64,000 nt of DNA from Eledone cirrhosa (Eukaryota). A program made the translations under genes and the position numbers. Below, in pieces: positions 1-64,000 of the stretch (position 1 is the first letter of the stretch; every line of letters starts with the position of its first letter). The stretch is taken from contig OZ024740.1 in NCBI GenBank assembly GCA_964016885.1, positions 361,770,001-361,834,000 of the forward strand, in the 5' to 3' direction. The notes under the pieces were generated by a model. The model had not been told where the DNA came from and did not search any database. It saw only the letters and a program-made list of their open reading frames with translations.

Positions 1-1056
1 TCATAGTATAATCTCTCCTCCCAAATATATATATCATTGCAAAGAGAATATACTGAAGGCCAACTTCCAATTAGTTACAATTTTGAGATGAGGTTCATCA
101 AAGACAGTTTTTGGTATTCAAAATGTAAAATATAATTTATTTAATGATCCTTGTACTAGTACAGTACTGGAGTAGATTCTAAACTGTATTTACCAATGGC
201 CGAGCCCCTAGGCATTCAAATATTTAGGACCCCCTTTTACTACTTCAATCATTGGCGCCTCAACAAATAAAATATTGACGGTGTTTTTAGTCACTTTGAA
301 TCTCCTAGGCTTCACCCCAGTCAACCTTATGAATAATACGACGAGTAAATTTCCTCCTCTTTCTCTCTTTCTTCCTCTCTCTCCCTTTCTATCTTTTTAT
401 CTCCCTCTCTCTGAATTGTATTTGTTATTCAAACGTTAGTGTGTTACGCTGATACGGTTTGAGAATTGTATTAAAGATACACATACCTATGGAATACTCA
501 GCCGCTTATACGTTTATATATGCGAGTAGGAATTCAGTTGGTTGAACAACTGAATGTTCATCGCCGTGGCAGACGGAGAATCCGCCATATGTTTCTTATC
601 CTCTCTCTTTCTCACTGTATGTGTGTGTGTGTGCTTGTGTGTACGAGTGTGCGTGCGTGTATGTAGCATAAAGGAAACAAACAAAAGATAGCTTTAGATA
701 TATTTTATAGTACACGTTACTACCTTAATGGTCAAAGTAAACATTAAACTCTACTAAACGCTTATGTTTAAGCTAACTTTCTAAACACACATACGCACGC
801 ATACACACACACACATATGCACGCACATATGCACGCACACACTCACATATGTGGTTTCTCGTCAACATTGTTGCTTTCTGATACAGGCACAAAGCCAGAC
901 AATCTTATAGAGCGCTGTGGAAAGTAATGTAAATGAAAAAATCACTTAACTCCTGATGTGGTCGTAGGGTTACCGTCCTGACACAGAGTGTATCTTAGGC
1001 ATTTTAAATTTGGCGGAATTCATCCATTTCCAGGTCTAAATACATCCGGTTTCTTT

Positions 1057-1113
<57 letters not shown>

Positions 1114-1140
1114 TGGAAGAGAGAGATGAGAAAGAGAGAG

Positions 1141-1186
<46 letters not shown>

Positions 1187-1197
1187 GAAAGAGAGAG

Positions 1198-1242
<45 letters not shown>

Positions 1243-1277
1243 AAGAGAGGGATAAGAAACATAGATAGAGGATAGAT

Positions 1278-1436
1278 TAACCCTAGTACATGATTGGTAT
1301 TTTATTTATTGACCTTGAGAGGATGAAAGACAAGTTGATCACAGCACAGGTTTTGAGTTCAGAACGTAGAAAGGTGGAACAAAAACAGAGGCATATTTAC
1401 TCCGGCACTCTAATAACTCTGCCAATATGTCGCCTT
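1278..1436 (-). mobile_element. tRNA-derived SINE with Meta/MESC-like core, degenerate
   Basis: Minus strand starts AAGGCGACATATTGGCAGAGTTATTAGAG (A-box-like head) and carries the CTTTCATCCT...GGTCAATAAAT...TACCA core seen in the other copies (5464, 24655, 47265, 58170, 61775). Confidence 0.7.
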
Positions 1437-2058
1437 TAGTGTGGTATGTACTTGCATACCATGTATGTTTAGAAATACGAAATTTCTATACATATCTGCG
1501 TACAGCTATGTCTGAAGCTAAATCCTAATTCTCTCTCTCTCTCTATAGTGAAACATTTAGAATGTTACAAAGTTTGTCATCTCCGAACAACAATTATTTG
1601 AACTCAAAAAGCGAATTTTTTATGGGATGCCTCCATCTAAAAATCTGGAAATATTAAAACAATTCGACTGATTTTCAACCACTTTAATTTGATTTATATC
1701 TTTTATTTCTCTTTCTCTTTCCACACTTACTTAATACAATACACTTTCTATCATACTCTTCTATACCTTAATAAATATTACAATCTCTATTTTACATTCC
1801 ATAACACCATACTGTACTTCTGCTCTAGCCCACGAATACTAACAAGTGTATGATCTCGCTTTTCAAATTTACATCTTGGAGTTATTTCCTTTTGTTATGA
1901 TACATTTTTCGTAAACTAGTGTTTTAGCACGTATTACTTTAACAGTATCTTATAAAGTCGTAGAAGTGCCTAGATATTAGGTCTCTTACATTTTGGAGAT
2001 GTGGTCGGTATTGGGCCTTGAAACCTTAGGTAGGGATTTTGTTCCATGTATGAACTTA

Positions 2059-2400
2059 AATAATATAATACAATACAATACAATACAATATAATATAATA
2101 TAATATAATATAATATAATATAATATAATATAATATAATATAATATAATTGTTTCTACTTTTGGCACAAGGCCAGCAATTACCCAGTACATTACTGGTAC
2201 TTTATTTTATCGACCCCGTAAGGATGAAAGGCAAAGTTGACCTCGACGGGATTTGAACTCAGAATGGAAAGGGCCGTAACTCTATAGGCAAAGCATGACA
2301 TAATATAATATAATATAATATAATATAATATAATATAATATAATATAATATAATATAATATAATAGAATATAATATAATACAATATAATATAATATAATA
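2059..2400. repeat. two (TAATA)n pentanucleotide tracts flanking a SINE fragment
   Basis: (TAATA)n runs at ~2059-2148 and ~2300-2400. Confidence 0.9.
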
Positions 2401-2490
2401 AGGTTAACTTTGCCTTTCATCCTTACGGGGTCGATAAAATAAAGTACCAGTAATGCACTGGGTAATTGTTGGCCTTGTACCAAAAGTAGA

Positions 2491-2497
<7 letters not shown>
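2149..2497. mobile_element. inverted pair of SINE fragments (2149-2298 minus, 2401-2497 plus)
   Basis: TTGTTTCTACTTTTGGCACAAGGCC...AAGGATGAAAGGCAAAGTT on the left is the reverse complement of AACTTTGCCTTTCATCCTT...GGCCTTGTACCAAAAGTAGAAACAA on the right. Confidence 0.8.
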
Positions 2498-2587
<90 letters not shown>

Positions 2588-2814
2588 CTCTACACCTCGA
2601 TACCGACGTGAACCTAAACATCGAGTGCTCACCTGGGTGAAGCGAGACAGTTCTTATTATCACAGATTAAATGTCTATTTCTGCTTTCTGCCTTCACTCT
2701 GAGGCGGGATCTTCTGAAACAACTGAGAAATATCAATCTGTGGACGCAGAAATAAATATTTAACAAAAGTACGAACAAATGGTGGCTTAGGAAATCTCTC
2801 TCCTTCTTCTCTCT

Positions 2815-2853
<39 letters not shown>

Positions 2854-2861
2854 CACCCCAC

Positions 2862-2945
<84 letters not shown>

Positions 2946-2988
2946 AATTCAGCGAGAATCGCATTTCGGCAGGTAGAAAAAGCGAAAC

Positions 2989-3023
<35 letters not shown>

Positions 3024-3387
3024 TTAAAACAATGAAATAAAAATTCAAGTCATTAGAAATATACTTCACTGCTTTACGATCGTTTCTAGGTGATAATAAT
3101 ACATCGAACGCATATTTCGTTATCGATCTATGTAGGGTTAGTTACAAAATATCAGATAAGGAATATATTTACTTACATGTATATCATTAGCAGTTGTCAA
3201 TGAGAATTTTATTCAAAATCAGTACTAAATTGAGTTCTATGACCTTATTTGGAGGTAGCTGAAGAACAAACCAATCAAATTGTTTTTTTCCCATATGATG
3301 TTAAGATTTTTACCTACAACATTTTCAACATATGGATTACATTGAGTTCTTAATGCAGACTAGACCCCACAACCTACCGTGGATATT

Positions 3388-3419
<32 letters not shown>

Positions 3420-3421
3420 AG

Positions 3422-3509
<88 letters not shown>

Positions 3510-3829
3510 CACACACTAATATATCATCATCAAGTTCCCACAACTGGTGCAGCCAGTAACTGAAATACCACTGTAGACGTTTCCTGCTGCCAGCCCTTTT
3601 CACTAGTCTCTAGCATCCGTCATGCGTAGAAAGGTTGTGGTACTGTCAGCTGTCCAGTTATTGATATGAAAACAGGATTTTCTTCGTCTGCTTCTTTTTC
3701 GTCTTCTCGCAACTTTGCCCCAAAGGGTTATTTTAGACAGGGAGTCGTGGAGGGATACGTAACCGCCCTGGGCAAGCATTTTAGCGTAAAAAGAAAATGC
3801 ATCTCATAAACCGCAAAATACGGTAATTA

Positions 3830-3909
3830 ATTGTTTCTACTTTTGGAACAAGGTCCGCAATTATCCCAGTGCATTACTGGTACTTTATTTTATCGACCCC
3901 GTAAGGATA
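3830..3909 (-). mobile_element. SINE 3' tail fragment
   Basis: Near-identical to 2149-2226 (TTGTTTCTACTTTTGG..CAAGG...TTTTATCGACCCCGTAAGGAT). Confidence 0.75.
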
Positions 3910-4344
3910 AATTAATGAAGAATTTTGAGGGATTTGCAAAATTATTCATTATTTTATTACTAGGATAGTAACTTAAAATATGGCTCTTACATAAATAAAA
4001 CTATATTGGAAGATTTAAAATTAAATAAGAATCCTTTTTAAATGGGTGTTTTTTTAAAATGTAACTTGAGCCTTATTTTTAGATGTGTTGGTATCAAAAG
4101 GGTTAATCCACCCCAACGATTGTTAGTTAACTTGCAGACTACAATATCTTCGTGTTTCCTCTCTTTCTTTCTTTTGTCATAATCTGAAACTTTATTTGAT
4201 AAGTAATTCAGTTCCTCGTTTATTTCTTGCAGTAGTTTAAATCTCGTTTGAAATAATAAACATCTGGCAATGAATAATAAACAATGTGGAACTGGGTAGC
4301 TTTGCTTACCACTGAACTACAATTCAAATAACAATATTGTATTC

Positions 4345-4527
4345 TAATTTAGACACGAGGCCAACAATTTTGGAGCGATAAAGCGAAAGTCAATTTTACC
4401 GAAACCCTACTTTAAAGTACTTTATTTTATTGATCCCAGAAAGATGAAAGCAAAGTTGACCTCTGCGGGATTTGAAACTAAAGCGCATTTTATCCGACGC
4501 TCGAACGATTCTGCCAATCCATCGCCC
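4345..4527 (-). mobile_element. tRNA-derived SINE, Meta/MESC-like family
   Basis: GATGAAAGCAAAGTTGACCTCTGCGGGATTTGAA...AACGATTCTGCCAATCCATCGCC matches family head and core in reverse. Confidence 0.7.
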
Positions 4528-4764
4528 ACACGAAAGAAATAACAAAAATATGCAAAACAAATACCTTCTTAACAGAAATCTACTGATAGAAAAATAAGGA
4601 GTGAACTTGTCTAGATCTGTCTATGAAATCTCTTTATGTGTTAGATCTCTGTTGGTTCCGAGGACGAGTGTTCTAGTTTGAACAACGGAATAGCTTTCTC
4701 GTGAAATTGGTTTAACATAATTCTAAGGGATACGTGAACCTGCGCGTGTGTGTGTATGTGTGTG

Positions 4765-5026
4765 ACAAGGCTGAACCTTTGAATTAGAAGTACAGTTCAT
4801 CTTGTGTCATAGAGTCAGTGAATGAGCATTCCACAAAACATACTCTTAACACAGTTCTTGGAGAGGAGGTTCAGCGTGACATAGTATTTGAATTACAAGT
4901 ATAGCTCATTTTTTTACCAGTTGAGTGGACTGGAACAACGTGAAATAAAGTGTCTTGCTCAAGGACACAAGGTCGCACCGCCCGAACACACGACCGAGCA
5001 TCATAACTGCTAAGTCACGCGCCTTC
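4765..5026 (-). mobile_element. tRNA-derived CORE-type SINE
   Basis: Reverse reads TGTGTCCTTGAGCAAGACACTTTATTTCACGTTG..CCAGTCCACTCA (CORE-like segment) after a GAAGGCGCGTG head; related copies at 7180-7500 and 42395-42570. Confidence 0.7.
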
Positions 5027-5463
5027 ATTGTCTCCTTAGAAGAGAACAACATTATGTGGATAAAATAACATTGGGCCGCAAACGGTTATTATGGTCATGA
5101 CGCAACAAATGAAATTAAGTGTTTAAAAAGTTGGGTGGAAATCATAAACATAATCTTTTGGTTAAAGTCCAGCCTGTAGATTTTTATTGTTCATCTGCTA
5201 ATTTGTTAAACAGATAAAAAAAAAAAGATACGTATTTAATTACCTCAGTATTCAGTTTGCAAACGCATGCGCACTCCTTGATTTATATAAACATGCAACA
5301 GTAAACTCATTATATCCATTATATTTATATGGCTTTCGGGTAAATGTTTGTATAGCACAGCACAAAGTTTTGATATATTTATTAGTATATGTCTGTAAGC
5401 TTTAGATTTAGCAAATTTTACATATAATTACATTTCCTTATTCTCATGTTATTATGATTATTG

Positions 5464-5675
5464 AAGGCGGTGGATTGGCTGAGTCGTTAGAGAATTGGAC
5501 AAATGCGTTGTATTTGATTCGGCTTTTTACCTACTCAGTTCAAATTTATCCGAGGTCAAATTTACCTTTCATCATCACGGGGTTGATAAAATAAAGTACC
5601 AGTAATGCAGTGGGTCGATTTAATCGACTTTCCTCTCCCACAAAATGTTTGGCCTTGTGCCTAAAACAGAAACCA
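5464..5675 (+). mobile_element. full-length tRNA-derived SINE, Meta/MESC-like family
   Basis: GAAGGCGGTGGATTGGCTGAGTCGTTAG head, GTTCAAAT B-box-like, CCTTTCATC...GGGTTGATAAAATAAAGTACCAG core, GGCCTTGTGCCTAAAACAGAAAC tail. Confidence 0.8.
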
Positions 5676-5749
5676 GTATTTATTCACTGCTGTAAGTTAT
5701 AGCGGATGTCTTAGAAAAAAATAGTATAGTTTTACACACGCCACCCCCT

Positions 5750-5815
<66 letters not shown>

Positions 5816-6089
5816 ATAGCAACGTATGATAATCTAAAGGTTTACTATTGCAAGATAGAAGGTGGTATTGTGCTATGGGGAACCATATCGTTATAATGTT
5901 ATTTGGTTCGGTGCCAAAACAAGTTAAGTGTAGTAATAGCGGCCAAAAGGCACGCCTTTATAATACAAATTTAAAAGAAAAACTCTTCTTAGACGAGATA
6001 TGCCTACATCTAGAAGATGACCATTTTTTCTACTATCTACTCCAAAACTTCAAGTCCACTTCATATTATAACTTAATGACGTGTATTGT

Positions 6090-6445
6090 TTATTTTTACT
6101 CTTTTATTGGTTTCAGTCAATAGACCGAGGCGATGTTGGAGCACCGCCTTTAAGAAATTTTGCCGATCATATTGAACCTAATATTTTTTTTTTTTTTCAA
6201 TTCTGGTGTTTCTTTTATCGAACTTTATTTGTCGAACTCCTAAGTTACGGGACATAAAGAAACAGTGCACATAAACACATACACATATACACAAAGGCCT
6301 TCCACATTGTTTCCGTTTACCAAATTTCTCTAACAAGGCATTGGTCAATCCAAAGTCAGAGTAGTAGGCATTTGGTGAAGATGCAACGCAGTGGGATTGA
6401 ATCTGAAACCATGTTATAGCGAAGTAAACCCCTTAACCAAACAAC
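6090..6445 (-). mobile_element. third SINE family (octopus-type), degenerate
   Basis: TTTCAGTC..GAC.G.GGC.ATG.TGGAGCACCGCCTT tail and CGCAGTGGGATTGAATCTGAAACC (reverse B-box-like) head; recognised from memory of abundant octopus SINEs. Confidence 0.55.
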
Positions 6446-6472
6446 TATATATGCGTTCATCATGAATATAAT

Positions 6473-6689
6473 TGCCGTATATACGCGTATATAAGTCTAT
6501 ATGAATATAAGCCGACCCCACCATTTTATGTCTGAGAAATGGGCAAAAATCCATTATTTACTTAGAATTTGATGTTGGTGAAAATCGTTAAAATATTGAC
6601 CTCAAATATTAGCGATTTGTTGGTTTCATATTCCTTTTACCGATTTGTTGGTTTCATATTCCTCGGCTAATACTCGAGTATTAGTGGTA
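6473..6689. mobile_element. Tc2/pogo-like MITE remnant
   Basis: Left TGCCGTATATACGCGTATATAAGTC and right GGCTAATACTCGAGTATTAGTGGTA form degenerate TIRs of the TACCGTATATACTCGAGTATAAGCC type. Confidence 0.45.
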
Positions 6690-6764
6690 TATATATATAT
6701 TTATTTTCAAATTCCAACCCGCCCGTCCCCTCAATCTATCTTACTTCTCATTCTTTCTTTTCTT

Positions 6765-6800
6765 TCTTCTGATGAAGAACTAGCGTCCGAAACGTTAAGA
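6765..6800 (+). ncRNA. minimal type I hammerhead-like motif (PLE type), degenerate stem II
   Basis: TCTT-CTGATGA-AGAACTAGCGTCC-GAAAC-GTT-AAGA; palindromic AACGTT in place of stem III; more decayed homolog on minus at 63414-63449. Confidence 0.5.
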
Positions 6801-6885
6801 CCCTCTTCCTGCTATATCAAGCGTTAACCTAATATATCCCTTCCATATACTGTACAGATTGTGTTGTTATTTCTGTTTACCTTTT

Positions 6886-7041
<156 letters not shown>

Positions 7042-7179
7042 CTATATATATGAGTATATATATATCACTCTATCCACTATTTTATTGACTCTAAACCTTT
7101 GGGGAAGACATTGGAACCATTGAACGATTCGGTATAAGAAGAATTGATTTTGAGTTGTACAACTGGATCCTCTGTCGGT

Positions 7180-7500
7180 TATCACTACAATGGTTTCCAG
7201 TTGTTCAAGCAAGAGAACAGCCTGTTCGTGAAATTAACGTCCCAGTGGCTGAGCATTCCACAGGCATGAGCGTAGTATTCCACAGACATGAGTATTATGC
7301 ACCAAAGGCACAGCTAATTCTTTTACCAGCTATGTGTATTCTTAACGTAGTTCTCATGGGGATTCAGCGTGATGAAAGGACACCTCATTTTTTGTCATCT
7401 GAGTGGACTGGATCAATGCGAAATAAAGTGTCTTTCTCAAAGACAAAACGCGCTGCCCGGTCCGAGAATGGAACACTCTAACCAGTAAGCCATTTACCTT
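7180..7500 (-). mobile_element. CORE-type SINE, degenerate
   Basis: GAGTGGACTGGA...GAAATAAAGTGTCTT.CTCAA.GACA homologous to 4920-4970. Confidence 0.6.
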
Positions 7501-8020
7501 CAGAAAAACATTACCAAGCAAGAATCGAAATATAGCCGTGAACATACGGTATTGTGAACTTACATCCTCGGTATATTACCTTTGAAAACATAGTTTCTAT
7601 TTATCTACACTGCCTCCTACCAGCTAAAACATAATTCATCATTTATATAGCTGCAGGTATTCAGATATATCATGAATACTCACCTGCATATATAAATGGG
7701 AAGCTATGTAAGATGTATGTAATGCTTTCCTAATGACGACCTAATTCATCTGTTCCAAATTGCTCTCTCCTCAATGATCAAAGGCTTATCAAGTTTAGAA
7801 TCAGTGCCGTTTCAGTACGGCTTCATTCCTAGAAACAAAATATGCCAGTTGATTCGATATATGATGTAATAACAATTGACATTATTATGTATAGATATGG
7901 ATACATATAATACCATGCTCGGTTTACTATTATTATATACTGAGAGACATACCTACATATATGTAACACGATATATACATATATACACACAGAAATACAC
8001 ACACACACACGCACACACAT

Positions 8021-8057
<37 letters not shown>

Positions 8058-8096
8058 TACATATGTACCTAATTATATAAATATCTGTATACATAG

Positions 8097-8127
<31 letters not shown>

Positions 8128-8140
8128 CATACATATATAT

Positions 8141-10064
8141 ATACATTATGAAGAGAGAAGAAACATTTAGATATAATTAGTAATAAAATGTATCATACCT
8201 AAACTGCTCCTAAATTCCTCGACTACGTAGTTTCGTGGCATAAACAAAAACAATATATCATAAAGATATAGAGTCCTTGCGAGGTCTGCCGACTTATCAA
8301 GAGGATACCTCATTTTACTAGTCTCAAGAACGCGTCTACACGACGTGAGAAAGAATCCCAAAAGGCGGAGGGGGAGATAGTCACGCGATATAACGGTCGA
8401 GAAACAGAGCTAAGCCTCTTATAACCCCGAAGAAAATACCACGGAGGCGGAGGGGGTATTTATATCGAGGCCGTAGAAGAGGTGTTGAAGAAGGCGAGAA
8501 GTATGAGTAATGGAAGCTTTCCAGCTGTCCCCACACTTCAAAGATTGCTCGACCAGAGGGAGTTATTAACAATATATTTAGAAACACACAGATACATGCG
8601 GACACACACATATATACATGAATGCATCCGCACCCAACTGTGAGTTAAGGGTGCCAACTTCACCGATGTTGCTCAATGAATGACCGGGACAGACCAATTC
8701 AGTTGAACTAGACTGAACCAGTATCAGAGTTAAAAATACATTATGAAGAGAGAAGAAACATTTAGATATAATTAGTAATAAAATGTATCATACCTAAACT
8801 GCTCCTAAATTCCTCGACTACGTAGTTTCGTGGCATAAACAAAAACAATATATCATAAAGATATAGAGTCCTTGCGAGGTCTGCCGACTTATCAAGAGGA
8901 TACCTCATTTTACTAGTCTCAAGATCGCGTCTACACGACGTGAGAAAGAATCCCAAAAGGCGGAGGGGGAGATAGTCACGCGATATAACGGTCGAGAAAC
9001 AGAGCTAAGCCTCTTATAACCCCGAAGAAAATACCACGGAGGCGGAGGGGGTATTTATATCGAGGCCGTAGAAGAGGTGGTGAAGAAGGCGAGAAGTATG
9101 AGTAATGGAAGCTTTCCAGCTGTCCCCACACTTCAAAGATTGCTCGACCAGAGGGAGTTATTAACAATATATTTAGAAACACACAGATACATGCGGACAC
9201 ACACATATATACATGAATGCATCCGCACCCAACTGTGAGTTAAGGGTGCCAACTTCACCGATGTTGCTCAATGAATGACCGGGACAGACCAATTCAGTTG
9301 AACTAGACTGAACCAGTATCAGAGTTAAAAATACATTATGAAGAGAGAAGAAACATTTAGATATAATTAGTAATAAAATGTATCATACCTAAACTGCTCC
9401 TAAATTCCTCGACTACGTAGTTTCGTGGCATAAACAAAAACAATATATCATAAAGATATAGAGTCCTTGCGAGGTCTGCCGACTTATCAAGAGGATACCT
9501 CATTTTACTAGTCTCAAGATCGCGTCTACACGACGTGAGAAAGAATCCCAAAAGGCGGAGGGGGAGATAGTCACGCGATATAACGGTCGAGAAACAGAGC
9601 TAAGCCTCTTATAACCCCGAAGAAAATACCACGGAGGCGGAGGGGGTATTTATATCGAGGCCGTAGAAGAGGTGGTGAAGAAGGCGAGAAGTATGAGTAA
9701 TGGAAGCTTTCCAGCTGTCCCCACACTTCAAAGATTGCTCGACCAGAGGGAGTTATTAACAATATATTTAGAAACACACAGATACATGCGGACACACACA
9801 TATATACATGAATGCATCCGCACCCAACTGTGAGTTAAGGGTGCCAACTTCACCGATGTTGCTCAATGAATGACCGGGACAGACCAATTCAGTTGAACTA
9901 GACTGAACCAGTATCAGAGTTAAAAATACATTATGAAGAGAGAAGAAACATTTAGATATAATTAGTAATAAAATGTATCATACCTAAACTGCTCCTAAAT
10001 TCCTCGACTACGTAGTTTCGTGGCATAAACAAAAACAATATATCATAAAGATATAGAGTCCTTG
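8141..10064 (-). repeat. 595-bp tandem repeat, ~3.2 units, hammerhead on minus strand (retrozyme/pLTR-like)
   Basis: ATACATTATGAAGAG recurs at 8141, 8736, 9331, 9926 (period 595); hammerheads at 8216-8305, 8811-8900, 9406-9495, truncated at 10001-10064. Confidence 0.95.
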
Positions 10065-10413
10065 GCACCCTTAACTCACAGTTGGGTGCGGATAGATTCA
10101 TGTATATATGTGTGTGTCCGCATGTATCTGTGTGTTTCTAAATATATTGTTAATAACTCCCTCTGGTCGAGCAATCTTTGAAGTGTGGGGACAGCTGGAA
10201 AGCTTCCATTACTCATACTTCTCGCCTTCTTCACCACCTCTTCTACGGCCTCGATATAAATACCCCCTCCGCCTCCGTGGTATTTTCTTCGGGGTTATAA
10301 GAGGCTTAGCTCTGTTTCTCGACCGTTATATCGCGTGACTATCTCCCCCTCCGCCTTTTGGGATTCTTTCTCACGTCGTGTAGACGCGTTCTTGAGACTA
10401 GTAAAATGAGGTA

Positions 10414-10503
10414 TCCTCTTGATAAGTCGGCAGACCTCGCAAGGACTCTATATCTTTATGATATATTGTTTTTGTTTATACCACGAAACTACGTAGTCGA
10501 GGA
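10414..10503 (+). ncRNA. type I hammerhead ribozyme, U3:A8 variant (one stem II substitution)
   Basis: TCCTC-TTGATAA-stem II-GAAAC-TACGTA-GTC-GAGGA; this copy has TACCAC instead of TGCCAC in stem II. Confidence 0.75.
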
Positions 10504-11008
10504 ATTTAGGAGCAGTTTAGGTATGATACATTTTATTACTAATTATATCTAAATGTTTCTTCTCTCTTCATAATGTATTTTTAACTCTGATACTGGTTCA
10601 GTCTAGTTCAACTGAATTGGTCTGTCCCGGTCATTCAATGAGCAACATCGGTGAAGTTGGCACCCTTAACTCACAGTTGGGTGCGGATGCATTCATGTAT
10701 ATATGTGTGTGTCCGCATGTATCAGTGTGTTTCTAAATATATTGTTAATAACTCCCTCTGGTCGAGCAATCTTTGAAGTGTGGGGACAGCTGGAAAGCTT
10801 CCATTACTCATACTTCTCGCCTTCTTCACCACCTCTTCTACGGCCTCGATATAAATACCCCCTCCGCCTCCGTGGTATTTTCTTCGGGGTTATAAGAGGC
10901 TTAGCTCTGTTTCTCGACCGTTATATCGCGTGACTATCTCCCCCTCCGCCTTTTGGGATTCTTTCTCACGTCGTGTAGACGCGTTCTTGAGACTAGTAAA
11001 ATGAGGTA

Positions 11009-11098
11009 TCCTCTTGATAAGTCGGCAGACCTCGCAAGGACTCTATATCTTTATGATATATTGTTTTTGTTTATGCCACGAAACTACGTAGTCGAGGA
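11009..11098 (+). ncRNA. type I hammerhead ribozyme, U3:A8 variant
   Basis: Stem I TCCTC/GAGGA; core TTGATAA; stem II GT(C)GGCA/TGCCAC extended by GCAAGGAC/GTTTTTGT and TATATC/GATATA; GAAA; palindromic ACTACGTAGT stem III; GTC cleavage triplet. Confidence 0.85.
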
Positions 11099-11337
11099 AT
11101 TTAGGAGCAGTTTAGGTATGATACATTTTATTACTAATTATATCTAAATGTTTCTTCTCTCTTCATAATGTATTTTTAACTCTGATACTGGTTCAGTCTA
11201 GTTCAACTGAATTGGTCTGTCCCGGTCATTCATTGAGCAACATCGGTGAAGTTGGCACCCTTAACTCACAGTTGGGTGCGGATGCATTCATGTATATATG
11301 TGTGTGTCCGCATGTATCTGTGTGTTTCTAAATATAT

Positions 11338-11374
<37 letters not shown>

Positions 11375-11413
11375 ATATATATATATATTATGTTATATAT
11401 ATATATATATATA

Positions 11414-11463
11414 TTATGTTTGTTTACCCGTTGCATATCTCTCTCTATATATATATGTGTGTG

Positions 11464-11522
<59 letters not shown>

Positions 11523-11640
11523 TATGAGTATATAGATATTTATATAATTAGGTATATATGTATAGATGTATATATATATATATATATATATATACATCGA
11601 TACATATATACCTAATTATATAAATATCTATATACTCATA

Positions 11641-11729
<89 letters not shown>

Positions 11730-11777
11730 CACACATATATATATAGGGAGAGATATGCAACAGGTAAACAAACATAA
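11414..11777. repeat. fold-back inverted repeat (~170-bp arms incl. CA/TG and TA runs)
   Basis: TTATGTTTGTTTACC.GTTGCATATCTCTC...AATTAGGTA mirrored by TACCTAATT...GAGAGATATGCAAC.GGTAAACAAACATAA; TACCTAATTATATAAATATCT also at ~8067-8087. Confidence 0.9.
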
Positions 11778-11809
11778 CAAATTTGGAAACTCTGCTTCGT
11801 AGAATCGAG

Positions 11810-11902
11810 ACATATCTGAGGATCTAGCGATTTCAGAGTCAGGTTTGATCATTGCATCGATCGTGCCTCGAGCTGGTCGCCAGAGAAACGATTGTAATAT
11901 GT
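11810..11902 (+). ncRNA. type I hammerhead ribozyme, canonical core
   Basis: ACATAT-CTGAGGA-TCTAGCGA...TCGCCAGA-GAAAC-GATT-GTA-ATATGT; 6-bp stem I, long stem II, minimal stem III. Confidence 0.8.
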
Positions 11903-11977
11903 GTAATAAATCTTATTCGTCGCACCACTGATTCTCCGTTTCTTATGTGATATACTCTGCTTTAAGTATCCCACACC

Positions 11978-12018
<41 letters not shown>

Positions 12019-12021
<3 letters not shown>

Positions 12022-15000
12022 CGTGGTTGACATCCATTATAATATTTAAGCATGGCAATTTATATTTAAAGATTAAAGTCATATTAAAAGAAAACAAAAT
12101 TGAAGTTAAAATACAACATTGGCAGTTCACGAAGAAAATGCAAGATGATAGTTAGAAGTAGTTAGTGTATGCAATAGTTACACGTGGGGAATGCACGTGT
12201 GTCTTATTTATATAAGATTATAGTGCGGCAGGGTGTTATATGTAATACAAGCACTTTAAGCGGGCAATCAAGAGTAATATGGGGGTTGTATTTGTAAAGT
12301 ATTTTTTAATATGTATGATATAGAAGCTTGTGTGCAGATAAATATTAAAAATATTAAAAATGAGAAGCAAAACAATGTTATGGTTTTCGTATATATCAAC
12401 ATTTTCACAATCCAGGAAATGTAATATATGGATTATATGTCCTTCACATAATCTACAATGATTCAATATTGGATGCTTGATGAAATATGTTAGAATATTA
12501 CAGCTTGTTGTTCTTTAATCCAATTTTATAGATCAGGTTGTTTATTGCGAGAATTAACATCGTATTATTTTCCGGAAGTGTGTGTGTGATTGAGGGGAGT
12601 TAATGCGTGAGGGGAGGTAACTAGCTGATTTCTATAATTAAATTTATTATCCTAATGTACATTAAATGGTGTCTTAAATGAGTCCCTATCATATAAGGTT
12701 ATAAACAGTTTCTAAATTTAAGTATCCCATCTATAATTACAGTGTAGTCTATCAAGAAGTACCAAAGGTGTTCATATTAGGATGATTACCCTCTATCATA
12801 GAGTGCCACAACTGGATATTCTACATGACGAGTCAGATCCCCAAATCAATGATCATTGTAAGTGTAGTCTACCCGCAGAACCTGGCAGGGTTTTATTAGA
12901 ATCACTTCTATATATAACTCCTGGTAAGCTCTGGGTCAGTGCATGTCTGATTGCATGGCAAAGTTAAATATCACTAGGGTAGACCAGAGATCAATTCTCA
13001 CTTACAATGTCACTAATCTGACCATCAAGTCATACATGTATGTATAACTCATACATCACTTGTACATAATTCATTGTACTCAGCATATAGGTTATATAGC
13101 TCTTTTATGTTAATAAATTAATTAATCTTCCATTTATCCAATGATGGCACTCCATACACAGAACAACATTAGCACAACCAATTCAGTGTTTAAAGTTTAC
13201 ATTAATTATATAGTGGTGTTATGTACTCTAAGTAATTGAAGGCAATTATACCAAAAGTTGATGTACATGGGGATATCTCTAGGGTAAAAGGTTCTAGAAG
13301 GATGTCAATATTTGTGTTAAAGTGGAACAATGAGTGTGGTGATGTGGTGTAAGGTGTGCCCTTGAGGTTTGTTGCTAGAGGTGGTGACGTGTTCAAGTCT
13401 GACATTGTTATATATTGGGTTTAAAGTTTTGGAAGGAGTGTCGGAAGCGGTGCTGGCAAGACGCGAACACTTCTGATTTTTTATTAAGGAGGTTATGGTT
13501 TGAGAAGATAATAGTATGGGTCTGTAGTAGACAGAGGTTAAAAAATTTATTAGGTGGTTTGTACGATGTCGCGTTACCTATCACTTCCCATTTAAGTGTA
13601 TAAGATTTATTTTTAGTTTTTAGATAGTGTATGTAGCTAGATAGTGAAGTGGAGTTGGCTAGACTGTGTTTTTAGAAAGAGTGGAGGTGTGAATTGTATC
13701 TGGTTTTGAAGCAGTTTGAAGTAGAGCCTATATAGGTTTCAGAAGAGTTGCTAGTTGTGACGGTGCATGAGTATATGATATTCTTGATTAAGCATTTTTT
13801 ATCTAAAGGGCAGGTTCTATTTGATCTACAGTTACAATAATTCTGGGTGTTATTCTGCCGGTTATTATGTTGTGTAGAAGTCTGGATGGTAGCTATAGGA
13901 TTATGGTTATGGGGGTTGTCGTTCCCAGCGTTATTGCTTACACAAGTGCTATTATTATTATTACTATTGTTATTAGGGTTAGTTGATATAACGTTATTTT
14001 GAAGGTTTATCGCGTGCTGTGATTTAGTTTGTTGGAAGTAAGAATTAATTTTTCTTTTATTGCTACTAGCTATGTGGTATGCTATGTTAGGCGTAGTAGA
14101 GTAGGAGATTTTAATAGTGTTTTTGTTTAAAAGGCTATGGTACTTGTGGCCAGATGGGAAGTTTTTATCTAGTAGTGAGAAGAAAGCCCTAGGTAGGTTG
14201 GTAGAGACGTTTAGATTGAAAGGAGGGTTGAAAAATGTGTTATTTCTTCTTCTATTTTTGTTTTTTATGTATGGTGAGTTGTTTCCTTTTATGGAACTAT
14301 GGTAATTTCTGTGGTGTGGGTTACTTTTGTTGGCATCCTCCGTATTAGTGTGTGTGTGGTTGCTATTCTTATTACTAAATTTCCTCATGGACATATTGTG
14401 CGAAATAATGTTGTAGCTATGTGTTTTTGTAGGTAGGAACTCGATCCCTATATTATGGCCTGATCTAGCTAATGCCTGATTATAATATTGCGAGTTTTTG
14501 CTAAATATGTTTACGTCATAGGATAGATTAGAGATTCTATTGGATACTCCCTTAGAGATAGAGTTTAATATTGATCTAGGGTGGTTGGACTTGGTATCTA
14601 CGTAAATCAGTTTTTCGTTAGGTTTATGGAAAGGTGTATATATCTTTGAGTCTAGGTAGAGGGTGGCGTCCAGGAAGTTAACGTTTTTAGTGTTTTTGTC
14701 CATGGTAATACTAAGGTTATAGTTTTTGAATGTCTTGTGCAATAGTTTTCTAGTTCTTTCTATATTGAATTTTTTATAGTCTATAAGTAGAAGTGCATCA
14801 TCGCGGTACAAACCACCGTTGAGGTATGGAAGGTCCTTATGGATTTCGTTAAGTAAATATAGGCCGACCAAATCAGTGACCTGCGCCGAGTCACTAGATC
14901 CAATGGTTATGTCGAAGTTGTTTTGCGTATCTTTGCGGGTCCATAATTGGTCTTCAAAGGTGATTACGGTTTTACGGGCCGCAAGTATGACATCAATCTG

Positions 15001-15975
15001 GGGTCTAGTCAGGTCACTATTGTCCATGGCCATGATTAGTGCCTTATTTAATAGGATAGGGGAAATAGAGGTGTAGTATGAATTGATATCAAATTGAATA
15101 CATTTTTTATCCTTGTTATTCTTGATATCTTTGAACCATTCAATAACTTCACCCGTATTTCCCCATTGTTTAAGGTATATCTTGTGTTTAATTTGTGGGA
15201 TGATTTTATCTAAAATTTTCTTACTGATAATACCAGTGTCAGACTTGGAAGGGCAGATAAGTCTAATCGAGGGGTTACTAATGAAGTCCTCCTTATGGTC
15301 CTTCAGAGAGAATCTAGGGTGGTTTGGGGTATATGGTTGTGTATGTCTCTGATGTCCTAGTTTGGACACTATATTATAGCCTTCCATATTAATATCTTCT
15401 AAGTTTTTCATAGTAGTTTTCTTGTAGCTTTTATGTAGTTCATTATATATAAACTTTCTATAAGTATTATAATCTAGGCTGTATATGTTATTAGTTTTGT
15501 CCGCATGTACAATAATCTTATTACTAGTTTTGAATTCATTAATAGAGGTGTTAAGTTTGTTTAAGAAGGTGTTGTTTTTATTACGGTGCTTTTTGTATTT
15601 AATGTTCTTAACTAGTTTTATTAGGTCATTTTCAAAGGAGTTTAGTAGTGTGTTATGAGGGGGGCTTCTAAAGGTTTTAAAGCCGAAGGAGTCAAATTTG
15701 TTAGTATTATTAACCTTGTTAGATTTGTTTTTATCATAATGGAATGTCCTCCATCTCACTCTATTGATAAAGGAATTTACACTGTCGTTCAATATTTTCT
15801 CATATGTATTCTTGGATGGTATTGGTATGTTCTTGGTTGACATCGGGAGTTGGTCTTTGATTCATGTAATCTCTATATAACTGCTCTGTAGAACAACTGA
15901 TGTTATTACATTGAGCTATTTATCTTACTGGTAATAAGGTAGTAATAAATTACTGTCTTTCACTATTTAGGGTTT
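12019..15975 (-). mobile_element. Naiad-type PLE body with long 3' non-coding region
   Basis: ORF above, 5' leader 15854-15975 (second copy at 48182-48301) and unique 3' sequence bounded by (TA)n at ~11982-12018; 3' boundary is inferred. Confidence 0.6.
13408..15843 (-). pseudogene. Penelope-like element (Naiad-type) RT + C-terminal GIY-YIG endonuclease, single premature TAA at 13672-13674
   Basis: N-terminal STKNIPIPS...RVRWR, ADKT, FDINSYYTSI, GSSDSAQVTDLVGLYLL, YRDD, FLD; CNCR..CPL..CL Zn linker, IIY..YIG..FKTRYNSH; reading through TAA continues in frame (KHSLANSTSLSSYIHYLK...LNKKSEVFASCQHR...) to TAA at 13408-13410. Confidence 0.9.
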
Positions 15976-16054
15976 AAAATATATATAACTATAAAAGGTT
16001 TTAGTATATACATAACCATAAATAGTATCCTTAATACTATATATATATATGTAC

Positions 16055-16203
16055 ATTCATTTAATATGGCTATTGGTGAAGTTTGTTACTCTAAAGTTTC
16101 ACCTGCGCTCTCAGAGGATCACCAATCTTGCCTGATGGTCCTGCTAGTACACAGGTGAAACTCCAGAGTAACAAGACTCATCACTTAGCCATAATAAATG
16201 AAT
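16055..16203. repeat. imperfect fold-back containing a degenerate hammerhead (16127-16175, +)
   Basis: ATTCATTTA.TATGGCTA...TTGTTACTCT..AGTTTCACCTG mirrored on the right; right arm CTTGC-CTGATGG-TCCTG..CAGGT-GAAAC-TCCAGA-GTA-ACAAG. Confidence 0.7.
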
Positions 16204-16965
16204 ATATTTTTTTTTAAACTATAAATTCGAAAATTTATTGAAACTCTACTTCGGTATTGAGTTTTTATTCTTACGCCCGTCAATATAATTCACGTACTCT
16301 CACGTCTTTAATAATCGTCTCCCCAACCGCTTACTAATTTTTAAGATTTTTTCCACCACCCCACTTTTATCCCCCCCCCCCCCCCCCCCACCGGTTATCA
16401 AATCTTGCTCATCTAACTCCTGCGAAATTTTATCGTAAGTAATTCATATTGATGCAGCAGCAGGAGAATCTAATAATTTTATTTTACATAAAAAAACATT
16501 ATATATGAAAAAAAAAAAAGAACATGACAAGAAATCCCATATTTACGAACGTACACTATACAATTACCCCCTCCCCCGGGCTTATAAGAATTTCAGCAAA
16601 TGTCGAGTCCCCTTATTATTTGGGACCTGAGTGTATATATATATATATAGACAGGGGTGGTGGAAGCATTTCTGAATTGGGGCGGGGACAAATTTGGTCA
16701 ATTTAGTTGTAGTGATTAGTTTACCTCTTTGCACTCTAAAGTAGTAAGAAAATGCAATTTGAGTCCAAGCAGGTCATATTACATTTACAGATTTCAATAA
16801 CTTTAAAGTGTAAAATGACCTGTGAAAGACGTACCAGCAATTGGCAAATAGCGATATGGGGAGAAAAAGTTATGACAAGACAAAAAAATTTACTATGAAG
16901 GTTAACATAATATATCAAGCAATATATAAAAAACTTCAATATGCGTTAAACATAACATGTAAACA

Positions 16966-17001
<36 letters not shown>

Positions 17002-17006
<5 letters not shown>

Positions 17007-18078
17007 CCTCGATATGAATACCCCCTCCGCCTCCGTGGTATTTTCTTCGTGGTTATAAGAGGCTTAGCTCTGTTTCTCGACCGTTATATCGCGTGACTAT
17101 CTCCCTCTCCGCCTTTTGGGATTCTTTCTCACGTCGTGTAGACGCGTTCTTGAGACTAGTAAAATGAGGTATCCTCTTGATAAGTCGGCAGACCTCGCAA
17201 GGACTCTATATCTTTGATATATTGTTTTTGTTTATGCCACGAAACTACGTAGTCGAGGAATTTAGGAACAGTTTAGGTATGATACATTTTATTACTAATT
17301 ATATCTAAATGTTTCTTCTCTCTTCATAATGTATTTTTAACTCTGATACTGGTTCAGTCCGGTTCAAACTGAATTGGTCTGTCCCAGTCATTCATTGAGC
17401 AACATCGGTGAAGTTGGCACCCTTAACTCACAGTTGGGTGCGGATGCATTCATGTATATATGTGTGTGTCCGCATGTATCTGTGTGATTCTAAATATATT
17501 AACTCCCTCTGGTCGAGCAATCTTTGAAGTGTGGGGACAACTGGAAAGCTTCCATTACTCATACTTCTCGCCTTCTTCACTACCTCTTCTGCGGCCTCGA
17601 TATGAATACCCCCTCCGCCTCCGTGGTATTTTCTTCGTGGTTATAAGAGGCTTAGCTCTGTTTCTCGACCGTTATATCGCGTGACTATCTCCCTCTCCGC
17701 CTTTTGGGATTCTTTCTCACGTCGTGTAGACGCGTTCTTGAGACTAGTAAAATGAGGTATCCTCTTGATAAGTCGGCAGACCTCGCAAGGACTCTATATC
17801 TTTGATATATTGTTTTTGTTTATGCCACGAAACTACGTAGTCGAGGAATTTAGGAACAGTTTAGGTATGATACATTTTATTACTAATTATATCTAAATGT
17901 TTCTTCTCTCTTCATAATGTATTTTTAACTCTGATACTGGTTCAGTCCGGTTCAAACTGAATTGGTCTGTCCCAGTCATTCATTGAGCAACATCGGTGAA
18001 GTTGGCACCCTTAACTCACAGTTGGGTGCGGATGCATTCATGTATATATGTGTATGTCCGCATGTATCTGTGTGATTC

Positions 18079-18087
<9 letters not shown>
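17002..18087 (+). repeat. 588-bp variant of the 595-bp hammerhead unit, ~1.85 units
   Basis: Hammerheads at 17172-17259 and 17760-17847 (period 588); flanked by (TA)n on both sides; same 3' end point (CTAAATATAT) as the 10062-11340 array. Confidence 0.95.
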
Positions 18088-18127
<40 letters not shown>

Positions 18128-18132
18128 TATAT

Positions 18133-20882
18133 GAGAGTGTGCCATAAAAAGCAAGGTCGCAATACTAACGCTCCCTGTGTATTTTCCTATTATAAATGCC
18201 CCAATTGGTAAAATAGAACATATTTTGTATAAAATAAATTATTTTGAGCCTTGCGTATATGATGGTGATTATAGTGGAAAGTGTGATTATGTTGCATGAA
18301 AATGTGAAACCAAATATGACCATACAATAATTGTTTATTTTATTAATCCATTATATTTAGTAAACCAGCTTTGAATATAAAGGCGTACAAGGAAGAAACA
18401 AGTTCAGTTAAGTTAACTCCAGTCATATTTTTTTCAGAGCTTCTTTTTTGAAATCCGGGACCTTGCGACGATGAGCTTCGACTACTTGAAGAACACACTG
18501 CTTCTCCTCTCATTCTTGTTGATGGCAACAAAATCAGTTATCAACTTGACTGCTCTCTCCGCCAGATCGTTGACTACCTTGATATTGTGAACAACAGACA
18601 GGCATTTTGATATGACGCTTGTGATGACCAAGTTGCAGGTGACAGCTCAAGCCAAGTATCGTCGAGACCAAGGAGATCGAACAGAAGCCTTGATTTCTTC
18701 CCAACTAGATGGACGACTTCAACTCGGGAAATACTGGAGCACCACAGTCGAGAGGCCCAGACGTTTTCGTTTTGACAAGACGTTGGACTGTTTGTTTCTT
18801 CTCGGACTCTTGGACCCGACTTGAAAACAGCGCTAGCAGAATGGCTTCCTCCGTCAGGTACCAAAGATGCCTGCTCAGAGTAGTAGTGGCTGCCTGCGAG
18901 AGATCTCTGTCAACCTTACTGTACTGTGTCAACTCCACGTAGAATTGGGAATCATTGGATGGTGCATCAGCACACTTGACTGCTGTCAGCCAGTATCGCA
19001 CGTAGAACAGAGCATTGAACATACAGATCCGGCGCAACTTTTCCATTTTAGCTTGATCGTAATTGAGTCGCTCACCAAATGCATACATCTTTGCACTATA
19101 GATGATTGTGGACATCAACCGAACGTTATAATGTGCACCAGGCAACATCCAATAAATTCCACGAGGAGGGGTGACACCAAGCAAGATCAACATCAACTCG
19201 GCACATTCTCGGTAGTCGTCCCGTGGAAGAGAACTCATTTTTCCATCGTCGGATGTCAGCAAATCTTGGGGGAACTTGATGTTCTCAGAACACAGACGCT
19301 TTAGTCTCCGGTCGACAATGTTAAATGTTTTAAAGTTGGTCTTATCCGTGAGTGACACCCAATCTTTTTTGAACTCCTTGAACTCTGGAGTGTCTGGACT
19401 AGACATTGCTCCGAATAGTTGTTGCCACACTGCACACAAGATACGCTCCAAGACATGGTGCCGACAAGCAAAATAAAACACCTTTGTGTTGAGCATCTCT
19501 TCTAGTTACACGCAGGCACCATTTTTCCATCCAGAATTCGAAGCAGTTGTGTCGAAGAGCAAGCCCACCACAGACCCATCAACATTCCAATCTTTAACAA
19601 GATCAAATGATGCTTTGGCTTGGGTGGTTCCAGTGCTATCAGGAACACCGAGGAGTTTACCTTCTCTGAAGTTCGGAGTTCCAGCAACTAGCACACCTAG
19701 CCTCTCGTGGTCACCAGGAATTATTTTGCCATCCCAATGCAAGGTAACAAAGTCTGGCACACCAAATTGTTCCTTTATGTGTTCAGCCCCCACAGTTCTG
19801 ATCTTCTTAGCTGCACGTCTGCTACTATTCTTGGAGAGAGTTGTGGCGTCTATGTCAGTCCCGCCCTCAGAAATAATCGATGCCATAAATTCTGTTCTCT
19901 GGCCCAGTTGCAGGTTTAAATGATCAGTCATTAGAGAAATTTTGGGACTCTGAAATGGATTCTTTGGGAGTTCCAGCTGGATTTTTCGTTTCTTGTCTGA
20001 TTTTGAGCTGTCTCTGGGTGGGTTTGAGGGCTGAAATTCAGGATCCTGTTCATCTTCAGTTTCATCATTGGTTGAACTTGAATCACTCAGTTCATTACAT
20101 GGAAGTTGTGCTGCTACAGATCCTGCCTGACAAACGCTTTCTATGGTTCTCTGACTCTCGACCAGCCACAGAAACCTGATCACGCTTAAACTTTGAAGAT
20201 ACCTTTTTCTGGTAACCCTTGTCTTCAGCACCTAGAGATACTTTTTTCTGGCAACGCAGGGCTTCGAGAAATGTAGCATCTTCCATTTTCTGTTCATTAT
20301 TACGTAGACGGTCTTTCAAAATTTTCTTTTCAGCATCAGTATGTGCAATGTAGAAATACGAATCCAATTCAGAAATAAATAGTGCTTCCTTTTCTTTGTT
20401 TGACTTAGAACCTTTGTTTTTTTGTAAATTTCTGTATTCACTGTACATGTTCATAATTTTTAGTTTCACTTTGTCTTTTCGTTGAGTCGCCACACCATCT
20501 TTTTCCCACTGACTAACTACTTCCATCACAAGCCTATCCGTAATAGCACCATTGAAGCTGACATGCTTTTCGTGTTTCATAGGACCATCTTTCAGGTAGA
20601 AGAAATATCTTAGAACATCCCCCTTTGTTAGTATTATGTTTGGTGAAAAGGATGTAACAGGAGCCATATTTCTCGATCATCCCAACGGAGCGAGTAGCTA
20701 CAACTAGGCCCACTGGTTTCCGCCATTATTCTCCCAATTTGCAATTATTAGGCAAGGCTTAAATTAGTCTGAAATAATCAAAATTACATTATAAATTGAT
20801 AATATACAAAATGGCATGAGAAAATTCATAGGGAGCTAAGAAAAAAAGACTTTTGTGTAAAATGTGGGATTCTGGAACACCC

Positions 20883-20884
<2 letters not shown>
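18133..20884 (-). mobile_element. hAT-superfamily (hATm-like) DNA transposon with frameshifted transposase
   Basis: ORF pieces 20095-20667, 19506-20231, 18705-19496 and onward give HWDGK, FDTTASNSG, ACRHH, HLWYL..E, and VVNDLAERAVKL (~18540-18580); ends GAGAGTGTGCCATAA and reverse TAGGGTGTTCCAGAA are degenerate TIRs. Confidence 0.75.
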
Positions 20885-20944
<60 letters not shown>

Positions 20945-20946
<2 letters not shown>

Positions 20947-23450
20947 CACATCCCGCGCTTCATCCTTAGCGGGACCCACCTCGACAACTCTCACCTGGAA
21001 GCTAAAATTAGGGTTAGGAATTTCATAACCATTCGCACGGATCGCGTTGGCAGAAGAAAAGCTGGACCTGCCAATTTTCTGCATACATCTTTTACGGCAG
21101 ACACAAAGGAAATGTTCTCTAATGTAAATCGGTTTTTGTACACAGTAAAACCAATGATTTAACCATATTTGGGCTTAGTAGGTCACCTCAAATATCTCTG
21201 CTGTGCTTCAAAGAATAGCTCAACTGTATTATTCAGGTAACATATTAATGATGAGTGATTCGAACCTCCCCTATGTTGACTGGTCTAGAGATATCTTGAA
21301 ACCAGGCATTTCCATTTCAACCCCCTGAAAAAGCAGCAGTAGAGAGACTTTTCGACTTTATGGATACATTTTCCCTCTCCGAACTGCTACGCGTGCCAAC
21401 AAGATGTCGCAAATGTATTTTCGACCTAGTGTTAAATAGCCACACTAACATCCACAATGTTGCAGTGGAAAGAAATCCTCTCTCAGACTATGGCATGGTT
21501 CTCTGTAACTTAAGATTCCAACCTATTTGAAAACATGGATCTTAACATGCTAACTGGAATGCAATCATTCATCATCTTTCGTACGTTGACTTGTCTTTTA
21601 CACATACACTCACCTCCACCATCAAAACATGCTGGAAGATATTTGTAGACACTGTTACAAAGCTGCGCTTAAAACACACTTCACCGCGATGCGTGAACAA
21701 GACTAAGTGCAGACTCCCTAAAAATAGAAAATTTTAATAGAAAAACCAACCAACCAACCAACCAAAAATATTGCCAGTAGTAACATACCCATTGAACTGT
21801 TCTAGCGTTGCTCGAATCAAAGAAATATAATCTTCAAAACTGCATGATGATTATCATCAATAATCAAAGAACAACCATGGATAAAATTAAACTCAATCCA
21901 AAAGTGTTCTCATACGCCAAAAACACCTAGATCACTGTCTCTACTGTTGGCCTTCTGATTGGTGTAAATATAATTCTCTCTGATGATGCTAAAACCTTGG
22001 GGGAGATAATGCAGAAACAATACTGCTCTGGTTTCAGCAATCCTGATAAGGTTGAACTAGACAGTATCAGTGATGTTAAATCTAACACATCATATCAGAC
22101 ATAACGCTTACGCCCCTGATATCTTAACAGCAATAAAAAGAATATACACAAATGAGGAGGGTATCAGAATAGGTTCCTTGTTAGTGTCCTGAAAGATTGT
22201 CGACATCAACTAGCATCCCTTCTAGCTAACCTCTAGAGGAACTCACTGGATGCAGGCTAAATCCATGAACATTTTCTATCCGTCTTTCGTCCCAATTTTC
22301 AAAAAGGGAAAGAAGTCCTTGCAGTGAATTACCGTCTGATCTCACCTCTCATATCATCAAGTTATTTGAGAGGGTGGGATACCTCGAATAACGCACTATC
22401 TCGAAAGCAGCATTCACTTACATTCCAACCAGCATGGTTTCCGCGATGGCCGGCACTGATTAACGATGACATTCTAAAGACTTTGAAAGATGGCTCCAAC
22501 ACAGATGTTATATACTTTTATTTCAGCAATGTCTTTGACATGGTTGGACATTGCAGCCTGTTAAAGAAACTATAAAGCTTAGAGTTTGTGGGAAGCTACT
22601 ATAGTGGATTGAGTGTTTCCTGGCGGACAGAACCCAGCACGTTGTGATCGAAAGAGTACGCTAAAGCTCAGCAAAAGTCATTAGTGGTGTCCCACAAGAC
22701 ACTGAGTTGGGCCTACTTCGCTTCATTATTTACATCATTATTATGACATCATAAACTTCATCAAGCACATCAGAATAAAAATCTTTGTAAATGATTACAA
22801 GTTCCAGAAAGTCACAGATTATTGGGAGACCGGACAAGCCTTCAATGCTGTTATTCAATGGACGAAAAAAAACTATGTTACTAAACGAAATCAAATTTGA
22901 GCTAATCCACTTTGGAAAAGATGATGCATTTAAGTTACCATATTCTCCTCTCTCAATGAAAACCTTCATGACATTAGTGGCCTTGGAGTAACTGTCTATA
23001 ACAACTTAAGGTGGTGTACCCACATAAACAACAAATGTAACATGACGCGCAGGATGTGTTCCTGGATACTTAGAACTTTCCTGTCTAGAGATATTCGTGT
23101 CCCTATTCTTCCCTTTTCTAATTTTTCCCGGCCCCACACTGAATATTATTGTCCATTGTGGTCACCCCACACGAAACAAAGGCTTGGTCTCCGTGCTATT
23201 CGCCCCCTACATAAATTAACCTAGAATCACATAAAATTATGACATAACTATTTCATCTCAACTGACCCTGCTCTCTTTAATATCATTCAAAATTACACCG
23301 AAACAAAATAAAGATCCCATAAAATTCAAAAGATCCAGGGAAAAATTCTTCTAACAAATTCCGAATAAACACTCGGATATGTTTCCGGAAACTTTATTGG
23401 AGCAGGCCACTGTGTCTAAAACATGACTGAGATGTGAAGTATGATTTGAA

Positions 23451-23455
<5 letters not shown>
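20945..23455 (+). mobile_element. degenerate CR1/Jockey-group LINE (APE end + RT remnants)
   Basis: Broken motifs NYRLIS, QHG-like, DVIY..FSNVFD.V.H, SGVPQ.T.LG.L.F, RPH.EY.CPLWSPH; many stops and frameshifts. Confidence 0.75.
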
Positions 23456-23490
<35 letters not shown>

Positions 23491-23532
23491 TTCAAAATAT
23501 TAACAAATATAGACATTCATATAATCAAATAT

Positions 23533-23588
23533 TATATATATTTCGGAGGTACTGTGCAGTTTCCTCAGTACGTCCTCATCAGATAAAA
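23533..23588 (-). ncRNA. type I hammerhead-like motif, weak stem I
   Basis: Minus strand TAT-CTGATGA-GGACGTACTG...CAGTACCTCC-GAAAT-ATAT-ATA-ATA. Confidence 0.55.
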
Positions 23589-23740
23589 TATATAAATTGA
23601 TGTATGACATACCTCAACTGTGCTGATGGTTCAATTCCAGTCTTGCTCCGATCACTCCCAGAGAAAAACCAAAAAAAAAACAAAGACAAGAGAACTTTAA
23701 AGTTTTTTTTGCATAGACTGTCTACCCATATATAGACAAT

Positions 23741-23836
23741 ATCCACCGAGGAATTCAGCTAGATTCCCGCCGCTAGAGTACCAGCGCTTTAGTTCGGATG
23801 TAGCTGTTGAAACGGCCCGAGCTCAGCCGTCGGGGT
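23741..23836 (+). ncRNA. type I hammerhead-like motif (C3:G8, U4C), homolog of 33128-33221
   Basis: ATCCA-CCGAGGA-ATTCAGCTA...TAGCTGTT-GAAACGGC...GCCGTC-GGGGT. Confidence 0.6.
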
Positions 23837-23867
23837 CCTGAATTTGTTCATATATATATATATATAA

Positions 23868-23954
23868 GAAAAATTATGACCCCGACAGCAGAGTTCAAGC
23901 CGTTTTGACCGGGTCGAAACGGCTTGAGCTCTGCCGTCGAGGTCATACTTTTTC
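23868..23954. repeat. fold-back made of the 3' half of the same hammerhead family
   Basis: TATGACCCCGACAGCAGAGTTCAAGCCGTTTTGAC / GTCGAAACGGCTTGAGCTCTGCCGTCGAGGTCATA; another 3' half at ~52110-52145. Confidence 0.75.
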
Positions 23955-24220
23955 CGATTACCCACTCTACTACCCTAAGTATTGAGTACTCTGGTGCGTT
24001 ATGGTCCATCTGGTTCCTTACAACAATTCCTTCGTTGTCCATAGAATCATTTGATAATATATATACACCATTTCCTCTCCCAATTAGCATAATCAACCAC
24101 ACAAAAAAACAATTAAACCAGGCTATAAGATTATATATATATATATATATATACGTTATTCCGGGTTGAATCGGAGGTAACCACAGTAAGTAAGGTACTC
24201 AATACATAGCAGAGTATAAA

Positions 24221-24335
24221 AGTTTTAATATAGAAGAGATTCTACAGGACTAGAACTGTTTCATTCTTTAGATGATTCCTGATGATTTCTAAAGAATGAA
24301 ACAGTTCTAGTCCTGTAGAATCTCTTCTATATTAA

Positions 24336-24339
<4 letters not shown>
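24221..24339. repeat. perfect fold-back, 52-bp arms, 15-bp spacer, 5'-truncated hammerhead in spacer/right arm
   Basis: 24221-24272 is the exact reverse complement of 24288-24339; CTGATGA-TTTCTAAAGAAT-GAAAC-AGTTCTA-GTC; abuts (TA)n; related fragment at ~32800-32895. Confidence 0.9.
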
Positions 24340-24395
<56 letters not shown>

Positions 24396-24654
24396 TGATA
24401 TCAAACATTTTAGTTTACGCAGTGTACGTGCTCTGATTGTAAGGTTTCACGGGAATGCATATGGAGCTGACAATTATTTGTAGCCAGCATAGTGTGTCAG
24501 TTTACAAATAGGTCTCATGCTATTTACCTGTGTTCAATTATTACGTGAACGTTTGTAATTCAAAACAACGGCTTAGCGATTTTTACGATTACTGACAAAT
24601 TCAAGCAACGTACCTGCACCAAAATGTGCATGACGCTTTAGTATTGGTTGAAGC

Positions 24655-24800
24655 CTTCGAATTAGCAGAGTCGTTAAAAAGTCGAATAAAATACTTTGCA
24701 CTCTTCGTTCCGTTTGTTAACGCCTTGAGTTTAAATCGTGCTGAGGTCAACTCTGCCTTTCATCATTTCCAGGTCGATAAAAACATACCAGTCCACTAAT
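24655..24800 (+). mobile_element. SINE, Meta/MESC-like family, degenerate
   Basis: TAGCAGAGTCGTTA head; GAGGTCAACTCTGCCTTTCATC...GGTCGATAAAA...TACCAG core. Confidence 0.65.
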
Positions 24801-25502
24801 GGATTCGTTTGTTTTTCTATATCCTTTTGCTCCCCTTTTCTCTCTCTCACACACTTTCTCTACTCTCTTGTTCTCTTGCTTTCTCTCTTTCTCTCTGTGT
24901 GTGCAGAAGAAATCGGCTATGATTAGATCTGGAGAGGGATAGGCACCGCTATGGTAGCCTTTACGTCTCTATCACTAGTTACCGGTCTATGGCATGGATT
25001 AGTATTGGCTGTAGAAAGTGAACGTTCTTGGCGAAACATCAGTAGCAAAATGCCAGAAAATGTAGTTATTTATTTATTCATTTTAAACGTCCATCTTACT
25101 CGGGGTCTACCCCCCCCCCCCCCGAGCATCCCGCCAGTTAGTTTTGTCCGTAAAATCTGTCCAGTTATTCTTTCTATCTAACCATATGTCCATAGTATCG
25201 GAGATGAGATCTCTCAATTCGGAAAAGTGCTGGCTCTAGTTTGAGTGACTCTTCGATCTCCGAGCTACGCACGATATCAAGTAACGTTACTCCAAAGACC
25301 CTTCGGAGGAACCCCATTTCTACCGCTTGTATTCGCTATCGTATACTTTCATTCATTACCCAATATTCATGACCTTAGGTAAAGGTAGGCACGAATACCG
25401 AATCGAAGATAGCGAGTTTGGCTTTTACACCTACCTCCCTTCTTCTGATGACCGAATATTGAAGCTGGTGTGTTTAAGGACTCTGCTCTCACGACCTTCC
25501 CA

Positions 25503-25580
25503 GGAAGAAGAAGAAGAAGAAGAAGAAGAAGAAGAAGAAGAAGAAGAAGAAGAAGAAGAAGAAGAAGAAGAAGAAGAAGA
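25503..25580. repeat. (GAA)n microsatellite
   Basis: Perfect GAA run. Confidence 0.95.
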
Positions 25581-25704
25581 ACGTAAAATTGGTAAGCCAT
25601 GAAAGACTGAGAAAGGTATCTAGTGCCCCTTTTATTTAAGAAACAAAAACCAGAGAGAAAGAGAGAGAGGGAGAGGGAGAAACAGAAAGAGGAAGAGAGA
25701 GAAA

Positions 25705-25767
<63 letters not shown>

Positions 25768-26720
25768 GTGGGGACAGAAAAAAGTGAAAAAATACGTACA
25801 AATGTACAAGAAACAAAAATAAGAAAAAGAAAGTGAAACAAAAAGACAGCTATAGAGCAGCTAAATGTTTCTGTTGTTGAATCTTTTTGAAGCCTCCATG
25901 AATTGTAAAACCTTGTTTATGGCTGGAAGGTTTTTAACAATACTGCCCCCCCCCCCCCCCCCCTCGAACCTTGGTAGTCTTTTTAAAGATCTGTTTTGAA
26001 ATATCTCCATCCCATCAATCTTCCTCTCTCTCAGATTGGTAGCTTTTACATTTGAAGGTAATTCGTTTCCGATAAAACAAACAAAAGGGATTCAACACTT
26101 TTTTCTTCTTATTAAATAATATTTTTAGATTTAACAAAAATAATATTGTAGTAACCTACTACAATTTAGACACTGTATATCTGCCGTGATTAAACTGAAA
26201 ACAGGAAACAAGAAACAAGACGCACATTTTTCCGTTCCATTTTGTATAAACAGTGAGTATATAATTACATATGTCTGTGTTTATAGGGTAGGTAATTCAG
26301 TGAGAATGAGATAATCCGGATAATAATATAGGCAAGTAATGTTGAAGTTCTGCAGCTACCTTTTCAGATGGTATGGATATATACCCGGCCTCAGAACAAA
26401 GTGAAACGTCTGGATATTACGTACTGGTTTTCTTTTGCTACACCTCCTATTTCCGTCACTGTCAGTTTTCGTTTAAATAACCAAGGCGTTTTTGCTGCTA
26501 GTCTTCATCCTTGTTAGGTAAAGCAGCGCCCTGTAAATATGATGTAGCTTCTTATGTAAACAATACAGCACTTCGGGGAACACGCCCTACCTAACATACG
26601 GTGCTGTAATTATAATTAGAGGAATGTTCAGAGTGCAGGTGAAGAGAATTGTCGGAACAGTTACAGAAGCTGGATGGTGCAGGTATTGCTGTTAGTCTTC
26701 CGGTCTCCCTCTCTATCACA

Positions 26721-27634
<914 letters not shown>

Positions 27635-27642
<8 letters not shown>

Positions 27643-27801
27643 TAAAAGGAATTCCAACTTTGTCTGATTTACTCATTTTATTTACAATCCTTTAAAATTT
27701 ATAATGGTATTAGAATACCATTCTAATACCATTATAAATTTTAAAGGATTGTAAATAAAATGAGTAAATCAGACAAAGTTGGAATTCCTTTTATTAATAT
27801 A
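27635..27801. repeat. perfect palindrome, 82-bp arms, 3-nt loop
   Basis: TATATTAATAAAAGGAATTCC...GGTATTAGAAT-ACC-ATTCTAATACC...GGAATTCCTTTTATTAATATA. Confidence 0.95.
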
Positions 27802-28149
27802 ATCTATACACAATCATACACACCCGTGTATATTTATCTATCTCTCTCTCTATATATATATACATATATGTATGTGTATGTATATATTTAGAAAGTGATA
27901 AGAACTTCAGAAACCCGCCACAGTGTGGATATATATATAACTATATATAACTATATATATTGGGGGTAATGGATGATAAATGAAACAAAACAAAATAATG
28001 TTATTTTATCTAGTGTATTTCATCATAATATTTCAAGGTAAATAAATAACTTCTTTGAAAAAGTGATGCACCCTCCTCTAACGGAACCTTCCTGTGTTAT
28101 ATGTGTGTGTGAATTGCGCATGCGTGGAGTAGTCATAACATCTACTCAG

Positions 28150-28400
28150 TTTTATGTAGCTTTGTTCTATTATTCATTAGCGGTTTCTGTGTTTTTACAA
28201 TTAAGGCTTCCTTAATTCTTAAATTCCTCTACGGTGACCGCAATGTCTCGGTTGCAACAATGTGCTGTCTTTATTAGAGGAAGCGCTCGACGTCAGGTGG
28301 TCCTTCATCCGTATGTGTAACATCTGGACAGTACCTCAAATGTATGAAGAACTACATCGTCGGCATGTGACCCTGTAGATCATGGTGAGAACTCTTTGGA
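28150..28400 (-). pseudogene. PLE GIY-YIG endonuclease remnant (absent from ORF track)
   Basis: Manual translation: MIYRVTCRRCSSSYI*GTVQMLHIRMKDHL then, after a frameshift, NLRIKEALIVKTQKPLMN. Confidence 0.7.
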
Positions 28401-29401
28401 ATTATTCGGGGCTAGAGTATTTGACACTACCCTTGCTGCATATGTTGCGTATGTACGGAATTGAGATCTCCTTGGCGATTTACACTCTAGCAAGTGGTTT
28501 ATCTGGCCATTTGCTATATAGCGTGTTGTTGACCAGCTTATATACACTTTAGTGTGCGGTCACCCAGGCCATTTTCACATCAGTGTACAGTCTAACTCAA
28601 CTACAGGTCTTTATATTGCAAGAAGATAAAAACAAGTTATACAATGTTGAATAAGGATTTATTATTAACTGCATCAAAAACATTTCTAAAAGGTACCATT
28701 GTGCTTTATTCAATTTTTTGTAACATTAATCCAAAGATTAAAGAAACATATTTTTCGTAATCTTCTCAGACTTTGCAAACGTTTTCTATTCTTTTAGTAT
28801 ATTAAAATAGATATTTGTGTTTCTATAATCTGGATAAGATATTTTTGTTTTCGTTGCAGCTTTTGATAATTATGACAGAGCAGCATTGTTTGAATGCTGA
28901 GTGGGGTTCTTATATAATATTGGCAGTCTAGACAGACTTACTGAATGTTATTCAAAATATATACACTTACTCTTTTTATCTCTGGCATATATATATACTT
29001 ATCCTCCATAAACTCTTATTATTCTCTTTTTTATTACCCTTTCTGACTTACTTTCATTTTTATCCTTGTCAATAATTTCATTTATTTTTATTCTTATTTT
29101 TATTTTTTTTATTATTATTTTTACTTCACATCCACCAATAACCCCCCCCCCCCCTTTATTCTCCGATTCACTTTCCATTTTTTACTTCCCCTTTTCCTTC
29201 ACTAACTGATTATACTTGTCATTTGTGTTTTCCAATCCAGATATATTTTTCATTTTTGTTTTTATTTTTTTCAATTTTATATTTGTACTTACTTATCCAC
29301 AAGTTTTTTTACACCCTGTATCAATATGGCTGAACGCCTTAATGTGTGTATACTTTCTATATATGTACATGAGCGACTACGTATGTGCGCGCGCGTGCGT
29401 G

Positions 29402-29464
<63 letters not shown>

Positions 29465-30222
29465 ATATATGTGTGTGTGTGTGTATGTATATATTATGCG
29501 TATGTGTATGTCTTTATATCCGTGTTTTGACATCTAGGTTTTATGTTTTGTTCCTTTTTTCTTCCCCTCCCCCCTTTTTATTTACTCATTTTTATGCGTG
29601 TGCATGCAAACAGGTCAATATGCGTGAGTGTAAGTATGTGTGTGTGTGTGTGTATGTACGTATCGAACGTATGGATGTGTAAGTGTGCATGTGTATATAA
29701 GCATGTATATTTTTGCGTTTCTTTTGTGAGATATGCGTGTCTGTGTATGTATGTACCCCTTTTTTGTCTTCTTTTCTTTAATTTTTTCTTTCTAAACATT
29801 TTTGCTTTCTAATTTATTGTTACATTTTTATAAATATATCGAGATTGATACTTTCCTTTAATTATAACACTCCCTTACCTCTTTTACTTCCGCATCTAAG
29901 TGTACGTGTGTATAGGTGTGTTTATGCGCGCGCCTTCATATTCATATTCTTATGATGTATCTATTCTGTCTGTAGATTACAGACATACAGATACATTTGC
30001 CCTAAATTTTATATTTACGCACACTTTTTCACTATACGTATACACATGTGCATACACATATATGCACATCTGTGAGCGTATATACATACACATACACACA
30101 CCTAACTATATTTCTTGATAGATTTTTATATATTTCAATTTCTAATTCATTTGTCTATATCCTTTTTTTTTTTTTGATTTTCTTGATGAGACTTTCCAAG
30201 TATTTACCCATGTTTTTTTATA

Positions 30223-30298
30223 TTGCCTCGTCTGACGAACGAATGAAGACGTTTCTTTCGTATTCGCCTCATTCGGGAAACCTCTGGTAATGAGGTAA
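30223..30298 (+). ncRNA. type I hammerhead ribozyme
   Basis: TTGCCTCGT-CTGACGA-A-CGAATGA...TCATTCG-G-GAAAC-CTCTG-GTA-ATGAGGTAA; 9-bp stem I with two G-U pairs. Confidence 0.8.
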
Positions 30299-30418
30299 TT
30301 ATATTGTATTGATTTTTATACATTAAATTTTGCTCTGATACTTACATAGAGCACTCTTCACTTCTATGACCTTTTCTGTTTCCAACGGAAATTTCAATAC
30401 TTATATATATATATATAT

Positions 30419-30860
30419 TTAGGGCGGGTAAAATTCCCGGGATCCAAGGACGAGTTCTCTCCAGCGGTCTCTGTCCCTCATTATCGCTGCCATGTCCTGC
30501 GTCTCCAAGAGATCAGTGTCTGTCCTTAGGGCATCAACATATGTTAACCTCGGTCTTCTTCTTCCAGTGTGTCCATGCAGGGGCTCCCACAGGAGCACTG
30601 AGTGCAGTGTCAACTCTGGATGTCGGTGAGCATGTCCAGCTAACCCCAGTCTCCTCTGTGTCACTTTTGAGTTGACTTTTGGGAGGCTCTCGTACAGCTC
30701 TGAGTTTTTCATCCTCAGTGTATACTGATTAATGTTCAGAGCCATCCTCAGCATTCTCGTGTAGCACCCATCCACCATCTGAGTGAGTTTCTTGGTCAGT
30801 GTCCAAGTCTCAGACCCGTACAGCAGCACAGACTCCACTACAACAACGAAGGTCTGACTT
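30419..30860 (-). mobile_element. 5'-truncated RTE/RTE-X-type LINE 3' end
   Basis: ESVLLYGSETWTLTK...DGCYTRMLR...AGHAHRH..LLWEP.HG...GRPRLTYVD..RDRWR; second copy 55531-55760. Confidence 0.8.
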
Positions 30861-30876
30861 CCACACCAATCTGTAG

Positions 30877-30942
<66 letters not shown>

Positions 30943-31079
30943 GTTATATAGTAAGGTGCATTATTGGTTGTGTAAAATGGTCCAATAACTTTATGTTAGC
31001 AATATTAAGTTCTCCACGCTTTTGTATATCTCCAATTCCATTCGAGGGAACAGCTAGATGATGTAAAACGGAGTATAAG

Positions 31080-32110
31080 TATCAAAATGAAAATCCGAAG
31101 GCAAGGTAAAATTCCAATCATTTAATCACGACACATGTTTCAATAAGAGATAGAGCGATTGTGAAGCCATGATCGATTATCACTGATCTCATCAGGTGAA
31201 AATGAATTGTCTTCAAATTCTTGATATGAGGGAGAAAAAATAACGATGTTCTCTCACAGAATTCATTCCCTCATATGGAGACACACCAGTCAGTCAGAGA
31301 CATGGCGACTGCTATTAGCTTTGGTTGAGGTCATAAAAGTTTTCAGATTTCTATCGCTGCAAAAGACGCTGAACATCAATCAAATCTGTAGGGATACAGT
31401 CAGTCACAGTTAAAAGTGAGTGGATACACGCACACTCCACACCTACATACATCGGCTCGAGGTAAAAAAAAAAATACATATATATACACACATCAACACA
31501 GTATTAAACCCGTAGAATTAGCGTTGTGGGTACACACACTTTCACACACACCGAAATTGAGATTTGACCGACATAACTAACTTTCGGTGAGTGCTGTGTT
31601 GGTACATTCTTATATTTGTTTTTTTCTCGGATATCGCTTCGGTGTGTGTGAAAGTGTGTGTACCCACCCACGCTAATTCTATGGGTTTAATACTGTGTTG
31701 ATGTGTGTATATATATGTATATTTTTTTTTTACCTCGAGCCGATGTATGTAGGTGTGGAGTGTGCGTGTATCCACTCACTTTTAACTGTGACTGACTGTA
31801 TCCCTACAGATTTTATTGATGTCCAGCGTCTTTTACAGCGATAGAAATCTGAAAACTTTTATGACCTCAACCAAAGCTAATAGCAGTCGCCATGTCTCTG
31901 ACTGACTGGTGTGTCTCCATATGAGGGAACGAATTCTGTGAGAGAACATCGTTATTTTTTCTCCCTCATATCAAGAATTTGAAGACAATTCATTTTCACC
32001 TGATGAGATCAGTGATAATCGCTCATGGCTTCATAATCGATCTATCTCTTATTGAAACATGTGTCATGATTAAATGAATTGAATTTTACCTTGCCTTCGG
32101 ATTTTCATTT

Positions 32111-32115
<5 letters not shown>
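31080..32115. repeat. large fold-back, ~476-bp arms, ~82-bp spacer, each arm with a hammerhead
   Basis: 31080-31555 is the reverse complement of 31638-32115 with scattered mismatches; hammerhead TCAC-CTGATGA...GAAAC-ATGT-GTC-GTGA at 31126-31199 (-) and its copy at 31996-32069 (+); abuts (TA)n. Confidence 0.9.
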
Positions 32116-32161
<46 letters not shown>

Positions 32162-32339
32162 TGCTAAAGCTACAAACCGAATAAGCATACACGCTAGCTT
32201 GGCCGTATACTAGAGCTTCGTCTATGCTGTACTAAAATTTATATATATATATATATTAAGATAAGCAGAACAAGCAAAATTTAACCAATTCTTTAAAATA
32301 AATAAAAAAATATAATTTAAATATTTACCTACTCAAGTC

Positions 32340-32421
32340 GCTCTTACCGATCGGTTTCCCTTTGCAAAACACTAGAAATCCATTGGATTTCTAATGGAAA
32401 AGCAAAGTTCATCAGAGAAGC
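32340..32421 (-). ncRNA. type I hammerhead ribozyme with palindromic stem III
   Basis: Minus: GCTTCT-CTGATGA-A-CTTTGC...GCAAAG-G-GAAAC-CGATCG-GTA-AGAGC; inner hairpin TAGAAATCC/GGATTTCTA. Confidence 0.8.
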
Positions 32422-32705
32422 ATTTTCCTTTCCTAGGGCTAAAGTCCCAGGAACGGCAAAATATATTGCCATCTGCCAGCTAGCACAGATCGAGTGAGGT
32501 CGAAAAATGACCCGTACATGAACCAGTCCGTAGCAAAAGCGGAAGTAAAACATAGACGTGTTGTCTACTTCACTACTAAAAATAGCAGCTAAATAGAACA
32601 ACAGATTTGTTCTCTACATAACGGAGTATATTACAAGAAGTTAATATGCCCACGGGTACTAAATATATATATATATGTGTGTGTGTGTCTGTGTGTGTGT
32701 GTGTA

Positions 32706-32770
<65 letters not shown>

Positions 32771-32978
32771 ATGTGTGTGTGTGTAGATTCCAAGTGAAAC
32801 CAGGGGTAAACATAGATGAAAAGGTACTCAATGCATTTCTGAATACAAAAATGACGTCTACATGACTAGAACTGTTTTATTCATATGAAAACATCATAAT
32901 TTCATACGAATGAAATCCTACTGTTCATACAAATATATATAATCACATATGCATACAAATATACATACATATATATAT

Positions 32979-33055
<77 letters not shown>

Positions 33056-33057
33056 TA

Positions 33058-33114
<57 letters not shown>

Positions 33115-33117
<3 letters not shown>

Positions 33118-34830
33118 AACCAGTAAGACCCCAACGGCTGAGCTCAAGCCGTTTCGACGGCTAATTCTGGACTAAATGAAAATTTATCCTGGTATTTAAA
33201 TAGCCGAGTTTCTCAAGGGGTAATTCCATATATGGTCAAAGTGATTGTCAAAAGTTAGTAGTAATTCTGTGATTGCAAATTAGTAGGGGAGATGGTGGCT
33301 AAACCTGCCAGTAGGAGAAAAAGAGGAGGGGGTGGAGTAGACCCAATCATGCGTTGGTAGTGCCAGCTACAGCTGGGCATGAGGTCAAAGAAGATACTGG
33401 GGAGGGGGAGGGGGAGGAAGTCGAAACGGTAGGTAGAACAATGAAGGGTAAAAATATAAATATGAAAGAAAAAATACTGAGAGTGATGAAAAGCGAATAA
33501 GTGTAAAGAAGAAAGAGTATAAAAGCAAGTTCTACGACCTAAGTCTCTAGCTATTGTTAGGCTAGATAAATAAATAAAGAAAGAAATAAATAAATAAAGA
33601 AATAAATAAAGAAATAACGAAATAAGTAAATAAACTAGGTGGGACGGAATAGGCAAGGACCCTTTTAAGAGGTATAAGTACGTAAATCATACGGTGACGA
33701 GTCAACAAATGGGGCCAAAATACTAAAGAAACTACCACGAAATAAATAATAAAGGTTTCTATCCCGGGCACAAGGCCAGCAACCACCCAGTGCAGCAAAG
33801 TAAACTAGTACGAGATAATAATTCTGAGTCCCGAAAAAAATATATACTAATGCTAACTCTAAAGGTACCGCTGCGCTACAAAAGATCTTATACAAGCTAC
33901 ATGAAAGTTCGTACGAAGTAAAGGTAGAATACGGAAAAATAAATTCAGAATCCACCCCGCCCAAAAGAAAGGAGAAGAAAGAAATACTGAAACGGGAAAA
34001 TAAGGCATAAGTGCTACTAAGAAATAAAGAAGGCACGGAAAATAGGGGGAGCGGTCGGAAAAGGGGGCAAGTATCCGAGGTCTAACACAACTGCTATAAA
34101 AAGCGGAGTCCGCCAAATCTATCATAGACTAGGGGAGGGGGTGGTGGTGCTGAGGCTACAAGGGGCCAAAGGGCAGCCTCGGGTGGGCGAGAAAAGACGC
34201 CGACAAAGAAGAAGAACTGGGATAGAAGGACTAAGGAGGGATGGAGGGAAGAAGGAAATAAAGGAAGCGATAAAAGAATAAAAAGAAGATCTTACGTCTC
34301 CCTTGGCAAGCAGGGCTTACCCATTGCAAAATCGGCAAGTGGGGTGTTATAGCCCTAGTCTACCCCCCCCCCCCCGGGTCATTATGGGGTTTGAGGGCGA
34401 GGTAAGTCCTACGCAATCTATGTTTACATGCAGTAACCAGTTCATCTTTCTTGTTTAGGAGTTGGTCCGTCGAAAACAACATTTGTAAAGTTTCCTCCGA
34501 GCATAAATTGCACGGACGGCGTCCTCCCGTGTAAGAATTGGCTCTGGACAGTAATCTCCAAGTGAGATCATAGGTGATGTTGTTGTCCTTGAGGTCCCAT
34601 ATTTGGCCCGAAAGTGTAGTGGCGTGACGCCGGGCCGGGTTTCGGAAGGTATGTCTATGTTGGTATAGCCGGGTCTTGAAGTCACATGCGGTTAGTCCTA
34701 TATAAGCTTTGTTGGAGGTGTCCGTCCTCACGTTGCACTGGTAGATCACATTACGGTCTCTGCATCTATTGTCGAGTGGGCAGATGGATCTATCCGGACA
34801 GTTGCACCTCCTGGTCGGCTCTCCACTGCT
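33115..34830 (-). mobile_element. 5'-truncated Naiad-type PLE (GIY-YIG + 3' region)
   Basis: RCNCPDRSICPLDNRCRDRNVIYQCNV...AYIGLTACDFKTRLYQH...CNLCSEE...LLNKKDELVTACKHR (34360-34830); 3' region ends with a hammerhead next to (TA)n. Confidence 0.85.
33128..33221 (-). ncRNA. type I hammerhead-like motif, U3:A8 variant, at 3' end of a Naiad-type PLE
   Basis: Minus: ACCCC-TTGAGAA-ACTCGGCTA...TAGCCGTC-GAAACGGC...GCCGTT-GGGGT; sense to the GIY-YIG ORF at 34360-34830. Confidence 0.7.
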
Positions 34831-34904
34831 ATTTAGGTATGTATGTTGTATGGATGTATGTATGTATGTATGTATGTTTACATATCTTATGTAATATTTA
34901 GAGA

Positions 34905-35405
34905 TATCTGTGTATAGTGCTGAGTGGAAAAGCGCATAAAAGGCAGTTGCAAAACTTTTGAAGAATGTCGTCTAGAACAAACAACTGAAGCGTCAGCTCA
35001 GGAAGGGTTATGCTCACAGTCATGATGAAAACATCAGTAGTTGGACATGCAAATTCTGTCAACGTGTACTCTTCTTAAAAGCTGGTTATGTTAATCACCC
35101 GAATTCACATGAAAGAATAGCCACCCGCAACACCACTGAACAAAGACCTGGTGAAACAACGTGCGTGATATGTGACAAAGTGTGTAGAACTAGTTCTAGA
35201 CTAAAAGGTGGTGCATAAAGATTGTATCCCACAAAACGACCCTCCAATCTTGTGGAAAGCACAACTCTCGTCAGTCACCTGCGTCGTAGACCACGAAGAT
35301 CTACAGTTGGTCTAAAAAGTCATCTACGATGTCATGGACGCGGATGGGATGACAAGGAAGAATCAATAAGACACAGTAATCATCTATGAAGACTCTGCAA
35401 TCCTC
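34905..35405 (+). mobile_element. RTE-type LINE 3' remnant with C2H2-like motifs
   Basis: Broken CKFCQR..AGYVNH and CVICDKVC motifs, ends in (TATG)n; similar minus-strand remnant at ~51560-51950. Confidence 0.45.
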
Positions 35406-35420
35406 ATGTATGTATGTATG

Positions 35421-38400
35421 TTCTTCTGGTTTTATAATTTCACAAATTGTTTCCCAATAGAGAGAGAGTCGGTTTCTAACATAAACACAAGACTCTCTCA
35501 TTGGAATTTACACAACATCAATTAGGTAGATTATATATGCATGCATGTGTAGATATGGATGTTATTGTATGTGTGGATGTGGATGTTTTGAGTTGTATGT
35601 GTGCATATGTATATGATTTGTATCTGTACATGTGTATATGCAGTTATTAGATGCAACATTTTTGGTATGTTTTACATATTTTTACTGTTCCATTAATGGA
35701 TTGTACTTGTAATTTCCTAACTAGTTGTGTTCTTTCTGTTCCTGTGAAGCCTAGCTTCTCAAGATTTGTATTGAGGCAGTTACTAACATACTCTAGTGCC
35801 CCAATAATCACAGGCATAAATCTGAAGGTGTAATCAGGGTGGAGTATCTGCAGATTTCTTATCAGTTCTGCATAAATATTCTCCTTTTTCGCTAATCTTT
35901 GATATATCGGTATCTTCTGGGCAGCTAATTTCCACTACTCTTTCATATTATATACATGGATGTCTTCCACATTGCTGTAGCTTTTAATGTGGTTATTATC
36001 GGGGCTATCTTTTTTACGGATTGCACCGTTCAGTGTTTTGGCCTCTACATCATGCCTCATAGGTAGATAAGTACCGCGATGACATCTTTGGACAGCTGCT
36101 GAGGACATGGGTGATATCTTCGATATTAGTTCTGCAGAGTCTGCACTTGCTATCATATCTAGGTGTTTTGCCTTCATCCCTATCTCTTTTGTGAATCAGG
36201 TATTTCGTGTTAATTTCCTGTTCTTGGATTGCAAAAGCGTATCATTCAAAGTGGGAGCCAATATAACGGTTGTTGGTCCAAGATAGACAACTTTCTTTAT
36301 CTATATTTCTCTCACTCTGGAGCTTCCTGGCAACATATCCATGCATGATTTTTTGCTGATAAGCATGCAGTTTTTCATCCATGGATTCACTGCGATACTG
36401 CTGAGCGACTTCCCTGGGTGTGAGTTTTTGATTATCACACAGGGAATATCTCTTGAGGAGTTCCTTCCCAACTCTCATGATCTTATCTGTTTCATGCAGA
36501 TAGACTTGCTCGAGAGACGGGCTCCTACGCTTCGAGGTTCGTAGATGTCGGAGGGATATGATGCGACATTCAAATATTGTCTGGACTGATGTTAGGCCTC
36601 TGCCTCCCTGCTTACGTTTCAAGTAAAGGCGGCCTATGTCACTGTTGATGTGGAAGTTTCCGGTGTTGTTTAGTATTTTTCGAGTTCCAACATCAACTGC
36701 TCGGATTTCGTCTATCGTCCAATTGAGTATTCCAAACGTTGGTGTTAGGACAGGCACAGCAAACACATTGTGAGCCACTGTTTTGTTTTGCGCATAGAGT
36801 TCCGATGACCAAATCTTTCTTAATCGGGTGTAGTATTCTCTCGTTACGCGTTCCTTATTACAGATACCACTATAGGATATGTTCTCATCTATCCCCAGGT
36901 ATCTGTAGCAGTCATCATCAGATATTGGTGAAACAGTTAGGCCATTGATGACAATGTTGCTAGATTCGTTTGGTGTTTTTCCCCGCTTTACAGTCATATA
37001 TGAGCATTTATCTTGGCGAAACTCCATTCCTATATCTCTTGAGAACGTTGTAACCAGGTCAAGATTTTTCTTAATCCCATCCTTGTTCTTGGCATAGAGT
37101 TTCAGATCATCTACAAAGAAATTATGGGTTAGGTTCGTATTTCTGTCCTCCTGTAATTCAATGATGTATCCTTCACATTTCGTGAGCAGAAAGGACAAGG
37201 GGTTTAATGATAGGATGAATAATATCACAGAGAGACTGTCTCCCTGAAATATACCCCTGCGATATTTTATTTTATCAGTGAACATAGAATCCTTCCTCTC
37301 TGTCTTTAACCTTAGGATAGTAGCCCAAGAAGAAGACACTTCTCTATGGCTCTGATAATAATGTCTGGGACTTTAGCAAGTTGGAGGGCATCTATCATCC
37401 AAGAGTGGGGAACAGAATCGAAAGCTTTCCTGTAGTCTAGGCAGACTGTAGCCATATTATTCCTCCTAAGTTGTGGCACCTCCGACATCGCAGTTTTGTT
37501 GATTAGGAGTTGTTAAGCACATCCCCAAACCCCTTTCTTTCCAGCTGCTTGTTCATCTGTGATGATGTTATTATTTTCACAGTGATGTTGGAGGAATAGG
37601 TTCAGGCAGGCTGTATACATCTTATACATCAGGTTCTGGCATGCAATAGGTCGGTAGTTTTTTGCCAAGTGGGTGTCTTTGTTCTTGGGGACCAGTAATG
37701 TTTGTGCTAATGTCAACCATTCTGGTATAAGTGTATCTCCCTTAAGAACTTGTTGGTAGAGGTCAGTAAGATACCTCCGATAGAATATCAGTTTTTTGTA
37801 CCAGTAGCCGACAATCATGTCTCTTTCTGGTGTTTTCTTATCTTGGAGTTTTCCTATCACAGTCTCAAGGGTACCCTCACTTATTTCGTATGTTTTTGTT
37901 GTAGTGTAGGAGCAATAGTTCTTTCGGATTTCTTTTAGCCACAATGCATCTTGGTTGAAATTCTTCTTTTCACCCCATATTTTGCTCCAAAAGGAATCTA
38001 TATCTTTCTGGGATGGGTCCTCAGTGACACTTATTATTTTGTTCTTCATATCTCTATAGACTGATGTTTGGTTTCGTCTGAATCTTTTATTAAGCACTTT
38101 TCTCTCATCTACCTTCTTCAGGTATCGGCGTTTTTCGCTAACAGCTCTCAATTCTTGTTTAACGGTGATCAGCTTATATTGAAGAGTTCTGGTTCTACTG
38201 TTACCAAACATCGTCTCTATTTTATTTTTCACTCTTTGTTGGTGATGAGTGAGGTTTTTTTGTGTTTGTTTGCATGTAAGCAGCATTGTCACATATCCTA
38301 TGGTTTTTCGTAGGTCAGCAATCTTTTTTTCTATTTTAGTTATATATGATGGTATTTTTGGTGGTGTTCTGTTCTTGTTAATATCTCTGCTATCACCAAG

Positions 38401-39302
38401 ATAATGCTTCACTGTCGTTTCTAAGGCATATAAACAGGCGTTGATTTGCCAAAATGTTGGGGTTTTTAATCGTCGTAAATACTCATCCCCTATTTCGTCA
38501 ATAACACGTAATATTTCATTATTTGTTTTTTTATTAAATATTGTCGTTTTAATACGTTCAGCAAGAGAGATATTTATACATGAATTAATTTCTCTCTGGA
38601 AGATTTGGCTGAGGGAAATTTTCAATTGTTTATAGTTTTGATTATTATCATTATCGATAATATTTTCCACAACAGTCAAGTTAGACTCAGATGGTACAGG
38701 TGGTGTCAAATTTCTTCGATTATTATTATTATCGATAGTGTTTTCCCAGCATTCGATGTAGACTTAGATGGTACACGTGGTGTCAGGTTTCTTACAGGCA
38801 TAGTTGTTTCAAGGCACTGTTTGACCTGGCTGCTAGGAAGTCTAGTAGCATGGCGACCTGTAGCACGTGTTGTTGACCCCATGTTTGTTGTGGGGGACTT
38901 ACAATTAATAATATTTATCTTATTTTTACGTTCAACAAACGTCGCTTGTTGGCGTAATTGTTTCGCCGTGAAATAATTTAGCTCTGGGTGCATTTCGTCC
39001 CAGTGTAGCTTCATTCTGTTCATATAGCCAATGGAGGGATTTTTTTTTGCCATTTTATAACAATTAAATAAATCATCATTAAGTTCGCAACTCCAAGAGA
39101 AATGCGATTTATAATTTCGGTTTCTTCTGTAGCTACAACTGAATAAAGTTTGTTTCCCTTTCTCGTTGTTTGTCTTCGATACTTCCTTAATTTTATTGTT
39201 GATGCTGTGTTCAGCCATGCTGTTTGTAGCAAATCCTTGTAAAATGAATTATGTATTTAGTCGGATATCTCTACGAATTCGAATAAAAGGTGTCTTCAGA
39301 AG

Positions 39303-39303
<1 letters not shown>
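35421..39303 (-). mobile_element. R4/Dong-type non-LTR retrotransposon (RT + restriction-like endonuclease), frameshifted, near full length
   Basis: ORF pieces 38706-39218, 37513-38709 (NYRPIAC), 36242-37339 (RRGIFQGDSLS, FVDDLKLY, YRYLG, GGRGL), Y..RHD.VAK-like motif and terminal LQVQSINGTVKICK; (TATG)n on both flanks. Confidence 0.85.
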
Positions 39304-39333
<30 letters not shown>

Positions 39334-39399
39334 TGTATGTATGTATGTATGTATGTATGTATGTATGTATGTGTGTGTGTGTGTGTGTATGTATGTTGC

Positions 39400-40112
39400 C
39401 TTCTAGAAAGTCATCGTGCTTGGTGACTTTAATGCTAGAGTGGGTAGGGATTTTAACACATGGAATGTAATCGGAAGGCATGGGGTGGGAAAGTGTAACA
39501 ACAATGGTATGCTCCTGCTAGAAATGTGTGAGGAGCTGGATCTGTGTGTTACCAACACCATGTTCCAACAAAAGAACAAATTTAAGACTACATGGATGCA
39601 TCCTGCATCTAAGTAATTGCATCCTTTGGACTAAACGGGATGTGCAGTGTGTTCGTGCTCTTCGTGGAGCTGAGTGCTGGACGGACCACCGCCTGGTACG
39701 CGCAATAGTGAAACTAATCACTAAACATAAAATACGGGCTCCTGGTGTTGCCCTGCCCAGAAGATTGAATGCTGCTCGTCTTAGGGATAAAAATGTGAAG
39801 AGGACATTGCAAGAAGAGATGCAGGTTGCAGATCTTGGTGAGGATTGGCCGACCCTTAAAAAGTTGGTTTATGATGTAGGCAGGCGTGTTCTGGATTTGG
39901 TGCAGAGAAAACATCAAGACTGGTTTAATGAGAATGATGAACATATAGAAGACTTGGCTGATAAGAGGCGTGCTCTGTCACGCTACTTGACGGCAAAACC
40001 ACAGGAGAAGAATATGTTGCATAAGGAACTCAAGGATGTGAAATCACGTGTTAGGTGGAGTCTTTCTCAGATGAAGGATCAGTGGTTGCCAACTCTGTGC
40101 AAGACATTTTAG
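39400..40112 (+). mobile_element. RTE (BovB-like) LINE internal fragment, APE C-terminus
   Basis: LGDFNARVG, NGMLLLEMC, TNTMFQ, KTTWMHP, TDHRLV, KHQDWF.EN. Confidence 0.85.
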
Positions 40113-40693
40113 ATCATTGGCTGGGCTAAAAAGCCACATTCGATCGCAGCGCTGTTAATTGCTATCGTGTGTGTGGATATGTTTATTTGTGTGCGCGTGT
40201 GTGTATATATATATATGTATATTATTATTGTTGTTGTTGTTGTGGTCGTTATTATTATTGTTGTTATTATTATTATGGGTTTTTTTCTCGTTAAATGGCC
40301 ATACTCGATAACGAGGGGGCAGCCATCATGTATGTTTCCTTCTCCTAGAAGAATGCCCTGACAAAGGCTAGGGCTCCTTCACTCCCAGTGGTTTAACTGC
40401 GCGATCGGATATCCAGCCCGATTATTTCTAAGTCCTTGCGCATAGGGATAACTCAGGAAATGGGATATCCGACATAAAACCTGCAGCTCAGTAGTTACCT
40501 ATGATGTTGATCTTTTCTTCTTTTCGCGTTATAGCTTCTCTTCCTCAGAGAGTGGGATTGGCCCAGTGCACAGTCTTTCCTCACTTAAAAAAGATTTTTC
40601 ATGCACGATAGCATTAATTGATAATTATTAATAATGTTATATCGAGCAATGGCCATACTCGATATTGAGGGGGCAGCCATCATGTATATATGT

Positions 40694-40808
40694 ATGTTCT
40701 TCCGGTTTTATAATTTCACAAATGTTGGCAATAGAGAGAGAGAGTCGGTTTCTAACATAGTTACAAGATTCTCTCATTGGGATTTACACAACATCAACTA
40801 GGTAGATA
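40694..40808 (-). mobile_element. R4-type 3' terminal fragment
   Basis: Near-identical to 35421-35532 (TTCTTC.GGTTTTATAATTTCACAAAT...CACAACATCAA.TAGGTAGAT). Confidence 0.8.
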
Positions 40809-41128
40809 TGCAGTGGTGGACTGGCCAGGTTGCCAGACTGCACTATCGCAAGTGGTCCCCAGGGGGCTCACGGTAGCATTGCAGGGCCCACTGTAGTATT
40901 TTAGGAGCCAATGCTTTGCTTTAAAAAAATACCTGAAATCTGAGAGAAAGAATAGAATTTAAAAAATAATAAATAAAACAATTAAGCAAAACTCTCCAGG
41001 GATTTACTAGAAACCAAAATATATGATAGTGTAAATAGCTGGAATAAGTGGTTGTACATTCTACTAAATCTAAAGCTTAGTGCATTCATTCATACATGCA
41101 AACATACACGTATAGACACAGACGCAAA

Positions 41129-41184
<56 letters not shown>

Positions 41185-41187
<3 letters not shown>

Positions 41188-41825
41188 TTTCTGAATTTGT
41201 TTAGCAAGATTCTTTATCTGAATTCGTATGTTGAAACCGATATTGTTATACTTTGGGAGGGTCATGTTGCCAATAAGAAACACACGCACCAGTTGCTTTC
41301 ACTTCAATTTATTATATATTTATAAATTTATAAATTTACAAATCTACAAACTTATAAATTTCTGGTTGGTTGGTTGGTTCCACAACCAGATAGTTGTTTA
41401 TATATAGTTATAGTCCTTTCGTCACACACTCTGTGACCTCTTCAGTGACTGGGGATTCCTTTCTTTGTTTCTGTGCCTTTCCTTTCTTCTATCCTACGCC
41501 ATTTTGTTTCTGTGTGTGTGTTGTGTGCTCAGTTTGCGCATGCGCCACATCCGGGTGTCTGTGTGTGTTTGTGTTCATTTATCTATTTGTTTATTTATTT
41601 ATTTATTTATTGTTGGTTGGTTGTTTGTTCTATGTGTGTGTGTGTTTTCACACGATGTTATTGTATGTGTGGATGTGTATGCTTTGAGTTGTATGTGTGC
41701 ATGTGCATATGCTTTGTATATGCAGTTATTAGATGAAGAATTTTTGGAATGTTTTACATATTTTTACTGTTCCACAACTAGTTGTGTTCTTTCTGTTCTG
41801 TGAAGCCCAGTTTCTCAAGATTTAT
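41185..41825 (-). mobile_element. composite: R4-type 3' ORF end/UTR (41650-41825) joined to PLE 3' region with hammerhead (41185-41650)
   Basis: 41650-41825 matches 35560-35770; 41185-41650 is the reverse complement of 49590-49990; hammerhead AGTCA-CTGAAGA-GGTCACA...TGTGAC-GAAAG-GA-CTA-TAACT at 41406-41450. Confidence 0.75.
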
Positions 41826-44107
41826 TTATGTAGTATGTATGTGTTTTTTTTATTCTTTCAAATAACAAGTTTAACGATGTTATCTTTAGCGATGCTCTTT
41901 AAATGACTCCCTAAAACTGTCGAGATCCTTTAAACATCAAAATAAACATCTGTGATTAGAATTAATGACAAATAACTCGGAATATTTTTTAAATTTAATT
42001 CTATTTTAAATGTAACATTTAAACACTGCCCCCTTTCTTCTTCTTGTGGAGTTCACATTGAAGCAAGCATTTTCAAAGTTCTCTGCTAACTAAGACAGAA
42101 CTGCAGCTGTTCACGTTAATTACTATTATCTCCACTTTTACGAAAACAACTTTTATATTTTCTTACTGTTAACATCTAAACACACCGAGGTATATATTTA
42201 CACCATTAAAAATAACAATAACAACGACAATGAATGCCTACGGCGGAACTATTGAGATATTTACTTGCCTTAATTCGGCTTATCACCCAACTAAGATTAC
42301 TATCTCCCTTAAAGGTGTTACATGGAAACGCTACAGAATTTTTCGACTACTGCTTTGCTTTTTAAAATTATTTTTAAAATAAATTATGGAATCTATCTCC
42401 GTTGGTTTCGACGATGAGTGTTCCAGCTGTTCAACCAACGGAACAGAATGCTCGTGAAATTAACTTGTAAACGACTGAGCATTTCACAATCGTGTACCCT
42501 TAACGTAAGTCTTAGGTAGATTCAGCGTGACAGAGTGTGTGACGCAACTGGTTCTTTGAATTACAGACACATTTGATCCAACGGGCTTCCAAACAGTTTC
42601 CTTCTACCCTCAGGGGTAAATTAAGTAAATCCATGGTATTATGCCGGACCACGTTGAAGTTGAGCAACTCCATATGGGCATGCTCTCCTTCTGGAGTCCT
42701 ACATGTGTTTTTCTATAATTCAGCCTTCTTCCTCTAGTCCTTCGTCTTTTTACTATCACCTGCAACGATCTGTTGATGCTCACCAGTTTAGCGTGACGGT
42801 GGAGACTTAAAGGGTTAAATTGCTATAGAGAAGTACAGACCTATTTCAATTGTATATAATAATAACAAAAACAATAAAAACCAATATAAAAGTTATAAAC
42901 AGATACAAAAAATATTACAAAATCATAAGGTTGTAAGAATTATAAGATTAACATTTTTTACAAAAATTATGAAGTTTACAAAAAATATAAAAATCATAAA
43001 AATTTTGTATGGATTTTACGTTAAATAAATTAAGAAAGTGAATTAGGAAGAATAAAGCAAAAACGGTTGATTTTAATCCTCTTGCATAACGTCCAATGTT
43101 TTAATTTATTGCATTATCGTTTACTAACAGGAATCACCAGTTCTACCCATTAATAAACAATCTAACATATATGGACTACATCTCCTGCTACAGTCGAGCG
43201 CCTTGTAATGCAATGATGAAACTAGACCACGACCCCATTATAAGAGGAACTACCACCATGGGTCTGCTAAAACTGAGTCTTATTCAAAACATAGATCCTA
43301 TCGTACACGGCTACCTTCTTCTACACGGACCAGAAGGAGACTTGATGGACTCTCTAGATTGTCGGTTATGTGATTCTATTTCACTTTAAATTCTTTTTTG
43401 TATTGAACTTTTAGTCTAGGCGGGTTTAATTACACTAACATCCTATTTTTATATATTTTTGTTATTATTTTTTCATATTATTATATTATAATACTATCTT
43501 ATTATTTCTTTAACATTTCTTAACATTTTTATATTTTCATATTTTCATATCTCACCATGTGGCATTTAATTAAATTAACTACATTCAATTTCACCCTATA
43601 TTATATTACACCCCCTAGTACATTCCATATATAATATAATATATTCAACGACCCTTCTCTTCTTCTCTAATAACTTCAGATTAAATTTAATTTAACTTTA
43701 ATTTCAGTTCTACCTTCAATTATACACTTACATTTTCTACCCAAGCATGGCTACATGTGATTAGATACCTCTACCATTTAATTACCGTGCCCTGGAGGTA
43801 AATAAGAATATGTAATATGTTACCTATATATCCTCATATCCTTATCGTCTGTATTGTGGGCTTTGTGTAGTGTACGTTGAGCCATCGACCGACCACATGT
43901 AGTCCTCTGAATAACGCGCAGATGGAACAGATGAACAGTACTTAACTCTCCAGCTGAGCGGTCGTTGTTTCACATCCTGTTTAATTTTATCTGACCACCC
44001 CGGACCTCACACACACATACATACACACATAATCACCACAATTAAAAACAAAAACACCTACGCACAGAGGCACATATAAATAAACACACACACATTCACA
44101 TATAAGA

Positions 44108-44323
44108 AGTCGGTCGACTTTCGTCAAATCGGACCGAGGAAACAATGTTTCCGCTGGTCTTTCCAATTTCTAATACTATCTATCGGTCGCAACTCCAGGT
44201 AGAAGGAGCAACGGAAAATAAAGTGTCTTGCTCAAGAACATAAGGCATCGCCCGGTCCAAGAATCGAACTAACAACCTCACGATTGCGAATCCAGTTCTC
44301 TAACCAATCGGCCACACGCCTTC
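44108..44323 (-). mobile_element. tRNA-derived CORE-type SINE (young family)
   Basis: Reverse complement of 56327-56545 at high identity. Confidence 0.8.
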
Positions 44324-44628
44324 ACTATACAGATATGCCCATGAAAATATGTATATATACGCTCACGAGTAGCTTTCACTATGAACTCAAACACTTACAT
44401 ACTCTCACGCACATGAAAGGAAATAGGATCGATGCTTATATATGCCCACCATCTTATAGATCACAACAAACAGTGCATTTTTTATCAAACCACCAGTCTG
44501 ATGAGTAGATCGATAATGGAGTCGGGTCCATAACTTCTAGGGATGATCTTGAGCCAATTCTGTGCGAAACACGCGTAATAAGTCGATACACAATAAGAAA
44601 CTAACTACATGTAAACGAAATTTCATGG

Positions 44629-44718
<90 letters not shown>

Positions 44719-44825
44719 ATGTATATATATATATATATGTATGTATATATATATGTATGTATATGTGTATGTATATATATGTATGTATATATGTATGTAT
44801 ATATATTTATATATATATATATATG

Positions 44826-44899
<74 letters not shown>

Positions 44900-47264
44900 C
44901 ATACAAACATATATATGTGTGTCTATGTATGTATGTATATACCTATGTATGTATATACCTATGTATGTATGTATGCATTTGCATTTAGTCTTTCAAATAG
45001 CAGGTTTATCGGTGTAAACCTATGTAAATCGAAATAGATCTACATACTCTACGTATATTTGTCAAAGGTAAAATGTTTTAAATCTTAGGTTTGATGAAGC
45101 ATTAGAAACATTACGTAAAATGTCCAAGGCACTTCATGTGTCAGAACAGTGACCCTACAGCTCTATCATGAATTAGCGGACTCAAGTTGAGCCATTGCCA
45201 TGTTAGTGATAGACTACTATTTTTTTCTCCAAAAGAACAACCTACTTCCGCATTTCGTAAATACTTACAATTTTCTATGGGATTTGAATTTTGTGTGGTA
45301 TTTCAACTTTGTATAGTATTTAACGTTACTCAATAACTGATTTGAATATTTGGTGGATATTTAACGGGTTACTGAATAGAAGAATATTATTATGCCAACG
45401 TTGGAACTGTAGAAATAGCAAATACAATTGGCAGGCATTTAAATTCTATATTTCATGATACGTGATATCAAGAGCATATCTCAAGTTTCCTTGCGGTTAA
45501 CAAACCGTGTATCTAAGAAAGTTATCCTCTTCACTAAACATTTAGTTAATTGTTTGTTCCGTCAGTTGCTAGAAGTTGTTGAAACTTCACTTCATTGTCT
45601 GGGGGCATTAATTTATCTATAGTAGAATTTAAGAACAATCCATGTCTGCGTGTCTACAAATCTAGAGAAGGTAATTATTTCGGAAGAATGAATTTTGTTA
45701 ACGTTTTTTTTTTTATGCACATTTCAAGCTATACTAGTTCCATTAACAAAAAAAAAAAAAAAATGAAAAAATTTCACTCTTTCATTTCAACAGAATGGAT
45801 AATATAAGCCTAACAATTATAAAACTCGTGTCAAGTTGAGTGAAAACTCGTTTTAAATATGAAATTGTGCAGTTAAAATTATTAAAAAATGTAGACACTA
45901 ATTAGACAATAAATAAGTTGCGCAATTGCTATAAAAATATAAATCATGCAGTTAAAATTATTCAAAGAGAAATGTAGACACTAATTAGAAAATAAATAAG
46001 TTATGCTATTGTTAAAACAACATAGCAGATATTTGTTGATTTACTTTCTTATTTATTTTCTTATCATTTCTCAAACATAATACTGATGATAGCTTAATGG
46101 TAACAAGCCCATTCAATCACAAAAATATACCTTGTCTCCAATCACATTATTACTATCTTATAAGTATATTGGAATCAGCTACCGGTTTCTAGAATAGCAC
46201 TTTCTATATTGAATTTCATAGATTCCATGGAGTCCTATAAATAATCTATATTATGCTCAATAGAGTCATAACAGCGTAGTTAAAACGCTTATAATACTGT
46301 CATAGAATTCTGAATTTGACTTTTACAATATTGATAATAGTTTTCCAGCAAAGGAATAAAACTAAACCGCAAACATTGGTTTGTTATCTTTGTAATTAAT
46401 CCGTAGATTCTGCCTTGCTATCTTCACCTATCTGATAAGTTGTCATTTAAAAACATATTTTGATTTTGTTTAAGATTGTTTTTGTAATTGGAAATACAAG
46501 AGTGAAAACTAGAGTAGAGTAAAGTAAGAAAAACAAAAGAAAACAACAGTTTACTCAGTTACTTTATATATCATGATATCTCGTGGTTAGAATCTTTTAT
46601 CAAATGAAAGGCATCGGAGTGGGGCGATGTGGCGAACTATTTATTTGTTGTAGTGGAGTAGTGGTAGTGTATCAGAGGATGGATGAAATGGTCAGCGGAG
46701 AGATGGCATGCGTAAACTGGTCTAGTCACAGTAACCAATCATCTTCATGCAACACAATCCTGTTATTCTTATAAAGATATCCCAAGTTATGTTTTGATTT
46801 GAAATGTTATTATTACGATGGATCTCATGTGTGATTAAAAAAAGCTTCTCTGGATTGATGCCAGCACGAATCTCGCTTTATTAATTTCAAGTCGTTATCA
46901 CTCAGAAAATTAATTAATTAAATTCATTTTCAAACTTCGGGCATTCGTAGAACAAGTATTTTATTTTGGTTTCGGTAGTGTCAAGGAGATGGTAAACAAC
47001 TTTATATCTAAGGTAGAATGTTTGTCTGTCACTGATAAAATTCAGAAAAATCCTAGCAGCTACGTCAACTAAAGCAGGTAGAGTAGGGTGTGCACAGAAA
47101 AAAGGACTCCGGTTGATTTGAACACACAACCCATTGGTTAGCAATCTTGCTACATTGTCTCTACGAAACAACATTTAATAAAAAATTAATTTATATGGCA
47201 CATTCTGTCGTGATTTTATGTAAGAACCTTTGTTAGGTTATGTCCTAAGCAGCAAATAAATAAT

Positions 47265-47455
47265 GGTTTCTGATTTAGGCACAAGGCCAACAATTTTGGG
47301 GGAAGGGAAAGTCGATTGATCTGACCCCAGTGCGTTACTGGAACTTTATTTTATCGACCTCGTAAGGATGAAAGGCAAAACTTAACCACAGCGGGATTTG
47401 AACACAGAGCGTAACCATATGCCATAAAACATTTTGTCCGACGCTCTACCGATAA
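47265..47455 (-). mobile_element. SINE, Meta/MESC-like family
   Basis: GGTTTCTGATTTAGGCACAAGGCC tail; TTATCGACCTCGTAAGGATGAAAGGCAAA core. Confidence 0.75.
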
Positions 47456-48181
47456 ACGCTAAATAAATAATGAGAATATTTGTTATCTTAATACACCAAG
47501 AAAAGAAATTCTTCGTTATTTTCAAAATTATTTGAAAATTGTGACTTTCATTTAAAATATAGTGACGAAAATGTTTATACTTATCTAAAAACCTAATTTT
47601 ATGCAAGAACCTTATTTATGTTGGAAACACCACATGAACAACGAGAAAGCTAGACTCTTTCCAATGTTTGATGATTTAAAAAATAATTTGAAAACCATGA
47701 GGAAGTGCCTTTCATTAAAAATATGGTAACGAAAGAGTTAATGGCAAGAAATTCAAATCCCTTTCGACATGTTTAAGTTAATTGAAACTCCTCTTGCTCG
47801 ATTCAATTAATTCTTATTAACGCTCGTTTCACAACGTCACTTCTCTTATTTCGTATTAGCAATAAGATTTCTAAACTGTTTCACTTTCATTGGTCTTAAA
47901 TGGAATATACGGCAGTAACCGTTTAGAAAATAGATTTTTAGTATTTTAAATGAGTGTAATATCAAAATTATACATACACGCATACACATAGACACGCGCA
48001 CACAAGGGACTCAGGTTCTTCATTAAGACTATACACTCTATCCACCAGTATTTATGTTATATTTTACGGGCATTATGCTTGTATACATTACATATGTATG
48101 TATATACATATATATAGTATTAATTATACTATTTATGGTTATGCAAATACAAAAACCTTTTGCAGTTATCTATATTTTTAT

Positions 48182-48301
48182 AAACCCTAAATAGTGGTAG
48201 GCAGTAATATATTACTACCTTATTACCAGTAAGTTAAATATCTCAATGTAAAAACATCACATGATTTACAGAGCAGTTATATGAATTATAAGAATCAAAG
48301 A
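48182..48301 (+). mobile_element. copy of the Naiad 5' leader
   Basis: AAACCCTAAATAGTG...TTACTACCTTATTACCAGTAAG...ACAGAGCAGTTATAT...GAATCAAAGA aligns with the reverse complement of 15854-15975. Confidence 0.75.
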
Positions 48302-48305
48302 ACTG

Positions 48306-48483
48306 TTCAAAACATTTTTATGCTTACAACTGTTTCCTCCAAACCGAGGTTTGGATTCCTCGGAGCAATTTATTATTGAATGAACACTTATATGACCTCC
48401 TGTGTTCATTCAATAATAAATTGCTCCGAAGAATCCAAACCTCGGTTTGGAGGAAACAGTTGTAAGCATAAAAATGTTTTGAA
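48306..48483. repeat. fold-back, 82-bp arms, 14-bp spacer, each arm a hammerhead-like motif (U4C)
   Basis: Right arm TGCT-CCGAAGA-A-TCCAAACC-TC-GGTTTGGA-G-GAAAC-AGTT-GTA-AGCA (48422-48468); left arm differs at core position 7 (CCGAGGA). Confidence 0.85.
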
Positions 48484-48503
48484 TAATTCTTTGATTATTA
48501 TAA

Positions 48504-48555
<52 letters not shown>

Positions 48556-48959
48556 TGTGTCTATATTGTATCTGTATTATTTTTGACCGTCGGTCAGTCA
48601 ATGGCAACATTGAGGACCGAATAAATTAGATTACCGATATAAAAGACACAGAAGCGAAAACCAACCAAACAGTGCGTGTTTTCTGTTATTAATTCTGGCA
48701 ATATTACACAAATATGACCCTCCCCAAGTATAACAATATATATATATATTTATATATATATATATGTACAGGGTGGGCCAGAATTCATGACTCGCTTGTT
48801 AGTTATATTACTTAACATGCTTATTTTATTGTTATTGTATTGTTTTCATTTATTATTTTATTTCTTAATATGCTTAGCCGGTTTCTTAATTTATATTTTT
48901 ATTTCTTAATATGCATCACAGGCTTTTTATTTATTTATAAATAATCTATAAATAATCAA

Positions 48960-49990
48960 GTGAGCAAATTTTGGAATAGAATAGAAAGAACTAGGAATAA
49001 GATTAATAAAATAAACTCATGGTATGATAGCAATAAATACCAGAGTGTAATGTTCATCAATACAACCCCTAGAGGTGAACTAGCTTACAAATTTAGAAGG
49101 GCCCTAGATAAACTTAAACTAAATATTAAGATAGTGGAAAGACCAGGTACCTCAATAAAAACACTAATTAGTAATACATACCCTTTTCAACGACCTCTCT
49201 GTATAGATAGGAAATGCATAATCTGTAAGCTAAGCCCCCATATTAACTGTAAAACAAGAAACATAGTATATAGCATAAGATGTACTGAGGGACAATGTAA
49301 AAATATGAATATAATTTACATAGATGAGACAGCTCATAACATAGGAGAACGATTAAATGAACACTGGCGAGAACTCCAATATAGAAAAGACTCATCATTA
49401 CTCTACCAACATGCTAAAATAGAACATAAGGGCAAATTAGAGAACATAGAGATAAAAATAGAATCTACACACAGAAAAGACGCAATGTTTAGACAAATCA
49501 CAGAGGCAATAAACATAAATGAACTCCAACCAAAATTAAATAGAAAACATGAATGGAACAGCAACATCACAACTTATAATTAAGGACAAAATGAAAACAC
49601 ACAGACATAGAACAAACAACTAACTAGTAACATGTAAATAAACAAATAAATAAACAAATAAAAACACACAGACACCCGGATGTAACACATGCGCAAGCTA
49701 AGCACACAACACACACAAAAACAAGATGGCGTAGGACAGAACAAAGGAGAGGCACAAGACAAAGAAAAAAATCCCCAGTCACTGAAGAGGTCACAGAATG
49801 TGTGACGAAAGAACTTTTACAATATATGAACAACCATCCGGTTGTGGAACCAACCAAACAACCAACCGGAAATTTATAATAAAATTTATAATAAATTGAA
49901 GTGAAAGCAACTGGTGCGTGTGTTTCTTATTGGCAACATGACCCTCCCAAAGTATAATAATATCGGTTTCAACACACGTTTTCAGATATA
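48960..49990 (+). mobile_element. 5'-truncated PLE (non-Naiad type) GIY-YIG domain plus 3' region with hammerhead
   Basis: SVMFINTTPRGEL, IKIVERPG, C..C..C Zn linker, IVY.I.C..C..IYIDET...RLNEH, RQITEA.NI...P.LNRK.EW (48960-49583); CTGAAGA-GGTCACA..TGTGAC-GAAA at 49782-49810; terminal fragments also at ~48640-48740 and 61491-61623. Confidence 0.85.
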
Positions 49991-50459
49991 TATATAATAT
50001 ATATACTACTATAATGCCTGTAAACAATCACATAGTTAATAGTAAAAGATATATTAATTTACTAATTCCTTGATTACAATAATTGATATAAAGATGCTCG
50101 AATCTTTCATTATCCTCCACCTCCCCGGTCTTGTCACTCCGGCCATTACCGTATTTCATTTCACATTCATTTAAATCTATTATAACAATTTTTTTTTCAT
50201 ATTTTCTTTAATTATTAACAAACAAATATCCACTAAATTACGACGACAATGTTCTATCTATCTCCGGATGGTATAGACGTTCTTCACACCGGCTCCTCGA
50301 GTATTTGAGATATTACGTGTTAACAGTAAGTGTTTGTCTGTATTCTTGCGTTATTGTGTTAATTAACCCCCTTGCCTGGGTATTCTGACATTAAGGTTAA
50401 TTTATTTTATCCCTTTTGGGTTAAAATTTTCAGCCTAAAAATCTTGTAAGTGTCTCTAC

Positions 50460-51560
50460 GCTAGTGGTAATGGAAGCCATTACCACAGGTAACGATGACA
50501 CGCCCACTAAACAAACTGAAGGAGAGCGGGTAGCGGAGACAACAAGCCTCCCTACTGAAAGAATAATTATTATTAGAAACATTGAAAAAAATGGAGCCTA
50601 ACCCTAATGAAAAAATGTGAAAAAAATTGACTCGGAGAAATTGCCAACATTAATGGATGCCGTTTCAACTTTTCACGGTGTCACGCCCACCAGCAAAGGT
50701 GAAAGAGAACTAGTAGCTGTGACTACAAGTCTCTCGGATACTGAAAATATAAGTGAACATTTTGAAAAAATGGAGTCTAACCCCAACGGGAAAAAAAATG
50801 TGAACGCATACACCAACATAAATAACACAAACACAACAAAAAATGAAAATTGTAACAACAAAAAACAAGAAAACCACTTTTCGAGAAATCTAAACAGAGA
50901 GGGGGCGAACAAAATGACCTTCGCGCAAAGCATAAAAAAACTATCGTGTACGAACCTATTGACATTTCGAACATGGCCCAGCAAATGGAAAATGCACAGA
51001 AGTATATAACTTTGGAGGAGAATGGTCTATTTTCTTTAAATTGTCCCCCAGAGCTAAACAAGGAAAATAGCTTAAAAACTATTATTTATAGGACAATATC
51101 AAACAAAACCCGTAAGCCAGTACAACTCACACAGGGTTAACAGATCATCTGAAAAACATTGTATTCATTCGGAAGGATAGACTCTACGGTAGTCTATCCA
51201 TCCGAATGAAAGATAAATTGACGGCCGAAAAACATTCCCTGGCCCCAATTGTGTCCCCCTTATTTACCTTCTTCCCCACTTATTTGGAAAGAAAAACACA
51301 AATATTGACCATACACAATATCGATCGAGATATTGATTTCTGGGCGGTACTATGTGGCCTCCTCGACTTGAAAGAGGATGCAGTAATTTCGGTAGGTAAG
51401 TCTTTCAGCAACGTGTTCGGTGGAACTAACCTGAAAGTTCTGGTGCAAATGCAGCCAGAACGAATTGCTATGATCCCCGACCGCATATTGATGGATGGGC
51501 TTGCCTACTTACACATCACAGTGGAGGGTAGACGATCTGCTTGTTACCTCTGTGGTGGCT
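50460..51560 (+). pseudogene. probable L1/Tx1-like LINE ORF1 remnant
   Basis: Frameshifted coding-like stretch ending in ITVEGRRSACYLCG (start of a gag-type zinc knuckle). Confidence 0.45.
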
Positions 51561-52006
51561 GCCAACTCGTTTTCGAGTATGGCCACTACTTTATATCCAT
51601 GTAAGAGAACCCTACCGATGTGCTGAACAAGTGTGACTTTTTAGTCCAGCCAGCGACTTGAAAATTCTGGTACAAACACTACACTTGTGACCATTATTGA
51701 CACAGTGCTGGGCCCATGGTACCATGTGACGACAAGTGCAGAGAGATCTCCAGATATAAAGCAATTCCTGTGCCGTGAAGCTTTTATAGTGAGCAAAGGC
51801 ACTGCACAAAGCCAGTCCCACTCTCTTAACCAAGGTGATATTTACCAAAAAGAAGAACAAGTCAACATCATTGAATACCATCAGGGTTGCAGGTGTTATA
51901 TCAGAGTTTTCCTTCTTCTAGAATTCTGCCCTGACAAAGGCAAGGGGTCATACATACATACATATATACATATATATATACATACATATATACATACATA
52001 CATACA

Positions 52007-52042
<36 letters not shown>

Positions 52043-52151
52043 CATATATATATATATATAACGAAGGAAGAGTGGTAAGGAACCAGATGGACCATAACGC
52101 ACCAGAGTTCTCGAAACAGCTTGAGCTCTGCCGTCGGGGTCTTGAACATTT

Positions 52152-52229
<78 letters not shown>

Positions 52230-53183
52230 GTGTGCATGACCTTGGATATGTTTGGAATATTACCTAATGTGTACGCTCTGATTGGTTTTTTTTTTTCGCA
52301 ACTGTTTGTCAATGAGCGATTGCCAGACAATCTGGTCGCTATTATTGCATATTGAAATAAAGTACCAGTCATGCACTGGGTAATTGCTGGCCCTGTGCCT
52401 AAAGTAGAAACAATTATAGCATATTGATCAAAATTATTTTTGTATCTCTCCGCCAGGTTGGAAATGCTGAATATACGCCATGGATAAAGATGGCACCACT
52501 ACTACTCCATTTGGCGTTTTATCGTTTTTACTTTTACATAGATATTTTTTTCTCCGTGCATTACGATGACGGCCACTTTAAAGTGCACGCACACACACAG
52601 TCTCTCTCTCTCTCTCTCACGAAATCTATACGGATGAATCGACCATTTTTTACCTACAGTAGGTGTTCCTCTTCTGTTATAGAGTCCTTTAGATGGTGTT
52701 TTAACACCCGGATGTCTGTTAACATGTCACGAAGATAAATGACAATCATCTTAGGCGATGTCAGGGAGAAAATAGAAAAAAGAAAAGAAAAAAACTGAAG
52801 ATGAATCATAGGAGGCTTCTGTATCGTTATCTAATCAGTATGGAATTGTTATGTGCTATATAGCTCAGTGTTGCCAATTCACCATCAGAGACAGACACTG
52901 AATTCTGAAGAGATAAAATTACAGAAATCTAACTGTAGCACTGATAAGAAGAATTTTCAACTGAAATGATATAAAATGCAAGCACACATACGCATACACA
53001 CGAACACAAACATACACATACACATACAAACACAAATATACTTAAATATATATATATAAATATATATACCTGTGTGTGTGTGTGTGTTTGTGTTGGTGGG
53101 GGGGGTAGATGTGATATAACAGTTGAGACCAGTAAAATCATTATTTAACTTCAGGAAATAAGAGTGTAGGTAATATTGTAGAG

Positions 53184-53474
53184 CAGGCATGGGCAACCTT
53201 TTTCGAGAATCGGGCCGCATGAGATATTGCTCATCATCAGGCGGGCCGCAAGCGCTAACTTATATTCGTGCCCACATTAAATGAAAGGGCGGTAATTCGG
53301 GTTGTTTTGATTTGTTTCTTCAAAATTCGTACACGCTCTTTTCCCCGATCGTAAAACTAATAGAAAGATAAACTACGACTGAAAAGTTGGGGTAAAAAAA
53401 TCAGAAAGATTTCACTTAGGTGACTTAGGCGAGCCATTCAAAAAGCTTCGCGGGTCGCAGGTTGCCCATGACTG
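53184..53474. mobile_element. hAT-type MITE with TIRs and 8-bp TSD
   Basis: TIRs CAGGCATGGGCAACCT / AGGTTGCCCATGACTG; flanks TTGTAGAG / TTATAGAG. Confidence 0.85.
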
Positions 53475-54229
53475 TTATAGAGGTTATTTGCCCGACGGCT
53501 GATCTTATAGCTTTTGCTATCGAAACAGTAAAGGCATGGCCGCCTGTCGATGAATTTCTATAATAATAATAATAATCTATACATTAACATGTCATAAGAG
53601 CGTTGTCTGTCTGTCTGTCCATCACGCTTTACTACACCACCGCTTTCTTTCTCTAACTAAAGTGTAATGTGACAACAAACGAAAAGAATACACATCCGTA
53701 TCAAGGCTACAAGCTGTAAAATTAAAGGTAACGGTATTTTGAGCAAGTCTGAGTATCGATGTTACTACTATAAACTTAAAATTCTCGTCTTTTTAATGAA
53801 AACTCCGTTATGAAACCCCTGTCTCACTCTCATCCACCTCTCTTTCACTTTACCTAATTATCTCTCTCATTCACTTCACCCCCTCTCTCTCTCATTCACT
53901 CCATCCTCTCTCACATTCATTCCACCTCCTCTCTCTCTGACTCACTCCATCCCCATTTCTCTCTCACTCACTCCACTTCTCCCTAATTCACTAAAGTGTA
54001 ACGTGCGAACAAACGAAAAGAATACGCATCCGTATCAAGGGTACGAGCTGTAAAGATAAATATTCTACACACAATTTTTTAATTATTTGGATTCAATTTA
54101 ATTTGATCGAGGTAGTAAAATATTAGCGACCCTAGACTGATATGTAACACATACAATGAAACACGTGTTATGCAATAAATGTTAATCCCACTCTTCTGGA
54201 TTGTGAAGTTTTAAATAATAATTTTGTAA

Positions 54230-55262
<1,033 letters not shown>

Positions 55263-55530
55263 ATATATATATATATAAATTCAGCGAGAATCGTATTTCG
55301 GCGGGTAGAAATAAGCGAAACGCAATTTCCGAGTCATGCTGGCAAGCGCTCCATGGACCAAAAGAGACCAGAGCAATAAACATAGGTTATAAAGGCCATA
55401 CAAACTGAGACGGCGGTTAAGAAGCTATCAACCACCTTAGCCAAAAAAACGAGGCAAGCTAAACGGGTCAAACAAAATAAATGAAATATTCACCCGGACC
55501 CTATATGTATATATATATATATGTATATAT

Positions 55531-55760
55531 CTAAGGCGGGTAACATTCCCGAGACCCATGGACGAGTTCTCTCCAGCGGTCTCTGTCCCTCATTATCGCT
55601 GCCATGTCCTGCATCTCCAACAGACCAGTGTCTGTCCTTAGGGCATCAACATACGTTAACCTTGGTCTTCCTCTTCTAGTGTGTCCATGTAGGGGCTCCC
55701 AAAGGAGTACTGAGTGCAATGTCAACTCTGGATGTCGGTGAGCATGTCCAGCTAACCTCA
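55531..55760 (-). mobile_element. RTE/RTE-X-type LINE 3' end, second copy
   Basis: High identity to 30419-30650. Confidence 0.8.
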
Positions 55761-55764
55761 AATA

Positions 55765-55975
55765 CAGATGCGAGAAAAACCACAAACCCTCCATCTCAAT
55801 TCTACTTTTGAAAAGCACAAGAACTGCGAAACCGGTAAAGAAACCAAATAAATATATATATTTAAAAAAAAAAGACTCCAGTTGCATTTTCGATTTCATC
55901 TTTTTTCCTTATACTTTCACTCGTGTAGGACATCTCGTTTTTTTTTCATTTTGCAAAAACCCTCACTTTCTAATA
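55765..55975 (+). repeat. dispersed repeat, second copy at 62300-62500 with 5' inverted duplication (62231-62280)
   Basis: GAGAAAAACCACA.ACCCTCCATCTCAA...GACTCCAGTTGCATTTTCGATTTCATC...CCCTCACTTTCTAATATA shared; both end at (TA)n. Confidence 0.8.
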
Positions 55976-56064
55976 TATATATATACATATATATATATGT
56001 ATATATATAAAACTGTATATCTTTCAATCTATGTATTCATCTATCTATACACACACAAACACAC

Positions 56065-56154
<90 letters not shown>

Positions 56155-56236
56155 TTATCCATCCATCCATCAATCCATTTATCAATTCAGCCAACTGCTT
56201 ATCTATCTAACTATCTGTCTGTCTGTACCCCCCCCC

Positions 56237-56324
<88 letters not shown>

Positions 56325-56326
56325 AT

Positions 56327-56545
56327 GAAGGCGTGTGGCCGAGTGGTTAAAGAATTGGATTCGCAATCGTGAGATTGTGAGTTCGATTCCTAGACCGGGC
56401 GATGCGTTATGTCCTTGAGCAAGACACTTTATTTCACGTTGCTCCTTCTACCTGGAGTTGCGACCGATAGATAGTATTAGCAATTGGAAAGCCAGCAGAA
56501 ACATTGTTTCGTCGGTCCGATTTGACGAAAGTCGATCGTTCCTTT
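56327..56545 (+). mobile_element. tRNA-derived CORE-type SINE with intact A and B boxes
   Basis: TGGCCGAGTGG (A box), GAGTTCGATTCC (B box), TGTCCTTGAGCAAGACACTT (CORE-like). Confidence 0.85.
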
Positions 56546-57287
56546 ATATATATATACTCACAAGCATGTATGTGAATGAAATGTGAAATTTAGAAACTGA
56601 ATGAAAATCTTTTTCGCTATACTTTTGAACTATTTTATGGTTTCAAGAGTGTTGTTATCAATAGGGTTCAAAAAGGTTTTGAATCATAGAACCAAGAGCA
56701 GTTTCAGGTAATTTTGTCTGAAAAGGCTGAATAATGCCCCACCATCAACTTTCTCACTATCAATGATGAAAATGTCTAATCAACGGCACCAAGAAGTAAC
56801 TTATTAGTTAGATACTGATAAAAGATGCTAACATTCCAGGATAGACTTTCTCTAATTACACTTGATATGGGGCTCATAAAAAAAATATATTTGACTATAG
56901 TACATATATCTAATTACCTCTCCAGGATAATAATTATAATGATCATATTTTCACCTAAATATTGCACCAAATTAGCTTTTTTATAATTGGGTTAACTCTT
57001 TTTTTTCTTTTTTTTTTTCAGAAATGAATAGAAAATATAATTAACAAATGAATAGAAATATAATTAACAAAGATTTTCATAACAAGCCTCACCTAGTGAA
57101 CCATAAAGAGTAAATTTAATAATTCTATCTATAAATAAGACGATTACATACTTGAACACTGCAGATTTGTTTATTTTGTTTATGATATATATATGTTTAT
57201 GATATAAAAATGTGAAGGCTAAAATCCAAAGAGGGCTCGGTAAGGATAAATATATATCAAATATATAAGAACCCTAGGGCAAATATT

Positions 57288-57426
57288 TATTAAAATAACA
57301 GATTACAGTTTAAGCAAAGAATCACTGCTTTCACCCTTAACGGGATCTTCTGAAACAGTTTCAGAAGATCTCGTTAAGGGTGAAAGCAACGATTCTTTGC
57401 TTAAACTTTAATCTGTTATTTTAATA
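57288..57426. repeat. near-perfect palindrome, 69-bp arms
   Basis: TATTAAAATAACAGATTA...GATCTTCTGAAAC-A-GTTTCAGAAGATC...TAATCTGTTATTTTAATA; related sequence at ~2655-2720. Confidence 0.9.
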
Positions 57427-57822
57427 TATATATATATATTTTGATATATCTCACATGAAGTGATACAGCCAATTTTCCACACAATACAATTAGTTGGCAC
57501 CCCGAACGTTTAATTAGGAATATACTCAGGTATTTCCTAATGTTTGTTGAGTGAGTTGAAATTTGGCCGGAGTATCGCTATTAGCTTTCTCCGATTATGT
57601 GTTTATATATATATATATATATATATAAGTATGCATGTATGTATACGTATATGTATACAGACGTACAGTAGTATGTATATATATATATACATACACGCAC
57701 ACATATACATATGCACGTATCGGTTTACCGAATATTTATTATAATGCTCGGTATACATACATGCATACTTACATTTAAGTAAGTGCCGTACTAAGAGTGA
57801 GAAATGAAATTTCGTTTCATTC

Positions 57823-57889
<67 letters not shown>

Positions 57890-58169
57890 TATATATATAT
57901 GTGAGTGTCTGTGTTTGAAGTAATTAATGTATGTGTGAGTAATACGCTGAAATACTTTAACTCACTAGATCATACTAATGAAACATAATCAATAAATCAA
58001 CCAGCCAAACAATTGGCTATTAACTCCGGATAGAATCATAGGAGTGCCGTAGTAAACATTGAGCATTTAAACCTTGTGAAGCTTCCCTCTGCAGGTCAAA
58101 ACACAGTTGATTTAATCTTGAGAAATATATGTAGAGAGCCACAGAGTAATGAGAAATTGATATAGAAGA

Positions 58170-58320
58170 ATAATCGACCTCAATATTGAACTGGTATTTT
58201 ATTTATATGCCTAGAAAGATGAAAAGGTAAAGTTGACCTTGGCGGGATTTGAACTCAGAGCGCAGAGAGTCAGAAAGAATATTGCAAATCATTGTACCTG
58301 ATGTTCTAAAGATTCAGCCC
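58170..58320 (-). mobile_element. SINE, Meta/MESC-like family, degenerate
   Basis: GATGAAAAGGTAAAGTTGACCTTGGCGGGATTTGAACTCAGAGCG. Confidence 0.65.
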
Positions 58321-58689
58321 ATTTAATGAAACATAAACACGAGCAAAATATTGTAATCAAGTTTTTCGAAAATTTCATTTTAGACATCTTCCGCATTCAT
58401 CAGTAACTTTAGCACAATGTACTTATTTACACACCTGTTAAGTAAATAAAAATGTTATCTGAGAACTCTTATAAGGATTCATTTTCACTCATGTTCCCTC
58501 TGGCTGTACGCTACCTACACACAGCCACCATTTCAATAAGACATTATTTTTCGGATGAACGTTAAAAAGGTAGGCGGATATCATCTCTTCATATATGTGT
58601 ATATGAATGCATATACAATATATTTATGTAGGTTTATTATACATAGAGATATTGTATATAATTTCATCTTCACCTCTATTCTGAATCGC

Positions 58690-60000
58690 GCTGGGTGTAG
58701 TAAGGAAAGTGGTTAAGAAAGCCAGAGTAAATCATCACCTAGGTTAAACGGAATACCCTACGTGCTGTATAAGAAATACTCCAATGTTCTTGAGTGACCC
58801 CACAAAATGATAATTTCAGCATGGAAGAATACGAGGCTCAACGATTAGATGAGAGCTGATGGAGTGTACATTCCAAACGAGCAGAACTCGAGTGCCATAA
58901 ATAAATTCAGACCTATATCTTTTCTGAAAGTTGAAGGGAAAATCTTCTGTTATGGCTGCAAGGGGGCCTAAATACTTTACAGAAAGACATCCCTGGAGTG
59001 TCCAGCTGTGTAGATAATGCCTCTGTGATTAGGGAAGCAATCTAAAGAAAAGGATCTGGACGAGGTGTAGCTTGACCTGGGTAATGCCTGTGTTTCGCAC
59101 GTGATGATCCGATGAGCTCTCGATATGTATCATGTTCAAAAGATATCCAAGAAATGTTTAAGAAATATTTTCGTGGCTTCTCCACGCGTTTCTCCCTTCA
59201 ATATTACACAACAGATTGAATCAATTTAGAAGTTGTCAAAGAATTGTGCAGTGTTACATTTCTAATATTTTGCGTTGGCAATAGAGGTCATTTCAAAGAC
59301 AGCAGAGAGCAGTGTAAATCCACCAGAACTCAGAAGGGGATTCCGAATGCTTCTTATACATGCTTCGATTCATGACACTGTAATTCTTTTCACAAAGGAA
59401 GATTAAACATGCCAAGATTGCCTAGCAACATTCCAACATTCTATATGACAGGAGGCAGCAAATCATGGCCTGAAACAACTATGTCAAACGAGGCATGGGA
59501 GTAGTATCTTCTGGGTGGGGAGGATGATTGGGAGTGTTTGGTAGACCTCCTAGAATCTAAAAACAAAAAGAAGAGTGGCTTGAGGCCGGATATTGCACTT
59601 CCCTCCAGTTCATCAAAGCAGTTGATTTAAAACTCACTGTGCCATGTGACAGTAGAATTGAAGGATATGCCTGAGAAGTATGCCAGTCTAGCTAGCTTCC
59701 GGACCAAGGTTTTCACCATGGAAGTTGGAGCCAAGGAGTTCATAAGCAAATTTGTCTACAATCTCATGAAGCAGTTCTGAATCTCTGGAAGAACAGGACC
59801 AACACGCTAAAGGCAACAACAGCGGTAGCGGAGAAGAGTTCCAGCTGGATCTGATCAAGGAGTAACAGAAATGAACTTACACAATAAGTCTCCGATATCC
59901 AAGTGGTTGAAAAGCGTCATGATCTGGATTCGACGTGACCCCTTAGAATGTAATGAGTTAAGGGCCGAAACACATACATGGGGGGTGACTTCTTTTCGGA
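58690..60000 (+). mobile_element. degenerate Hero/R2-group non-LTR retrotransposon (RT and RLE remnants)
   Basis: Manual translation gives YVLYKK, ADGVYIP.EQNS..I.KFRPIS..KVEGKIF, IPGVS.C, LDLGNA, and LRPDI...SSKQLI..LTVP motifs with many lesions. Confidence 0.65.
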
Positions 60001-61102
60001 AGACTTTCGACTGCCCAGCTCTTTCGAGAGTGTCTTACTACCTACCTACCTACCTACCTACCTACCTACCTACCTACCTACATACCTACCTATCTATCTA
60101 TCTATCTATCTATCTACCTACCTACATACCTGTCTGCCTACCTGTCTGCCTACCTGCCTACCTATATATATATATATTATATTTATGTAAGTATATATAT
60201 ATACACTGTATTTGTTGCTACTTACACACACACAAAACACACACACATACATACATAGATACACACGCACACACATAGAAATATATATGCATGTATGTGT
60301 ATTATATATATATATTAGTGTTTAGCATGTCTGTCTTATTTAACAGATAAATGTTTTGTGGGTTAATTTGACATTACCGTAAGGAAGTTACTAGAATAAT
60401 CTAGAATAAGAACTAATGTTATTTTAATCTATCATTAAGATAACTGTAATTAGTGTCTGTGTTTTAAATTTTCAAAGATTTATTCAAAGTTACTGAGTTA
60501 TTCAGAACTAGCACCCAAAATAATGTTGCATCACTGTATAGTAATCAAACATACAATATATACACATATCTTGGTGTTTATAAATCTGCCAAATCGAGAA
60601 ATATCCATCATGAAATTACTCTCTATATTGCCAAACAATTACCCAAGGTCGGGCAGTGCATTTCTAAATAAATTACATCATTTCTAGAGGTCATTCCTTA
60701 ATGATAAGGAACTGCTACTGGTACTTCACTGTCACTTCTTTACCTCTTCTTCGTCTTTCTTTCTTTCGTTTTTAGTCTCCCTTTAATAGCATCTATTAGC
60801 TATAACATTAAACAGACATGAATTATAGACAGAGACACAGACAGACACATACATTTGCACGTGTCACACACATACACGCACATAAGCGCGTACACATATG
60901 CATATAAACATGCGGTTAATATGAACGAAGGGCCTTCTCCGTTTCCAGTGGCTTTTAGACTCATTCACTTCAAATTGTATATACTCACATACATACAGAC
61001 GTATGTATGTATATACTCACATACAGACGTATGTATTGTATATACTCACATACAGACGTATGTATTGTATATACTCACATACAGACGTATGTATGTATGT
61101 AT

Positions 61103-61312
61103 GTACGAAGGGAAGTAAAAAATTATCTGCACTTTCGCCAAAACTTTCTTTAGGTTGACCGTACTACCTTCAGCGCTTGCGTGCTAAAATGCGATTACAT
61201 AACCGAGGTTTGACGTTGATTGCTCCACTTTTCTTTCTTGTATTACTGAGGAAACATGGCCAATACGCTGGCAACATGCACCAAGGAAGAACAGAGATCC
61301 GTGATTCTATTT
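61103..61312 (+). mobile_element. mariner-type transposon 5' fragment
   Basis: TACGAAGGGAAGTAAAAAATTATCTGCAC terminus and ORF start MANTLATCTKEEQRSVILF. Confidence 0.6.
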
Positions 61313-61369
61313 ATAGCCGCTAAATCTCTTTCAAATTATAGCGTACATTTATAAAAATAACGAGTAGGC

Positions 61370-61925
61370 TACTTTACTGGTCCTGATAAAATGGAACTTT
61401 ATTTCATCTACCGCGTTAAGATAAAAGGCAAAGCTAACCGCGGCGGGATTGGAACTCAGAGCGTAAAGGGCAGTAACTCTATGCCGAAATGCAATTTATA
61501 ACAAATTGAAGTGTAATCCAACAGGTGCGTGTGTTTTTATTGGTAGCATGACCCTCCCAAAGTTTAACTACATATAAAAAAGCACGCACTTGTTGGTTTT
61601 CACTTCAATTTATTACAAATTGCATTACGGTCCCTTCCGTCCTGAGTTTGACTGAAAAGAAAAGTTCATACCCTGACTATGAAAGATTGATGCTAGGATA
61701 TTGAAATCTTGCATGAATTAATTCAATCCATATTATTAACTGGTGGATTGGTTATCTGTAGAGGGTCGTTGCCATGCTTTGCAGCAAAGAGTTACGGCCC
61801 TTTATGGTCTGAGTTTAAATCCCGCCGAGATTAACTTTACCTTTCATCCTTACCGGGTCGATAAAATAAAGTAGCAGTAATGTACCGGGTAATTGCTGGC
61901 CTTGTGCCAAAAGTAGAAACAATTA
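61370..61925. mobile_element. inverted SINE pair (61370-61495 minus, 61775-61925 plus) around a folded PLE terminal fragment
   Basis: Right copy is near-identical in reverse to 2149-2298; inner 61491-61623 is an imperfect inverted repeat containing CATGACCCTCCCAAAGT. Confidence 0.7.
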
Positions 61926-62491
61926 TTAACTGCATATTGTCCTTCCAGGGGCTATATTGAAAAATAAACCTCATTTGGTTATTCCATGAGCGTATCGTGA
62001 ACTTTTTAGCCGGTCTTCGTATATATATATATAAATACATACAGCCATCATATATATCTCTGACTGTGTCATTAATACACACATACATACACACACACTC
62101 ACACACACATATATACATATATATCATAGTAGTGTATATGAAAGCATATACTGTAAGTTTATGCATAATAAACATATTAGAATCTTTCTATGTTAGTGCC
62201 TCTTCTAATATATATATATATATAGAAGAAATAAAGAAAAAAAGATGAAATCGAAAATGCAACTGGAGTCTTATTTTTAAGGGTCTGTGGTTTTTCTCAC
62301 ATGTGAGAAAAACCACAGACCCTCCATCTCAACTCTACCTTTGAAAAGCAGAAGAACTGCGAAACCGGTAAAGGAACCAAATAAATATATATATTTTTTT
62401 AAAAATAAGACTCCAGTTGCATTTTCGATTTCATCTTTTTTTCTTTATACTTTCACTCGTGTTATTTTTCATTTTGTAAAAAAACCCTCAC

Positions 62492-62530
<39 letters not shown>

Positions 62531-63035
62531 GAAATGGATGTTAGGTAAAACGGAAATAGAGTGTAAGCAATAGAAAGTAGTTTAAAAAAACAACAAAGAA
62601 AGAAAAGAAAGAAAGGATGAGAAGGAAGAAAGGAAAGGTAGAACGAATCCCTAATGATGTGTTGTGTGTAGGTAGTTGCTTAACACCACCTGAAATTCAT
62701 TACAGCGACAGGAAGCTGGTTAACCACAAGAATAAGTTGTGAGCTGCCATTGTTGGCAATTCTTGCTGGAGGTGACTCTATTCTACACCAAAAACCAACA
62801 CAACATAAGCACCCAACCTGGTGTCTGTTGAATCTCTATACAAGGTGCTCAACCTTTCTAACAGTACATTAACTCAAATATAATATATTTATATATTTTA
62901 ATATTTTAAAACTATAGCCATACAAAACTACACATACACACATATATTAATGTATGTATGTATGTATGTATGTATGTATGTATGTATGTATGTATGTATG
63001 TATCTCTCTCTCTCTCTCTCTCTCCCTCCCTCCCC

Positions 63036-63066
<31 letters not shown>

Positions 63067-63069
63067 CCT

Positions 63070-63124
<55 letters not shown>

Positions 63125-63266
63125 CATACATAAATGTAATCTCAGTTTTTTTCGAATATTAATAATAACATTCGATTCGTTTGCAATTATGCAAACAAGC
63201 CTCAATTTATAGCCATGTCAATAGAATGAACCTTTCATTCTTGCTCTTGTGGAAACATTTTTTTTT

Positions 63267-63320
<54 letters not shown>

Positions 63321-63514
63321 AAAGGTCAACAGAAATAACAAAAATAACAAAACAAATGGCACAGCAGATGGAAGAAATATATTAGTTTAACATTTGAAAT
63401 AGCTGGAAGATAGTCTTAACGTTTCGGAAACTAGTCTTTCATTAAAAGATAGAGTAGAAATAGAAGATGAATAGAAAGTAAAGAGTGATAAGAGGACGGA
63501 ACGGAGTAAAAAGA

Positions 63515-63589
<75 letters not shown>

Positions 63590-64000
63590 ATAAGTAGAAT
63601 CCCAATGGTGACTTGATTTTCAAGGGATCTACCTCTTCAATATATCTACTCCCCATCTCATCATGCATTGAGCACTTGCTTGTGTTCTTCCTGGTCCCCG
63701 CACACATACACACGTTCTCTCTCTCTCACTCCCCCCCTCTCTCTCTCTCTATCCCGCTCTCCCCCTCTCTCTCTAAAGATAATCATCATTTGTTCAATTT
63801 ATCGAGAAATAAGTAAATTTAACATGCATACATGATTATATACTCAGTTTGTAAATTTGATCGAACAACTGGAATACTCATCGTCGAAACTGACGGAGGT
63901 CCATACCATTCCATTTCACCGTACATATTTGCAACATAACACTACATTCCATATTCTATATATTAATCATCTCAATATTATTTATTAGGTGATGAATGAT

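What the first reader, a model, noticed from the sequence alone, without database searches (positions are those of the whole stretch)
11009..11098. Hammerhead core UUGAUAA: compensated U3:A8 variant fixed in all seven complete copies
Seen: positions 3-9 read TTGATAA rather than CTGANGA, with G5, A6, A9, GAAA and GUC intact. Established: C3 and G8 form a tertiary Watson-Crick pair in the active fold, and U3:A8 preserves it and is a known rare natural variant. Inference: the double change in both the 595- and 588-bp subfamilies indicates selection for catalysis; such motifs evade canonical-core searches. Stem II is a ~60-nt multi-segment hairpin that may supply tertiary contacts.
Basis: partly seen in the sequence, partly recalled or inferred. 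Interest (0 to 1): 0.8.

Follow-up and report, generated by a model that had tools for sequence, protein, structure and literature searches.

The report
Variant hammerhead ribozyme in jumping repeat
A roughly 590-base non-coding repeat, present about 7,500 times in this animal genome, carries a hammerhead-shaped RNA with a known swapped core pair, an unusually long arm and a likely pseudoknot; it likely cuts itself in pairs and likely spreads with the enzymes of Penelope-type jumping genes.

Summary
Seven complete type I hammerheads in the window read UUGAUAA (U3:A8), and stem II is 59 nt. The argument for selection is wrong: the 595- and 588-bp units differ by only 13 substitutions, and genome-wide the free position N7 is as fixed (10 variants of 5,966) as positions 3 (11) and 8 (14). 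The conclusion survives on better evidence. In older subfamilies, down to 51% identity, U3 and A8 stay fixed while N7 varies and stems I, II and III change compensatorily. The host is a ~7,500-copy non-LTR retrozyme with Penelope-type insertion marks: (TA)n targets, two fixed 3' ends, inverted arms. Stem III is a covarying palindrome, which points to dimer cleavage. The long stem II carries a likely Watson-Crick pseudoknot, shared with 607 canonical C3:G8 hammerheads of this genome, where one pair covaries. U3:A8 itself is published, including ~1,300 schistosome hits. Activity and expression are untested. Verdict: new structural variant of a known kind.

The parts
11009..11098 (+). Type I hammerhead, the copy named in the finding
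11014..11020 (+). Core positions 3-9 (U3 at 11014, N7 at 11018, A8 at 11019)
11002..11007 (+). 5' strand of the predicted pseudoknot, just upstream of stem I
   Evidence: 98% mean conservation over 11002-06 against 58% for the 10 nt upstream; 92% of cells paired
11029..11034 (+). 3' strand of the predicted pseudoknot, in the internal loop of stem II
11021..11079 (+). Stem II: proximal helix with one bulge, internal loop, distal hairpin 11035-11069
11083..11092 (+). Stem III, a perfect 10-nt palindrome (predicted dimer interface)
11093..11094 (+). Predicted cleavage site, after C17
   Evidence: hammerhead numbering
11115..11119 (+). Conserved GGTAT, resembling a 5' splice donor (role untested)
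   Evidence: 98% conserved in 36 rows; similar motif in 17 of 30 C3:G8 relatives
10414..10503 (+). Complete hammerhead copy with one broken stem II pair
9406..9495 (-). Complete hammerhead copy
8811..8900 (-). Complete hammerhead copy
8216..8305 (-). Complete hammerhead copy
10001..10064 (-). 5'-truncated hammerhead (3' half only) at the inversion joint
17172..17259 (+). Complete hammerhead copy, 588-bp unit
17760..17847 (+). Complete hammerhead copy, 588-bp unit
8141..10064 (-). Left arm of an inverted retrozyme insertion (3.2 units of 595 bp), 3' end 80 nt past the cleavage site, in (TA)n
10062..11340 (+). Right arm of the same insertion (2.1 units), 3' end 247 nt past the cleavage site, in (TA)n
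17004..18087 (+). Second, one-armed insertion (1.8 units of 588 bp) between (TA)n runs
10499..11093 (+). One unit-length monomer, cleavage site to cleavage site (595 nt, 42% GC)
   Evidence: circular fold -178.6 kcal/mol, z=-6.8 against 40 shuffles

Best explanation
This is a type I hammerhead with a U3:A8 core in every unit of a high-copy, non-coding tandem repeat that is likely a non-LTR retrozyme, likely self-cleaving as a dimer and likely copied into (TA)n runs by a Penelope-like element's enzymes. SHOWN in sequence: the core, the stems with compensatory changes, about 7,500 copies, two fixed 3' ends in (TA)n, variable 5' ends, inverted arms. INFERRED: (1) tandem units are transcribed; (2) two ribozymes pair through the palindromic stem III; (3) a 4-6 bp pseudoknot between the strand upstream of stem I and the internal loop of the long stem II replaces the usual loop 1-loop 2 contact; (4) U3:A8 forms the core pair that C3:G8 normally forms, so cleavage after GUC gives ~590-nt monomers that would circularise; (5) a Penelope-type RT/GIY-YIG protein nicks both strands of a (TA)n target and starts reverse transcription at two internal sites about 80 and 244 nt past the cleavage site, one per arm. 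U3:A8 is an old inherited state kept by purifying selection, not a recent double change.
For: Core fixed and N7 free: in 32 of 32 older copies chosen by the 3' half alone that still had a 5' half, positions 3 and 8 were U and A, while N7 was T, A, G or C (8 more of the 40 had lost the 5' half). In 36 representatives 51-100% identical to the window copy, 90.5% of cells pair and 9 of 30 pairs change on both sides (62 cells, against 0-17 when slid). Dimer: 31 of 36 stem III sequences are perfect palindromes of three kinds, and the two centre bases, which cannot pair in a hairpin, covary (TA 20, CG 14). The duplex is -12.9 kcal/mol against +1.5 for the hairpin. Pseudoknot: 607 canonical-core hammerheads share the layout (control 0). 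In 30 of 30 examined, the unconstrained next pair is UA, CG or UG, against GC here. A U3:A8 element (L225) aligns in register with a C3:G8 element at 72% over 359 nt, with compensated stems. Mobility: 59 of 62 3' ends fall at two sites, and 22 of 27 two-armed insertions pair one of each. This matches the two internal start sites and two-strand extension shown for an anole Penelope-like element (PMC11167929). Many intact Penelope-like ORFs exist in this genome. U3:A8 is reported active in vitro and natural (PMC3088659).
Against: No cleavage or RNA data exist for this element. Among young copies there is no sign of selection per position. The representatives are related along a ladder, so cells are not independent events. 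17 or so of the 36 came from patterns that fixed or flanked the core. Inside the family the pseudoknot barely covaries (1 of 6 pairs), and its sixth pair is A.G in 6 of 36. L225 lacks the loop partner. With upstream context the nested-fold model gives stem I only 3% probability, because a local hairpin (48%) competes (pseudoknots and dimers are not modelled). Stem II position 10.2:11.2 is unpaired in 7 of 36. No autonomous element with a homologous terminal repeat was found among the loci held. In the anole element, ribozyme cleavage was not needed for insertion in vitro.
Confidence: 0.8

Rival explanations
1. The ribozyme is under selection, but insertion uses uncleaved multimeric RNA. Cleavage is slow or protein-assisted, and circles are a by-product or absent.
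For: Copies run through the cleavage site and never end at it. In the anole Penelope-like element, ribozyme mutants did not affect insertion, unprocessed RNA was the main template, and cleavage needed protein (PMC11167929). Metazoan PLE hammerheads were slow in vitro (PMC4209133).
Against: The circular monomer folds far better than shuffles (z=-6.8). Coral, mussel and axolotl retrozymes make abundant circles (PMC7229834). This differs from the best explanation only in step 4-5 detail.
Confidence: 0.25
2. The youngest subfamily (the one in the window) carries an inactive or attenuated ribozyme inherited from active ancestors, and spreads by read-through transcription alone.
For: A local hairpin can sequester the 5' strand of stem I, and stem II has a bulge after two pairs. 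N7 and core positions decay alike among young copies.
Against: On the branches leading to the young subfamily, stem I, stem III and the distal hairpin changed compensatorily while the core did not change.
Confidence: 0.1
3. Ordinary satellite DNA homogenised by recombination, with a chance hammerhead look.
For: Tandem units are 99% identical within an array. Rfam gives no hit.
Against: Copies are dispersed as 1-6 unit insertions on many contigs with fixed 3' ends. There is covariation in four helices.
Confidence: 0.02

Closest known systems
Metazoan non-LTR retrozymes (PMC7229834; bioRxiv 10.64898/2026.07.22.740005)
   Same: Non-coding tandem repeats with one type I hammerhead per unit, GC under 45%, thousands of copies, a strongly folded monomer, co-occurrence with Penelope-like elements. 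The length is within the reported 51-972 bp range.
   Different: U3:A8 core; 59-nt stem II instead of the canonical 4-bp helix with loop; predicted Watson-Crick pseudoknot; longer than the 170-400 nt circles tested. Descriptor searches for canonical or minimal cores would likely miss it.
U3-A8 minimal hammerheads related to Schistosoma mansoni Cercyon PLEs (PMC4209133)
   Same: Same core covariation in an animal retroelement at high copy number (about 1,300 hits); palindromic helix III.
   Different: Those were heterogeneous, mostly single minimal motifs. This one is a full motif in homogeneous tandem units with a long stem II.
Pseudoknotted hammerheads of Perreault et al. 2011 (PMC3088659)
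   Same: A Watson-Crick pseudoknot between stems I and II replaces loop-loop contacts (about 40% of their representatives); natural U3:A8 reported in several examples.
   Different: The tested case was a type II metagenome ribozyme. Here the partner lies in an internal loop followed by a 35-nt distal hairpin, in a type I animal retroelement.
Penelope-like element insertion mechanism (PAc; PMC11167929; PMC8557442)
   Same: Internal start of reverse transcription at two sites, AT-rich targets, 5' truncation, inverted arm, a tail at one end only.
   Different: The distance between the two ends is about 164 nt, not 30-40. There is no ORF. The two arms nearly always use different ends.

Membership tests
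Hammerhead ribozyme, type I | Core U4 G5 A6, A9, G12 A13 A14, A15.1-U16.1, H17 | tested here: met
   Invariant in 36 of 36 rows (partly fixed by the extraction pattern)
Hammerhead ribozyme, type I | Watson-Crick pair possible between positions 3 and 8 | tested here: met
   U3:A8 in 32 of 32 unbiased copies; C3:G8 in an aligned homolog of L225
Hammerhead ribozyme, type I | Three helices around the core, stem I open, supported by covariation | tested here: met
   two-sided changes in stems I, II and III
Hammerhead ribozyme, type I | Score above the gathering threshold of an Rfam hammerhead model | tested here: not met
   canonical-core long-stem relatives also fail, so this reflects the models' stem II length
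Hammerhead ribozyme, type I | Self-cleavage after N17 | not testable with these tools
   needs in vitro assay
Non-LTR retrozyme | Short tandem repeat, one type I hammerhead per unit, GC under 45-50%, no ORF, no LTR/PBS/PPT | tested here: met
   (42% GC; no ORF of 100 codons inside a unit); PBS and PPT not searched separately
Non-LTR retrozyme | Expressed as linear and circular unit-length RNA | not testable with these tools
   no RNA run listed
Non-LTR retrozyme | Homology to the terminal repeat of an autonomous Penelope-like element | tested here: inconclusive
   none with the one PLE family examined (30 loci) or in other loci held; other PLE families not sampled
Penelope-type insertion | Fixed internal 3' ends, variable 5' truncation, inverted arm, microsatellite target | tested here: met
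Dimer-cleaving hammerheads | Unstable, palindromic helix III | tested here: met
   dimer cleavage itself untested

The most novel reading that the evidence does not exclude
The U3:A8 core of this lineage arose not by two point mutations but by a register shift: a second half-core 12-13 nt downstream took over catalysis, and the old C3:G8 half-core survives as the pseudoknot strand. This would be a natural route around the fitness valley of a tertiary base pair. It would come on top of an undescribed pseudoknotted, long-armed, dimeric hammerhead in which the 3:8 pair switched twice in one genome. For: 37 family copies read CUGANGAG on the pseudoknot strand, and such copies sit at the end of the ladder opposite the youngest subfamily (unrooted). 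Against: 35 of those 37 keep the inner U3:A8 core (read by eye), none has only the outer core, the C3:G8 superfamily has the same strand beside its own core, and L225 shows the switch in register.
Probability: 0.1. Interest if true: 0.7.

Novelty: new variant of a known kind. Interest (0 to 1): 0.42.

Why it matters
U3:A8 and retrozymes are both published, so the headline is not new. The value lies elsewhere. (1) One genome holds over 8,000 hammerheads of one long-armed layout that Rfam misses, with both core states, so current surveys likely undercount retrozymes. (2) The subfamily ladder is a ready natural mutant series for testing a pseudoknot, dimer cleavage and the context dependence of the 3:8 pair. 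(3) The rule that the two arms of an insertion use different fixed start sites bears on the open question of how Penelope-type tails and inversions form.

Tried and rejected
RNA evidence: no RNA holder listed, so nothing on expression. Four small-share runs gave only near-identical low-depth fragments and no cross-species covariation. Two runs of unrecorded kind each hold one 620-621 nt contig that closes on itself; tandem DNA explains this equally well, so it was not used. One raw-read run did not hold the element. Contig variants at 2% or more avoided the core in run X1, but long non-core stretches were also free of them; not used. A DNA search of the genome returned nothing because the words are too common. 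Per-position decay among young copies gave no selection signal. The first hits looked like a C3:G8 sister family; four of six proved to be U3:A8 members whose pseudoknot strand mimics a core. Homology between the main U3:A8 lineage and the C3:G8 superfamily outside the ribozyme: nhmmer found none above the reversed control, and pairwise alignments were marginal (mostly 8-40 of 300 shuffles as high), so it is not established. The neighbouring Penelope-like ORF shares no sequence with the repeat and has no Pfam or PDB hit. Three look-ups of earlier findings were empty. Three key papers on 3:8 mutants and on dimer cleavage were not held, so no rate constants for U3:A8 are cited. Whether L225 stands for a family was left open.

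Full report
OBSERVATION. Window 11009-11098(+) is a type I hammerhead layout: stem I, core UUGAUAA, a 59-nt stem II, GAAA, a short stem III and GUC. Seven complete copies and one 5'-truncated copy lie in two insertions, 8141-11340 (inverted, 595-bp units) and 17004-18087 (588-bp units). Rfam has no hammerhead hit in the window.

The two unit types differ by 13 substitutions and 9 gap columns in 596, so they share the core by descent. In the 3.0-Gb genome (species not established), 5,966 sites match the young family's flanks with positions 3, 7 and 8 left free. Of these, 11 differ at position 3, all keeping A8. 14 differ at position 8, all keeping U3. 10 differ at N7 (9, 1). None has C3:G8. The free position is as fixed as the paired ones, so fixation among young copies shows nothing about selection.

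BETTER EVIDENCE FOR SELECTION. Looser patterns found older subfamilies (894 matches; 330 matches); the whole lineage has 7,547 matches against 1 control. From 110 distinct ribozyme regions I took 49 clusters. I aligned 34 of them plus two window copies, leaving out junction artefacts, deletions and two unrelated or redundant clusters. Identity to the window copy runs from 51 to 100%. The core is invariant and N7 is T21, A10, G4, C1. Because some rows came from patterns fixing the core, I also counted loci chosen by the 3' half alone: of 40 copies, 8 had lost the 5' half, and all 32 others have U3 and A8, two with damage at positions 4-5. Pairs change on both sides in stem I (2 pairs), stem II (1), the distal hairpin (4) and stem III (1). 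62 cells show such changes against 0-17 for slid structures, though the number of such pairs does not exceed shuffles (150 of 500). The tree is a ladder, so these are few events. U3:A8 is therefore an old state kept while the helices were remodelled. The switch itself is seen once, elsewhere: L225 (U3:A8) aligns in register with a C3:G8 element at 72% over 359 nt, E 5e-41, with compensated stems. L225 is a single copy, so decay is not excluded.

DIMER. Stem III is a perfect 10-nt palindrome. As a hairpin it costs +1.5 kcal/mol; as a duplex of two ribozymes it gives -12.9. 31 of 36 rows are perfect palindromes of three kinds, and the centre pair covaries (TA 20, CG 14) although it can pair only between two ribozymes. 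Palindromic helix III and dimer folding are described for animal type I hammerheads (PMC4209133; PMC6765202).

PSEUDOKNOT. The strand 11002-07 is complementary to 11029-34 in the stem II internal loop. Both are 94-98% conserved among neighbours at 58-70%, but they barely covary within the family. A pattern with this layout and a canonical core gives 607 matches, control 0. In the 30 examined, the pair next to the fixed GAG:CUC, which the pattern left free, is UA 15, CG 11, UG 4, against GC here. The pairs beyond it mostly do not form, so the shared helix is about 4 bp. These C3:G8 elements form one homologous superfamily with 657-683 bp tandem units in two loci. Their homology to the main U3:A8 lineage outside the ribozyme is not established. 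L225 lacks the partner. Pseudoknots between stems I and II are known in about 40% of hammerheads (PMC3088659). A nested-fold model shows a competing local hairpin in the young family, so constructs must include the upstream strand.

HOST ELEMENT. The unit is non-coding, 42% GC, and folds strongly as a circle (z=-6.8, 40 shuffles). In 82 loci examined, 59 of 62 distinct 3' ends lie 74-81 or 243-250 nt past the cleavage site, nearly all followed by (TA)n, while 5' ends are scattered. Of 27 two-armed insertions, 22 pair one end of each kind, 1 has two of the same kind and 4 have another end (22 of 23, p=3e-6 against a half). This matches Penelope-type insertion: inverted truncated arm, tail at one end, microsatellite bias (PMC8557442), and two internal start sites with both strands extended (PMC11167929). 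The genome has many intact ~830-aa relatives of the Penelope-like ORF at 13672-15861(-). No shared terminal repeat was found, so the helper is unidentified.

COMPARISON AND NOVELTY. It works like, and meets the sequence criteria of, a non-LTR retrozyme (PMC7229834; bioRxiv 10.64898/2026.07.22.740005); expression is untested. Natural U3:A8 is in print (PMC3088659), including about 1,300 hits in S. mansoni (PMC4209133). Eight paper searches (listings only, except the papers named) showed no description of this long-stem, pseudoknotted layout in an animal retrozyme. Supplements of PMC3088659 and PMC4209133, which hold the alignments, were not read and may contain such cases.

WHAT I SAW OF EACH PAPER. 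PMC3088659: outline and sections 7-9. PMC4209133: parts 1-2 of 4. PMC11167929: parts 1-2 of 4. PMC7229834: section 14 and passages. bioRxiv 10.64898/2026.07.22.740005: part 1 of 5 and passages. PMC8557442, PMC6765202, PMC3884650, PMC7151607: passages. The C3-G8 pair is cited second-hand from PMC3884650; the primary papers were not held. The GIY-YIG, YRDD and splice-donor motif readings are recalled, not from a call.

VERDICT. A real and probably functional hammerhead in a known kind of element. The U3:A8 headline is known; the long-armed pseudoknot layout, the two core states in one genome and the two-end insertion rule are the parts worth testing. Interest 0.42.

Noticed in passing
window 13672-15861 (-), element about 12170-16100: Penelope-like ORF (RT with YRDD, cysteine-rich linker, start of GIY-YIG; motif names recalled). 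The 729-codon frame stops inside the endonuclease. The genome has dozens of intact ~830-aa relatives at 84-96% identity.
   Followed up: partly
window 16070-16190: Short inverted repeat upstream of the Penelope-like ORF. Its + strand reads as a small hammerhead-like motif with A9G and a near-palindromic stem III at about 16124-16175; one related copy is in L199.
   Followed up: partly
L168-L197, L053, L056, L226: A second, older superfamily of long-stem-II type I hammerheads with canonical C3:G8 core, palindromic stem III and the same pseudoknot layout; 607 genome matches; two of its loci checked (L178, L226) have no Rfam hit.
   Followed up: partly
L225:781-1145 (-): Single U3:A8 member of the C3:G8 superfamily with a 12-nt palindromic stem III and no pseudoknot partner; possibly a second origin of U3:A8.
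   Followed up: partly
window 11115-11197 and equivalents: A conserved donor-like GGTAT about 20 nt past the cleavage site is followed by branch-point-like and pyrimidine-rich sequence and an AG. It may be a remnant of the intron known in Penelope terminal repeats; untested.
   Followed up: no
L054, L226 about 80-95 nt upstream of the pseudoknot strand: A TTGACC...CACGTGAT motif is shared by the two lineages; a candidate internal promoter element.
   Followed up: no
window 11023: The bulged stem II base is C in most young copies and U in several hundred, as expected for an unpaired position; CpG decay may also contribute.
   Followed up: partly
window 36242-38763 (-) and 34360-34971 (-): Further retroelement frames: an RVT_1 hit at 36245-37372 and a GIY-YIG-like fragment at 34645-34800 resembling the Penelope-like ORF.
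   Followed up: no
window 54322-55262: Two exact 485-bp tandem units; the hammerhead model gave no hit there.
   Followed up: no
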